61,856 nucleotides of DNA from Phycisphaerales bacterium (lineage in GTDB: Bacteria; Planctomycetota; Phycisphaerae; WQYP01), in the NCBI GenBank assembly GCA_027451365.1, contig DAIDJN010000039.1, forward strand, positions 1 through 61,856, read 5' to 3'. Position 1 is the first letter of the stretch. Every line of letters starts with the position of its first letter. The notes under the pieces are model-generated. The model was not told where the DNA came from and did no database searches. It was given only the letters and a program-made list of their open reading frames with translations. Position numbers and translations under genes: made by a program. Positions 1 to 61,856 of the stretch are shown piece by piece.

Positions 1-1
1 C

Positions 2-169
2 ATTGAACTGACCTCCGTGGGCGTATCGCTATCGCTGATTGGCGCAGCGGCACTGCAACGATTGAACCATCGACTGACCAATCCGGATGAACCGCGCAGA
101 AATATTCTGTTTGATGTTTCCCTGGTGGCCGGAAAATCCACGGCACCGGTGGCGAACAGACCGGTTTAA
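2..169 (+). CDS. C-terminal end of a LacI/GntR-type regulator with a periplasmic-binding-protein-like sensor domain (partial, runs off the window)
   Basis: Hand translation gives IELTSVGVSLSLIGAAALQRLNHRLTNPDEPRRNILFDVSLVAGKSTAPVANRPV*, matching the LTT(V)...G..A...L...L..R.ST tail of LacI-family sensor domains. Confidence 0.65.
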   Translation: MELTSVGVSLSLIGAAALQRLNHRLTNPDEPRRNILFDVSLVAGKSTAPVANRPV

Positions 170-293
170 CGACTGCATCACAACGGAGCGTCGGCCGGAA
201 GCTTCAGATGCGCTTTTTAAACGTCGCCTATCGCCAAACACGCGGGTGGGCAAATCATATATGAACATCTGCTCGCACAACGCATGTATCAGC

Positions 294-311
294 AAACGTT
301 TGTGCGCACAA
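294..311. promoter_or_regulatory. Candidate LacI-family operator
   Basis: Perfect palindrome TTGTGCGCACAA (300-311) with central CG, overlapping AAACGTTT (294-301). A related site TGCTCGCACAA lies at 270-280. Confidence 0.5.
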
Positions 312-433
312 TTCAGATTGTCGCGATACTGTCCGGGAAATTGACCAAATAGAATTGCCACTGGCAAAACGATCGGTATCGTGTAAAATTCAGCTTGGTA
401 TGAGTGTGTTTTTATCATGAGAAAAATTAAATT

Positions 434-1399
434 ATGCGCATTCTTCTTACGACCACAAGTTTTCAAGATACCCCCGGAAAACATCATGACATTCTTGCGC
501 ACAGTGGGATGGAAATTGTAACCCAGCGTGGGCCGATCGACGAAGCCAAAATGCTGGGACTCGTGCGCCAGGGAGGTGGTTTTGATGGATTCCTGAATGG
601 CGATGACGCGATTACCGCCAAAGTAATTGATGCCGCACTGCCCCGCTTAAAAGTGATTGCCAAATATGGCATCGGATTGGATTCGATTGACGTTAAATAT
701 GCCACGGAAAGACGCATTCCGGTCCTGTTTACTCCAGGCGTCAACGAAACCACCGTCGCCGAACATACGATGGGACTCATGGTTGCGGTATCCAAATTTT
801 TCTGGTGGCATTTAAGGGCCGTCAAGGCGGGCCGCTGGGACCGTAAAACCGGATGCGAACTGTTTGATAAAACTTTAGGCGTGGTGGGCATGGGCCGCAT
901 TGGCAAGGAAGTCATTAAGCGTGGCCATGCCTTTGGGCTTAAACCGATAGCTTTTGGTCACCATTTTGACGCCGAGTTTGCGGCCGCATACGGCGTGCGC
1001 CGCGCCGCCACGACCGATGAATTATTTGCCGCGTCTGACATTATTTCGCTGCACACTAATCTGACCCCAGAAACCCGCGGGCTGATTAACCAGCGCACGC
1101 TGGGATTAATGAAAGATGGCACCATTCTTATCAACACGGCCCGCGGCGGTCTGGTCGTAGAAGCCGATATTGTCGCGGCCTGCAAAAGTGGCAAATTATG
1201 GGGATACGGTGCGGATGTCCTGATCCACGAGCCTGTTGAGCAGCACCACCCGTTCAGCGACATTGACAATATCATTGTCACACCGCACATCGGCAGCCGA
1301 ACGCTGGAAAGCGTCCAGCGGCAGGGCATGCGGGCGGCCCACAACCTGGTGAATTTTCTTACCGGAAAACCCGATTTTATTCAGGCCAATCCATTCTGA
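434..1399 (+). CDS. D-isomer-specific 2-hydroxyacid dehydrogenase (phosphoglycerate dehydrogenase-like, no ACT domain)
   Basis: Motifs GIGLDSID, GVVGMGRIG, LINTARGGLV and TPHIG. Confidence 0.9.
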   Translation: MRILLTTTSFQDTPGKHHDILAHSGMEIVTQRGPIDEAKMLGLVRQGGGFDGFLNGDDAITAKVIDAALPRLKVIAKYGIGLDSIDVKYATERRIPVLFTPGVNETTVAEHTMGLMVAVSKFFWWHLRAVKAGRWDRKTGCELFDKTLGVVGMGRIGKEVIKRGHAFGLKPIAFGHHFDAEFAAAYGVRRAATTDELFAASDIISLHTNLTPETRGLINQRTLGLMKDGTILINTARGGLVVEADIVAACKSGKLWGYGADVLIHEPVEQHHPFSDIDNIIVTPHIGSRTLESVQRQGMRAAHNLVNFLTGKPDFIQANPF

Positions 1400-1435
1400 T
1401 TATTATTCCCCAAATTTACAAAACGAGGTTCATTC

Positions 1436-2530
1436 ATGGAATATCTGCTTATGCCCTTCGCCACCCATGACCGCATTGTGGAAGCGGCTTACAAAAAGCG
1501 TGGATACAACGCCGAAGAATGCGCGGCGGCCGCACGCTTCTGCCGAACAGCATCGCGCCACGGGATTCGCACCCACAATGCCATCAAGGCAATTCATTTG
1601 GATGACCATTTTGGTTCCGGTGCCGGCGGGTGCAGTCCAGGTGCGGAAATTGAAAAACTGCCGCCGCGCTATCCGGCGGTGGAACGTTGGAATGCCAACC
1701 AGAAACTGGGCATGGCGGTGGCTTTTGATGCCATGGCGCGGTGCATGGAACTGGCTGATAAATACGGAACCGGAACGGTGGCGGTGGACAATGCGTTTCA
1801 TTATCTCTGGGGCGGGGGCTATGTTCTGGATGCCGCCGAAAAAGGCTATATCGCCTATACCTGCTGCACGGCGGCGCTGGCCGAAGTGGTCCCGTTTGGT
1901 GGCAAATTCCCGACACTGGGCACCAACCCCCATTCCTGGGGATTACCGACGCGCGCGGCAATTGGCTTTGACATTTGTATAGACTGGGCCACCAGTACTG
2001 TGGCCATGGGCCGCGTGCAGCAGTTTCTGCGGGAAGGTAAATCGCTGCCACCAAAATCCGCTGTGGACAGTGAAGGGCGGGAAACAACCGATCCGAAAAA
2101 AGTCGCCGCGCTGCTGCCCTTTGGCGATCATAAGGGCTATGGACTGGCGCTGCTGGATGAATTAATGGGCGGATTTATTGGCGGTTCGCTTCCGACACTC
2201 CGCAGCCGCCGCAGCCCGACAGTTAAAAATGAAAAGCATACCCCTTGTTTCTATTTCCAGTGCATGAAGCCGGATGCCATTGATTGCGAGTCGTTCGCTC
2301 AGGGACGTTCACAGGCGGAAAACCTTCGAGCTGTTATCGCTGATATTCTGGGCCATGGCAATGATAAATGCCTGCTGCCCGGAGAGCCGGAGGCGATGGC
2401 CGCGAAGTTGACCGATCAGCACGGCGGACTGCTTTTCAGCCGGGCCGAAGCGCAGGCATTTGAAGAAATTGGCCGCGAGGCCGGCATTGTGGTAAAGACC
2501 GGTGATTTTCAAACAGTAGAGGTTGGTTGA
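1436..2530 (+). CDS. Ldh_2-family (malate/L-lactate/ureidoglycolate/YiaK-like) oxidoreductase
   Basis: Motifs HGIRTH, VVPFGG..PTLGTNP, DWATS, LLPFGDHKGYGL and LPGEPE. Confidence 0.85.
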   Translation: MEYLLMPFATHDRIVEAAYKKRGYNAEECAAAARFCRTASRHGIRTHNAIKAIHLDDHFGSGAGGCSPGAEIEKLPPRYPAVERWNANQKLGMAVAFDAMARCMELADKYGTGTVAVDNAFHYLWGGGYVLDAAEKGYIAYTCCTAALAEVVPFGGKFPTLGTNPHSWGLPTRAAIGFDICIDWATSTVAMGRVQQFLREGKSLPPKSAVDSEGRETTDPKKVAALLPFGDHKGYGLALLDELMGGFIGGSLPTLRSRRSPTVKNEKHTPCFYFQCMKPDAIDCESFAQGRSQAENLRAVIADILGHGNDKCLLPGEPEAMAAKLTDQHGGLLFSRAEAQAFEEIGREAGIVVKTGDFQTVEVG

Positions 2531-2532
2531 CT

Positions 2533-3324
2533 ATGTCAGATCAGAATCGATTCTGCGGACTGAATATAGGCGGAATGGTATGCCTGGTAACCGGCGGCAC
2601 CAGCGGATTAGGCAAAGCCATTGCCCTGGGGCTGGCCGCCGCCGGAGCGAGGGTTGTTGCGGCCTCATCCAATCCGGAGAAAGTTCGGGCTATGGGGCGG
2701 GAACTTGGCGGCGATCACCTGGCCATGGAACTGGATGTCTGCAATGAACAGCAGGCAGCCGCGGTGGTGCAGGAAATACAGACCAAATGCGGACGTCTGG
2801 ACGCCGTGGTGCATGCGGCCGGCGTCATTCGCAAGGTTCCATCAATGGATATGTCCGTAGCGGACTTTGACCTGGTGGTACGGACAAATTTGACAGGAAG
2901 CTTCATCATCAGCCAAGCGGCTGGTCGGGCGATGCGCCGGCAATCGCCCGACGCACGGGGCTTGCGCGGCGCTATTGTGCTGGTTGCATCTCTAAATTCA
3001 TATATGTCACTATCTGAAGTATTGGCATATGCCGCAAGCAAATCCGGAGTATTGGGCCTTATTCGCGGGCTGGCCAATGAATGGGCGCAATATGGAATTC
3101 GTGTGAACGGTCTGGCACCGGGCGTATTTCCCACAGACCTCAATCGTCCGCTGATTGAAGGCACGCCGCGCGGCGAATGGCTTAAAAAGCACACGCCCCT
3201 TAACCGGTTCGGAAACGCCGATGAGGTGGTGGGAGCCGCGATTTATCTGGTGTCCCCCTCCGCCAGTTACACCACTGGCCACACTATGGTGATTGATGGC
3301 GGCTTTTTGACCCGCGGCGTATAA
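2533..3324 (+). CDS. SDR oxidoreductase (KduD/gluconate 5-dehydrogenase-like)
   Basis: TGGTSGLG, YAASK, NEWAQYGIRVNGLAPGVFPT and IDGGF motifs. GAGG RBS before ATG 2533. Confidence 0.85.
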   Translation: MSDQNRFCGLNIGGMVCLVTGGTSGLGKAIALGLAAAGARVVAASSNPEKVRAMGRELGGDHLAMELDVCNEQQAAAVVQEIQTKCGRLDAVVHAAGVIRKVPSMDMSVADFDLVVRTNLTGSFIISQAAGRAMRRQSPDARGLRGAIVLVASLNSYMSLSEVLAYAASKSGVLGLIRGLANEWAQYGIRVNGLAPGVFPTDLNRPLIEGTPRGEWLKKHTPLNRFGNADEVVGAAIYLVSPSASYTTGHTMVIDGGFLTRGV

Positions 3325-3518
3325 CGCTGGCGGCCGATTACCCCAAGCTTCTGCCCGGCGGATATGCAATTCAGCCAAACCGGTCTGGCACATGTTATAA
3401 TTGTCGGAACATCGCAACGCCTTAGGGGCGGCTGTGCGCATGAGGCCAAACGGGCGGCTACATGCGATCTGTGACCGGATGTCCAGCTAAAGCCGTGGCA
3501 CCAATGATGGGAGCGGTT

Positions 3519-4940
3519 GTGACGGATTTATTTGCCTCGGCTAAAAACAAACGCCTTACCGCCGCCGAACCGCTTGCTGCACGCATGCGACCGCGCAATA
3601 TCGATGAATTTGCCGGGCAAAGCCGGATTCTTGGCCCGGGTCGGCTTTTGCGCCGTATGATTGAAGCCGATCAACTGGTCAGCGTTATTTTTTATGGTCC
3701 GCCCGGTACTGGCAAAACCACCTTGGCCAAGCTGATTGCCGACCTCACTCGGCGCCGCTTCGTCGAATTAAATGCCACTACCGCCGGCGTTAAGGAAGTG
3801 CGCGACCTTCTGGCCGCAGCGCGTACGGATCTGGAAAATACCGGACAGCGCACCGTGCTTTTTCTGGATGAAATTCATCGCTTTAATCGGGCACAGCAGG
3901 ACATTCTTCTGCCCGATGTGGAACGCGGCGTCGTGACACTGATCGGCGCCACCACGGGCAATCCATTTTTCTCCATTAACGCACCCCTGGTATCGAGAAG
4001 TCAGATATTTCAGTTTGAACCGCTCACGCCCGAGGAAATTGCGTCCGTCATACGCCGTGCCGTCCAGGACATGGATCGCGGCTTTGGACGATTGAATTTG
4101 CATATCCACCCCGCCGCTCTGGATTTCCTGTCTGTGCATAGCGAAGGCGATGCCCGCCGGGCGCTTATGGCATTGGAATTGGCGGTTAAAAGCCAGCAGG
4201 CTCAAAGGCCAGCTTCCCCTGCGGACCAAACCAACGCCAAGCCCGAAGTTAATTCCACGCCCCCTGTGGAAATCACCCTGGAAATTGCCCGGGAATGTGT
4301 TCAGGCCAAGGCACTCGTCTACGACCCGACTGGCGACGACCATTATGATTCGGCAAGCGCACTAATTAAATCCATGCGCGGCAGCGATCCGGATGCCGCC
4401 ATCTACTGGCTCGCTCGCATGTTGGCTGCCGGTGAAGACCCCCGATTCATTGCCCGCCGGATTGCCATATGCGCATCCGAAGATATTGGCAATGCCGACC
4501 CCATGGCCACGGTGCTTGCGGCCGCAGCCATCCAGATCACCGAATTTGTCGGCATGCCCGAATGCCGCCTCACTTTGGCCCAAGCGGTCACATATCTGGC
4601 GACTTGCCCGAAAAGCAACGCCGCCACAGTTGCCATCGATTCTGCGACCAGGGATGTTAAAGAACAACGAGCTGTGCCGGTGCCTCGACATTTGCGGGAT
4701 ACTCATTATGCCGGTGCCCAGCGACTTGGCCACAAGGGTTATCAATACGCGCATGACTCTAAGGATGGCTACGTGTCGCAGGATTATCTGGGGGTTGACC
4801 GATCTTATTACTTGCCGGTTAACCGTGGCCATGAAGCTGTCATACGCGGATATCTGGAAAAATTACGGGCAATTGACCAGGCCAGAGGCACGCCATCTCA
4901 CCCAGAGGAAGAGGGCCCGGAGGATGAGGCGGAAACATAA
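3519..4940 (+). CDS. rarA: Replication-associated recombination protein A (RarA/MgsA AAA+ ATPase)
   Basis: PLAARMRP, GPPGTGKTT, DEIHRFN, SALIKSMRGSDPDA and SEDIGNADP motifs. Start placed at the GTG after GGGAG. Confidence 0.95.
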   Translation: MTDLFASAKNKRLTAAEPLAARMRPRNIDEFAGQSRILGPGRLLRRMIEADQLVSVIFYGPPGTGKTTLAKLIADLTRRRFVELNATTAGVKEVRDLLAAARTDLENTGQRTVLFLDEIHRFNRAQQDILLPDVERGVVTLIGATTGNPFFSINAPLVSRSQIFQFEPLTPEEIASVIRRAVQDMDRGFGRLNLHIHPAALDFLSVHSEGDARRALMALELAVKSQQAQRPASPADQTNAKPEVNSTPPVEITLEIARECVQAKALVYDPTGDDHYDSASALIKSMRGSDPDAAIYWLARMLAAGEDPRFIARRIAICASEDIGNADPMATVLAAAAIQITEFVGMPECRLTLAQAVTYLATCPKSNAATVAIDSATRDVKEQRAVPVPRHLRDTHYAGAQRLGHKGYQYAHDSKDGYVSQDYLGVDRSYYLPVNRGHEAVIRGYLEKLRAIDQARGTPSHPEEEGPEDEAET

Positions 4941-5200
4941 CCGCCAATTCGGTACGGTCGCTATCAATGATTGCACATAAATTTTGACATCACAACCTGT
5001 TCGATCTGGCTCGTGGGAGCACAGGCCGGCGCTCTTACATTTAACTGGCTCCGGCGTCGCTTTACATTCAATACCACCAGATATTTCGCGGGTCCTTTCT
5101 GGTCGGCCGCAACTTTTGATAGAATCTCTCCGGGTTTTGGGATAAACTAACTGGCGTCAAACATCGTTCGCCGTTACGGCTCGCATGGAGGTAATCAAAA

Positions 5201-5989
5201 ATGCAGTCTCTCTACAATAAAAGCTGGGATCAACTCAAATCTGACCGCAGTCAATTCAAGGAAGATATTGATCAAGAAGCGACCCCAATATTAGTGTTTG
5301 GCCAATTCAAAAGCGCCAGGATCGTGACAGTTGGACTGAATCCCTCCGAGCGAGAATTCCGTGAGTCAAGTAAGCCGTTAAAAGGCGACAAACAGCGTTT
5401 CCTGCATTGGCCAAGAGATGGGCAACTTACGAGCGACCTGCGGAAAATGGCGTTCGAGCGAATGACTAACTATTTTACACGTGGACAGGCCTATTCGCGT
5501 TGGTTTGACAGGTATTCGCCGCTGCTTTGCAGCCTGTCAGCGTGTTACAAGTCAGGCACCGCTTGCCACACGGACGTGATTTCCCCCTTCGCCACCGCGC
5601 GAGGCATTAATAGATGCAAAGGCTCTAACGTAAGGTACCTCAAAAAGTTTGGCCGCCCGATGTGGCTCGAGGTCATGAAAAAAATACCTCACGCGGAATT
5701 GGTTTTCGGATGCGGCTCGGTGCGGCATTCGTTTGAGGAGCTATTGCATATACCGACCTGGCGGAAGCCCTCGGCCGAATTAGGTAAGAAGGTCAGCGAG
5801 AAAAAAATCAAACCGCCGTTTCTAGTCTACGCCAAGGCCAAGTTACCCGGAACTGAGCGTTCCATTATCATTTTCTGCTGGAAGCCGAATAGGTATGGCT
5901 CTCCATTATGTTGGCTAAGCGATAAGGACTCAGAAAATCTAGGAAATATCGTTCGTGACACAGCGAGGCGTGAAGGTTTCCTTAAATAA
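5201..5989 (+). CDS. Hypothetical protein, possible uracil-DNA-glycosylase-like fold
   Basis: GGAGG RBS. N-terminal PILVFG...IVTVGLNPS..EF resembles UDG-superfamily motif A. Lys/Arg-rich, and codon usage looks unlike the neighbours. Confidence 0.5.
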   Translation: MQSLYNKSWDQLKSDRSQFKEDIDQEATPILVFGQFKSARIVTVGLNPSEREFRESSKPLKGDKQRFLHWPRDGQLTSDLRKMAFERMTNYFTRGQAYSRWFDRYSPLLCSLSACYKSGTACHTDVISPFATARGINRCKGSNVRYLKKFGRPMWLEVMKKIPHAELVFGCGSVRHSFEELLHIPTWRKPSAELGKKVSEKKIKPPFLVYAKAKLPGTERSIIIFCWKPNRYGSPLCWLSDKDSENLGNIVRDTARREGFLK

Positions 5990-6412
5990 GGCCGATGAGC
6001 CGCCAGGCCTTCGCCCACGACCGCCGCGCCGAAGCACAGACGGCGGTAGACGCGCTGCCCGTCAACTGGATACCGGAAAGTCGCCAAATCCCCCGGTCTT
6101 TTAGTAAACGTCTCGCGAAGTGCAGGTCGCCCCAGGCTGGCTGTTATTTTCAAAATTTCAACTGCGGCGGTCAGATAGGCTGTCGGCGGTTCGGGATATT
6201 GTGATTCTGGCCGGTTGCGGTGTGGTTCGCCTCGAAAAACCGCCTGCGACGAATGGCGGGCGGTCCACTGCAGCCTGTTCGCGGCAGACTGCGTGTTTTT
6301 AAGCGGCCGCTTGTTCCGATGCGGCTAAGGGCGGTTCAGGAGTTGCGGCTTGGTGACACCCCTGGTTCTCTTTTTTTAACTGTTCCGTATATTAATCGGG
6401 CATTGTTTTGCA

Positions 6413-7408
6413 TCAGGCTGGAATTCCGAGCTTTTCCCGGTAGTACCGAATCGTAATCGCCAAGCCATCTTTGCGGGCAATGGAAGGTTCCCAGCCGAGA
6501 AGCTTTTTGGCCAGACTGATATTCGGACAACGCTGTTTTGGATCATCCGGCGGAAGGGGAAGATGCATAATCTCGCTTTTGGAACCAACCAGGGCGCGAA
6601 TTTCCAGGGCCAGTTCCTTCATGGTAACTTCCTCCGGATTGCCGATATTAACCGGCAGGTGATATTCCGGCGATTCCATAAGCAACAGAAAGCCGCGAAT
6701 TTCATCCGCAACAAAGCATAATGACCGCGTTTGGGAACCATCGCCCTGAACGGTCAGAGGCTCGCCTCGAAGCGCCTGCTTGATAAACGCCACCACCACG
6801 CGGCCATCATCTACGGCCAATCGCGGTCCGTAGGTATTGAAGATTCTTACGATGCGGGTATCAACGCCACGTTCGCGGTGATAGGCCATGCACGCGGCTT
6901 CCATGAAGCGTTTGGATTCGTCGTACATGCTGCGCATTCCATTGGGGTTGACGTGCCCCCAATAGGATTCAGTTTGCGGATGCTCCAACGGATCGCCGTA
7001 ACATTCGCTGGTGGAGGCCACGAAGATGCGAGCTTTGTTTTTTTCAGCCATTTCGAGCAATTCAACGGTGGCCAGGGAATTGACCTTCAGCGTGTTAACC
7101 TGGTGCTTCACATAACCGACGGGGCTTGCCGGGCTGGCCAGATGCCAAATGCGGTCAAACTTTTCGTTCTGCACTTCGGCGGGAATTCCAGTGGCAAGGT
7201 CCGCCTGAATCAGGCGGAAGTTCGCATTGCCATTCAGGCCGGCCAGGTTTTCCTGGGCACCGGTTATCAGGCTGTCTACACCGGTTACGTGCTGTCCCAG
7301 CGAAACCAGGGCTTCAGCCAGGTGCGATCCCAGGAAGCCGGCAGCGCCGGTCAGCAAAACGCGACGGGCGTGTTTCGGATAAGAGGGAGGCAAATTCAGG
7401 TTCAGCAT
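6413..7408 (-). CDS. UDP-glucuronate decarboxylase family (extended SDR)
   Basis: TGAAGFLGSHL, HLASPASP, ASTSECYGDP, YDESKR and RIFNTYGPR motifs. Confidence 0.9.
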   Translation of the reverse strand: MLNLNLPPSYPKHARRVLLTGAAGFLGSHLAEALVSLGQHVTGVDSLITGAQENLAGLNGNANFRLIQADLATGIPAEVQNEKFDRIWHLASPASPVGYVKHQVNTLKVNSLATVELLEMAEKNKARIFVASTSECYGDPLEHPQTESYWGHVNPNGMRSMYDESKRFMEAACMAYHRERGVDTRIVRIFNTYGPRLAVDDGRVVVAFIKQALRGEPLTVQGDGSQTRSLCFVADEIRGFLLLMESPEYHLPVNIGNPEEVTMKELALEIRALVGSKSEIMHLPLPPDDPKQRCPNISLAKKLLGWEPSIARKDGLAITIRYYREKLGIPA

Positions 7409-7761
7409 CTTTTCGGATCCTTGTCGGACAATTATTCATAGACGGCAAGATATCTTACCTTCCAAGGCGAGCGGGCAATCGCCCGGCAACCTTAGCTTGG
7501 CTATTGTAATATTCAGGGGCCATTCTGTCATAAAATCACAATTCTGGTGATTTTTGATAGCTTTGGCCAGCGGCGGCAACGTTGTTATGGCAAAAGATTC
7601 GGTTCAATGAACCGGCACCAAGATGCAAAATGCGGGGGGGAAGTATTTGGGAGAGCGGGAGCTTAAATTCTTGTTATATTAGCGAGGTATGAACTGTTGG
7701 GGATATAAACGACCTGTCCCTGGCGACTTGTACAGATTGGATTAATGAAAGGAATTTCTAC

Positions 7762-9354
7762 ATGAATCCGCATTCGATGAATTGGAACAGACACAAGAAT
7801 TGGTCCGCATTTGCACGATTCTTCTTATTTTCAGCCGCGACAGCCGCCTGCATTGGCCTGGCCGCTGGTGCGGCCAAATCGGTGGCGGCGGCACCGGCCC
7901 AACCGAGCGGAACAATTCTGACGGTGTACAGTTCGGCGGATCCGTCGGCCTTTAATCCGCGGCAATGGGTTTACCAGACCGGGCAAGGCGGAATGGGCGA
8001 TCCGAACAGTGTGCCAGGCTTTGGCGTTGTGAAGCAGGTTCGCATCCTGAATTTAAAGGCGGGTGACAACACGGTTGATTTTACCAATGTGGCCGCCCTG
8101 ATTGACCCAACCTCGGTCAGCTTTTCAGACCTGACCGATCCAAAAGCTGCGGTGCTTGAACAGCAGTTCAAATTTGACCTGGTGAATCAGAACAGCATTT
8201 TGCAGAAGTATATCGGCCATAAGCTAAGCGTATGGGTGCCGGTGGGCAATCGGGGACTGGCCAACATCCATGGGCGACTGTTTCACGCGGGCGGTTCGCT
8301 TGTGCTGAAAACCAAAAACGGCATTGATATTCTTGCACCTCATACGGTGCAGCAAATTCGGCTGGCAGCTTTGCCGACGGGGCTTATTACAAAGCCGACA
8401 CTGGAATGGCAACTTTTTTCGCCCAAGGCCGGCAAGCAGAAATTACTTACCAGCTACCAGACCAAGGGATTGACCTGGATCGCGGATTACAACCTGGTTT
8501 TGAATACCGACAATACCAAGGCCGGCGTGGCGGCGTGGGTAACGCTGGTGAATTTATCCGGCAAAAGTTATCGGAACGCCCATTTGAAATTAATTGCCGG
8601 AACTGTAAACCGGATTCAGCCTCCGCAGCCGGTGTTTCTAATGGCGCGGGCGGCGAATATTGGCGGGGGCGCGCCGCAGGGGTTCCAGCAGAAGCGATTT
8701 TTTGAATATCACATGTATACGCTGCCACGGCGAACCACAATACCGGACAATTCCATGATTCAAATTGCCCTGTTTCCGACCCGCCAAGGGGTGAAGGTGG
8801 AGCGCGAACTGGAATTTTCCGGCCAGACCAACACTTACTGGTGGAATTACGCCAACAGTCCGGACCTGAATAATTCACCATCCATTCATTTTTCAGGATC
8901 GGCGGATGTGTATATCCGCCTGCAAAATTCCAAGGCCAACGGCATGGGAATGCCTTTGCCGCGGGGCAAGGTGCGGCTTTATAAACAGGATTCCGCGGAC
9001 GGCACACTGGAATTCGTTGGCGAAGACCTGTTAAAAGACACACCTAAAGATGGCCGCTTAAAAATTCATGCCGGACAGGCATTTGATATTACGGGCAGCC
9101 GGACGCAGACCAATTTTCATTCAGATAATGCTATGCGTACTCTGGATGAAACATTTAAGATTGTGCTCCATAATCACCAATCCAAGCCGGTGACCGTACA
9201 AGTGCCGCAATATTTATACCGCTGGAGCAACTGGAAAATTATCAAGACAAGCCAGAAATTCAAGAAGATAAATTCCCGGGAAATTAAGTTCCATCTGGCG
9301 GTTCCGGCGAATGGAAAGACCACACTGACGTATACAGTGCGCTATTCGTGGTAA
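7762..9354 (+). CDS. Secreted DUF4139-domain protein
   Basis: Signal peptide. LTVY, VAALIDPTSV, SYQTKGLTWIADY, FEYHMYTL and GMPLPRGKVRLY motifs. Confidence 0.85.
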   Translation: MNPHSMNWNRHKNWSAFARFFLFSAATAACIGLAAGAAKSVAAAPAQPSGTILTVYSSADPSAFNPRQWVYQTGQGGMGDPNSVPGFGVVKQVRILNLKAGDNTVDFTNVAALIDPTSVSFSDLTDPKAAVLEQQFKFDLVNQNSILQKYIGHKLSVWVPVGNRGLANIHGRLFHAGGSLVLKTKNGIDILAPHTVQQIRLAALPTGLITKPTLEWQLFSPKAGKQKLLTSYQTKGLTWIADYNLVLNTDNTKAGVAAWVTLVNLSGKSYRNAHLKLIAGTVNRIQPPQPVFLMARAANIGGGAPQGFQQKRFFEYHMYTLPRRTTIPDNSMIQIALFPTRQGVKVERELEFSGQTNTYWWNYANSPDLNNSPSIHFSGSADVYIRLQNSKANGMGMPLPRGKVRLYKQDSADGTLEFVGEDLLKDTPKDGRLKIHAGQAFDITGSRTQTNFHSDNAMRTLDETFKIVLHNHQSKPVTVQVPQYLYRWSNWKIIKTSQKFKKINSREIKFHLAVPANGKTTLTYTVRYSW

Positions 9355-9535
9355 AAGAGGTTTGTGACATCGGACAATCCGAAGGTGTTGATTCATTTCC
9401 CGATACAATCGGGAGATTGCGGCGTTCATGCCGCAACGGGCCACGACGACAGCTTTCACAATAGGAAAACGGAGGATATCCGGTGCGATTGCTGCGACGG
9501 CCTGATTGAATTTTCATTCCAGACCTTGAGTCATG

Positions 9536-10663
9536 TCACCGACTGGCCTTGTAGTTTAATACAGGTGTGAGCCGCCGCACGATGCAGACCAGGTCCCGTT
9601 GGGCCCGCATGACCCGCTGGATATTTTTGTATGCACCGGGTGCTTCGGCGCGCAGGGCGTGGGTTTGGGCACGGTCGAAATAGATGCCTTCCATTTCCCG
9701 GCACAGCCTGTTTCCTGAAATATGGCGCATGGCCTGGCCGCGGCTTAATTTACGTCCCGCGCCGTGTGAGCTGGAATTCAGGGCATTTGAATTGCCGCGA
9801 CCAATGACGTGATAGCTTTCTGTGCCCATTGACCCAGGAATAAGTCCCGGCCGGCCTGAGTCCGCACGGTTCGCTCCTTTGCGATGCACCCACAACTGTC
9901 CGGATTCGAGTGTTTCCAATGACAGATGGTTGTGGTCGCAATCAACAAGGGAATCTGCCTCCGGGGTCATGCCGAAAATCCGGTCCAGAATTGCGGCAAG
10001 TGCGGTCATGATCGCGCTGCGGTTGGCGGCGGCGTAACGCCTGCACCATTGCGCATCGGCAAGATAGGCCTGTCCCTGATCGGTGGCGGCGTCCATTGCA
10101 GCAAGGCCGGAGGGCATGATTCGGCAATGCTGGTTGTGAAAATCGAAGACCGCCTGCCCAATTCCGCGCGATCCGCTGTGCACCATCGCCCACAGGCGGC
10201 GGTCTTCATCTATCTGCAATTCCAGAAAATGATTGCCTGAGCCCAATGTGCCAAGCTGAAGAACGCCATCATCGCGAAGAATTGCGCGGAGGCGAGAATC
10301 AACGAAAGTGGCGGGCGGGATGTCCGCTATTGCGGGCGGATGATCGCCGCGGCGGTGACGGTTGTATGGAATATCGTGCCGAATGGCCGCATAAACAGCG
10401 GGCAGATGGACGAGCATATCCGGCGTGAGTTCGGCCGAAAATCGGCATGCAGTAATTCCGCAGCCAATATCGCCTCCGACGGCACCGGGATAGACGAGTT
10501 GCCTGGTTCCTATCACCATTCCGACGCAGAAATTGCCTGCCGGATTGACGTCCGGCATGACGGCAAGATGCCGGACGTCGTCGGCGTTCACCCAGATGCG
10601 AATGCGCGACCGCACCAGCGGGTCAAGCGGATCGCATAGCCATTGATGCATGGGCGCGGTCAT
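9536..10663 (-). CDS. rtcB: RtcB-family RNA ligase (short form, 375 aa)
   Basis: VGGDIGCG, LGTLGSGNHFLE, VHSGSRG, HNH, HRKGA, IPGSMG, SSSHGAGR and EAPGAYK motifs. Confidence 0.93.
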   Translation of the reverse strand: MTAPMHQWLCDPLDPLVRSRIRIWVNADDVRHLAVMPDVNPAGNFCVGMVIGTRQLVYPGAVGGDIGCGITACRFSAELTPDMLVHLPAVYAAIRHDIPYNRHRRGDHPPAIADIPPATFVDSRLRAILRDDGVLQLGTLGSGNHFLELQIDEDRRLWAMVHSGSRGIGQAVFDFHNQHCRIMPSGLAAMDAATDQGQAYLADAQWCRRYAAANRSAIMTALAAILDRIFGMTPEADSLVDCDHNHLSLETLESGQLWVHRKGANRADSGRPGLIPGSMGTESYHVIGRGNSNALNSSSHGAGRKLSRGQAMRHISGNRLCREMEGIYFDRAQTHALRAEAPGAYKNIQRVMRAQRDLVCIVRRLTPVLNYKASR

Positions 10664-11067
10664 GATTGCACCTCGTGCATGGGCAGCACGACAAAGTCTA
10701 TTTCCGGCGCCTTCTTGCGGCAGATATCTGCCGCAATGGCGGCTCGCAACAGGCCTTTGACCTGTTCGAGCCGTTGATAGACCAACGCGAAATCGGGTGG
10801 GGAATCGCCAGGCTTAAGCCAGAGCGTGATAAGCAGATGGTGCGCATTAGGCGCGGGAGCGACCGATGCGACGATAAGGCCTTGCAATACCGGATCGCGG
10901 CAGTCACCCGCCAATGTCAGGCTGATAATGCGGAAGGCCTGTTTGCACAATTGGGCCGTTTTGTAATCAGGCTTATACGAAAAGCCGTCCATAGGGTCCG
11001 AACGTTGAGACCGGTTGTGGCGGCGCGCAGATTCTGCGCGTCGTTCACGTGAATGTGAATTCGTCAC
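10660..11067 (-). CDS. Ribosome-binding factor A-like protein (divergent RbfA paralogue)
   Basis: KTAQLCKQ...RDPVLQGLIVASVAPAPNAHHLLI...LEQVKGLLRAAIAADICRKKAPEIDF follows the RbfA pattern (DPrl..v.V....D......L....G.lR..ia..i..r..PeL.F). GTG start after GGAGA. ATGA overlap with rtcB. Confidence 0.75.
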   Translation of the reverse strand: MTNSHSRERRAESARRHNRSQRSDPMDGFSYKPDYKTAQLCKQAFRIISLTLAGDCRDPVLQGLIVASVAPAPNAHHLLITLWLKPGDSPPDFALVYQRLEQVKGLLRAAIAADICRKKAPEIDFVVLPMHEVQS

Positions 11068-11251
11068 AATTATTCTCCGACGGCGCAGCATTAACGCTGC
11101 GCCTGGGTTAATAAAAATCAATCCTGGTTAAGCTGCAAAATCATGGGCTTCGGTTGCGCGAAGACGGCGGCGACGATACGGCTCGCGATTCAGGCCACAA
11201 AAAAAATGGCTGTGCGATGCGCACGCAATCTACTGCGATGCCAAGCCCGAG

Positions 11252-11284
11252 TTAAGCAATTGAGATGGATAGAATTGTGGTCAT
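11252..11284 (-). CDS. Putative leader peptide MTTILSISIA
   Basis: AGGTGA RBS, then ATG ACC ACA ATT CTA TCC ATC TCA ATT GCT TAA, between the promoter and the structured leader of the rbfA-like gene. Confidence 0.55.
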   Translation of the reverse strand: MTTILSISIA

Positions 11285-11327
11285 AAATCACCTATGTGCC
11301 GCCAAAGAAGCAGCTCCTGTTTGCATC

Positions 11328-11355
11328 AATATAATGGAGGATGAGGCAATGTCAA
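11328..11355 (-). promoter_or_regulatory. Sigma70-type promoter for the leader/rbfA-like/rtcB unit
   Basis: TTGACA-16 nt-TATATT on the minus strand. Confidence 0.6.
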
Positions 11356-12064
11356 GCGATTATGAATAACATGACACTGCGGACAATAGCGAATCCGGGC
11401 ATTTGGAGCGTTGCGACTGGTGCAACAGAAATTCGGGAACAGTTATGAAGAAGTGTGGACGGATTTAATATAAAAATATAAATCTGTGGAGTTTCGCAGA
11501 TGACTGCTTCGGAAAATCCGCCGCTGTGCCCAGGTCATGTTGCCGGTGAAGGAGTTGATGGCAGCGGGTGCGATCCGTCTGCCCTTTCCGATCAGCCGGT
11601 CTGGACACCTGTGTCCGAGGCCACCGCGCTGCTGGCGAGGCAATAGCGCGATTGTGTCAGATTGTTTGTTTGGTCCGCCTGGGTCTGAGGTGCTTCCGGT
11701 TTTTGATGTAATTCTCGGTTGGGCGACTTTTCTGGCCGGCTATCGGCTGGCGCCCGATAGCAGACTTTTTCCCCCGTGGGCTTTTGTTGGATTACTGTTG
11801 GTTCCGCGGATGGGCTTCATTTTCCTTCCCTTTTTTTCTTCAGCGGTGCCGCGCGAAATTGCGCAAGGGTGGTATACGCGTTGGTTTTATGGGGAAAGGC
11901 CGGCTGACGTGAAGGCGGCTCGCACGTGCCTGTGTGCTGGCCGGCGCTGTTGCCATGCCGGCGGCCTTGGCCGGTGGATATGGTGGCGGCGTCTGGAATG
12001 GGGGCCTATTATGGTAGGCGACGGGTCGCGGCGCGTCGTCGCACCCTGGACTTTGGAGACGCCT

Positions 12065-12745
12065 ATGTCAGTGAAAATCATTTACCACGGTCACTCCAAT
12101 CTGGAAATTCACAGCGATGTGCATCGATTGCAGTTTGATCCATTTTATGACCAGAATCCCATTTCGGATGTGCGCAGCGATTCGGCTGATCCGACCTTTA
12201 TTCTGTTAAGCCACGCCCATTTTGACCATACCGATGATGCGGTGCGTATTGCTCGACGGACCGGCGCCACCGTTCTAGCTAATTTTGAAATGTCGGAATA
12301 TTTTTCCAAACGGCAGGTGAAAGCCGTGGGCATGAATATCGGGGGAGGAGGAAATTTTCCCTTCGGCCGTGCCAGCATGACTTTCGCCATTCACACCAGC
12401 ACTTTTCCGGATGGAAGCCCCGGCGGCGTGCCCGCGGGCTGGGTTGTGGAAATTGGGGGCAAGATTATTTATTTTGCCGGTGATACGGCCCTGTTCGGTG
12501 ATATGGCTCTGATTGGGAAACTCTGGTCGATTGATCTGGCTTGTCTGCCGATTGGTGATTTTTATACCATGGGGCCGCGGGAGGCGCTGATGGCTGCGGA
12601 TATGCTTAAGGCGCGGCACGTGCTGCCGATACATTACAATACTTATCCTCCGATAACGCAGGATGGTGAGGCGTTTGGCAAGCAGTTGGCGCAAAAAGGG
12701 ATTACGCCCGTAGTGCTTAAACCGGGCGGGTCTTTTATGCTTTAA
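12065..12745 (+). CDS. Metal-dependent hydrolase, metallo-beta-lactamase fold (UPF0173-like)
   Basis: YHGHS, SHAHFDH, YFAGDT, LPIGDFYTMGP and PIHYNT motifs. True start at ATG 12065 after GGAG. Confidence 0.9.
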   Translation: MSVKIIYHGHSNLEIHSDVHRLQFDPFYDQNPISDVRSDSADPTFILLSHAHFDHTDDAVRIARRTGATVLANFEMSEYFSKRQVKAVGMNIGGGGNFPFGRASMTFAIHTSTFPDGSPGGVPAGWVVEIGGKIIYFAGDTALFGDMALIGKLWSIDLACLPIGDFYTMGPREALMAADMLKARHVLPIHYNTYPPITQDGEAFGKQLAQKGITPVVLKPGGSFML

Positions 12746-12815
12746 GGGGCAGCATTCAGGCCGCGATGCGGATCCGCGGCGCAGCAAACAAATATCAACA
12801 GGATTGCAGTCAGCT

Positions 12816-14492
12816 ATGGCGGAGTCAAAAATACCGGCGGACGACTTATTGAAGCCCACACCATTTTCCATGGATGCCGGAATATCTTCGGCGGCCGACT
12901 GCGGCCGTCCACTGGTGTATCTGGTGGGCGCCGGCCCGGGGGATGTGGGTCTGATTACCGTGGCCGGTGCGCGCGTGCTGGGCTGTGCGGCGGCGGTGGT
13001 GTATGACAACCTTGCCAATCCAGACCTGCTGCGATATTGCCCGCCGGACGCGGAAATGATTTACGCTGGGAAATCCGCCGGAGTTCATACGCTTACGCAG
13101 GATGAAATAAACGGTCTGCTGGTACAACTGGCAGAAAAACTGGCGGCGAGGCGGCCGGATGGTGCGAGGCGATGCGTGGTGCGGCTGAAGGGCGGCGATC
13201 CTTTTGTGTTTGGCCGCGGTGGCGAAGAAGGGCAGATACTTAAGCGGGCGGGCATTCCTTTTCAGGTCATTCCTGGCATAACTGCTGGAATAGCCGGGCC
13301 AGCCTATGCGGGCATTCCTGTGACCCACCGGGATTTTACCAGCACTGTCACCTTTGTGACCGGGCATTTGCAGGAAGGTACCGCGGGCACCGATGAGGAG
13401 AGCGCGGCGATAGATTTTTCCGCGCTGGCCAAACTGGGCGGGACCCTGGTTTTTTATATGGGTGTTAAAAGTCTGCCGGCGATAACCGCAAAATTGATGG
13501 CTGGCGGCATGGACCCGCAAACGCCGGCGGCGGTGATTCATCGCGCGACCCATGCGGTACAAAAAACTTTGATCAGCACACTGGAGGCCGTGGCGGCTGG
13601 GGCACGGGATGCGAAGATTGCCGCTCCGGCCATTACGATCATCGGGCGGGTGGTGACGGTACGCGACGAATTGAACTGGTTTGAAAGCCGCCCGCTTTTT
13701 GGACAGACCATTCTGGTAACGCGGACGCGGCAGCAGGCCAGCGGGCTTTCCGAGCAACTTTCGCAACTTGGTGCGCGCGTGATTGAAGCACCGACGGTAG
13801 AGCTTGCCCCGCCGGAAAATTTCACTGCCGCAGATCAGGCGCTGGGCAGACTGCACAGCTATAACGCGGTGGTGTTTACGAGTGCCAATGGTGTTAACGC
13901 CGCCTGGCAACGGCTGCAAGCGATGGGAAAGGATTCTCGCGCATGGCCCGGACACGTTGCGGCAATTGGTCCGGCCACAGCGGAAGCATTGCGGGCCATC
14001 GGAATTTCTCCGGATATTATTCCGGAAACATTTGTGGGTGAAGCGCTGGCGGCGGAATTGCTGAAATGTTTCGCCGACGGAGCCGCCGGACCAGCACCAC
14101 TTACAGGGCGGAAGTTTTTACTTTTGCGGGCGGATATTGCGCGACCTGTTCTGCGGGAGGAATTAACCCGGGCCGGAGCGGTGGTGGAGGATATTGCAAT
14201 TTACCGAACAGTGCGGCCGGAGGCGCTGGCTCCGAAGGCGATTGAAGCACTGGAAGCCGGTTCACTGAACTGGATTACTTTTACCAGCGCATCAACGGCG
14301 GAAAATTTGCATGCAATGCTTTCGGCACCGCAGCGGGCGATGGTGCAAAAATGCCAGCGGCTTTCGATAGGGCCGATGACGTCGGCGGCCATGCGCAAAC
14401 TAGGGTGGGAACCGGCGCTGGAGGCCGCGGAGCACGATATTCCCGGAATGGTTCGGGCTTTGCATGCGGCATGTGCCTCAATCAGAGGTTAA
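12816..14492 (+). CDS. cobA: Uroporphyrinogen-III C-methyltransferase/uroporphyrinogen-III synthase fusion (CobA-HemD)
   Basis: VYLVGAGPGD and RLKGGDPFVFGRGGEE, then a HemD part (LVTR, FTSANGV, FTSAST). Start uncertain. Confidence 0.92.
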   Translation: MAESKIPADDLLKPTPFSMDAGISSAADCGRPLVYLVGAGPGDVGLITVAGARVLGCAAAVVYDNLANPDLLRYCPPDAEMIYAGKSAGVHTLTQDEINGLLVQLAEKLAARRPDGARRCVVRLKGGDPFVFGRGGEEGQILKRAGIPFQVIPGITAGIAGPAYAGIPVTHRDFTSTVTFVTGHLQEGTAGTDEESAAIDFSALAKLGGTLVFYMGVKSLPAITAKLMAGGMDPQTPAAVIHRATHAVQKTLISTLEAVAAGARDAKIAAPAITIIGRVVTVRDELNWFESRPLFGQTILVTRTRQQASGLSEQLSQLGARVIEAPTVELAPPENFTAADQALGRLHSYNAVVFTSANGVNAAWQRLQAMGKDSRAWPGHVAAIGPATAEALRAIGISPDIIPETFVGEALAAELLKCFADGAAGPAPLTGRKFLLLRADIARPVLREELTRAGAVVEDIAIYRTVRPEALAPKAIEALEAGSLNWITFTSASTAENLHAMLSAPQRAMVQKCQRLSIGPMTSAAMRKLGWEPALEAAEHDIPGMVRALHAACASIRG

Positions 14493-14531
14493 CAGATTCC
14501 GTCGTGTAAGGCTTGGCTGTTAATGAAAATT

Positions 14532-15236
14532 TCAGAACATGCCAAGCTGCAGCATGGCCGCATCGGACATGCGGTCTTTGGTCCATGGTGGATCCCAAAT
14601 CAGATTCACTTTAGCGCTGGCCACATCTTCCACACTTTGGACAGCCTGTTGCACGGAAGGCGGCATGGTCCCCGCCACGGGACAGCCCGGGGCGGTCAGC
14701 GTCATATCAATTACCACGTCTCTGGCGGTGGAAATATCAATCCGGTAAATCAGCCCAAGGTCATAAATGTTTACTGGAATTTCCGGGTCAAAAATGCCGC
14801 GCAGTTTTTCGATAATCTGCGATTCCATCACCTTGTTATTTAAGGCGTCGGTGATGCTGACACCTTTGGGGGAACTGCCGTCATCTTCGGTGTGAACGCC
14901 GCTCGCGGGGGCAGTGGTCTGGGCGGGCCGCACCGGCAGTTTGACCGCGTGCGGGTTTTTGAAGATAAAGCCGCGAGATCCCGGTTCGTCCTTGAAGTCA
15001 ATTTCCGTACCATCCAGACTTGGAAAACTTGTCGGATCGCAGACGACTGGAATGCCGTGCGATTCACCGGCAATGTCATCATCCTTTTTACCTTCGGTCA
15101 GGTCCAGCGTGTAATTAAAGCCACTGGCATTGCGGCCTTTAATGCCGACACGCAGCACTGTGGCCGCGGAAAGCCCCTGATCGGCAATAATTTTCCGTAT
15201 TTCGACGGCGGCAAGTTCAGAAATTGAAATGGGCAT
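14532..15236 (-). CDS. sufT: Fusion of a degenerate A-type Fe-S carrier (IscA/HesB-like) domain and a SufT (DUF59) domain
   Basis: N-terminal ISISELAAVEI..LRVGIKG...SGFNY..LDGTEIDF..GFIFKNP. C-terminal DPEIPVNIYDLGLIY..TLTAPGCP..WDPPW. Confidence 0.85.
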   Translation of the reverse strand: MPISISELAAVEIRKIIADQGLSAATVLRVGIKGRNASGFNYTLDLTEGKKDDDIAGESHGIPVVCDPTSFPSLDGTEIDFKDEPGSRGFIFKNPHAVKLPVRPAQTTAPASGVHTEDDGSSPKGVSITDALNNKVMESQIIEKLRGIFDPEIPVNIYDLGLIYRIDISTARDVVIDMTLTAPGCPVAGTMPPSVQQAVQSVEDVASAKVNLIWDPPWTKDRMSDAAMLQLGMF

Positions 15237-15277
15237 GACAACATCCTTGATTCTGGAGCATTGGTCTAATGCGGGCG

Positions 15278-15739
15278 CTATTCGGTGCTGACCGGCCCGC
15301 CTACATCTTTGAGCGCCGCTTGAAGCGTATGCCACGCCAGCGTGGCGCATTTAACGCGCACCGGAAACTCGCGCACGCCGGAAAATACGGCCAGTTTATC
15401 CAGGGCTTCGAGTCGTTGTTCGTCCGGTTCCATGTCAACGGGTGCCGTCACCAGAGAGTGAAAATTCTCAAATAAAGGAGCAATTTCGGCGACCCGTTTG
15501 CCTTTAATCATCTCGGTCATCATGGATGCCGACGCGGTGGATATGGCGCAGCCGGCACCGACAAAGCCAGCATCCTGAATAATATCATTGTGGATTTTCA
15601 GATAAACCGTCAGTTTGTCGCCGCAAAGCGGATTGTGGCCATTGGCGCGGTGATTGGCATCCGTGAGTTCATGAAAATTCCGGGGCCGTTTCGTGTGGTC
15701 CAGAATAGTCTGCTGGTAAAGATCGCGAAGGTCGGACAT
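15278..15739 (-). CDS. sufU: SUF-system NifU-family protein SufU
   Basis: LYQQTILDH, NPLCGD, GCAISTASAS and RVKCATLAW motifs. Confidence 0.93.
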   Translation of the reverse strand: MSDLRDLYQQTILDHTKRPRNFHELTDANHRANGHNPLCGDKLTVYLKIHNDIIQDAGFVGAGCAISTASASMMTEMIKGKRVAEIAPLFENFHSLVTAPVDMEPDEQRLEALDKLAVFSGVREFPVRVKCATLAWHTLQAALKDVGGPVSTE

Positions 15740-17028
15740 CAGGCGAATACCTCCTTGACCTTTTCAAGAGCCTCCGCGAGGCCGTTAATATCGTCCCGTG
15801 TGTTATAAAACGCCAGGGAAGCCCGTGCGGTGGCTGGAATGCCATAATGATCCATGACCGGCTGGCAGCAATGATGACCGGTGCGAATCGCGATGCCCTC
15901 GCCATCCAGGATTGTACCGATATCGTGCGGATGAATGCCCTTGATGATGAAAGAAATGACGGCCGCCTTTTGGGCCGCGGTGCCTACAATGCGCAGACCG
16001 TCGATTGCACCGAGTCTATTTTCAGCGTAAGTCAGAAGCTCATGTTCGGCCTGTGCGATTTGCTCCATGCCAATGGCGGAAATGTAATCTACCGCAGCAC
16101 CCAGCGCAATGGCTCCGCCAATGTCCGGGGTGCCGGCTTCAAATTTATGGGGCACTTCATTCCATGTTGATTTTTCAAAGGTCACCGTGCGGATCATATC
16201 CCCCCCACCTTGATACGGGGGCATTGCATCCCACAGGGCCTTTTTCGCCCAGACGGCGCCGGTCCCGGTTGGCCCGAACATTTTATGACCTGAAAAAGTC
16301 AGGAAATCGCAGCCGATATCTCTGATCGAAACCGGCAGGTGCGGAATGGATTGCGCGGCATCCACCAGCACCAGGGCACCGGCGTTATGGGCCAGCTCGG
16401 TCATCTGTTTGACCGGATTTATGGTGCCCATGGCGTTGGATACATGTGTTATAGCCAGCAGCCGCGTGCGGTCGGAAAGCAGCGACGCAAATTGTTCCAT
16501 ATTCAGTTCGCCGTTATCAGCAAAGGGAATTACCCGGATGGTCGCGCCGGTTCGTTGGGCGGCAAGCTGCCAGGGCACAATATTGGAATGGTGTTCCATT
16601 TCGGATAGCAGAATTTCATCGCCGGGACGCAGGTTAGCGGATCCCCATGAACTGGCTAAAAGATTAATGCCTTCGGTACAGCCGCGAACGAAGACAATTT
16701 CCGCCGGCGATGAGGCGTCAATAAATGAGGCGATTTTCGCACGGGCATCTTCATAGGCGGCGGTTGCATCCGCGGAAAGTTTGTACACGCCACGGTGAAT
16801 ATTTGCGTTCTGATGGCTGTAATAGCGACTGATCGCCGCAATAACGGCGTCAGGTTTCTGGCTGGTGGCGGCGTTATCCAGGTAAACCAGTGGTTTGCCA
16901 CGAACCTGGGTTTGCAGAATCGGAAAATCCCCTCGTATTTTCAACACGTCAAAGGGGCGGCGAGGCGCGATTGACTTAGGCCCGTGGCGGGAGGAATTGG
17001 CGGCTATTTGTGCGGTTGGCATGTTCAT
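15739..17028 (-). CDS. sufS: Cysteine desulfurase SufS
   Basis: YLDNAATSQKP, EHHSNIVPWQ, SGHKMFGPTG and RTGHHC motifs. ATGA overlap with the sufD stop. Confidence 0.95.
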   Translation of the reverse strand: MNMPTAQIAANSSRHGPKSIAPRRPFDVLKIRGDFPILQTQVRGKPLVYLDNAATSQKPDAVIAAISRYYSHQNANIHRGVYKLSADATAAYEDARAKIASFIDASSPAEIVFVRGCTEGINLLASSWGSANLRPGDEILLSEMEHHSNIVPWQLAAQRTGATIRVIPFADNGELNMEQFASLLSDRTRLLAITHVSNAMGTINPVKQMTELAHNAGALVLVDAAQSIPHLPVSIRDIGCDFLTFSGHKMFGPTGTGAVWAKKALWDAMPPYQGGGDMIRTVTFEKSTWNEVPHKFEAGTPDIGGAIALGAAVDYISAIGMEQIAQAEHELLTYAENRLGAIDGLRIVGTAAQKAAVISFIIKGIHPHDIGTILDGEGIAIRTGHHCCQPVMDHYGIPATARASLAFYNTRDDINGLAEALEKVKEVFA

Positions 17029-18374
17029 GCGGCGGTCTGATCGAGATGCAGGCGATGAAGCTCTGCGGCGACCAGTTCCTCCAGGTACGTTTTCATTTCC
17101 GGATGCCACACGCGTCCCAGAACATCTCCGGCGAAAGCGTAGGTCAGCAGGGCACGCGCCTGCGCCGCATTGACGCCGCGCGAACGCAGGTAGAACAGTT
17201 GCTCGTCGTCAAGCGGGCCTGTGGTGGACCCGTGTGTGCACTTCACGTCATCGGCGTAAATCTCAAGCTGCGGCTGGGAGTCCATGACGGCATCATCAGA
17301 AAGCAGAATCGTTTTGCTGGTCTGTTTGGAATCGGTTTTTTGCGAGTCGGGCCGAACCAGAATCTTTCCGCGGAAAACGCCACTGGCCTTTCCGCCAAGA
17401 AGGTGTTTGTAAAGCTCATGGCTGGGACAATTTTCGCGGGCGTGGTCCAGCAGGGTATGGTTATCGACGTGCTGGTGTCCGGTGATCATGGTAATGCCGT
17501 TAAGCGTTGCCTCGGCGAACGGACCATCCAGTCGCACCTGCAAATTGTTGCGCACCACCGCGCCGCCGGTGTTAAAGGAAAGCGTTTGCAGCGTGGCTTT
17601 AGTGGCGAGGCAAATAACATCATGGGCAATATGATAGGCGGAATCCACCTCGCGCTGCAGTTTAATAATCTCAACTTTCGACTCGGTTTCGGCCGCCAGT
17701 TCCAGCACGGCATTGGTTACGTGCGACTGGCTGCCGGTACCGGCATAGGTTTGCACCAGTGTCACCTGGGAACGGGCTCCGACGTGCACGCATATACGCG
17801 GTTGAACCAGCGTGGGCTGATCCGCCGACGTGGTAATAAAAAGAAGATGAATGGGCGATTCAATAATCAGATCGGCCGGAATCTGAATAAACGCTCCATC
17901 AGTGAAGGCTGCCGTATTCAGCGCCACAAACCCGTTGGATTGGGACAATGCTTCGTGCGCAAATACGGCATCACGCCAAAGCGGATCATGAATCGCATCG
18001 GCCAACGTTGACACGCGCGCCGCACTCGTGCCAAGGGTTGAGCACTCCGGCGAAAATACGCCGTTAAAAAATACCAGCTCGCTGGCACCCGCTCCGGTCA
18101 GGCTCCAGTTTCGGACGGTTTGGAGGGTGTCGAAGGTCCGCGCTGTGGCGGGATTTTTGAAGTGGATTTTTGCCAGAGGTGCCACATTGGTGAGTCGCCA
18201 GTCTTCGTGCCGGGTGGTCGGCAGGCCAAGCCGTTGAAAGTGCTGGCGCGCGGATTGACGAATATCGCTGAGCCACGCAGCCTGATGGGTGAGGTCAACT
18301 GAAAGAATTTCGGCGAACCCTTCAAGTTCAGCGCGAAAGGCCGGTGAAGCGGGTTGTGCGGTTAATTGCGTCAT
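17025..18374 (-). CDS. sufD: Fe-S assembly protein SufD
   Basis: GLPTTRHEDWRLT, PQLEIYADDVKCTHG and LFYLRSRG motifs. Confidence 0.95.
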   Translation of the reverse strand: MTQLTAQPASPAFRAELEGFAEILSVDLTHQAAWLSDIRQSARQHFQRLGLPTTRHEDWRLTNVAPLAKIHFKNPATARTFDTLQTVRNWSLTGAGASELVFFNGVFSPECSTLGTSAARVSTLADAIHDPLWRDAVFAHEALSQSNGFVALNTAAFTDGAFIQIPADLIIESPIHLLFITTSADQPTLVQPRICVHVGARSQVTLVQTYAGTGSQSHVTNAVLELAAETESKVEIIKLQREVDSAYHIAHDVICLATKATLQTLSFNTGGAVVRNNLQVRLDGPFAEATLNGITMITGHQHVDNHTLLDHARENCPSHELYKHLLGGKASGVFRGKILVRPDSQKTDSKQTSKTILLSDDAVMDSQPQLEIYADDVKCTHGSTTGPLDDEQLFYLRSRGVNAAQARALLTYAFAGDVLGRVWHPEMKTYLEELVAAELHRLHLDQTAA

Positions 18375-18448
18375 GAGTTAAAAAACTCCGATGGTTATCC
18401 AGTAAAAGGGAATGGGCGGCGGGTCGGCCGCGCTCACGCGGCGCTCCA

Positions 18449-19201
18449 TCAGGCGGCGGTATCCAGCCAGCCATACCCTTTGGCTTCCAGTTCCAGTGCA
18501 AGTTTTTTATCGCCGGACTTGATGATCTTTCCATCGCGCAGAACATGAACAAAATCCGGCACAATATAATCCAGCAGGCGCTGGTAATGGGTGACCACCA
18601 GCATGGCGCGGTCCGGTCCACGCAGAGAATTCACACCTTTGGAAACAATTTTCAGTGCGTCAATATCCAGTCCGGAATCGGTTTCATCAAGAATGCCGAG
18701 TTTGGGATCCAGAACGGCCATCTGGAAAATTTCGTTGCGCTTCTTTTCGCCGCCGGAGAAACCTTCATTAACGGACCGGTTCAGAAAGCTCTGATCCATT
18801 TCCAGAAGTTTCATTTTTGCCTTGATCATTTTAAGGAAATCCATGGCATCGAGTTCTTCCTGTCCCCGATGTTTGCGAATGGCATTGACCGCCGCCTTAA
18901 GAAAGTAAGCCGTGCTGACGCCGGGAATTTCAACCGGATATTGGAACGCCATAAACAGACCTTCGCAGGCGCGTTCTTCGGGGGACATTTCCAGAATATC
19001 CACACCATTTAGCAGCACCTGCCCGCTGGTAACCTGATAGGTTTCCCTGCCGGCCAGAACCGATGCCAAAGTGCTTTTTCCAGAGCCGTTGGGGCCCATA
19101 ATGGCATGCACTTCGCCGGCATTGACCGAAAGACTGATTCCCTTAAGAATCTCTTTTCCACCCACGGACGCGTGCAAATCTTTAATTTCGAGCATTGCCA
19201 T
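18449..19201 (-). CDS. sufC: Fe-S assembly ATPase SufC
   Basis: [28 protein letters not shown] and [11 protein letters not shown] motifs. Confidence 0.97.
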
Positions 19202-19253
19202 GAAGACTGTTCCTTATGATTGAATAGTTCATTGAATCGTTGTTTTCCGCCGG

Positions 19254-20699
19254 TCAGCCGACGCTGCCTTCCAGACTTACGCCAAGAAGCTTCTGCGCTT
19301 CAACCGCGAATTCCATAGGCAGTTCCTTGAAAACTTCCTTACAGAAGCCGTTGATGATCATGTTCACAGCGTCCTCCAGAGCAATACCGCGCTGCTTGCA
19401 ATAAAAAAGCTGATCTTCGCCGATTTTGCTGGTAGATGCCTCATGTTCCGCCTTGGAACTGGTATTGCGAACTTCTATATATGGGAAAGTATGAGCACCG
19501 CATTTGTCGCCCAGCAGCATGGAATCGCATTGGGTGTAATTGCGCGATCCAGTGGCGGCCTTGAGAATTTTCACCAGCCCGCGATAGGTATTCTGGCCAT
19601 GGCCGGCGGAAATACCTTTTGAAACAATGGTGCTGCGGGTATTTTTCCCGATATGAATCATTTTTGTGCCGGTATCCGCCTGCTGGCGGTGATTGGCCAA
19701 TGCGACGGAATAAAATTCCCCCACACTGTTGTCGCCCTGCAGAATAACACTCGGGTATTTCCAGGTAATGGCCGAGCCTGTTTCAACCTGCGTCCAACTG
19801 ATGCGAGAGCTATCTCCCAGGCACTTTCCGCGCTTGGTTACAAAATTGTAAATACCCCCCTTGCCGTCCTTGTCGCCGGGGTGCCAGTTCTGAACTGTCG
19901 AATATTTAATTTGTGCGCCTTTAAGCGCGACAAGTTCCACAACCGCGGCATGAAGCTGGTTTTCATCGCGCTGAGGCGCGGTGCAACCCTCCAGATAACT
20001 GACATATGCGCCTTCCTCGGCAACAATCAGCGTGCGTTCAAACTGGCCGGTATTTTTGGCGTTAATGCGGAAATATGTGGAAAGCTCCATCGGGCAGCGA
20101 ACGCCCTTGGGAACGTAGCAAAACGATCCGTCGGAAAAGACCGCGGAATTAAGCGTGGCGAAGAAATTATCGGAATAGGGCACCACTGAGCCTAAATACT
20201 TTTTCACCAGTTCCGGATGTTTATGTACCGCTTCAGAAAACGAACAGAAAATGATGCCGACTTCCGCAAGTTTTTCCTTAAACGTGGTGGCAACAGATAC
20301 ACTGTCAAACACCGCGTCAACTGCTACGCCGGCCATGATCTTCTGTTCATGCAGCGGAACGCCGAGCTTGGCGTAAGTTTTCAGCAGTTCGGGATCCACT
20401 TCATCCAGACTGCTGAGCAGTTTTTTAGGTTTGGGCGCGGAATAATAAATAATGTCCTGGTAGTCTATTTTAGGGTAATGCACGTTCGGCCACGTTGGCT
20501 CGGTCATGGTTTGCCAATGGCGAAAGGCCTTAAGCCGCCATTCCAGAAGAAACTCCGGTTCGTTTTTAAGCTTTGAAATGGCGCGAACCGTGCCTTCCGT
20601 CAGGCCGCGGGGCAGCGAATCCGCCTCAATATCAGTAACAAAGCCCCATTGGTATTCTTTGTTGGCAATATTTTCAATTGTTCCAGAATCGGTGGGCAT
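19254..20699 (-). CDS. sufB: Fe-S assembly protein SufB
   Basis: [27 protein letters not shown] and TWKYPS motifs. Start at ATG 20699 after GAGG. Confidence 0.97.
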
Positions 20700-20773
20700 C
20701 GAGAAAACTACCTCAAGCAAAAGGTAAATAGTCCTAAAACCAGTCAATGGCAGGGCATTCCTTTATAAACCGT

Positions 20774-20802
20774 ATAGTACGGCTGCTGAAGGGCGAAGTC
20801 AA
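20774..20802 (-). promoter_or_regulatory. Sigma70-type promoter of the suf operon
   Basis: TTGACT-17 nt-TACTAT on the minus strand. The -10 sits inside the palindrome CCGTA-tag-TACGG (20770-20782). Confidence 0.6.
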
Positions 20803-20898
20803 TTGAGACGCAGTCTCAATAAGCATTCGCTTTCGCGCACAATTTTCCCGTCTCGGCCACGGTGACGCAGGTGGAATTTCAGGGTATTCTCGTCGCCT

Positions 20899-21456
20899 GT
20901 GCTGCTGTTGAAGAAACATCTTGTAGAGTTGGTCATTGCCGGCAAAAAACGTCAGACAATCCGCTTCTGGTCCCGGCCTATTGTGAGCGTTGGGCAAATC
21001 AGTTTTGCACCCGGACTAGGTAAAATATTGATTACAAAAGTGGAGCAGTTAGCCGAGATTGAGCAATTGACCCAGACTGACGCCTTGGCGGATGGTTTTG
21101 CCAGCCGGGCCGAACTTCTGGATGAACTAAAACGGCTTTACCCCACCGTTCCGCCCGGCAAGCGGCTTTATCGCGTGGTATTTGAATGGCCAGTGCCAAA
21201 CGCTGTGCCAGAGTCCGGTTCCGCGCCCCCTGTTTGCTCCCTGCCCACTGTTCCGGATGCTGGTCCGTCCGTCGTCATACGCCGGGGCCATTCGCCACGG
21301 CCCGGCGGCAAACCGATCAGGCCGGTGGCCGCGACGTCGGGGAAAGTCACTCTGACCAATGGCATGAACGCGAGTCAACGGACAGAATTGCGGAATTTCA
21401 TACAAAATCGCGCCGCGGCGGCGGGCTGGCTCGGCAATCGCCGATCCTTTCCCTGA
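20899..21456 (+). CDS. ASCH-domain protein with a Pro-rich C-terminal extension
   Basis: LVIAGKKRQTIR (GxKxxxxR) and LTQTDALADGF motifs. Confidence 0.75.
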   Translation: MLLLKKHLVELVIAGKKRQTIRFWSRPIVSVGQISFAPGLGKILITKVEQLAEIEQLTQTDALADGFASRAELLDELKRLYPTVPPGKRLYRVVFEWPVPNAVPESGSAPPVCSLPTVPDAGPSVVIRRGHSPRPGGKPIRPVAATSGKVTLTNGMNASQRTELRNFIQNRAAAAGWLGNRRSFP

Positions 21457-21505
21457 TCAGATGCGCGGTTTGCTCTCAATCGAATTCCGGGTGATGATAG
21501 CGGGC

Positions 21506-22099
21506 ATGACACAAACACCACCCGACAATGACCGCTGGATTCAGACCTATATTGATCAAACGCTTGCGACGATTACGGAGCTAAAGAGCCAGTCGCGGGC
21601 AATTGGACAAATCAGCAATCTTATTGCCGAGGCGCTTTTTTCCGGGCACAAGCTGCTGACCGCCGGCAATGGCGGGTCGGCGGCGGAAGCATTGCACTTG
21701 GCGGAGGAATTAACCGGCCGTTACAACCGATCAGACCGTCGGGCACTCCCCGCCCTGTGTCTGGCGGCGGATACCACCGCCCTTACCTGCATCGCCAATG
21801 ACTGGGATTTTTCCAAAGTGTTTTCGCGGCAAATAGAAGCGTTTGCTCAGGCGGGCGATGTGCTGGTGCTTTTTTCCACCAGTGGAAACAGCGCGAATGT
21901 CATGGCCGCGGCGGCGGTCATGCGGCAGCGCGGCGGAAAAGTGGTGGGCCTGCTGGGCAAGGGCGGCGGCAAACTGCTGGCAATGTGTGATGCGGCTATT
22001 GTGGCGGCCGGCGCAAAAAGCGGTGCGATTCAGGAAGCTCACCAGGTCATTTTGCACCTGATACTCGAACGCGTTGAACAGTACGACACCGCAGGTTAA
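21506..22099 (+). CDS. gmhA: Phosphoheptose isomerase-like SIS-domain protein
   Basis: GNGGSAAEALH, LTCIANDW, FSTSGNSANV and IQEAH motifs. Confidence 0.85.
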   Translation: MTQTPPDNDRWIQTYIDQTLATITELKSQSRAIGQISNLIAEALFSGHKLLTAGNGGSAAEALHLAEELTGRYNRSDRRALPALCLAADTTALTCIANDWDFSKVFSRQIEAFAQAGDVLVLFSTSGNSANVMAAAAVMRQRGGKVVGLLGKGGGKLLAMCDAAIVAAGAKSGAIQEAHQVILHLILERVEQYDTAG

Positions 22100-23310
22100 G
22101 CACTGTTTTGCTGCCCGCCCGTCCCGCTAAAGGCGTCCGATATCTGGCCGAAAATGCGCGGTTCAGTTTGGCTTTTCTTTTTGCGCCATGCCGACGGCGT
22201 TTGTCCCGTATTTTGCTTGAAGATCCGGTGGAAATGCTGATAGTCGCGAAATCCGGAGGCGCGCGCTATTTGGGCCAGCCCGTCCGGCGTGCCGCGCAGC
22301 AATTGCATCGCATGATTCATGCGCAGTGCATTTAACTGCTGGTGCATGGTCATGTGAAGTTGCTGTCGAAAATAGTTTTGCAGTGCCTGGCGGGAGGCGC
22401 CGACATGGCGAACCAGGCTTGCAATTTTAAATGGACCGCGAAAATTCTGGCGCATGTAACGCAATGCTTCAGCTACCCTTACATCCAGGCGATGCAAGAC
22501 ATCGGTCGACGCGCGGGCAACAATACCGCCGTGGGGAATGGCGATCGGGTGTGTCGTGGATGATTCTGACATCAGATTATGAAGCGTCTGGGCGGCACGC
22601 AATCCCCATTGTTCCAGATTTAAATCCACACTGGTCAATTGAACCGGTGAGTGCAGGCATACGGCGGGAAAATTATCCACGCCGATAATCGACACATCAT
22701 CGGGTACCCGGAAGCCCGCTTCAAGGCATATCCCCATTACTTCAACGGCCGCTTCATCGTTCACCGCCATTAAGCCCATGGGCATGCGTTCGGGAATCAA
22801 TATTTTCCGCAGACGATTAAGGGGAATAGCCTTGACACTGACGCCGGCCGCTTTGCATCGGCTGCGCAGTCCGGCAAAGCGAGCCTTTTCCGAGGCGCTT
22901 CGCCGGGACCGCATCTGAACAAAAACGATCCGGTCCAGTTTAGACGCGAAAAAATGCTCCGCCGCGGCCGCACCGACACCGGCATCATCGCAGCAGACAA
23001 CCTGGGAACCAGGAACAGGCCGGTGAGGGTCTAAATTGACGATCGGGCCGTGAATGGCACGGGCCATGCGCTGAAGGGTTTTATCGCGTCCGCTGAAAAC
23101 GATGACGCCGTCGTACTTGCGCCGGATGGGCAGGCGGTTGGCAAAGCGCACGCGGGTGTCAAGTATCCAACCCCGCCCGGCGGCATACATGGCAATACCG
23201 CGCAAAAGCCGTTCATCCCACCACCAGAGCGCCACAAGAATATGCCTGCGCCGGTCCGGGTTGCCGGGCGGACGGGAGGATCGGATCGGTCGGGCGGCGA
23301 GCGTGTTCAT
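22096..23310 (-). CDS. XylR-type regulator (PBP sensor domain plus AraC HTH)
   Basis: VPDDVSIIGVDN and LTSVDL sensor motifs, with a C-terminal IARASGF....FHRIFKQNTGQTPSAWR. Confidence 0.9.
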   Translation of the reverse strand: MNTLAARPIRSSRPPGNPDRRRHILVALWWWDERLLRGIAMYAAGRGWILDTRVRFANRLPIRRKYDGVIVFSGRDKTLQRMARAIHGPIVNLDPHRPVPGSQVVCCDDAGVGAAAAEHFFASKLDRIVFVQMRSRRSASEKARFAGLRSRCKAAGVSVKAIPLNRLRKILIPERMPMGLMAVNDEAAVEVMGICLEAGFRVPDDVSIIGVDNFPAVCLHSPVQLTSVDLNLEQWGLRAAQTLHNLMSESSTTHPIAIPHGGIVARASTDVLHRLDVRVAEALRYMRQNFRGPFKIASLVRHVGASRQALQNYFRQQLHMTMHQQLNALRMNHAMQLLRGTPDGLAQIARASGFRDYQHFHRIFKQNTGQTPSAWRKKKSQTEPRIFGQISDAFSGTGGQQNSA

Positions 23311-23413
23311 GGCTATTATAATAGTCAATAATGGCAGAAATGCCATAGGCAGCCGGGCGCTAGTCAGGGTATATTTCCAGTGGCTGTTCGTATGTTCTGG
23401 AGTGATACTTCAA

Positions 23414-24367
23414 ATGGCGGTTTGGACTTGTGATATGGGCGGAACGACCATTAAGCTGGGCGTTTTCGCAAGCGGCAAACTGGTCGCGGCCAGCGAAATT
23501 CCCGCAGATCCGCAAAGCGGCCTGATTTGCGCCTTCGAGCGCATGATGGTGGTCTGGCGGCAACTGAACCGCCAAACCGGACGGCGGCCGGGCGCGGCGA
23601 CCGCAATCGCAATCGCCATACCGGCCATTGTGGATCATCGGACAGGTCAAATTTACGCGACATATCGCAAAAAGTTTGGCGACGCCAATTCTCCGGCCGT
23701 AAAGCGATGGTGCGTCCGAAACCTGCCGGCCCCCGCGTTCTGGTGCAACGACGCACGCGCCGCACTGGTTGGCGAGATCGCCTGGGGCGCGGCACGCGGC
23801 GCTAAGAACGTCTGCATGATGACCTTGGGAACCGGCATTGGGACGGCCGTGAGTCTGGACGGAAAGCTGGTCACCGGTGCGCATGGAATGGCGGGTAATC
23901 TGGGAGGGCATTGCACGATTGATGTCAATGGCGAACTTTGTCCATGCGGCAATATCGGGTGTGCTGAAACGCTGGCATCCTCGGCGGCGCTGGCGCGGGT
24001 TGCGGGACGGGGTCGCCGCCATCCGAAAAGTATTCTGTTTTCCGAAACGACAATCGGCTACGAGGCTGTTTTTCAGGCTGCTTCCTGCGACGACGCACTG
24101 GCTGGCCGCGTGATTGAGTCGGCGCTGCGCACATGGGCGGTTACCGCGGTGAATCTGGTGCATCTCTTTGATCCGGAAATTCTGGTCATCGGCGGAGCCA
24201 TAAGCAGGCAATCAGCTAAAATCATACCGGTGATCCGAAAGCAGATTAAAGATCATTCCTGGGCGCGCTGGCCGGTTTCCGTTCGTCGCGCGCAACTGGG
24301 AAATACCGCGGGCCTGATCGGCGCGGCAACGCTGGCGATCCACTCACGTAACCGGAGAATCAGATGA
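23414..24367 (+). CDS. ROK-family sugar kinase
   Basis: DMGGT, NDARAALVGE, TLGTGIG and CPCGNIGCAE motifs. Confidence 0.9.
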   Translation: MAVWTCDMGGTTIKLGVFASGKLVAASEIPADPQSGLICAFERMMVVWRQLNRQTGRRPGAATAIAIAIPAIVDHRTGQIYATYRKKFGDANSPAVKRWCVRNLPAPAFWCNDARAALVGEIAWGAARGAKNVCMMTLGTGIGTAVSLDGKLVTGAHGMAGNLGGHCTIDVNGELCPCGNIGCAETLASSAALARVAGRGRRHPKSILFSETTIGYEAVFQAASCDDALAGRVIESALRTWAVTAVNLVHLFDPEILVIGGAISRQSAKIIPVIRKQIKDHSWARWPVSVRRAQLGNTAGLIGAATLAIHSRNRRIR

Positions 24368-26187
24368 GCCGGAGCAGCTTTTACGACAAGACTCCGGTGG
24401 CAGCGGTCCAATATTCCCAGCCATGCGCATGGAGCGGATGGGGTGACGTTTTGGCCCGGCTGGTCACGGCGTTTCAAAAGCATGGCGAGCGCTGCGTCCT
24501 GGCGGTTGACTGCTATGCCGGCGTTCTGGACGCGGAGGTTTTGACGGCACTGCAAGCCGGCATCAAACCCGTTCTGACCATTCACACGCGCGACGTCTTC
24601 AAACCGTCTTCCGAGTTGCTGGCTGCGACGCACCGGTTTTTGGGAGATGATCCTGTTTTCGGCCGCATGACACATCTGACAATGGCCGACTATCTTGATC
24701 CGGTTCGTTTAGAGGCGCATCGACGAAGAATTCAAGCGGCTGGCGGAAGTGTTCTTGTTTACGGCCCCGGAGCCGCATTGGTTTGGGAAAACGCGACAAT
24801 CCTTGTTTATGCCGATATGGCCCGTTGGGAAATTCAGCGCCGTCATCGGGAAAACCTGGTTGGAAATTTGGGATTGGATAATCACACCAGTCCGTGGACA
24901 GAAAAGTATAGACATGGCTATTTTAACGATTGGCGCATATGCGATGGCCATAAACGAAAACTGTTCGATTCGATTGATTTTTTTCTGGATACGAATACGC
25001 CTGACCATCCGAAATTGGTGACTGGAGATGCACTTCGCTCTGGGCTGCGGCAATTGACCGCACGTCCTTTTCGGGTGGTGCCCCTTTTTGACCCCGCACC
25101 CTGGGGCGGTCAGTGGATGAAAAAGCATTTCGGACTTGATGAATCCCGCGTGAACTACGGCTGGGGCTTTGACTGCGTGCCGGAGGAAAACAGCCTGCTG
25201 CTGCGTTTTGGGAGCATTACGACGGAAATTCCCGCGCTTAATGTGGTACACCGGCATCCGAGGGAAATCCTGGGCGAAGCTGTGCACGCCCGTTTCGGTG
25301 CGGAATTTCCGATTCGTTTCGATATCCTGGATACAGTCGGCGGCGGCAACTTGAGTTTTCAGGTTCACCCGCTTACCGAGTACATTCATCAGCATTTTGG
25401 CGTTCCATATACGCAGGACGAAAGTTACTATATTCTGGACGCCGAACCCGGTGCGGCCGTCTACCTTGGATTGAAGGAAGATGCCCTGCCGCGCCAGTTT
25501 ACTGATGAACTCAGGGCCGCGCAGCGCGGCGGGCGGGCTTTTGACGTAGATAAATTCGTGAACCGGTGGCCAGCCGCCAGGCACGATCATTTTCTGATTC
25601 CCGCCGGGACATGTCATTGCTCCGGTGCCGGCTGCCTGGTACTTGAAATCAGCGCAACACCCTATATTTTTACATTTAAGCTGTGGGATTGGGGGCGAGT
25701 GGGACTTGATGGACGCCCGCGACCGGTCCATCTGGATCATGGCTTGGCGAACATCGCCTGGGACCGGCGCACGAACTGGACACGTGACCAGTTAATCAAC
25801 CGTGTGTCAATGCTTGACTCACGGCCGGAATATTGCCAGGAACAGACGGGCCTGCACGAGCGGGAATTTATTGAAACCCGTCGGCACTGGTTCAGTGGCA
25901 CGGTCGCGCACCACACCGGCGGAGGCGTGAACGTGCTGAATCTGGTGGAAGGAGATGAAGCTGTCGTGGAAAGCCCCCAAGGCCTTTTTGCGCCTTTTAC
26001 GGTTCATTACGCCGAGACATTTATCATTCCGGCCGCAATCGGACACTACACGATTCGGCCTGTGGGAAGCCATCGCGACGCTCGTCATGCCACGATCAAG
26101 GCAAGCGTTCGCACGGGCATCGGAACCGGGGAAATGGCTGGAGCGGGTCTGCCCGAAAAAATGCAAGGCTGCGCATCCGACAGATGA
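24364..26187 (+). CDS. Class I mannose-6-phosphate isomerase-like cupin with an N-terminal extension
   Basis: PWGGQWM, FPIRFDILDT..GGNLSFQVHP, QDESYY, IPAGTCH and LEIS motifs. ATGA overlap with the ROK gene. Confidence 0.8.
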   Translation: MSRSSFYDKTPVAAVQYSQPCAWSGWGDVLARLVTAFQKHGERCVLAVDCYAGVLDAEVLTALQAGIKPVLTIHTRDVFKPSSELLAATHRFLGDDPVFGRMTHLTMADYLDPVRLEAHRRRIQAAGGSVLVYGPGAALVWENATILVYADMARWEIQRRHRENLVGNLGLDNHTSPWTEKYRHGYFNDWRICDGHKRKLFDSIDFFLDTNTPDHPKLVTGDALRSGLRQLTARPFRVVPLFDPAPWGGQWMKKHFGLDESRVNYGWGFDCVPEENSLLLRFGSITTEIPALNVVHRHPREILGEAVHARFGAEFPIRFDILDTVGGGNLSFQVHPLTEYIHQHFGVPYTQDESYYILDAEPGAAVYLGLKEDALPRQFTDELRAAQRGGRAFDVDKFVNRWPAARHDHFLIPAGTCHCSGAGCLVLEISATPYIFTFKLWDWGRVGLDGRPRPVHLDHGLANIAWDRRTNWTRDQLINRVSMLDSRPEYCQEQTGLHEREFIETRRHWFSGTVAHHTGGGVNVLNLVEGDEAVVESPQGLFAPFTVHYAETFIIPAAIGHYTIRPVGSHRDARHATIKASVRTGIGTGEMAGAGLPEKMQGCASDR

Positions 26188-26362
26188 TCTGGCTGCGGCG
26201 AAAAATCTCCATTTCACTCAAGTCCCGGGTCAGTGATGGCGCGCCCCGGCGCTGACGGCGGCTCGCATTGTTTTATTATATATACATACAATAATATATA
26301 AAAGTCGGTTTGACTTCTCGGTTCGCATTGCAGAATGCCGGATTGTTCGCGGCCTATGCGCT

Positions 26363-26402
26363 AAAAAAAAGCATCCGGCTCTGGTCGGCCAGAGCCGGAT
26401 GC
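26363..26402 (-). terminator. Rho-independent terminator of PEP-CTERM gene 1
   Basis: GCATCCGGCTCTGG-4 nt loop-CCAGAGCCGGATGC, followed by T8 on the minus strand. Confidence 0.9.
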
Positions 26403-26454
26403 GTGCGCGTGGGAAGCAGCTGATCGTGAGCTTATTCCGACCTCTGAAGTACGG

Positions 26455-27981
26455 TCAGGCCCGTTGGCGACGTTTCAGAAGGACCGCCAGGCCGCCTATC
26501 GCCAGAAGTGCCAGAGAGGCAGGTTCCGGCGTCGCGGCCACGGGGGTGAGTGAAACATCAAACACCGACTGTGGAACATTGGGGTTGGTAATGAGTGTGC
26601 CGCCAAACCCAGTGCCAGGATTAAATTCAGCCAATTGTCCGCCGGTGTAATCGCCAGCGGCGGAGTCCGCAGTCAATCCGGCATAGCCATTGGGTGTTGA
26701 AATGGCATAACCGTACATGGATCCCGCCTTGAGAGTTAACGGGTTCTTCAGGCTGATAGTGATATAATTCCCTTGCCCGATCGCGGTGCCAGTGGCGATG
26801 ACACCATTTACCAACTCCAGAAGTTGATAGGTGCCATTGGTGGAATTCACGGTGGCGATTTCCAGATTGACACTATTGCCATCATTAAAAGCGCCATTGC
26901 CCGCATCCGAAAGGCTGACGGTGATTGCATTAAGCTTATAGCCCGCCGCATTGGTGCCGGTTGTGAAAGTCTGCCCCGGCGCCGCGGTATTATTGGTGTA
27001 GTAGTTGATGGCCGGAGTAGTGCCTTTGCCTACACCATAATTGGGTGATGCATAGCTTGCGGTGCCCGTTGGCGACAGATTGGACTGATCGGCTGCACCT
27101 GGAGCAGGAGCGAAAGGGCCGCCATTGCTGATCACGATACCATTATTGACATACGCGGGCTGACTGTAAGAAGCGCCCGTGGGAAGGGTGGTGGGATTGG
27201 CGGTTAGCGTGACATTTGAAAAGACACTTTGCAATCCTGAGGCACCCAGTGTGATGCCCAGGTTTCCTGATGCGTTTGCCCCAGTGGTCACCAATTCAGA
27301 AACCGCCGCGCCGGGCTGGCCGGCGGCACCGGGCGCGCCGTAATAGACACCGCCCTGCAGAACCGCGTTGGCGCTGTAGGAAGAACTGCTGCCTGCGGTC
27401 AACTCAAGAATGGGTGGATTGGAACCTTGACCAGTGCTATGAACTGTGGCGGTCAAAAGATAAGTGGTATTGGGTGCGACAGCCGTATTTAATACCTGGC
27501 CAAATAGTCCGCTGTTGACATAGAGTGGAGCATAGTTTCCCGCGCCCATTGCGGCCCCCTGGCCACTCCAATCGGGTATATAGGCGTTATTAAATCCGCT
27601 GACAGAATATGTGCCGGAACCCGACCCGTTGGTATAGGTCATGGTCTGCGGCGTATCTGAATTGTTTTGATAGGCATAGATGGTGGTTAACCCCAGTCCT
27701 GATGTGTCGGTTGCGGTCATACCGCCGGCGGTAGTGCCGGTTTTCGGGCCTGCGGTGCCGGGAAGACCATATTCCCCGGAGACCAGAGCCCCGCCAGTTC
27801 CGTAACCGCCGACGGAGTTGTTGGTGGCATAACCGGGGCCATAGATCAGCGAAAAATTCGCGTCCGGAATCGCAATATTGGTATTGGCGGGAACACCGCC
27901 TGCGAAAGCTTTGCCAAATCCGCCTACCGCGCCTAATACGGCCATGACACTAAGAGTCGTTATTACATGCTTACGGTCCAT
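26455..27981 (-). CDS. PEP-CTERM sorting-domain surface protein
   Basis: Signal peptide, Gly/Thr/Asn-rich body, and C-terminal TPEPASLALLAIGGLAVLLKRRQRA. Confidence 0.92.
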   Translation of the reverse strand: MDRKHVITTLSVMAVLGAVGGFGKAFAGGVPANTNIAIPDANFSLIYGPGYATNNSVGGYGTGGALVSGEYGLPGTAGPKTGTTAGGMTATDTSGLGLTTIYAYQNNSDTPQTMTYTNGSGSGTYSVSGFNNAYIPDWSGQGAAMGAGNYAPLYVNSGLFGQVLNTAVAPNTTYLLTATVHSTGQGSNPPILELTAGSSSSYSANAVLQGGVYYGAPGAAGQPGAAVSELVTTGANASGNLGITLGASGLQSVFSNVTLTANPTTLPTGASYSQPAYVNNGIVISNGGPFAPAPGAADQSNLSPTGTASYASPNYGVGKGTTPAINYYTNNTAAPGQTFTTGTNAAGYKLNAITVSLSDAGNGAFNDGNSVNLEIATVNSTNGTYQLLELVNGVIATGTAIGQGNYITISLKNPLTLKAGSMYGYAISTPNGYAGLTADSAAGDYTGGQLAEFNPGTGFGGTLITNPNVPQSVFDVSLTPVAATPEPASLALLAIGGLAVLLKRRQRA

Positions 27982-28191
27982 AAAAGTTTCTCCTTAGGAA
28001 CAGGTGGTACACGAACAGAGCGGGAACTGGCGGCTATGATAATATCAAAGCTAAACACCACACCCTCTACCAGATTTACTCAGCTACCTGAGAGTGAGCA
28101 GCAATTCAAAATAAACTCTCATCTCATAACCGCCTCACTTTCAGGTTTCGTATCCGCTTAATTTGAAGCGGATTAAACATTTTCAAGACAT

Positions 28192-29199
28192 TCACGGAAA
28201 ATCCTGATTCACCCCCCCCGGAAGATTTTGATTAATGATATTCAGAATGCGAAGGCCCTCATTTCCAGTGGCACCGGGTTTTGTCGGCGCGGCTGCCGGT
28301 ACGTTTTGATTGATGGGAATGGGGGCGGCGTGCCCATCGAAGAACACGGCGTTGCCATATCCACTTCCAGGGCCATACGACATGTGTCGGTAACGCAGAC
28401 CGGATGCGGCGGCACCACCGACAGAATTCGGGTAATCCACATTGGCGGTAGCGCCGGAAATCAATCCATTCGGCGGCACTAAATAATTCAGATAGGTTGT
28501 GTAATAATACGCGGGTCCCTCGGTCCCTCTATTTTGTTGCCAATAGAATGTTCCCCATGCGCCGAAATATCCCGACTGTGTGGCGTCACCAATTGCGATG
28601 GAACGCACCGGCTGGGTTACCTGCGACAGATGAACCGAATAGGTGGTGTTTTCTCCGCCATTTCCGTTGGTAAGAGTCATAAAGAAATTCGGGTTGGCGC
28701 TATAAGACGTCACGAAAGGCGAGGCCCCTGTCGGGCCGGTAGGCAGCAAAGTTGCCGCTGGACAATCAAATAACTGGTTATAGGCTTCGACCATGCCAAA
28801 ATTTGGCGTCGCGTATTTCTGCAACCCATTGTAATAGGGCAAATTATAATTCGGGGTTGGCTGAATGCCTTCTTTGAAAGCGAAAATCAATGCATCCCAA
28901 CTGTTTGACCCAAACGGGTGATTGGTCGAAGATGAAGTATCCTGCCCCCAGGGAATCGCGTCGCCATAATTCTGCGCGTATTCCACCGTCAATTGCCCCA
29001 GAGAACGCAAGTTGCTTAAGCAGACCACGCTACCGGCCGATTCCTTGGCTTTAGCCAGTGCCGGGAGCAGCAGTGAAATCAGCAGCGCAATAATAGAAAT
29101 GACCACCAGCAGTTCCACAAGCGTAAATCCCGGTCTGGTTATTGAATGTCCGTTGATACGACCATCTGTAATGAAAGGGGATATGCGATGCCGGGTCAT
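28192..29199 (-). CDS. Prepilin-type N-methylation protein with a C-terminal H-Xn-DG motif (DUF1559-like)
   Basis: [31 protein letters not shown] and RYRH...NAVFFDGH motifs. GGAG RBS. Confidence 0.9.
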
Positions 29200-29915
29200 G
29201 TGCGATCTCCTTAAGATAAACAACCGGAAAGCTGCGCGATTCTGCTTTTTCAACGTCACGGTTCGGTTGCAGGTAACCGAAAGTGCGATCCATTTTGCCT
29301 TATTTTGAACCACAGCCAGTCACCGCAAACCAACAGAGCCTTTAAAATCCGCAATGAATGCGACGGCGAAGCAGAAGAAAAGTGTTCTTCACTTCAGACA
29401 CTTTTATTGTAATCACATCCCGGTCAATAGCTAGGACATTTTTTTTCATAACGGGTGCATTTTTTTATCACCCGATCAAGCGCATGAAACCCGGCTTTGA
29501 TCATTTCCGGTACACGCCACACGGTGGCCTGCATTGCAAACGTCCATTGGCAATCGTATGGATCACTTGGGGGCAAATGGCGGCAACAAGCATGTGAAGT
29601 ATCATAAAAATAATTAAAAACAGACTGGATCCACCGGAACGGTCGGGACCGGCCTGGCGTCATTTGGCAGGGGAAAAAGCCGCCATCACACTGCCGGCGA
29701 ATAAATGCGTTCGCCAGGCCGCCGACGGCCGATCGCAGACCATCAACCGCAATTCCGTTCCTGTGTCAGATGGAACAAGGCGGACTGCGTGTCCTGTTTA
29801 AAAAATAGCATATTTAATATTATAAAATAGCGTTTATGCTATATCGCTTCCGGCGTATGCGGATTAATATGACCGTTGCATCGTGAACCGCGGTGGCAAA
29901 ACACGAGGTAGTTGC

Positions 29916-31088
29916 ATGGCCCGATACCAGCGAATTGTGTTTGTGGGTGATATGGCCCTTGGCCATAATCGGAAGGCTATGGCCGGCCTTGCAGATTTTG
30001 CCAGCCATTCCCATGCCAGATATCGTCTCCATGTCTGCAGGGAACCGGAAATGCTTGGTGAACTTTGCCGTAAGGGGCGGGCGGAAGGCATTATTCTCTC
30101 AGATATTCCGGTGACATGGCATTCGTTCGTTCGCGAAATTGCCGCGCGCGTTCCACTGGTCGAAATGTCGCTGGATCGAACTGGCACCGCGGGGGTAAAT
30201 GTCTGCGTTCGCGATGAAAGTATTGGTGAACTGGCCGCGATGTATTTTATAGATCGCGGCTTCCGAAAGCTGATCTATGCCGGTCCAGCGAATTCTCCCT
30301 GTTCCGATGCCCGATGGGCGGGCTTCCGGCAATTCGCGATGAAGCGGGGCATTTCGGCGGATGGTGTTACACATCTGAATTCTGGAATGCCTGCCAATGT
30401 TCCAGATATAGCCGCGCTCGCGCGCCGGCTCAAGCGTATCCGGCATAAGACGGCGATTTTTGCCACGGACGACGAACTGGCGGCTCTACTGGTGGAAGCC
30501 TGCCAGGAAGCCAGACTTCCAGTTCCTGATAAAGTTGCGATTCTTGGTGTCGGAGATGATGAGCTGTTTACCCTCCTTTCCGCGCCCAGTTTATCCAGCA
30601 TCTCCATCAACAGTCGGGAAATGGCCCGTATTGCAATGGGGCTGCTGGATCGGCTGTTGCGTGGAATGCAGGTTGAAGCGATGCATTATATTGGCCGCCC
30701 GACGGGTGTTGTGACCCGCTTATCCTCCGACCGCTTCGGCATTGAAGATGAACTCGTTCGCCGCGCGCTGTCTTTGATACAAAGTCGTGTTCAGGAAGGG
30801 CTTTCTGTAAAATGGCTGGCATCAGAAATTGGCGTATCCAGGCCCACGCTGGAACGCCGCTTCGCATCGGCGCTCAGGTCGAGTCCGGCGGTTGAAATTT
30901 CCAGAACCCAGGCCGAACTGGCGCGGCGTATTTTGGTCACCACGGACAAGCCAATCGAGCGAATCGCCGTGGATGTCGGCTATTCGTCCGCAAGACAATT
31001 GCGTATTTCATTGCGGGATCATTTTGGGAAAACTCCCAGTGAATTGCGGGGTACAACGGCCAAAGGTTCGGTCGCTCTGGCTGTTTAA
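29916..31088 (+). CDS. XylR-type regulator (PBP sensor domain plus AraC HTH)
   Basis: VPDKVAILGVGDD, PSLSSI, GVSRPTLERRF and GKTPSELR motifs. GAGG RBS. Confidence 0.9.
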   Translation: MARYQRIVFVGDMALGHNRKAMAGLADFASHSHARYRLHVCREPEMLGELCRKGRAEGIILSDIPVTWHSFVREIAARVPLVEMSLDRTGTAGVNVCVRDESIGELAAMYFIDRGFRKLIYAGPANSPCSDARWAGFRQFAMKRGISADGVTHLNSGMPANVPDIAALARRLKRIRHKTAIFATDDELAALLVEACQEARLPVPDKVAILGVGDDELFTLLSAPSLSSISINSREMARIAMGLLDRLLRGMQVEAMHYIGRPTGVVTRLSSDRFGIEDELVRRALSLIQSRVQEGLSVKWLASEIGVSRPTLERRFASALRSSPAVEISRTQAELARRILVTTDKPIERIAVDVGYSSARQLRISLRDHFGKTPSELRGTTAKGSVALAV

Positions 31089-31191
31089 ATACAGCCCTGG
31101 CCTTGCAGAGTTCGGCAGATATTCTTTAAGATGCGACGGCCCGATTGTAAGTCAGTCGCGGCATGCCGCGGAAATTCATCCACAGGTGCTT

Positions 31192-33354
31192 ATGAATCGA
31201 CGTGCTTTTCTGGGTCTTATCGGGTTGCTTTCAACTGTGCCCGCCGCAGTGCCCGCAGCCGGTTCGCCTCCTCAATCCGATCCGCAGCCTGACGGGGTAC
31301 CCCAGGCATCTGAACTATCGGGCGACTGGATGTCATTTGCCGACCTTCACACGCTTCCATCCGTTAACAGTCCCAAGGGCGGCTGTCAGGTTGGCGCGAA
31401 CCTTTTATCGATTGAGGCACTGACCTTTCCGCCATTCAGCCAGGGGGGAGGAACGGCCGGCCTGTCCATCAATGGCACGCCGATAAACGCGGCGGCGTAT
31501 CGCTGGTGCCCCCATGAAGTATTGCGGCGAGCCGTTGTGCCCGGAACAATGCTGCACTGCGACACGGCAGTTCGACTATGCCATGACTGTCCGCTTGTGC
31601 TTTTGAGCCTGCGAATGCATAACGCCGGTAATCTGGCGCAAACTGTCCACCTTGAAATCGCGCTGGACGCATATATTCGCAACGAGCCGGGAGTCTGGTC
31701 CTGGTGGGTACCGCGTCCGGCTAAAGCGGCGGAATTTAAATTGAATGCGTCCACTGGCACGCAAACGGTGACGATTGAGGATGCACGCAGCGCCTCGGCG
31801 GCCAGTTTTGCGTTTTCTGGACTGGCACCGAGGCGGATTAACCGCAGTGAACATTCGGCAACCGCACATTGGAACCTGTTGATTCCACCTGCCCAGGGGG
31901 TGCACATTGGTATGGTGCTGGCGGTGGGCGAAACCCCAGCACAAAGTGCCGCTCTGGCGACCCGCCGCGCTGCCGCGTTTGAATTGCATTTTGCCGAAGT
32001 CCAGGCAGCCTGGCAGCAACAATTTGAATCTGCCTTCACCCCCGGCAACAAGCTGTTTTCGGGAAATCTTCCCGTTTTGCACACGACTGATGTGGAAATG
32101 CGACGTGTCTATTACATGTCGGTTGCGTCTCTGCTTGCGCTTCAACGGCGCTGCTTTTCGACAGCGCAAAATGCGTACGTCACGGGTGGTCCGCAATGCG
32201 CCGCGTCGTTAATGTATTTCTGGGATACATTTACATGGTCGACACTTCATGCCCTGCTGGACCCGGAAAATATGAAAAAGATGCTGCTGCGCTGGCTGAA
32301 TCTGAATATTCACAACTGCTATGCGCAGGACATGAATTCTGGAGCGGGCGTGGGACCGTGGTACAGTTTTAATGATTATGTTGTATTTTATCAAATAGAT
32401 ACATACATTCGTGTAACCGGCGACATTGCGTTTCTTCATATGCCGGTGGCCGGCGGGACGGTTCTGGATCAGTTGGAAAAAATGGCATTCTGGTGGCGGC
32501 GGCTGGTCAAGCCGGGCTGTCCGCTAGCGGATTACGGCCTCGCCGATAACCTGCTCGAATGCGTACCCACTTATGCCCATGTGGTTGCATCCTTAAATGC
32601 CGCGAATGTCTGGATGATGCGACAATTGTCAGCTTGGCTGCATATGACCGGCGCACGCCACCAGGCCGATGCGGCGGCGCGGGAGGCTGAAAAACTGGCC
32701 GGCCATGTGAAAGACCTTTACATTCCCGGCACTGGATACTGGAACACGATTCATCCCGGTGAACGAAAAGTGCCGGTTCGCCATTGCATCGACTTTTTTA
32801 CGGTCATTGCCTGCATGAACAGAGATATGTCTCCTTTAATGCGGCATCAGATGGCGGAATTTGTAGACCTGCATTTATTGACGGACCATTGGATGCGGGC
32901 ACTGGCCATCGATGATCCCGCCGCGCCCGTATCCAATCGCCCGGACCACGGTCCGATGGGGGCATACGATGCGTGGCCTCCGTTTACCATAGATGCCCTG
33001 TGCCGAATTGGACATTGGCCGATGGCTTTGGCTTTTCTTCGCCGATGCGCACGGACAACCCGTGAAGGGTGTTATGGCCAATCGCACGAATTGCTCACGA
33101 CATCCGATAATTCACCGGTCCGTAAGGCGCACCGGGGCGGCCAAATGTATAATTGCTCCTGCTCTGGAGCGTTCGCCGATGTTATAATCCGAACTTTCTT
33201 CGGAGTAGAATTTGATCATGAAGGGCGGCCAACACCCTTATCCCCAAGTGTTGCCAGAGGGTTTTCCGGAACGCTCATTGGTATCCGGGCGGGTACGCCC
33301 AATGCGCGGCATTGGTCGGTTCACAGCGGTGCCAGCGGTTTGAAGATAGAATAA
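31192..33354 (+). CDS. Tat-exported glycoside hydrolase, probable six-hairpin (GH63/GH78/amylo-glucosidase-like clan) fold
   Basis: Twin-arginine signal MNRRAFLG, a YFWDT motif and a helical C-terminal domain. Family not assignable by eye. Confidence 0.65.
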   Translation: MNRRAFLGLIGLLSTVPAAVPAAGSPPQSDPQPDGVPQASELSGDWMSFADLHTLPSVNSPKGGCQVGANLLSIEALTFPPFSQGGGTAGLSINGTPINAAAYRWCPHEVLRRAVVPGTMLHCDTAVRLCHDCPLVLLSLRMHNAGNLAQTVHLEIALDAYIRNEPGVWSWWVPRPAKAAEFKLNASTGTQTVTIEDARSASAASFAFSGLAPRRINRSEHSATAHWNLLIPPAQGVHIGMVLAVGETPAQSAALATRRAAAFELHFAEVQAAWQQQFESAFTPGNKLFSGNLPVLHTTDVEMRRVYYMSVASLLALQRRCFSTAQNAYVTGGPQCAASLMYFWDTFTWSTLHALLDPENMKKMLLRWLNLNIHNCYAQDMNSGAGVGPWYSFNDYVVFYQIDTYIRVTGDIAFLHMPVAGGTVLDQLEKMAFWWRRLVKPGCPLADYGLADNLLECVPTYAHVVASLNAANVWMMRQLSAWLHMTGARHQADAAAREAEKLAGHVKDLYIPGTGYWNTIHPGERKVPVRHCIDFFTVIACMNRDMSPLMRHQMAEFVDLHLLTDHWMRALAIDDPAAPVSNRPDHGPMGAYDAWPPFTIDALCRIGHWPMALAFLRRCARTTREGCYGQSHELLTTSDNSPVRKAHRGGQMYNCSCSGAFADVIIRTFFGVEFDHEGRPTPLSPSVARGFSGTLIGIRAGTPNARHWSVHSGASGLKIE

Positions 33355-34030
33355 AATGTGGTCAATGAATATGATTATTCATAACAAACGCAAGTCGCCT
33401 GTTCTTGGCGAGCAACCTGGCTGATTTTCCTTAGCCCGCATTCATGACACCACTGATATACCTCTTGCGGCCAATAACTGAACCTAATCGATCATTTGAA
33501 AATTGAGCGTAAGGGTGTTCTTTCGCGCGTCTTCGTGTCGAAGCGGTAAAAATCGGCTATTGGCCATCAATCCTCGCTTTTTTGTCCTTGGGCGTATCGT
33601 CAACACTTTGGCGAAAAATTCACCGCGGGGGACGCGGAGGAACGCAGATGATTTGGAATTGATTCACTTGTATTTATGTTGTTGATTGAAATTCCGAATG
33701 CCCCGGCGCGGTGCAGGCACCAATCAACAATCGGGCGAAACTTGCCGACCAGGAAATAAAATCCTGCTGATGCATGCGTCACTGACTGGCCTGGACTACG
33801 TCGCGACGGGGCAGGCCCGGGGATTGTCCCCAGCCTTCAACCACCGCTGGACGTTGCAGTTGCGGCTAAGGCCTGTCCCCTGCGCGAGCCCGCTGATATC
33901 GGGATTATTTTACTTCCCGATCGCCAATAACCGGATGTAGCCGCTCGCAACGTCCGGCAAAGATCGCGATTAATCGAAAAATTTGTCGACCGCCACTCAG
34001 GCGGAACATGAGAGGCGCGTTTCGATCGGG

Positions 34031-34073
34031 AAAAATAAAAAACCTCCGGAAGAATTGTCAGTTCTTCCGGAGG
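34031..34073 (-). terminator. Rho-independent terminator of PEP-CTERM gene 2
   Basis: CCTCCGGAAGAA-7 nt loop-TTCTTCCGGAGG, followed by TTTTTTATTTTT on the minus strand. Confidence 0.9.
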
Positions 34074-34126
34074 AGGAATAGCAAAGACATTTCCTTAATT
34101 ACAGGCTTGCGCTCCGCAAGTCAGAT

Positions 34127-35761
34127 TCAGGCAGTTACCGCGGTGCGGCGGCGTTTGACAAGCAACATGCCAGCGGCACCAAGTCCGAACAATACCACCG
34201 CAGCCGGTTCCGGAACGGCCGTGCTGTACAGACCACTTACCTGACCGGCGGTTAATGCGGAATTCCATGTCGAGAAATCGTTATAACTGCCCATCAGGGA
34301 TGGGTCATTAAACGGATCGACGCCGCCAATGCCAACGTATTTGGCATAGGTTGAAAGATTAAAGGAGGTAACACCGGACGGCAAAATAATCAGCCCGGAT
34401 TCCTGCAGTACGCCATTTTCGTACAGCGAGGCGGTATTGGTAGCCGCACTGTAAACCAGCACTTCCTGCGTAAGCACCCCGGTTGGAACGGGCTGACCGT
34501 TGCCATTGATAAGACCACTCGCACCTGCGCCATTTGGCTGTATGGCAACGGCCGCTACACCGGAACCGTCGTTGCGGTGCGGTTGGAACAAAAGAAATCC
34601 AGCACCCGGATTACCCTGCGTACCGAATGAAAATACGCTGTCCCAACTGCCTGTTGGATCATTGGCATTGCGGGTAAATGTGACCGCAACAGAAAAATCC
34701 CCGGTGTAATTGGTGAACGTTGCACCTGGAACGGTCATTCCATTACCCGGGCTTGTCGTGGTGGTTACCAATTGGGTTCCGACCACGCTGGTATTGGAGC
34801 CGACGATCGTTCCAGCTGTAGCGGCTGTGCCGGCGGTGCCAATATCCGAAACCGACGTGCCGCTGATGACCGATCTGGCGAAGTTCCATTCATCCGTCGG
34901 GGTTGGAGCGGGACTCGGCGTTGGAGCGGACGCGGCCGGCGTCACACTGCTGGCCAGCGCATTGGTGGTCCAGTAGGTTGGGGTCGTTCCGCCGGTAGGT
35001 GCGGTAACGGAGAAATTCATGCCGGCACCGCCGCCTTCCTGATAGTTCATGATTTCAATGGGATAATAGCCCGCCGAGCTGAAACTCACGGCCGCAGTGT
35101 AATTGGATGTGCCAATTTTGCTATTGTCATATGACGCGGCAACAATTTGCGTTCCAGAGCCGGCATTGCCAGTTGGGGTAATGCCCGTACCGCCGATAAA
35201 TACGGTGGCGGCGTCATCCGCGTGTGTGAAGGCAAAATTGTAAGTCCCTGCGGACGCAATCTTTATATACCCCATCTGATCGACAATCGAATTCACCCAA
35301 GGTGCCGGATCCGTCAGCGTGGCACCGGCTGCATCCGCACCCAGATAGCCAGCCGTATTAAATCCTGCCCAGAAGATGCTGCCGCCGGTCGAGTTATATG
35401 CGAACTTATCCGCCGTATTCAGAAATGTTTCCGATGCGGGGGGCAAGGTATTGGTGGTCCCAAGCGTTTTGTTGGTGTACGCGCCAGTGCTGATATAGCT
35501 TTCCATATTGGTCAAATCTGTTAAGGTCGGATCCCCAGCCGCAGGCAAACCATAATTTCCCGATCCGGCGCCGTCTGGTGGAAGATGCCATACCGTACCA
35601 ATAAGCCCCTGCGTCAGGCCACTGGCACCAAGGTTAAGTGTCGGCGAACTGGTAATACTGATGGTACCACCAACACCGAATGCCATTGACGCCCCCATCA
35701 GCGACATGCCCGCCGCGGACAAAAACGCCAGCCGCTGTTTGGAAATGAATTTGGACGACAT
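34127..35761 (-). CDS. PEP-CTERM surface protein with PA14-like and LamG/ConA-like domains
   Basis: GYIKIASAGTYNF...ADDA...GYYPIEI.NYQEGGGA (PA14-like). LYENG...IGG...GSYNDFSTWNSALTAGQV (LamG-like). C-terminal VPEP-TM-KRRR. Confidence 0.88.
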   Translation of the reverse strand: MSSKFISKQRLAFLSAAGMSLMGASMAFGVGGTISITSSPTLNLGASGLTQGLIGTVWHLPPDGAGSGNYGLPAAGDPTLTDLTNMESYISTGAYTNKTLGTTNTLPPASETFLNTADKFAYNSTGGSIFWAGFNTAGYLGADAAGATLTDPAPWVNSIVDQMGYIKIASAGTYNFAFTHADDAATVFIGGTGITPTGNAGSGTQIVAASYDNSKIGTSNYTAAVSFSSAGYYPIEIMNYQEGGGAGMNFSVTAPTGGTTPTYWTTNALASSVTPAASAPTPSPAPTPTDEWNFARSVISGTSVSDIGTAGTAATAGTIVGSNTSVVGTQLVTTTTSPGNGMTVPGATFTNYTGDFSVAVTFTRNANDPTGSWDSVFSFGTQGNPGAGFLLFQPHRNDGSGVAAVAIQPNGAGASGLINGNGQPVPTGVLTQEVLVYSAATNTASLYENGVLQESGLIILPSGVTSFNLSTYAKYVGIGGVDPFNDPSLMGSYNDFSTWNSALTAGQVSGLYSTAVPEPAAVVLFGLGAAGMLLVKRRRTAVTA

Positions 35762-35910
35762 AGAAAAACCTCCCTTAAAAAGAAACACTAAATAGCACAG
35801 GTTTCAAGCTGCGAAACGATTTCTGCAGCATTCCTGCAAGGTGTTATGTCCTGACTGAAAGTGCCTCAATGCCTCCCGAGTTTGCTTTAAAAACATGAAA
35901 GCAAAGACCG

Positions 35911-36906
35911 TTAGTAGTAACCGACAATGGGCTTATGAATCTGATGATCCAGATTCCAGTCCGCGTTCATCTGACCGCCGTTTTGGGCCGGATTAACTTC
36001 AACCAGGTCCTTCTGGGTGTCATAACTTACATGGCCATCGGCCCAGACTACGTTGGAACCATAGTTGTGAATAGCGCCGGGCCATTCGGCCCACTGCACC
36101 ACACCGGGTACCGATGTTTGGGTAAGCGGTATATTGCTGCGCGTCGGGTCCACGTTGTAGATGAAAGCGTAATTGGGAAGACCATGGGTCGCATCATCAA
36201 TTCGATCAGTAATCGCGATCATGGACGATGGATTCACTACACGGCTGACGTTGATCTGCGGATAACCGACGCCTGGCGGAGATGTTGGCGGTTGGCCAAT
36301 CATATCTCCACCCAATCCTTCTCCACCGGAAGGCGTGCCAATCGGCGGCGATATGGCCAATGTACCCCAGTCGTTATAACCATACGAAAAAGCTGGTAAT
36401 GAAAGTTGCGGACCGCTGACAGCCTGCCAGTTGCCGCCCAGATACAGAACCTGTTGGGCCTCATGATAACCGAAGCCTTCCAGAATCGAGCCTCGGGCAT
36501 AACCGATGGGTACATTCGGGCCGGTGAAGGTAATCATATATCCCAAGTATTGCATATTGATATTGCGCGCGGGGCAATAGAACAACTTCGCCGAGCCAGG
36601 CCCCATCATTGTCATGAGCCGGGGAACCCAGCAGCAGAAATTATTGGACGCAGCCGCAGGCCCATCCACCACTTCCGTGCCGGGATAGAACCCTTTCCAT
36701 GTCTGTACATATTGCTGCATAGCTTGGCCCATGGATCGCTCATTAGAAGCGCAGGCCACGGATTCAGCATCCGCTTTGGCCGCCGCCAGCGCCGGCAGGA
36801 GCAATGCAATAAGCAACACGATTATGGAAATTACCACCATAAGCTCAATCAGCGTAAATCCCCCTTTGGCGGATTTCCGGCAGATGCCAGTGGAAAAATT
36901 CCTCAT
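35911..36906 (-). CDS. Prepilin-type N-methylation protein with an H-X9-DG motif (DUF1559-like)
   Basis: GFTLIELMVVISIIVLLIALLLPAL, CASN, FYCP and HNYGSNVVWADGHV motifs. AAGGAG RBS. Confidence 0.92.
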   Translation of the reverse strand: MRNFSTGICRKSAKGGFTLIELMVVISIIVLLIALLLPALAAAKADAESVACASNERSMGQAMQQYVQTWKGFYPGTEVVDGPAAASNNFCCWVPRLMTMMGPGSAKLFYCPARNINMQYLGYMITFTGPNVPIGYARGSILEGFGYHEAQQVLYLGGNWQAVSGPQLSLPAFSYGYNDWGTLAISPPIGTPSGGEGLGGDMIGQPPTSPPGVGYPQINVSRVVNPSSMIAITDRIDDATHGLPNYAFIYNVDPTRSNIPLTQTSVPGVVQWAEWPGAIHNYGSNVVWADGHVSYDTQKDLVEVNPAQNGGQMNADWNLDHQIHKPIVGYY

Positions 36907-37177
36907 CACATTACTCCTTAGTGGTCCGATGACTTGGGACGTCATTCAACAGGGTGCATCAACTTAAAACAGTTGAATAAATTGCCTTCCGCAGGGGAAG
37001 GCCTCGCATAACAACATTCTGGCGTTGTAAACAGCCTTAAGTCGCAGCCAGATATTCGCTTACCAGACGCACGACCGCCAGAAAACGCCAGTGAACCGCG
37101 GCATGTCCGCCGCCTGAAAGATTCACAGGTTGGCCGGTCTGAAATGAACTCAAACCTTTATATAGCCAACTAGGTTA

Positions 37178-37206
37178 AGTTTATATTGAATCGACATTCA
37201 TGTCAA
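37178..37206 (-). promoter_or_regulatory. Sigma70-type promoter of pilin/PEP-CTERM cassette 2
   Basis: TTGACA-17 nt-TAAACT, implying a 5' UTR of roughly 265 nt. Confidence 0.55.
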
Positions 37207-37597
37207 GACAAAACTTTAATTTTTTTATTCATTATCCCATTAAAAGCCGCCTGCGGCCTGGTGGCAAGCCAACGACCGGATTCTGGGACATACAAAGTTG
37301 AAATATCGAAACTTCAGGCAATATCCGCACCTTGTGCGGTGCATCTATACTTTGAACTATAAGTCTATTCGCCTCGAGCTAATGCGGCAACACCTAATCC
37401 ACCCGGGCATTCCGCGCCATATATGTTGATATAGCATTTGTGGTGCAGGGAAATTGAATCGTATTTCAAGCACCATCTGGCTGTCTCCATGGAGTGTGTT
37501 ACTATATTATCCGCTTGACGCACGATGCCGGGTAGGACCAGCGGATTCGGGTATCAGGGTATGAATGACAACTTCTGGGCTTTTGTAAGGATCATGG

Positions 37598-38617
37598 ATG
37601 AGCACCGCGGATGCAGAACTTTTGGCCCAATGCCGACAACTCATAAACCAAACGGGCATAAAAGAAGACCCGGAACTGGCGGCCGAAATTCTGCATGCCG
37701 CTCTTCGACTGGTGAAAGATTCCCCCGGGCGGGCTGACAGCAAACTGGTGCTGCGCACACTCAAGGAATTGCGTTATGGATTTAAGATATTCCGGCCCTA
37801 TCAGGGGCAGCGGAAAATAAGTATATTTGGCTCTGCGCGCACACCGGCCGCTGATCCGGATTATCAGTTGGCCGCGGAATTTGGCCGGCGGATTGCCCGT
37901 GCGGGATATATGGTGATTACCGGTGCGGGCGGCGGCATCATGGAAGCCGGGCACCAGGGTGCCGGGCAGGAAAATTCGTTTGGCGTGGCGATTAAACTGC
38001 CGTTTGAACAGGCGACCAATTCGGTGATTGCCGGCGATGAAAAGTTGGCGCATTTCCGCTACTTTTTTTCGCGCAAGCTGATGCTGCTGAAAGAAACGCA
38101 TGCAATTGCCCTGTTTCCGGGCGGTTTTGGCACACATGACGAAGCCTTTGAAGTGCTGACGCTGATATCCACAGGCCGAACCGATCCTTTGCCCATTGTT
38201 CTGCTGGAACATTCACATGGCAATTACTGGAAAAAATGGGAGGAATTTATACGCGTAAATCTGTTGAATCGCGGCTTTATTTCGCCGGAGGATATGGCGC
38301 TGTGGACCATCGCCCGCGATGTGGGCGATGCCATTGATCACATTCAACGGTTTTACAGCAATTATCATTCGATGCGTTTCCAGCGCGACGATCTGATTCT
38401 GCGGCTGGCCAACGCGCCCCAGCCCGACGGCCTGGCCAGCATTGGCCGGGAATTTTCCGATCTGCTGCGTCCGGGGGGAACATTCCGGGTGGCGGGGTCG
38501 GATATTGAGCCTGCCGGAGCACCTGTTCCGGAATTTGCGAGGCTGGTATTCCCATTCAACCGCCGCGCGCCTGGACGGCTACGCATGTTGATAGACCGGC
38601 TGAATGAAAACAGGTGA
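37598..38617 (+). CDS. LOG-family nucleotide phosphoribohydrolase (long form)
   Basis: IFGSART, ITGAGGGIMEAG, FFSRK and PGGFGTHDE motifs. Confidence 0.9.
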   Translation: MSTADAELLAQCRQLINQTGIKEDPELAAEILHAALRLVKDSPGRADSKLVLRTLKELRYGFKIFRPYQGQRKISIFGSARTPAADPDYQLAAEFGRRIARAGYMVITGAGGGIMEAGHQGAGQENSFGVAIKLPFEQATNSVIAGDEKLAHFRYFFSRKLMLLKETHAIALFPGGFGTHDEAFEVLTLISTGRTDPLPIVLLEHSHGNYWKKWEEFIRVNLLNRGFISPEDMALWTIARDVGDAIDHIQRFYSNYHSMRFQRDDLILRLANAPQPDGLASIGREFSDLLRPGGTFRVAGSDIEPAGAPVPEFARLVFPFNRRAPGRLRMLIDRLNENR

Positions 38618-38815
38618 GATGTCAGCGATTTATTTTGCGATTGGCGCGCGGCGACCAGGGGCACGACAATTCGTGCTGGCGGCCACGCGAGTTCGCGGTG
38701 TCTGGGGACTGTTTGTTGCGAAGCGGTTGCTTTGGCGGGCGAGACACCCGCCCCCCAGTGGGCAAATCGGATAGCGGTCAATGGGCTGCCAAAGCCGGGA
38801 GCAGCCACTGTTGTT

Positions 38816-39649
38816 TTAGACAGTGGCTTTGCGTTTGCGCAGCGCAAGCGCCAGCAGGCCGAGTCCGCCTGCGGCGGTTAAGGGCAATGTGGCAGGAATC
38901 GGCAAGGGGCCGCCAGCGGGGTATGGCGAAGTAATTACCGGACCACCAGGTGTCACTTCCAAATCACCCGGGCCACTGCCCGTCCCGAAATAAACCTCGT
39001 TCAGGTTGATATTCGGTAATCCTGTCGCACCCTTGATTTGAAGGACAAATTCGGGGCCGTTTAATAGGAATGTTGAGTTATTGCTTGTGAAGAACCCATT
39101 ATTCGCGCTAGGGTAAGGATTTCCTGAAGACGCCGGGGTCGACGCCACCAGAGCGATTCCCTGGTTCCCATAGAACTGAAAAACGCCGCCAGCCAAGGAA
39201 TTACCCACCCAATTAGCATTCTGTTTTACATTATTTAGAGTGGTGTCTTCCGATGGGCTGATTAGACTGGTAGAATAGCTCGTTCCGGTAATCGTTTCGG
39301 TCGATCCGATTAGCCTAATATCGGACGGCAAAAGGTCCGCTTTACCAGTACTCAAAGTAAACTCTATACCTTTGAGGAGGTTCGTGTTGCTAAGCATCGT
39401 GCTGGTGTTGTCCAATGTAATCGAGAGGGCATAATTTCCGCTCCCCGCGGTACCAACTTGAGTCATACCAAACGTAACGGTCGCTTGATACGCTCCAGCA
39501 GCATACGTGCTCGTCGCAGTGTTTGAAACGCTGAATGATGCAGGGTAAGTTGTCCCTGCGAACGCCATCCCAGAAGAGGAAAATATAGCACCCATGCCTG
39601 CAATGCCAACCGCTAGCGCGCTAATTTGTCCGGTTAATTTCTTGCCCAT
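38816..39649 (-). CDS. Secreted protein with a PEP-CTERM-like (PLPIPA) C-terminal sorting signal
   Basis: Signal peptide, Ser/Thr/Gly-rich body, C-terminal PLPIPATLPLTAAGGLGLLALALRKRKATV. AAGGAG RBS. Confidence 0.75.
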   Translation of the reverse strand: MGKKLTGQISALAVGIAGMGAIFSSSGMAFAGTTYPASFSVSNTATSTYAAGAYQATVTFGMTQVGTAGSGNYALSITLDNTSTMLSNTNLLKGIEFTLSTGKADLLPSDIRLIGSTETITGTSYSTSLISPSEDTTLNNVKQNANWVGNSLAGGVFQFYGNQGIALVASTPASSGNPYPSANNGFFTSNNSTFLLNGPEFVLQIKGATGLPNINLNEVYFGTGSGPGDLEVTPGGPVITSPYPAGGPLPIPATLPLTAAGGLGLLALALRKRKATV

Positions 39650-40523
39650 CTCTTAAACTCCTTGTATCTGAAGGACTGCTGTCAGCCGTCAAAACCATCG
39701 TCGTAAAAACTCGCCAACCTTATCAGCGAAACAAATACACGATGTCACGACTCACACAAACCCAACCCTCGCAATAAAAATAAACCAATTCGTTTCATTG
39801 TGCCCGCCGGACGTTTTGCGACCGGATTAATAAGGGCTTTTATGCACAAACCGAATCTTCAGGCAACAACCTGAAAATAGGTACCTCGCCTCCATGACAT
39901 AAAATATAGCCAGGAATTTTGAAAATGCAAATCCCGCCCATTTTTTTTTCAAAAATTTATTAATTATAAGACCCGTTGTGGCCACATTCATGCCAAAAGT
40001 CCGCTAATTAATTCGCTTTAATTGAATATACTTACTTATTCACAAAATCAAGCTAAGAGAGCCTTAATCTTCTTGAGGCCGCAGATGAATGGCCAAAAAT
40101 GAAACTCGTGACATTTCCCGCAATTACCAACGCGGAGGGCTGCTGAAATGCGCACCGCAGCAGAACGGTAAGTCCGATCATCAGATGGCTAAATTGTACC
40201 TTTTTCGGCCAGAAACTGAAGATGTATTGCGGTGTAATGGCGACATCATCTGATGATAAGTAAAACCGACCGACGGAGCAGTTAACTGGTATCTCCCGCA
40301 CAAGGAGGCTTGGACGTTTCAGGCGCGCTATAGCGAATTAATTCCCATCCCAGGTAGTGAATCATTCGCCAAAGTGCCGACGATTCACCCAAGCACAAAA
40401 GGGCGAGGATCAACGACTATAAGCCGAATTACCACAGCGACACATAGACACGCTGAAAATCAGCCTGGCGAACAATTTTCATCTGTTCGATAAGCCGCAG
40501 CTATTGGCCGAATTCTGTTTAAA

Positions 40524-41615
40524 TCAGCTTGGAATCGGTGGTGGAGTTGGCGGAAATAGCGATTTTATTTCATCCACCGTATTGGCCGCGGCCCAACTGG
40601 CCATACCGCTTTTCCAGACCAGCGTTTCAGATTTCATGTCTCCAGATTTAATTTTCGCCGCCAGTGTGGCAGTGTCAAACGGGCCGCTTTGCACGCCATT
40701 TACCGCCATAAAGTATGAAGCCGCGGTCGGCACTGGTGGCGGAGAACCAGCATTTGAGGCCATGGCTCCGGCCATTTGATTGCCCATGCCCATACCGACG
40801 GCCATGCCCGCGCCTAAACCGGCCATGCCACCGGATGGATTAGCGGCCGCCATTGGAATGGCGGTTGCGGTCTGATATCGGGTGTATTGTGACATATCGC
40901 CCAGGACACCCATTTTGGTCCGCGTATCCATGGCCTGTTCGACTTCAGGCGGCAGTGAAATATTTTCCACATAAAACAGCGTTAATTCAATTCCCAGTGT
41001 GGCCAGATCGGGCTTAATTCCTTCCAAGGCAAGCTTGCTTATTTTGTCATAATTTCCGGCCAGTTCCAAGGCAGGGATGTTGGCTTTGCCCAGTACATCC
41101 GTAAATCGCGACACAATGGTATCGCGCATCTGGCCTGAAATTTGCAGACTTTCGAACGATGGGTTGGTTGCCACCACCTGTCGCAGGAAAACCGCCGGAT
41201 CGCTGATGTGCATCGCATAAGCACCGAACGCACGGATACGCACCACGCCAAATTCGCTGTCGCGCATCATGATCGGATTGGGCGTACCCCATTTCTGGTC
41301 GGTGAACTGCCGGGTCGCAATGAAATAAACTTCCGCCCGGAAAGGTGAATCAAAGCCATATTTCCAGCCTTTTAGTGTGGAAAGAATCGGCATATTCTGG
41401 GTTTGCAGTTTGTACATGCCGGGGCCGAACACATCGGCCAGTTTGCCCTCGTTTACAAAGACGGCAGCCTGACCTTCGCGTACGGTTAATTGCGCTCCCA
41501 TTTTAATTTCGTTGTTATAGCGTTCAAACCGATAGGCAAGAATGTCGCTGTCGGCAGGCTCGGTCCATTGAATAATATCAATGAATTCGGCTTTGGCTTT
41601 CTGAAACAAGGACAT
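40524..41615 (-). CDS. SPFH/band-7 domain protein (YdjI-like) with a C-terminal GYF_2-like domain
   Basis: FIDIIQW, QLTVREGQAAVFV, KWGTPNP and a C-terminal GPF...LVWKSGMASW. Confidence 0.88.
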   Translation of the reverse strand: MSLFQKAKAEFIDIIQWTEPADSDILAYRFERYNNEIKMGAQLTVREGQAAVFVNEGKLADVFGPGMYKLQTQNMPILSTLKGWKYGFDSPFRAEVYFIATRQFTDQKWGTPNPIMMRDSEFGVVRIRAFGAYAMHISDPAVFLRQVVATNPSFESLQISGQMRDTIVSRFTDVLGKANIPALELAGNYDKISKLALEGIKPDLATLGIELTLFYVENISLPPEVEQAMDTRTKMGVLGDMSQYTRYQTATAIPMAAANPSGGMAGLGAGMAVGMGMGNQMAGAMASNAGSPPPVPTAASYFMAVNGVQSGPFDTATLAAKIKSGDMKSETLVWKSGMASWAAANTVDEIKSLFPPTPPPIPS

Positions 41616-41890
41616 ACGGACCTCCTGAAAAAAGGTGCCTTGGCAATGGAATTAACACGCCAAGGATACCACCGGCTGGCTTAGGAAACAACACCTTTTT
41701 TTCGCAAACTCGGAATGGGTAACGATCGCCTGCCCATTTGGGTGCCCGCATGGCTCGGCATGGCCAGGCGACCGCAATCGGGACCGGTTGGAGGCCAGAA
41801 GGCAAAACATGGGGTTTGCGTTTCGCTTCAATGCCGAATTGTCGCTCCTGCGGTAGCCGGACAGTGTCCGATTGCCAGTTTTTTCAGGCC

Positions 41891-42658
41891 TTATGCGGGC
41901 GGGTATTGGGATTTATCGGGACCTGCCCGGAAGCGGGCGGCGGCGACCAGCAATAAGCCGATGGCCGTTGCGATAAAGGCGTCGAGTTGCCAAGAAAATT
42001 GTATTGGCATGACTACATTTTGCCCCAAGGTGGTCAGGTGATACATGACGCGCAGATGAAACCAGGCGAAGGCGTCGGTATGTAAATCGGGTGGCACGGC
42101 ATGAAGCAGCCACAGCGTCGGACAACTGTTGACCAGTCCCATCAACGGCCATGAGGCGTTTGTTTCCGAAACAATCCCTAATAGCGGAACTGCGGAAATC
42201 GGCAGAAAAATAAGCAAGCCTGCAATCAGCAGTGCAATGGCGACCGCGCCAGCGGGCGAAACGCACCGGCATAGCAATAGTGTAAGGCCGGTGCAAAAGA
42301 CGGCCCACGCCAGAACCAGGCAGCAAAGTCTGGCGGCCACCGCGGCTGACAGAAATCCGGCGATCGGACCTGGTGCTGCCAGTGCGGCGCAAATGGCCAG
42401 AGTCAACACCCCCCCGCCGCCCAGCGCGTGGAGATAGCAATTTTTTCTTCGCGCATCCAAAAAGGCGGTCGCAGCCTGAATCACAACTCCCCATGTTGTT
42501 AAAAGCAGCAGCAAAATAAGCCAGCCAATGAAACGGTCTGACGGGCGGCTTTCCGCAACCTGTCCGCGGTCGTACACGGCGGGCCAGAAAAGCAGCGCAG
42601 CCGCGGGCAGCAGCGCGGCGGCGTGGCCTGAAATAAATCGAAAGACCGTCTTTATCAT
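41891..42658 (-). CDS. Hypothetical multi-pass membrane protein
   Basis: Several hydrophobic segments, co-directional with the upstream operon. Start uncertain. Confidence 0.6.
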   Translation of the reverse strand: MIKTVFRFISGHAAALLPAAALLFWPAVYDRGQVAESRPSDRFIGWLILLLLLTTWGVVIQAATAFLDARRKNCYLHALGGGGVLTLAICAALAAPGPIAGFLSAAVAARLCCLVLAWAVFCTGLTLLLCRCVSPAGAVAIALLIAGLLIFLPISAVPLLGIVSETNASWPLMGLVNSCPTLWLLHAVPPDLHTDAFAWFHLRVMYHLTTLGQNVVMPIQFSWQLDAFIATAIGLLLVAAARFRAGPDKSQYPPA

Positions 42659-42757
42659 ACTGGCATCATACCTGCCGACCGGTGGTTGCATAAGCGGCTA
42701 AACCGCAAACGGCCACAGGGAGCGGCAGCCGCTTTTTCGACAGTGCATCAGACAGAA

Positions 42758-44071
42758 TTAATTTCCGGATTTTTCTTTGCCGGTATCTGCGGCGCCGGTC
42801 AATTGTTCGGCCTGATCGGGCATGATAATTTGCACCTTGCGTATCCGCCGCGCATCGCTTTCGGTAACGGTAAGCCGCAGATTATCTATATCAATGGAAA
42901 CGCCTTTCACCGGAATGGTGCCGAGTTGATTGATAATCAGGCCGCTGATGGTCTGGTAATCCTGACTTTCCAGAAGATGGAGATCAAGCTCGCGGTTAAT
43001 ATCCGTGATATTGGTGCGGCCGTCGAGTTCAATAATAGTCGGACTGACGCGGCGGAACTGGCGGGCGGCGGGTGTTTCGAATTCATCGGCAATATCGCCG
43101 ACGATTTCCTCCAGGATATCCTCGCTGGTGACCAAGCCGGCGGTACCGCCAAATTCGTCAAGTACAATCGCCATGTGAACGCGCTGGAGTCGGAATTGGC
43201 GCAACAGGTCGCGCAATGGTTTGGTGTGGGGAACAAACAGGGGCGGGCGCATCATGGAACGCACATTAAAGGATTGATCGGCATCAGCTGTTCGGGGCAG
43301 CGCCAGCAGGTCCTTGGCGTAAAGGAGGCCCAGGATATTATCCAGATTTCCATCATGAACAGGGAGCCTGGAAAGCCCGTCGCGCAGAATCTTTTCGCGA
43401 ATTTCCTCCAATGGCGAATGAATGCTGATAGTGACCATATCGGTTCGCGGCGTCATGATCTGGCTGACCTGGAGGTCCTGGAAGCTCATCACGCCTTCAA
43501 TCATTTTTTTCTGGTCTTCATCCACCGCGCCTTCGGAAACAGCCGCCAGAAATTCCTCCTTGTTTTCCACAGCTTCACCCTGGGCCAGGGACTGATCGGT
43601 TACGCCGCACAGGCGGCGCACGAGTCCATCAAACAGTTTTAAGAACAAAATTAGTGGAAAACAGAGGCGATGCAGGGGAATAAGAAAAGTGGGGCCGAAA
43701 AAAGCGACAATTGCCTCGCCGGCGTAAATGGCCCAGGCATTGGCAATGGCGACGGAAAAGACCAGCAGAATAACGGCGGCAATCGCGGCGGCAATCACAA
43801 AAGTCAGTGCGGATGGCGCGGCATTAAGCTCATCAAGGCTGCGAATGGTAAGGGCGACCAGGCTGACATTGCAGATAATCCGCGCGGTGGAGGCCACCAG
43901 AGCAAGTTGTTCCTGATCGCGAAGCAAAGGCTCAAGCCATTGCCCGCGGCCCTGGCGATTCAATTCTTTTTCCAGTGTGACCGAAGAAATGGTGCGCAGC
44001 GCATAGGCCAGCGCAGATGCCAGAAGGGTGCCGAACGTGACAGGAAACAGCAGCCAAAACGCCCAGTTCAT
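42758..44071 (-). CDS. Hemolysin-family CNNM/CBS/CorC-HlyC protein
   Basis: TM N-terminus, IMTPRTDM, SRLPV, DEFGGTAGLVT.EDILEEIVGDI and a CorC tail. Confidence 0.92.
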   Translation of the reverse strand: MNWAFWLLFPVTFGTLLASALAYALRTISSVTLEKELNRQGRGQWLEPLLRDQEQLALVASTARIICNVSLVALTIRSLDELNAAPSALTFVIAAAIAAVILLVFSVAIANAWAIYAGEAIVAFFGPTFLIPLHRLCFPLILFLKLFDGLVRRLCGVTDQSLAQGEAVENKEEFLAAVSEGAVDEDQKKMIEGVMSFQDLQVSQIMTPRTDMVTISIHSPLEEIREKILRDGLSRLPVHDGNLDNILGLLYAKDLLALPRTADADQSFNVRSMMRPPLFVPHTKPLRDLLRQFRLQRVHMAIVLDEFGGTAGLVTSEDILEEIVGDIADEFETPAARQFRRVSPTIIELDGRTNITDINRELDLHLLESQDYQTISGLIINQLGTIPVKGVSIDIDNLRLTVTESDARRIRKVQIIMPDQAEQLTGAADTGKEKSGN

Positions 44072-44703
44072 TGTGCCCCCCCCCGCCGACCATTGCGGCG
44101 AACCGCGCCGGCAGGCGGAAACCGGCCCGCCGAAGGGGCCGCCTTTGGTCCCGTGGAAAACAGGGGACCGAAGCCGAGGATGGTCAGAAGGTCATCTTCG
44201 CGCTGGTGCATGCGCGCGGCATCGGCCTTGCGCACGTCATTAAAACCGCGAACATGCAGCAGGCTATGAATCAAATAAAGCAGGAGTTCATGAGAAACGG
44301 AATGACCGCAAAGTGCGGACTGTTTCCGGGCCACATCCAGACAGACAACCGTGTCCAGCTCCAGATGCCCTTGGGCCACGACCCCGCCCGATAAATCAAA
44401 CGTCAGCACATCGGTCGGAGAGTTCAAATTCATGGTCTGCCGATGAAGGGCGGCCATCTGCGAAGCATTCACCAGCCGCACGGACCAGAACCCGGTGCGA
44501 ATATTTTCGATATGAAGCAATCGCAAAAGCTGCCTTCGAAACCAGGCTGCGGAAAGCTTTTCGCCAGTGCGGGCAGTTGCGGCCGCCAATTCCCGGAAAC
44601 CTGAAAGGTCAAGCTCGAAAGCGGCGTTTTGGCGGCCGAGCGTCGGGGCTCGCCTGTGGTTGCGGCTTTTCACATCGGGCATGCTGTTTTTCAACTTTTT
44701 CAT
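44068..44703 (-). CDS. ybeY: rRNA maturation endonuclease YbeY
   Basis: PTDVLTF and HELLLYLIHSLLHVRGFND...MHQRE motifs. ATGA overlaps at both ends. Confidence 0.85.
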   Translation of the reverse strand: MKKLKNSMPDVKSRNHRRAPTLGRQNAAFELDLSGFRELAAATARTGEKLSAAWFRRQLLRLLHIENIRTGFWSVRLVNASQMAALHRQTMNLNSPTDVLTFDLSGGVVAQGHLELDTVVCLDVARKQSALCGHSVSHELLLYLIHSLLHVRGFNDVRKADAARMHQREDDLLTILGFGPLFSTGPKAAPSAGRFPPAGAVRRNGRRGGAQ

Positions 44704-47072
44704 GCGGGCCTGGAAATTCTGGCGGCCGGAGTCTGGCCGGCCGGATAAGCGACGCGCGCGTGGTGCACTCCAGCCAGCGTGCGGACCAGACATTGTTCAA
44801 TTTTGCCTAAATCCCGCAGAGTCAGATCGCATTGGTCAAACTGACCATCCAGCAGTCGTTTCATGATCATCTGATGCACAGCGCCTTCTATGCGCGCGGC
44901 CGTTGGTTCGGCCAGGGAGCGAACCATACTTTCCACACCATCACAGATCATCAAAATTGCCGTTTCACGGGATTGCGGCCGGGGTCCGGGATATCGAAAC
45001 TCCATTTCATTAAGTGGCGTTGCCTCGCCACCGGTTAATTCTTCCCGGGCCTGGCGTTCACGTGCCTGCTGATAAAAATATTCCACCACCGTGGTACCGT
45101 GATGTTCGCCGATAAACTGCTGAACCGCCTGGGGAAGATGAAATTCCCGCGCAAGTTCCAGACCATCTTTCACATGGCCGACGACAATCAGGACGCTCAT
45201 GGCCGGGGAAAGCTTTTCATGGCGGTTTCCGCGCCCGCCAGTGTTTTCCACAAAATAGCCGGCCTTCAGAAGCTTTCCGACATCGTGATAATAAGCTCCC
45301 ACGCGGCACAGCAGGGCGTTGGCGCCAATCTGCCGGGCGGCGGCCTCCGCCAGCATGCCGACAATCAGGGAATGGTTGAAGGTGCCGGGAGCTTCCATAG
45401 CCAGACGCCGCAAAAGTGGACGGTTGGTGTCGGAGAGTTCCAGAAGAGTCATGGCCGTGGAATGCCGGAACAATTGTTCAACGACGGGAATCAGGAGCAG
45501 ACTTAGTAAAACCGCGGCCAGCACCGCGCTGCCCGCGAGTAGCGCATCGTGAAGCAGCATGGAAAAGTCCGGATGCCGGTTGAGCCACAGCCAGTCCAGC
45601 GGAGTGGCGCGTCCCAGTCGGGAATGGAGCAGTCCAAAACCCAGCACCGTGGCACCAACGACCAGAGCTGTCACCGATCCGACGCGCAGAAGTTGAGTTC
45701 GCGTGCGAATTTCGCCCAGCAGCAGTATAAGCAGCACGGAACCGATAAAGCCGGCCAGAAAAAAACTCATTCCCTGGCCCAATATGACCTTCACCAGGAG
45801 TGCGTTAAGCATGGAAAAGCCAACGGCAAAGCGCTGGTCAAAGCCAACGGATAATATAATTGCCACCAGAAAAATCGGACCAAGCCCCAGAAGATAAATG
45901 GCCGAGCTCATTCCCAGGAGCATGGCGGTCTTGGCCAGAAGCAACGTCAGCAACACAAGAATGGCTGGTGTCCAGGCCTGCCGTTTCATATTGCGAAGCC
46001 GCCATTCCAGGTACAGCACGCCGACCAGCGTGAGCACAAATGCGACCATATCCGCACCCACAAGGTGTTCTTCAGACAGCCATGGATGACGTTGATGGAG
46101 TTTTGCCAGATATGCATCATGGGCCGCAAGCAGCAGGCCGCGCGTGGCCGGGGACATTCTTTGCCCCGCACGCGCCAGAATATCACCGCGATGGTAAAAC
46201 GTCTGGGGAACCTGCACAGCGGCCACGCGCTGGCGGGTTACGGCTGCGGTGGCGGCCATATCCAGGAGGTAAGAGGGACGCTGCACCGCAGCCAGATAGG
46301 CGGTAATGGCCGTCCAGGCCGGTTCAGGGAAACAGCGGCGAACAACGCGCTGGAACGCGGTGCCCTTTGGCCCCACCACGCCGACGCGGTTTAATGGAAT
46401 GGCTATCAATTGGCCGGGAACGTGCGACATTCGCGAACGAGGCTCGGCCGGTGCCAAAACATGATCGACCCGCCTTTGATAGATCAATTTCCAAGTTGCC
46501 TGGTCAACAACCGGCGTGGTTTTAAGAGTCGCGATAAGCAGTCGCACATCGCGGGCATAGCCCTTGAATTGATTCTGCTGAACGACGTTATGCAGCCATT
46601 GGAGGGTGCTGGCGGTGATAACGGGGAATCGCCTGCGGAGGGGCGGCGGAAGGTCGGCGGGTGTTTTGATGGCGGCCACATCGTAAGGCAAATTGGTTAA
46701 TTGCCCCTGGATGAGGTCGAAAAACCGGGCAGCCGAATTCAGTTTCAATACGGCGGGCGATCGCATTTGAGCCTGCTGTTTAAGCAGGACAAACATAGAT
46801 GGATTTGGGACACTAAACGAAACGGGCGAAAGGATGGTCGTGCGAGCGGTGTTGCCCAAAGGAAAGCTTTTTCCATTAGGCAACAAAATCAGCGCGACCA
46901 TAAGAACGAAAAAAACAGTCCCGGACAGCAACCACATCCAGCTTTTATAGGGCAAATGCGAATCAGTCGGACTGATCGCCGCGTCTTGGGCAACGGCCTG
47001 CCGTCGCAAGCTTTTTTTTTGAAACCACATCCTGATACCCAAAGCGACCTGAGGATCGCTAACTTCCATCAC
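44700..47072 (-). CDS. 7TM-HD phosphohydrolase (PgpH-like)
   Basis: Extracellular domain, TM bundle, then APGTFNHS, YHDVGK, EHHGTT and FRYPGPRPQSRETAILM..D motifs. Start uncertain. Confidence 0.9.
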   Translation of the reverse strand: MMEVSDPQVALGIRMWFQKKSLRRQAVAQDAAISPTDSHLPYKSWMWLLSGTVFFVLMVALILLPNGKSFPLGNTARTTILSPVSFSVPNPSMFVLLKQQAQMRSPAVLKLNSAARFFDLIQGQLTNLPYDVAAIKTPADLPPPLRRRFPVITASTLQWLHNVVQQNQFKGYARDVRLLIATLKTTPVVDQATWKLIYQRRVDHVLAPAEPRSRMSHVPGQLIAIPLNRVGVVGPKGTAFQRVVRRCFPEPAWTAITAYLAAVQRPSYLLDMAATAAVTRQRVAAVQVPQTFYHRGDILARAGQRMSPATRGLLLAAHDAYLAKLHQRHPWLSEEHLVGADMVAFVLTLVGVLYLEWRLRNMKRQAWTPAILVLLTLLLAKTAMLLGMSSAIYLLGLGPIFLVAIILSVGFDQRFAVGFSMLNALLVKVILGQGMSFFLAGFIGSVLLILLLGEIRTRTQLLRVGSVTALVVGATVLGFGLLHSRLGRATPLDWLWLNRHPDFSMLLHDALLAGSAVLAAVLLSLLLIPVVEQLFRHSTAMTLLELSDTNRPLLRRLAMEAPGTFNHSLIVGMLAEAAARQIGANALLCRVGAYYHDVGKLLKAGYFVENTGGRGNRHEKLSPAMSVLIVVGHVKDGLELAREFHLPQAVQQFIGEHHGTTVVEYFYQQARERQAREELTGGEATPLNEMEFRYPGPRPQSRETAILMICDGVESMVRSLAEPTAARIEGAVHQMIMKRLLDGQFDQCDLTLRDLGKIEQCLVRTLAGVHHARVAYPAGQTPAARISRPA

Positions 47073-47550
47073 AGTGCCGGAGCCGGGTTACGATTTAACC
47101 ATTCCGGCGGACAGCTTTGTTTCAGCATCTATCGCGCAGCGGATTGCATTTCAATCCGGACCGAGCCATAGCCTATCGCTGGTTATTTTATCAGTTTCCG
47201 ACCGCCACTAGAAGAGATTAGACCATGCGAAGGTATTGAAAACGAGATTCTTATTTAAAAATGACATTATCGGACTTTATATTACGTATTAACACTATAT
47301 TTTATTGCTCACATTAATATTAATTTCGTGTTTATTAATTATTACTACCGTTATATACAATATTCTCATCAGTGCTTTCCAACTGGTCAACAACCACCCG
47401 TTGGCCTTACAATCCTCGACCTGTAATATTGGTGCCATTGTGGTGCCATTTCCGGCTTGCCGCCAGCGCGGCCCGTCGGCAAACAGCATGATGATCCGAC
47501 AGGCGAAGTCCCCGACTTAGCATGTGGCAATACACGAAAGGCATTGTTAA

Positions 47551-48888
47551 ATGGCCCATATTGAACCCCTTGCCGCAATTCGTTATCCCCAACAAGAGCA
47601 GACAAAATTGGTAAGCCCGCCTTACGATGTGCTGACCGCCGCCGATAAGGCGCGCCTGCTGGCGGCGAATCCACACAATATTACGGCGGTGGACCTGCCG
47701 CACGTTCCTCCCAAAAATGCCGGACCTGCCGAAGCCTACCAGACCGCAGGTCGCACACTGCAGGACTGGCTGGCATCGGGCGTGTTGAAGCGCGATACCA
47801 AGCCGGCACTTTTCGCCTACGAGCAAACCTATTCACATGGCGGCACCGAATATCACCGCCGGGGACTGTTCTGCCGCGTGGGACTTGAGGAATTTGGTCC
47901 GCAGGGCGCGATTCACCCGCATGAACAAACCTTCAGCGGCCCGAAGGAAGACCGTCTGCTTCTTATGCGCGCGACCAACGCGAATCTGTCACCGGTTTTT
48001 GGCCTGTATGATGATCCGACAAATGCGGTAACAGGCCGTCTGTTCAGCGAAGTCAGCGGCCGCAAGCCGACCGCCACGGCGCTTCTTCCGACGCAGGATG
48101 GCAAAGGCACTGTGCGTTCAGACCTTTGGGAAGTCACGGATCCGGGAACAATTAAGGCCGTACAGGATTTACTTAAAGACAAACATATATATATTGCAGA
48201 TGGTCACCATCGTTACACGACCTGTCTGACGCGCCGCCGCGAACTGGCCGGGGCGGAAGCGGGCGGCCTGGCCGGCGATCACGCGGCGAATTTCGGATTG
48301 TTTGTTCTGGTTGCCATGCAGGATCCGGGGCTGATAGTGCTGCCCACCCATCGGGTGGTTTCCGGATTGAAGGATTTTTCTCTGGCGGGTTTTCTCAAGG
48401 CAGGGGCGAAATATGTCACCCAATTGCCGGGGACCTGGTCGGGGAAGCAATTGGCGGACCTTGAACAAAAATTGCCCGCTATGGGGCCACATGCCATGGG
48501 CATTTATGATCCGGTAAAGGACCAGGCGATTGCCATTGCCCCCCTTTCCGATGATCCGCTCGCCGGACTGCCCGGCGACGCGGCTCTGCAAGGAAAATCG
48601 GCGGCGTGGCGGCAACTGGATGTAGCCCTTCTGCAGCATCTGATTTTTGATGTCATTGTTAAACCGGCATTCGCGGGCGGAAAGGAACTGCATTGGGCCT
48701 TTCCGCACGAAGCCGAGGAAGTGCATTCGCTGTGCCGGTCAAATGAATACCAGGCGGGGTTCCTGTTGCAGCCGACACCACTGGAATCGGTGCGGCAATT
48801 GTGCAACGCCAACGAACTGATGCCCCAGAAGAGCACCTTCTTTTATCCGAAGCTGGCCACGGGCATGGTGATTAACCCGCTGTTTTAA
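47551..48888 (+). CDS. DUF1015-domain protein
   Basis: SPPYDV, HPHEQT, IADGHHRY and MPQKSTFFYPKL.TG motifs. Confidence 0.92.
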   Translation: MAHIEPLAAIRYPQQEQTKLVSPPYDVLTAADKARLLAANPHNITAVDLPHVPPKNAGPAEAYQTAGRTLQDWLASGVLKRDTKPALFAYEQTYSHGGTEYHRRGLFCRVGLEEFGPQGAIHPHEQTFSGPKEDRLLLMRATNANLSPVFGLYDDPTNAVTGRLFSEVSGRKPTATALLPTQDGKGTVRSDLWEVTDPGTIKAVQDLLKDKHIYIADGHHRYTTCLTRRRELAGAEAGGLAGDHAANFGLFVLVAMQDPGLIVLPTHRVVSGLKDFSLAGFLKAGAKYVTQLPGTWSGKQLADLEQKLPAMGPHAMGIYDPVKDQAIAIAPLSDDPLAGLPGDAALQGKSAAWRQLDVALLQHLIFDVIVKPAFAGGKELHWAFPHEAEEVHSLCRSNEYQAGFLLQPTPLESVRQLCNANELMPQKSTFFYPKLATGMVINPLF

Positions 48889-49091
48889 TTGCACAAATCG
48901 GACCGGCGGGATGGTGCGTTCTTTCCGGCGGATTTGCATTGAAACAGGGCGGGCCGACCGAAGCCCGGCGGTGGCGGTGTGGCCCGCCTGGGCAGTGCAA
49001 CAAGCCAAAACCGGCCCGATCCCTAATCGTGGCAGGAAATCAAATACCATACTTTCGCGTTATCTGATATAACGCTTCGCTTGAAGCGCGT

Positions 49092-49853
49092 ATGCCGCGA
49101 TTAATGGAGAAGGCAGTGACCGACTCAGAATCAGTGAACATCACGATCATCGCACCAGCCTACAATGAGGTGGACAATGTCACGCCGCTGGTCGAACGGA
49201 TTGCCGCCGTATTTACGCCGCTGAACATTCCATTTGAAGCGCTGATAGTCGACGATGCGAGCACAGATGGTACCCGGGAAAAGCTGCTGGATCTGACGCG
49301 GAAGTACCCTTGGCTGCGAGTGGTGTCGCTGAAAAAAAACAGCGGCCAGACCGCCGCGATGGATGCTGGCTTCCGCCATGCCCGCGGCCGTGTATGGGGG
49401 ACTGTGGACGCGGACATGCAGAATGATCCGGGTGAAATTCCCCGCCTGATGGCGATGCTGGGACCGGATGTGGATATGGTCAACGGCTGGCGACAAAAAC
49501 GAAGTGACAACATTTTGCGGCTGGTTCAAACCAAAATCGCCAACGGCATACGGAACAAGCTAAGCGGCGAAAATATTCAGGATTCGGCCTGTTCGCTGAA
49601 AGTGTACAAACGCGAATGCCTGCAAGGACTGACGCTGTACAAAGGAATGCACCGCTTTTTTCCAACCTTGGTAAAAATGCGAGGATTTAAGGTTATTGAA
49701 GTGCCAGTGAGCCATTTTCCGCGAGCCCACGGTGTCACTAAATATAAATTCGGAAGTCGGGTCATTCGCGCTTTTGTGGACCTGCTGGCGGTGCGATGGA
49801 TGAAAAAGCGACTGCTTCGCTATGAGGCGGTGGAACTGAAGGCCGACGCCTGA
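49092..49853 (+). CDS. GT2 glycosyltransferase (polyprenol-phosphate glycosyltransferase-like)
   Basis: PAYNE, VDDASTDGT, GQTAA, DADMQNDP and MHRFFP motifs. Confidence 0.9.
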   Translation: MPRLMEKAVTDSESVNITIIAPAYNEVDNVTPLVERIAAVFTPLNIPFEALIVDDASTDGTREKLLDLTRKYPWLRVVSLKKNSGQTAAMDAGFRHARGRVWGTVDADMQNDPGEIPRLMAMLGPDVDMVNGWRQKRSDNILRLVQTKIANGIRNKLSGENIQDSACSLKVYKRECLQGLTLYKGMHRFFPTLVKMRGFKVIEVPVSHFPRAHGVTKYKFGSRVIRAFVDLLAVRWMKKRLLRYEAVELKADA

Positions 49854-49990
49854 TTACCATAAAATAATTATCGACTGGCGGCCCGCCACCGATTGGTTTA
49901 CAGTGAAAATCAACGGTTGGCGGCGGATAGTCGCCTGAAACGAACAATCGACATCCGCGCCGATCGCAAGACACAGGAGCATCCAGCCCC

Positions 49991-50809
49991 ATGATTCACC
50001 CAACCGCAATTGTGGACAAACAGGCGAAAATTGATCCGACGGCGTCAATCGGCGCGTATAGCGTGATAGACGGACCGGTCGTCGTTGGGGCAAATTGTGT
50101 GCTGGAAAGCCATGTCCGGCTGATCGGCCCGCTGGTCATGGGAACGGGCAATCGCGTCCACAGCTTTGCGGTTCTCGGCGATTCGCCGCAAGACCGCAAG
50201 CACAAGGACGAACCAAGCGGTCTGGTTATCGGCGACGAGAACATATTCCGCGAACATGCCACCGCGCACCGCGGCACAAATGGCAATACCGTAATCGGGT
50301 CCCATGGCTTTTTCATGGTCGGAAGCCATGTCGGCCATAACTGTCGGGTGGCCGACCATGTGACAATGATCAATCATGCGGTGCTTGGAGGCCATGTGCA
50401 GGTAGCGGAAAAGGCGATCATCGGCGGCAATTGCGCGATGCACCAGTTCTGCCGGGTAGGCACGCTGGCGATGATTTCAAATAATTCCGCACACAATACG
50501 GACATTCCCCCTTATGTCATTTCCATGAATATCAACACTTTTTCGCAGCTCAATGCAGTTGGACTGCGCCGGTCCGGAATGGGGCCGGAAAGCGTGAACG
50601 CAATCCGAAAAATGTTCAAGCTTGTATTCCGCCAATCGGGTAAGCTGCCGCTCGTGCGGGCCTTTGAACAGTTGCCGCCGGAACTGGCGATTCGTCCGGA
50701 AATTCGGCACTTTATAAATTTCTGCCGGGAAAGCAAACGCGGAGTGGCCAAATATCATGCCTGGTCGCAACGCCATGGGCAAAGCTCGGCAGACAGCGGC
50801 GGGGATTGA
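49991..50809 (+). CDS. lpxA: Acyl-ACP--UDP-N-acetylglucosamine O-acyltransferase
   Basis: IHPTAIV, hexapeptide repeats, PQD, HRGT, HVGHNC, HQFCRVG and LNAVGLRR.G motifs. Confidence 0.88.
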   Translation: MIHPTAIVDKQAKIDPTASIGAYSVIDGPVVVGANCVLESHVRLIGPLVMGTGNRVHSFAVLGDSPQDRKHKDEPSGLVIGDENIFREHATAHRGTNGNTVIGSHGFFMVGSHVGHNCRVADHVTMINHAVLGGHVQVAEKAIIGGNCAMHQFCRVGTLAMISNNSAHNTDIPPYVISMNINTFSQLNAVGLRRSGMGPESVNAIRKMFKLVFRQSGKLPLVRAFEQLPPELAIRPEIRHFINFCRESKRGVAKYHAWSQRHGQSSADSGGD

Positions 50810-50852
50810 TCGACGGCATCCGCAGCCGCCGGTCGAAAGAGTCAAGGAGATT

Positions 50853-51929
50853 GTGACATTGAACGCTCCGGTCGCACGCATGGTGGATGCAAATGTAAAC
50901 CGCGCCAGCGAAGGGCTTCGCCTGCTGGAAGACTACGCGCGGTTCGTTCTGGGAAATGAAAACGATTGTGCGATGGTCAAACAGGACCGCCATTCACTCA
51001 GGGCGATGCGCATCGCGCTGCTGGGTCCATTGGCCACTACCTGTCGCGATACGCCGGGCGATGTGGGCACCGGCATTAAAACCGATTCAGAATTCAAGCG
51101 AACCGGAATGGCAGCCGTGCTGGAAGCCGCCGGGGCTCGGGCAACCGAGGCGCTTCGTGTACTGGAGGAAATTGCAAAGTTAAAAAATTCGGTTGCGGCA
51201 GCCCAGCTGGAGGCAATACGGTATCGGACCTATACGCTCACCCATCGCCTGGTGATGGGTGAAAATCAGCGATGCAGATTCGGCCCCGCCGCACTTTGCG
51301 TTCTGCTTACGGAATCAATCTGCCATCTGCCTTGGAAACACGCGGTGGAGGATATCCTGAAAAGCGGGCCGCGCGCGAAAAACATCTGCATTCAACTGCG
51401 CGAAAAGCAATTGTCTGATTCTGAACTCCTGATCCGCGCCAAATGGCTGAATGCGGCGTGCCGAACCGCAGGTGCCACATGTATTATCAACGATCGGCTG
51501 GATATCGCGATGGCCGCACAGGCCGGCGTGCACCTGGGGCAGCAGGATTTACCATGTGCGACGGCCAGAAAAATAGCCGGCGTGGAGATGCTGATCGGCG
51601 TTTCCACCGGCACACTTGCCGAGGCCCGCCTGGCGATTGCAGATGGTGCGTCTTATATCGGCATAGGCGCAATGTTTTCCAGCAGCACCAAAGCCAAGCC
51701 ATCCATCGCGGGGCCGGCTCTGGCAGCGGAGATCAGCGCAGTGGGCCTGCCGATTCCGGCATTTGCGATCGGTGGAATCAGACTGGATAATCTGCCACAA
51801 CTGCTTTCCGCGGGAATTTCCCGCATTGCGGTCAGTGCGGCCATCATTGCGACAGACCAACCGGGCGAAATGTGCGATCAGTTCTTGAATTTGCTGGCAG
51901 ATCAAGCTTTGTCCGAGCCGGGCAAATGA
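50853..51929 (+). CDS. thiE: Thiamine-phosphate synthase (ThiD2-like N-terminal domain plus ThiE)
   Basis: DANVNRASEGLRLLEDYARF, QLREK, IINDR, GVHLGQQD and AIGGI motifs. GTG start after AAGGAG. Confidence 0.9.
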   Translation: MTLNAPVARMVDANVNRASEGLRLLEDYARFVLGNENDCAMVKQDRHSLRAMRIALLGPLATTCRDTPGDVGTGIKTDSEFKRTGMAAVLEAAGARATEALRVLEEIAKLKNSVAAAQLEAIRYRTYTLTHRLVMGENQRCRFGPAALCVLLTESICHLPWKHAVEDILKSGPRAKNICIQLREKQLSDSELLIRAKWLNAACRTAGATCIINDRLDIAMAAQAGVHLGQQDLPCATARKIAGVEMLIGVSTGTLAEARLAIADGASYIGIGAMFSSSTKAKPSIAGPALAAEISAVGLPIPAFAIGGIRLDNLPQLLSAGISRIAVSAAIIATDQPGEMCDQFLNLLADQALSEPGK

Positions 51930-52012
51930 TATGAAAGCCAATGTGTCGCGGCTGGCTATAATGTAAAGACATCGGCGGATGCCCTGAACGCACGGCTCGC
52001 TTTAGAAAGGAA

Positions 52013-52342
52013 ATGAATATGTCCAAACCCGTTTTTCAGCCTTTAAACATGGAAATCATCATGCAGAACGAAACCGTTCGCGTCGCGGAAATTACCCTGC
52101 CGCCCCATTCGCCGGTACCCGAGCATCAGCACACGGAATCGGAGGAGATAAGTTATTGTCTGGAGGGGGAATTGACCTGTCATGTGAACGGACGAGTGGA
52201 ATGCGTGCTGAAACCGGGCCAGAAGACGCGATTCCCGGCCGGTCAGGAGCATCAGTTGAGCAACGCGGGCGAGTCTCCTTGCCGATTTTTACTTATTCAT
52301 GGTGTCGGCAAATTTGATTTCGTACCCGTGAAGCGGACCTGA
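52013..52342 (+). CDS. Cupin-domain protein
   Basis: HQH...E..YCLEG and H.L.N cupin motifs. Confidence 0.85.
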   Translation: MNMSKPVFQPLNMEIIMQNETVRVAEITLPPHSPVPEHQHTESEEISYCLEGELTCHVNGRVECVLKPGQKTRFPAGQEHQLSNAGESPCRFLLIHGVGKFDFVPVKRT

Positions 52343-52348
52343 CGCGTC

Positions 52349-52378
52349 ATCGTGATGTGCCATATCGTGATGTGCCAT
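52349..52378. repeat. 15-bp tandem duplication between convergent genes
   Basis: ATCGTGATGTGCCAT twice. Confidence 0.85.
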
Positions 52379-52388
52379 CGGGGCGGCA

Positions 52389-53240
52389 TCATTTAGCCGC
52401 TTTTGATGCGACGGATATTGACACATCAAACTGGTCGTGTCGCACGCCGTGCAGTCCGCGCTGAAAAATGCTCGGTTGATCGCCAAACCGAACCCGAACG
52501 GAGGCTGACATTGCGGCGGCAACGCTCACCACAATCCGCGGCGTTGTGGTATACACACCATTCCATACGGAGCAATCAGTCACAAGCACCTTTCCGTGCC
52601 CAAGCCGGAACACAGTAATGGCATGGGTCAGACTGGGATTGAACGGCACGGCATCCACATTATGCTTCACGCGCTTGACCATGTTCCATGGATGGCCCTT
52701 GGGATCAAGTTCGGCGGCGTAAGGCGTCCAGATGATCACCGGACCAAGACGCAATGCCCGGTCCAGACGGGCAATCAGCTTTTTACGTTCACCCGGTGCG
52801 TAGCGCACCAGAATAAGCCCACGCCGCACGACTTTGGGAAGTGCCCGCGTGGCAAGCGAAAACCGGCGGGCACGAAGATGGCGTACCGCGCGACCATCCC
52901 ACACCAGCTTTTTTGAATTAATCATATAGCTGGTCCACGGAGCCCAGCCGTAATAGGGACCATAGCCGGCGCTATTCAACGGAATAACGAAAGTCTTATG
53001 TTCAAATCCGGCACGGTTTGAATAATGCGGTACAGGACCGCGCAGATACACCAGCGCCGAAGCCAAAGCGTTATATGAACACTGGTCAAACTGCCCCACC
53101 CACAACCGCGCCGAAGGAGTTTTACCCTCGGCCACAGAGATTGTTATTCCGCATAGCGGCAAGAGAACCGCCAATGCAAAAATTGCGCAGAGCGCAAACC
53201 GTTGATACAAAGAACCCCGTAACGGCTGCCGACACTGCAT
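52389..53240 (-). CDS. Secreted basic protein, possible papain-like (C39-like) fold
   Basis: Signal/TM segment, GQFDQCSYNALASALVYL, and THAITV...KVLVTD. AGGAG RBS. Confidence 0.55.
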   Translation of the reverse strand: MQCRQPLRGSLYQRFALCAIFALAVLLPLCGITISVAEGKTPSARLWVGQFDQCSYNALASALVYLRGPVPHYSNRAGFEHKTFVIPLNSAGYGPYYGWAPWTSYMINSKKLVWDGRAVRHLRARRFSLATRALPKVVRRGLILVRYAPGERKKLIARLDRALRLGPVIIWTPYAAELDPKGHPWNMVKRVKHNVDAVPFNPSLTHAITVFRLGHGKVLVTDCSVWNGVYTTTPRIVVSVAAAMSASVRVRFGDQPSIFQRGLHGVRHDQFDVSISVASKAAK

Positions 53241-53547
53241 AAGTAACTCCTGTTTGCGTGCGCTAAATCGCGGATATGCAACCCGCGCGATCCGGCAAAA
53301 GAGTATAGTAACGAATTTCATGGCTGGAAGTAAAATGGCCTCTCAGCCCACCCTGTTTATTTGGGGGGACGTGGCACGATGGCGAAGCACCGCCGAGCGC
53401 ATGACCGAGATTCAGATTCTTGCTGGATACCGTGGCCATGAGCATCCTTCAATGCACGAAAAATAATCCACCGGCATTTAGAATTTGATTGTATATGCCT
53501 CTGGCACGGTTTGCCTGTCCGCGAAAAATAATGGGCAGCAGTGCGGG

Positions 53548-56181
53548 CTATTTTCCGAGGGCTTCTGCTTCGGCGGCCAATGTTTCCACATCATTTTCCG
53601 CCGCAGCCAAGGCTGGGGCTTCATGTTTTGAACGATAAAGCGCCCACGCGAGCGCCAAAATGCAGCCGAAAGTGACCAACCATGGCACCCACGGCAGGTT
53701 GGCGGGCGTTGCGCCCACATAGCCGGGCACACGTTGCGCCGCGTGCTTAAGAAAGCCATGGTCAAACGGCAGCGCGATGGGAATAACCAGAAGCGATACC
53801 ATATTCATGACTTTGATAAGCGGATTAATGGCCGGCCCGGCGGTATCTTTCAACGGGTCGCCAACGGTATCGCCTGTAACGCTGGCCTTGTGGCGCTCGG
53901 AACCTTTACCCAAATTGTGCGCCGGATCGCGGGGTTCATCTTCCACCACTTTCTTGGCGTTGTCCCATGCGCCGCCCGTGTTGGCCATAAATACGGCCAT
54001 AAGTTGTCCGGAAAGAATGGCTCCGGCGAGAAAACCCGCCAGCGCCAAGGCTCCAAGCAGGAACGCGACCAGCACGGGAGCCAGCACGGCCAGCAGCCCC
54101 GGACCAATGAGTTCGCGCTGCGCCTGAAGCGTGCAGATATTCACGACACGGCCATAGTCTGGCTGCTTGTTGCCATTCCAAATCTCTTTGTCCCGGAACT
54201 GGGCGCGGCATTCCTCCACAATTAAAAATGCCGCCCGACCGACGGCGCGAATTGTCATGGAACTGAAAAGGAACGGAACGGTGCCCCCGATTAAAAGCCC
54301 GATGAATACCCGTGGATTACCCAATGTCAGCATGGAGGCCACACCGCGGTAAACCGACTGTGCCAGATGGGCTCGCTCGGATCCGCCGCCGGTGCCAATA
54401 ATGGTAACAAAACTCGCAAAAAGACTGACGGCGGCAATCACGGCGCTGCCTATGGCGATGCCCTTGGTAATCGCCTTGGTGGTGTTGCCGGTGGCATCAA
54501 GATCAGCAAGTACCTGGCGGGCGGTTTTGTAAATCGCCGGGTCCATTTTGTCGCGTTCGTAGCCCATTTCCGCCACGCCGTTGGCGTTATCCGCGACAGG
54601 ACCAAATACGTCCATGCTCATGGTATTGCCGGTAAGGGTCAGCATTCCAATTCCGCTCATGGCCACGCCGAAGGCCACAAAAATCGGACTTGTGCCGCTG
54701 AAAATCAGAACACTTGCCATGATGCAGGCGGCCACGGCCAATGTGGCCCAGACACTGCTTTCCATACCCACTTCCAACCCGGCGATAATATTGGTTGCGT
54801 GGCCGGTGCTGCACGCCCGCACCAGAGATTTCACCGGCGGGTGTTCTGTGCCCGTAAAATATTCGGTACAGAAATTAAGGACCTGGCCCAGAATCAGTCC
54901 GCACCACGCGGCCTCGGCGGGGCGCATATCCAACCCGCTTATTCCCCAATTGGCCCAAAGTGGCGAATGGGCTTCAAAGCCGACGGGAAGTTGGGCCAAG
55001 CCCAGGCCGTGGGTATTGAACCGCAGATAAAAAAAGCCGATGAAGCCGATGATAACCGCACTGACAACCGCCCCGAATCGATAGCCAAAATTCAGCGATC
55101 CCATCGCCTCTTTGACGCCACCCGCTTTGCCGGCCCGGACCGAAAGGGTGGATATAATGTCAGCCACCACACCACCGGCCTGCACCAGCAGCGGGAACAA
55201 TACGCCTTTATGGCCAAAACTGGCCCATCCCAGAATCATTGCGGCGACCAGGGTAACTTCGTAACTCTCAAAAATATCCGCGGCCATGCCGGCGCAATCG
55301 CCTACATTATCGCCCACGTTGTCAGCAATGGTGGCGGCGTTGCGCGGGTCATCTTCGGGAATGTCTTTTTCAATTTTACCCACAAGGTCCGCGCCCACAT
55401 CGGCAGCCTTGGTATAAATACCGCCACCCACGCGCATGAAAAGAGCCAACAAAGTTCCGCCAAAACCGAAGCCCAGCAATGCGGCCGGCGCACGGTCGCC
55501 AAAATACATAAAAATCAGTGTCGCGCCCAACAGGCCCAGCCCATCAATGAGCATACCCGTGACGGTTCCGGTGCAATAGCCAAGTCGCAGCGCCTTGCCA
55601 AAACCTTTGGGGGCAGCGGCGGCCATGCAAATGTTGCCCCGTGTGGCCATCAACATGCCGATAGTTCCGACTGAAAGCGACGCCAAAGCCCCCATAAGAA
55701 ATGCAATTCCGCGGCCAATGGCCAGATTCGCCCCGGCGGCCGTATGCCAGGGAGCCGTGGCCATCACGACAAGTGTCAGGATGCCGATCAGGGGCAGCAA
55801 CGCGCGACGCTGCCGCCGAAGATAGGCGCTGGAACCTTCACGGATGGCGCGGGCGACGGTTCGCATTTTATCCGTGCCCTGATCGGCCGCCAGAATTGTC
55901 CGGACCAGTATCCCGGCATACGCCAGGCCGCACAGCGCGACCGCCAGGACGGCAAACAGGGCCAGCCGCTCATAGGGTTGAAAATGATGGGACCAGAGAA
56001 ATCCGAAGGGGACGAAATGAGGATGTGCGATGGCAGTAGTGGCAAGACCGGCGGCTTTGGGCAGCCGGCCCCAGGCCACCTGAACCACTAGAATCATGGT
56101 GCCCAAAATCGCAAACGACCGGACCAATCCACCCCACCCGCGTTTTTGGATCGGTTTGCTTCCGGATGTTTTTATTGACAT
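53548..56181 (-). CDS. hppA: Membrane-bound pyrophosphatase, K+-independent H+-pumping type
   Basis: GGGIYTKAADVGADLVGK, DNVGDNVGD, GNTTKA, GGAWDNAKK and GDTVGDPLKDT motifs. Confidence 0.93.
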   Translation of the reverse strand: MSIKTSGSKPIQKRGWGGLVRSFAILGTMILVVQVAWGRLPKAAGLATTAIAHPHFVPFGFLWSHHFQPYERLALFAVLAVALCGLAYAGILVRTILAADQGTDKMRTVARAIREGSSAYLRRQRRALLPLIGILTLVVMATAPWHTAAGANLAIGRGIAFLMGALASLSVGTIGMLMATRGNICMAAAAPKGFGKALRLGYCTGTVTGMLIDGLGLLGATLIFMYFGDRAPAALLGFGFGGTLLALFMRVGGGIYTKAADVGADLVGKIEKDIPEDDPRNAATIADNVGDNVGDCAGMAADIFESYEVTLVAAMILGWASFGHKGVLFPLLVQAGGVVADIISTLSVRAGKAGGVKEAMGSLNFGYRFGAVVSAVIIGFIGFFYLRFNTHGLGLAQLPVGFEAHSPLWANWGISGLDMRPAEAAWCGLILGQVLNFCTEYFTGTEHPPVKSLVRACSTGHATNIIAGLEVGMESSVWATLAVAACIMASVLIFSGTSPIFVAFGVAMSGIGMLTLTGNTMSMDVFGPVADNANGVAEMGYERDKMDPAIYKTARQVLADLDATGNTTKAITKGIAIGSAVIAAVSLFASFVTIIGTGGGSERAHLAQSVYRGVASMLTLGNPRVFIGLLIGGTVPFLFSSMTIRAVGRAAFLIVEECRAQFRDKEIWNGNKQPDYGRVVNICTLQAQRELIGPGLLAVLAPVLVAFLLGALALAGFLAGAILSGQLMAVFMANTGGAWDNAKKVVEDEPRDPAHNLGKGSERHKASVTGDTVGDPLKDTAGPAINPLIKVMNMVSLLVIPIALPFDHGFLKHAAQRVPGYVGATPANLPWVPWLVTFGCILALAWALYRSKHEAPALAAAENDVETLAAEAEALGK

Positions 56182-56589
56182 AGCCGCTCCTGTTTGAGGT
56201 TGTTCAGCGCGACGAAAATTTTGCGGAATATACCAGTCTCCGGTATTGCGGCGGTGGGGCCATTCGGTACGAAATCGCCATCCGTCCATTCCGCCAGATT
56301 TGAAATTTCAACCACCCAAGTCTTCGCAGCACGACAAAGATGGCTCACACGCTTTACTGGTAAGATTTTAGTTTAATCACAGGGGGAGCTTTACGCAAAT
56401 CCGATTTTTCGGCAGACATCGGTTTGCTTGGACCCGGGGCGCGGTGCTTCAAGTTTTTCTTCCGTATAGGCGGCGGGCGATTCGCTTTTTTTTCTTGTGT
56501 TGGGGATGGTAGAGGGGTATAAACAGGGCATTGCAAATGGGTATGCCGGGTTCGCGGTTTGATGATTTTGGTTCAAACGGGGCCATAAA

Positions 56590-57657
56590 ATGGTCAGGAA
56601 TGCGGATAGCATAGAAAACGCGATTGGTCCCCAGCGGCCAGGCGGGCGATATGCGTATGGGTTTGGCGGAACGGACGAGCCACAGAGATCACAGAGGACA
56701 CAAAGTGTTAGTTGCGGCCGCCGGGGCAGCGGCAGCACGGATACGCCGATCCGGCAATATGTATGGGGTGCGTATATTGATGAATGCATCCAGTTGAACC
56801 TGTTGGTGGCCGCCGGGCCGCAATCAGTGCCTGCCGGGGCGTATTATTTGTTGCAGGATTTGCTGTACCGCGCGGTGGCGCTGACGAATTCCGGTGGCGA
56901 AATCATAGAAGCGTATGACACGGACGCGTATGGAAATACCTTGATCTTCACCGCGCCGGGTCCGGATGGCATCTGGTTCACCGATGATGATGTGCAATCA
57001 GATTATGGCGCCAATGAAATAATCTATTGCGGTTATCGCTTTGATCCGGAAACGCAGCTTTATTACGTCCGCAATCGGACGTATAGCCCGGTGCTTGGCC
57101 GTTGGGTTCAACGTGATTCTATTGGGTATCAAGGTGGGATTAATTTATATCAGTTTGTTGGAAGCGGGCCGGTGGAACACGTTGATACGGCTGGGACAAC
57201 CTATTGGAAAAGCGTTGGGCCTTTCGGTCCAGTAATGCATAACGGAGTGCCCTCGCTCATGTTTATACGGGAGCTTCGGCCGAGTTGCTACAACTTTTGG
57301 GATGAATTGATTGGTGCCAAGATACTCAAGACCAAGCAGATGTTCTACTCCATTAACGGGTTTCAATTTCCGCCGAGCGGCGAGAACAATGAGCTTTGGG
57401 AGATGGGCTACCAACGGGCGCTGAAGGATTGGCTGATGAATGAAAATGGAATAGACAGGGTCGAATCTATTATAAGCCTCGAAAAATCCAGGCTAGGGCT
57501 ACTGGAAATCAGGCCATTTGTCATTACCCAATGGCTTGGCGGCGCACTGGGCGCGGCGGGCGGAGCGAGTAGTGAGGGCGCGGGTTCAATTAATAACGCG
57601 ATAGATACCGGGGCTTCTGCAGGTGACGAGAACCAAACTATCACGGAGCAGCGTTAG
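56590..57657 (+). CDS. Orphan RHS-core fragment plus a C-terminal putative toxin domain
   Basis: RQYVWG.YIDE, YDTDAYG and CGYRFDPETQLYYVRNRTYSPVLGRWVQRDSIGYQGGINLYQFV..GP...VDTAG. RHS similarity starts only near 56740. Confidence 0.85.
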   Translation: MVRNADSIENAIGPQRPGGRYAYGFGGTDEPQRSQRTQSVSCGRRGSGSTDTPIRQYVWGAYIDECIQLNLLVAAGPQSVPAGAYYLLQDLLYRAVALTNSGGEIIEAYDTDAYGNTLIFTAPGPDGIWFTDDDVQSDYGANEIIYCGYRFDPETQLYYVRNRTYSPVLGRWVQRDSIGYQGGINLYQFVGSGPVEHVDTAGTTYWKSVGPFGPVMHNGVPSLMFIRELRPSCYNFWDELIGAKILKTKQMFYSINGFQFPPSGENNELWEMGYQRALKDWLMNENGIDRVESIISLEKSRLGLLEIRPFVITQWLGGALGAAGGASSEGAGSINNAIDTGASAGDENQTITEQR

Positions 57658-57723
57658 AGGCGCGGGGCCTTTTTCGCAACGGTGGGCGGCGCATTGGCTT
57701 CGTGCACTGTTCAAGGAGCAAAT

Positions 57724-58821
57724 ATGGCGGAAAGATGCTCGGCATCCGTTGTTCAATGGCGGTTGGTTACTCGGCGCTCAGTCGCATTCGTCGTGGACGC
57801 TTTGCTTTTGTGCGTTATGGTGCGTGTGCTTGAGGTTTTGGGTTTTGCGATGGGGGGCATGGCTGGGGGTTGGCCCGGTGCAACCGGTGAGCGAATTGCC
57901 CGCATTCTCACAATCGCGTTTATCTGCCTTTATTTTGGCGTCATTGAGATATTTTCCGGCCGGACACTCGGAAAGGCGTTGTTCGGCGTGGCCGTTAGCC
58001 CGGATGGTCGAAAATCAGTGCGCATTCTACAAAGGCTGGTGCGATTCGCTGTTTTTCCGGGACCGATCCTGCTATTTGTCGTGTTGCCGCCGTCGGGTAC
58101 CTACCGGATTTCATTTCTGGCTGTCTCCATATTTTTTCTGCTGGATGGAATTGTATATCTGTTGGACATTCGTGCCGGAAGGGCGTTGCACGACCGGATC
58201 AGCGCGACCAGCGTAACCTTAGCCGGCATGACGCGCGGGTTCTGGCAATTGACGGCCGGCGTGGCCGGAATCGTTATCGTCTTTTTTTTCGGATTGTTCC
58301 TTGGGAATCGCTTTCGCGAGGGCCTGCCTGCCGGCCTTTCTGTGAATCAGTTGTCTTACCGGGGCGCTGGCAACGAATGGTATTCCGTGGGAATCGGCCG
58401 ACGCGATTACCTTGTAATTGCATACGAACCAGGATCGGGTCATTTGTCATGGGTTTCGCTAAACGTACGATCGCCCGCGGGGAATACAAAGCTGAGTATG
58501 GCCTATTCCGCCAGCGATCTGCGGTGGCGCGAGCCTTTCTGCTCTGTCGCGAGTTTCGGGAAAGGGGTAGTTCGGAGGCAATACTATTTCCTTGCGAACG
58601 GGGTCAGGCCTTTTCTGCGCATGGCCAAACCAAAGGAGTGGCAGGCCCGATTACGTGGGAGTTGGGTAAATATCCCAACTGAGCCTGTTTCCCGGACCGT
58701 GTTGATCGGCAGCCACCGCATGCGGCTGGACGCAAGGACCGGCGAGTTCAGGGAAATTAAGCTGACACGGCACAAATTACGCGCCGCGGATTCTAAAAAA
58801 GCTGGTGTTGGGGGTCGCTGA
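57724..58821 (+). CDS. RDD-domain membrane protein, candidate immunity protein
   Basis: RRSVAFVVD, GRTLGKALFGV and RALHDRISATSV motifs. AAGGAG RBS before ATG 57724. Confidence 0.75.
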   Translation: MAERCSASVVQWRLVTRRSVAFVVDALLLCVMVRVLEVLGFAMGGMAGGWPGATGERIARILTIAFICLYFGVIEIFSGRTLGKALFGVAVSPDGRKSVRILQRLVRFAVFPGPILLFVVLPPSGTYRISFLAVSIFFLLDGIVYLLDIRAGRALHDRISATSVTLAGMTRGFWQLTAGVAGIVIVFFFGLFLGNRFREGLPAGLSVNQLSYRGAGNEWYSVGIGRRDYLVIAYEPGSGHLSWVSLNVRSPAGNTKLSMAYSASDLRWREPFCSVASFGKGVVRRQYYFLANGVRPFLRMAKPKEWQARLRGSWVNIPTEPVSRTVLIGSHRMRLDARTGEFREIKLTRHKLRAADSKKAGVGGR

Positions 58822-59212
58822 TATCCGGTGGCTCTGAGGGGTTTGGTGGTTGTAGTGGCCCAATTTAGCGGCCCAGGTGCGCCGTGAAAAGGCGAGGTGT
58901 TCCAGCGAGTGCAAGCCTCGCCCCGGTAAAGGTCGTTGCGACCGGGAAGCTATCCCAGCGGAGGCGAATGGAAAATCCATCTTCCGCAGTCGGCTGATTT
59001 CCCCAGCTTGCCGACTGTTGCGTAATTTGGATTTGGGCAATAGGCGACACGTTTTCGGTAACCGGCCCGGGAAAATATTTACCGCGAATTTGAACAAGGG
59101 TATAATCCAGGTTGGAACAGCTTGAAAAGGGATCGCGCGTTTGGTTGCAGCTGACGAAATGTTTTCAAAATGCGTAATTGCCAGCCAAAGCGACCGGCGG
59201 CAGAATTGTGGT

Positions 59213-59275
59213 GCAGACATCTTGTCTGCCCGTCGTCCTCGCGATACATCCAATTCCTCCAATTCCTCCTGTGCG
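59213..59275. repeat. REP-like palindromic repeat, copy 1
   Basis: GCAGACA-tct-TGTCTGC hairpin plus tail. 29 of the first 33 nt match copy 2. Confidence 0.7.
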
Positions 59276-59380
59276 AATTTCAACCATCGAAAATCCGCTG
59301 TTAATCGCGTTGTTTCTTCGTGTGGTCATGGCGACAGCCGGGTTTGTACCCCCGGTTCCAATCTTCCGCCTCTTGGATTG

Positions 59381-59610
59381 CAAGTCGATTACCTGCAGGA
59401 TGCCAATTGGGATACCACGGCGGTTGTTGGATTCAACAGTACCACCGGCACCTGGAGCGTTACGCTACGGTACGTTTACAGCCCGTATGGTTCGATCACG
59501 GTATTAAACGGCGATTGGTCCATCCCGCCCGCCGGCACGCAGCCTGCGGTGAATAATCTTTATCAGAGGATGTCTTACGACGGGGTGACGGGGCTTTATT
59601 ATTCCCGTAA
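59381..59610 (+). pseudogene. Second, truncated RHS-core fragment
   Basis: YLQDANWDTTAVV...RYVYSPYG...NLYQRMSYDGVTGLYYSR. Similarity ends before the GRW/DP.G motifs. Confidence 0.75.
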
Positions 59611-59646
59611 GAGGCCAAAGCGAAGAAGGCTGGCGATACGATTTAT

Positions 59647-59871
59647 GTGAAGCGCTATGCAGCCTGGGTGGACGATTGCCGAGTCGACCCACGGAAGGCG
59701 ACAAAGATGATTGCGGACCTTGCGGCAGCAGATCGCAACAATCCGCCGGGCCACAACTGGCTGCCGGCCAACTGCTCCGAATGGGCGCATGGAGAAATAT
59801 ACAAGGGCGTACGGGCCGCCGCAGTTGGTCCGCTCCCAAATTTATACGTTGTTTACCACTTGGTGAAATGA
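59647..59871 (+). pseudogene. Probable remnant of an RHS C-terminal toxin tip
   Basis: Follows the RHS fragment. HNWLPANCSEWA resembles the N-C motif of papain/NlpC-like tips. Confidence 0.4.
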
Positions 59872-59899
59872 CGGGCGTTTGGTCAGCCGAGGGGCCAAG

Positions 59900-60511
59900 A
59901 TGACGATAGGTATGGAAACTGCAATCCTCGCGACCGTGGTCCTCGGCGGTGTCGCCGTTTTCATTACTGCCGCAGCCGCGCCGAAGCGGCGTCTTGCCGT
60001 GTTCGCGATAGCTTGGGCCGTTTGGGTGACCTGCTGCCTGTGGTTGACCGCTCGGTCGGTACATTTTGACAAACTGGAAATTTTAGGACCGCCCGGCACG
60101 CGCGGCGCGATTCGATCCACGGTCACAGCGGCCTCTGGAATCGGCAGAAATCAATCGAGCCGTGCGAATCGGCCCTAGTTTGTATTTCGCACGCATCTCC
60201 AATCGGAGCGATTCAATGGAGTTTATCCCGCAATTGTTTCTGGTCATCTTTCTGCTTCTTTCCGCGATGACATTCTTTGTGCCACGAGCAAAAAGAGAGA
60301 AACTTTACATGGCGGCCTTTATAGCGTGACCGCCTTCCTGCTTCTTTCGTTCTGGGGCGTCCGAGAAATGCTCATATTCGCAAAATTTTCCGATCAGGGG
60401 CAGCCGCAGAAAACTGCGACAGCCCCAAACACCCAAGGGGCCAGCGGGCCGACTCGGCCGCAACTGTCCCCTGCGCATCGCGGATCTGTTCTAATCCCTG
60501 GTGGAAATTGA
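59900..60511 (+). pseudogene. Frameshifted membrane protein, candidate decayed immunity gene
   Basis: Hydrophobic segments continue across successive frames: ...CCLWL..., then ...EFIPQLFLVIFLLLSAMTFF...AFIA*, then VTAFLLLSFWGV.... Confidence 0.5.
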
Positions 60512-60826
60512 TTTGTGTTTTAAGCCTTGGGCCAAACGGGGACGCAATTTAATGCCATTAAGCCAAGCCGTATTTCCATATTGTTTAATGTAAACGCCAC
60601 GCGATGCACAGGCGGGCCGCGACGCCGGGAAAAAATCAGGCGGCAGCCGGTTTGCAGCTTGCGCCCTATCACGGATAGAATTCCATCAAGCGCATTTGTC
60701 TGCGGAGCAATTATCTTGGTCGCACTGGATAAACAATTTGACCACCACCGCAGCACCAAGCCGCGAAGCAGCGTCCGCTGGCGCGATGAGTCTTGGCAGA
60801 CGGGAAAATCTGCTGGTCACGGGACC

Positions 60827-60882
60827 GCAGACATCCTGTCTGCCCGTCGCCACCGCGATGCCTGGAATATATCCTGTGCAAA
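60827..60882. repeat. REP-like palindromic repeat, copy 2
   Basis: GCAGACA-tcc-TGTCTGC followed by CCGTCGCCACCGCGAT...TCCTGTGC. Confidence 0.7.
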
Positions 60883-61039
60883 CGAAAATAGTGGATGATG
60901 CGACGACTTACAGCGAGGATCTCGGGATTTGTGGCTGAGTGTAAGGAACGGCGATGAAAAACTCCGGAACGCTGTCAGGAAAGAATGCCGCCTTCGGTTT
61001 GTCCGTAATGCCAGCGGGGGCGTTGCTGGGGCGATCCGT

Positions 61040-61310
61040 GAGCCGACAGGCCGTAATTGAGACGTGAACACCGTGCAGGCCCCGAAAAGAATAATGCAGG
61101 AGCCGACCCACCCCGTTATTGGGGAAGGCCGCAGTTGTCTTGGATCGCGCCGGATGAACCGGGGAAGAACGGATCAGTCCAGGACGGTCTTGCCGGGGTA
61201 TTGGTGGCGGCATGTCAGCGCAGGAAATCAGCAGCAACACGGGAAACCCCTGCGGTGAGGGCATGTGACTCTCAACCGGCGCTCCGCGAGGATCTGAGCC
61301 GGGCCGGCTG
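61040..61310 (+). ncRNA. Probable 5' ribozyme fragment (domain I region) of a group II intron, truncated
   Basis: Succession GTGAAC..GCCCCGAAA..GGAGCCGACCC..GGGGAAGGCC..CCGGGGTA.TGG.G.CGGCATG..AACACGGGAAACCC recalls bacterial group II intron 5' regions. No GUGCG start, RT ORF or domain V is visible. Confidence 0.55.
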
Positions 61311-61682
61311 GGGCCCAAGCAACTTCCCCGACGTTCCGACGAGTTCCTCTTTGAGATCATTTTGCTACGCCATGAGGTGCGTTCAACGATGATGACCTCC
61401 AATCGGCCTTTGGAGGACTGGCGGAAGCTTCTGGTGGATTTGCCATCCGCCACGGCCATTCTCGACCGGTTACTGCATCATGCCCAGATACTCTCGATTA
61501 CCGGGCGAAGCTACCGACTAAAGGACCGTGCGGTCCCTGGTGAACGGGCCGGAAGCAAGGCACGAATCGGCAAGGATGCCATTCAGGAGGAAATAATGCC
61601 AGAAGAATCCACTTGCCAGGAACCTGGCAAGTGACTACAAAAGGACGTTAATGACAGGCCGGTTTTAACCCGCCCGGTAACG
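61311..61682 (+). mobile_element. istB: IS21-family remnant: C-terminal istB fragment plus right end
   Basis: KQLPRRSDEFLFEII..RHEVRSTMMTSNRPLEDW...ATAILDRLLHHA..ITGRSYR (stop 61634). IS21-like end GGCCGGTTTTAACCCGCCCGGTAAC at about 61657-61681. Confidence 0.85.
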
Positions 61683-61856
61683 GACTGGCAAAAAGCTTTG
61701 GGTGCGTTTTCGCCTGCCCGGCATTGCTTTCGGGCTATGCGGGGAAGGTTGCCAAGCAGCGAGTGTTTGTCCAAGGCCCAATCGGAGCGAACCTGTTTGT
61801 GGCAGTCACAGACCAGATTGCAGAGCCGCTTTGAGAGGAAGTGTTATGGCAGATAA

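Follow-up and report, generated by a model that had tools for sequence, protein, structure and literature searches.

The window analyzed here is a stretch of 61,856 nucleotides from a Phycisphaerales bacterium (assembly GCA_027451365.1, contig DAIDJN010000039.1). Its reverse strand carries a gene for a small RbfA-like protein and, overlapping the end of this gene, a gene for the RNA ligase RtcB. The features of this unit are compiled in Table 1. The ATGA overlap between the two genes reported in the preliminary description is present, and we infer from it that they are translationally coupled. Since both flanking genes, which encode a DUF4139 protein and a metallo-hydrolase, are located on the opposite strand, the unit stands alone. 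The GTG is the best candidate start of the small ORF because it is preceded by GGAGA. The leader ORF and the promoter-like site were missed in the first reading of this DNA and are added by the present analysis.

Table 1. Features of the paralogue-rtcB unit (positions refer to the window)
Feature	Position	Strand	Characteristics
RtcB RNA ligase, 375 aa	9536..10663	-	Catalytic D65, C68, N144, H145, H162, H244, H300; distinct RbfA-linked clade
ATGA overlap, paralogue stop/RtcB start	10660..10663	-	4-nt overlap in 24/36 linked pairs, any overlap in 31/36
RbfA paralogue, 135 aa, GTG start at 11067	10660..11067	-	Predicted KH type II core; K-x-x-x-L-C-x-Q, PAP[DN], and RK[RK]xP motifs; basic N-terminal extension; no C-terminal helix
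Shine-Dalgarno GGAGA of paralogue	11074..11078	-	Seven bases 5' of GTG 11067
Perfect 8-bp hairpin	11082..11103	-	Just 5' of the ribosome-binding site of the paralogue
Leader ORF, 10 codons, MTTILSISIA, TAA	11252..11284	-	Shine-Dalgarno-led
AGGTGAT, Shine-Dalgarno of leader ORF	11287..11293	-	7-nt complement of the genome's own 16S 3' end GGATCACCTCCTTT
sigma70-like site TTGACA-16-TATATT	11328..11355	-	11/12 consensus match, points into leader; consensus match only

As had been noted, rtcA, rtcR, prfH, and archease genes are missing near the pair, and prfH was absent from the window as a whole, but the genome contains a related locus elsewhere. On contig C73 (G000:C73:21309-28047, corresponding to L002 with its flanks), genes for an rtcR-like regulator, a TROVE-like protein, a 503-aa RtcB, and rtcA lie together, the names rtcR, TROVE, and rtcA being our own reading of the translations. 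This 503-aa RtcB is very divergent (26% identity to E. coli RtcB1) and sits on a long branch. Searches of the genome, which is 93% complete, revealed no archease and no protein matching the prfH model TIGR03072 over its cut-off. With a GC content of 58%, the pair differs little from the genome (55%), and its composition thus gives no sign of a recent transfer; searches of plasmids and phages returned no match to the RbfA-like protein.

The RbfA-like protein and the RtcB ligase

The small protein scored below the cut-offs of the RbfA models (Pfam RBFA PF02033, 20.3 bits against 34.7; TIGR00082, 16 against 51.15). However, all seven PDB matches of a family profile built from 149 members were RbfA chains (best E value, 1e-5). 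The AlphaFold model (pLDDT, 90.9) has the KH type II fold, with the order alpha1-beta1-beta2-alpha2/3-beta3. Among 48,161 chains, its best structural match was RbfA of T. thermophilus (Z score, 12.2; rmsd, 1.8; 88 residues aligned), the top five matches were all RbfA or RBFA, and the six Foldseek matches at E <= 0.001 were RbfA without exception. The earlier assignment to an RbfA-like protein with a KH/RbfA fold is thus borne out. In a quick tree computed without bootstrap from 82 proteins, the 31 canonical RbfAs and the paralogues were placed on opposite sides of one branch (support, 95). A canonical rbfA was present in all 61 phylum genomes inspected, six of which carry the pair; in this genome it is located behind nusA-infB (G000:C30:47934-48449), whereas the flanks of the gene in the window differ, in agreement with the initial view that the latter lies outside the usual operon context. 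Fold, tree split, and the separate canonical gene, taken together, identify the predicted small protein as a true RbfA paralogue.

The paralogue family comprises 1,189 clusters (50% identity) at E <= 0.001, a count that may take in some canonical RbfA, and 291 clusters at 1e-10, and its database label is simply ribosome-binding factor A. Cys17, in helix 1, is conserved in 99% of 149 sequences. In the family alignment, many paralogues (for example, L013, L016, L017, and L021) have a basic N-terminal extension with an LC[AG]..L..DDG.DPR motif, which is absent from the window protein. Minimal paralogues of 97 to 99 aa, consisting of the KH core only, are found without an adjacent rtcB at L032, L034, L038, L040, and L056, and in one family they are convergent with a cysteine desulfurase and SUF genes.

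The ligase belongs to the RtcB family (Pfam PF01139, 273.3 bits against a cut-off of 27). The metal-binding and nucleophile residues reported for Pyrococcus horikoshii RtcB, namely, Asp95, Cys98, His203, His234, His329, and His404 (PMC10630183), correspond to D65, C68, H145, H162, H244, and H300. All six are shared without exception by the 27 clade members compared, in line with the initial statement that the catalytic motifs are intact. The window enzyme is expected to seal 2',3'-cyclic phosphate to 5'-OH ends in a GTP/Mn-dependent manner. Its residue 40 is an asparagine at the position of the PDxH histidine found in at least 90% of the clade.

The RtcB2 models recognized the window ligase at scores below both cut-offs (TIGR03073, 135.5 against 271.8 bits; PRK09588, 168 against 407 bits). 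In a quick tree of 77 RtcB proteins, with SH-aLRT support and without bootstrap, the 35 RtcBs linked to a paralogue and one exception formed a single clade (SH-aLRT, 97). This clade adjoins the group closest to E. coli RtcB1 and is far from the two RtcB2 sequences, so that the window ligase falls into a clade of its own, which is neither the RtcB2 nor the RtcB1 group. At L102 (5001-7738), the linked RtcB reads frameshifted and is directly followed by a second RtcB of 463 aa and of another type.

Near-obligate dependence of an RtcB clade on the paralogue

Among 60 near relatives, the paralogue was present in six, in each case with rtcB directly behind it, and one of the six paralogue genes was in two pieces. 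At L011 (1495-1816), the paralogue gene lies in two frames and the RtcB also reads broken, through either decay or sequencing error. In a sample of 401 phylum genomes, 36 strong matches to the paralogue were detected in 35 other genomes. Twenty of these had rtcB directly downstream, one had a SpoU methylase gene in between, and 15 were without rtcB within 1.5 kb. About 120 weak matches to the paralogue profile were taken as canonical rbfA, of which four were looked at, so that further intermediates may be among them. The inserted gene, at L048 (7521-8447), encodes a 308-aa SpoU-family rRNA methylase with two matched stretches and separates the paralogue from the RtcB that branches deepest in the clade.

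The reverse search of the 401 genomes with an RtcB profile yielded 25 matches above 420 bits, followed by a gap down to 352 bits. All 25 had a paralogue upstream; 22 had been part of the model, and the three new ones carry weakly scoring paralogues. This brings the phylum sample to 24 of 39 paralogues linked to rtcB and 15 without an RtcB beside them (hereafter, orphans). The orphans sit on at least 10 separate tree branches and have the same motifs as the linked proteins, and 14 of the orphan-carrying genomes contain no RtcB of the linked clade at all.

The pair was not confined to this phylum. Of the best 80 of 599 RtcB loci from all bacteria, seven belonged to the clade, including members from Acidobacteriota, Polyangiaceae, Myxococcaceae, and three Planctomycetota. 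Six of these seven were linked to a paralogue, against none of the other 73 RtcBs. With the next-best RtcBs of the phylum sample (0 of 5), the count for RtcBs outside the clade is 0 of 78, whereas 31 of 32 clade members have the paralogue. For the exception, L095, no paralogue was found in its genome. A metagenome scan added four loci with three paralogues, of which one was linked and one too short to tell. The pair thus occurs in planctomycetes, myxobacteria, and acidobacteria, and the dependence of the RtcB clade on the paralogue is near-obligate. The link is one-sided, given that 15 of 39 paralogues have no RtcB. The paralogue is patchy, occurring in about one genome in 10, whereas canonical rbfA is universal. 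Clustering of the ORFs of 53 loci revealed no third conserved gene, and no toxin, prfH, or other ribosome factor recurred in these neighborhoods.

The pairwise distances of the RtcBs and of their paralogues correlate (r = 0.75; 0 of 5,000 permutations), a value that is inflated by kinship. Five paralogues with canonical-like motifs (L049, L084, L085, L087, and L096) were placed between canonical RbfA and the main clade in the quick tree, and that of L096 passes the Pfam cut-off. Their RtcBs form a subclade of their own (support, 96). On the basis of these intermediates and their RtcB subclade, the link between paralogue and RtcB appears to be older than the divergence of the paralogue. The simplest history would be that an rbfA duplicate was captured by the ligase and then remodelled.

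Leader ORF and upstream region

We counted Shine-Dalgarno-led ORFs of 6 to 35 codons ahead of the paralogue, one locus having too little upstream DNA. Such leaders were present at 22 of 36 linked loci, as compared to 3.95 expected from shuffles. For comparison, the opposite strand had such an ORF at 7 of 36 loci, other rtcB genes were preceded by one in 15 of 72 cases, and orphans in 3 of 15; a strong leader ORF was thus absent from 12 of the 15 orphan loci. The leaders lie 70 to 230 nt ahead of the paralogue and share no conserved run of amino acids. Between L007 and L009, the changed codons of the leader are silent in four cases (stop included) and non-silent in one. The enrichment over the shuffled expectation suggests a ribosome-sensing control.

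Leader-peptide attenuation of translation-stress genes is known from the erm/cat and whiB7 types. The window unit resembles these systems in its strong Shine-Dalgarno sequence, its short ORF, and a downstream ribosome-binding site that may pair. It differs in that its leader has no Rfam match and that no fixed pairing was seen across the family, and in that it precedes a predicted RNA-repair pair and not a resistance gene. In the fold of the full leader, codons 2 to 6 are predicted to pair weakly (z = -0.86) with GGA and GUG at the start of the paralogue, a pairing that is absent from the shorter fold. The cost of opening the binding site of the paralogue was above that of shuffles in 16 of 23 leaders. 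A fixed pairing of the leader start with the ribosome-binding site across the family found no support in the swapped-partner control (5,021 of 20,000), and the region after the stop gave a weak signal (476 of 20,000; 1,282 after thinning). The complementary motifs GAGC[CT] (12 of 23 leaders) and GCTC[CT] (14 of 23) are enriched, but they were picked by eye, and both are absent from the window. The leaders of 15 loci had no real Rfam match, and no conserved RNA structure was seen in the leaders. A terminator-like element at 11224-11212 is doubtful, since its U-run falls into the loop of another predicted hairpin. The putative regulatory switch is accordingly less certain than the leader ORF itself.

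Ribosome contacts, related systems, and possible functions

RbfA of E. coli and S. aureus is reported to grip the 3' tail of 16S rRNA by means of the DPR loop, the AxG kink, and Phe78 (PMC8177701, PMC9917171), and the beta1/beta2 and alpha3/beta3 loops of the E. coli protein act as a wedge at h28, so that the h44/45 linker stays unfolded (PMC8177701). We compared these positions in 31 canonical proteins and 31 linked paralogues of the main clade; the 5 intermediates and 15 orphans were counted apart. The paralogue shares with canonical RbfA the KH type II fold and topology, the aspartate of the alpha1/beta1 loop, and an invariant proline before beta3. In contrast, the DPR arginine, present in 29 of 31 canonical proteins, is not among the three commonest residues of the linked paralogues. 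The AxG alanine dropped from 29 of 31 to 11 of 31, the AxG glycine from 26 of 31 to 19 of 31, and the Phe78 site holds F or Y in 23 of 31 canonical proteins against F in 3 of 31 linked ones. The window paralogue has DPV, VKG, and L at the three positions. The canonical RbfA of this genome also deviates, with AQK for AxG and R at the Phe78 site, so that these two sites are not decisive. In addition, the C-terminal helix is missing from the linked paralogues, a basic N-terminal extension is present, and the mean core charge is +1.8, compared to +6.7 in canonical proteins and -1.1 in orphans.

The best-conserved parts of the paralogue are the two wedge loops, with P47 (30/31), R93 (31/31), K/R94 (30/31), R/K95 (29/31), and P97 (31/31). 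The near-invariant residues K12, L16, C17, Q19, R84, and R93 are rare or absent in canonical RbfA of the same phylum. The residue changes fit a paralogue that docks at the 30S neck without needing an intact 16S tail, and they would also fit a paralogue that has left the ribosome. In E. coli, RbfA is released by RsgA. No RsgA match over the cut-off was obtained in the 93%-complete genome.

The closest parallel is the RtcB2-PrfH operon of E. coli ATCC 25922, which likewise consists of two genes, one for an RtcB of a dedicated clade and one for a translation-factor copy that has diverged, and whose RtcB2 seals cut 16S rRNA in free 30S subunits according to PMC9304027. However, the window ligase is below the RtcB2 cut-offs and far from RtcB2 in the tree, its partner is a predicted RbfA copy and not a release-factor homologue, prfH is found neither in the window nor over the cut-off in the genome, and the window unit is preceded by a leader ORF. 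With the rtcR-regulated rtcBA operon (E. coli RtcB1), the unit shares the expected ligase chemistry, and the RtcB1-like proteins are the nearest characterized branch (34% identity to E. coli RtcB1). It differs by its separate clade and by having no adjacent rtcA or rtcR, the locus of the type rtcR-TROVE-rtcB-rtcA being the separate one on C73. Unlike canonical rbfA, finally, the paralogue is below the family cut-offs, outside a nusA-infB-rbfA operon, and patchy. By sequence and gene context, the unit thus matches neither RtcB2-PrfH nor rtcBA, and its small protein does not match canonical RbfA. The preliminary description had not recognized the pairing of an RbfA paralogue with RtcB as described, and none of the literature matches listed describes it; this scope included neither the main survey of RtcB neighborhoods (Burroughs and Aravind, 2016) nor the supplement of PMC9304027, and either might mention the pairing. 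According to Tian et al. (2022; PMC9304027), five of eight RtcB clusters are without an assigned substrate. The linked RtcB clade carries a built-in pointer to its own substrate.

Considering these features, we propose that the leader ORF, the RbfA copy, and the dedicated RtcB clade may form a repair kit that is induced by stress and acts on free 30S subunits, with the RbfA copy bound at the neck and decoding region and the ligase closing cuts in 16S rRNA. We judge the chances that this proposal is right to be about even. A similar role, with the paralogue holding or marking damaged 30S subunits for this RtcB, was suggested in the preliminary description; the co-occurrence, the fold, the separate canonical rbfA, and the clade position of the RtcB came out in its favor, whereas the degenerate 16S 3'-tail contacts, the fall in core charge, and the orphans speak against it. 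When ribosomes move slowly or stall on the leader ORF, the ribosome-binding site of the paralogue would become free, and owing to the ATGA coupling the two proteins would be made in matched amounts. Via its beta1/beta2 and alpha3/beta3 loops, the paralogue would dock in the mRNA exit channel, with less need for an intact 16S 3' tail, and would hold the h44/h45-linker region open, as RbfA does in maturation. The 2',3'-cyclic-phosphate and 5'-OH ends of a break within or close to h44-h45, at ribotoxin cut sites, would then be sealed by RtcB. One such toxin, CdiA, cuts 16S rRNA at 1493/1494. Colicin E3 also cuts at 1493/1494, and ribosomes with this cut become arrested at the start codon (PMC13166195), whereas MazF cuts at 1500, which RtcB1 can reverse (PMC5416887).

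Repair of 30S subunits by the pair is favored by the dependence of the RtcB clade on the paralogue, the single clade, the co-divergence, and the apparent age of the link, as well as by an RbfA fold whose conserved loops are those that wedge at h28 in E. coli RbfA. Further support comes from RtcB2, which according to PMC9304027 repairs free 30S subunits and not 70S ribosomes alone, from the start-codon arrest of E3-cut ribosomes, which the leader ORF could sense (PMC13166195), and from the SpoU rRNA methylase gene inserted into the pair at L048. Several observations argue against it, namely, the degenerate 16S 3'-tail contacts, the fall in charge from +6.7 to +1.8, and the loss of the C-terminal helix; the 15 of 39 paralogues without RtcB and the L095 RtcB without a paralogue; the lack of a recurrent toxin, prfH, or ribosome factor in the neighborhood; and a pairing of leader start and binding site that is unsupported, with GAGC[CT]/GCTC[CT] missing in the window. 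Moreover, the clade adjoins the RtcB1-like group and not RtcB2, and E. coli RtcB1 prefers tRNA over cut 30S subunits (PMC9304027).

This last position in the tree, together with the persistence of the paralogue without RtcB on at least 10 branches with unchanged motifs and the Shine-Dalgarno-led leader kept in 3 of 15 orphans, speaks for two stress factors that are co-regulated but independent. The paralogue would be a chaperone for 30S re-maturation or a holding factor, and RtcB a general tRNA/rRNA ligase, sharing a ribosome-sensing leader and acting on different breaks. We consider this possible but rather doubtful, as the presence of the paralogue beside nearly every RtcB of the clade (31 of 32), the gene overlap (31 of 36), and the co-divergence make for a tighter link than co-regulation alone needs. 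Somewhat less probable is a repurposing of the RbfA fold as a substrate adaptor or activator of RtcB on non-ribosomal RNA (tRNA halves, tmRNA, or mRNA), in a role like that of archease or further partners of other RtcBs; archease was not found in this 93%-complete genome. The lost 16S 3'-tail contacts and net charge and the new near-invariant residues K12, L16, C17, Q19, R84, and R93 would agree with such an adaptor, but the orphans keep the same residues without a clade RtcB, which points to a partner other than RtcB, for example, the ribosome, and the conserved loops are those that face the 30S neck. It is very improbable that the main task of the paralogue is to regulate, by binding RNA, its own leader or the translation of rtcB, since, for all its KH-type RNA-binding fold and the structured leader upstream, the leaders have no conserved RNA structure or Rfam family, and 12 of 15 orphans keep the protein motifs without a strong leader ORF.

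If the pair does repair 30S subunits, ribosome repair would have evolved twice, as separate RtcB branches recruited different translation factors (PrfH and RbfA), and the decoding center would be assembled and repaired with a shared tool. A more specific version of 30S repair by the pair can be put forward only tentatively. It would represent a third, independently evolved ribosome-repair route, in which the leader senses ribosomes stuck at the start codon and turns on the RbfA copy, which recognizes a broken h44-h45 instead of the intact 16S 3' tail and presents the break to its own RtcB. If true, this would be the first known use of an assembly factor to select damaged subunits for ligation of their RNA.

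Two other ORFs on the forward strand of the window deserve mention. That at 5201-5989 encodes a lysine-rich protein of 262 aa without a Pfam or NCBIfam match, and its VGLNP motif recalls, in our reading, uracil-DNA glycosylase-like proteins. The ORF at 20899-21456 (185 aa) is located upstream of a GmhA-like gene, and its N-terminal part presumably resembles an ASCH-type RNA-binding domain.
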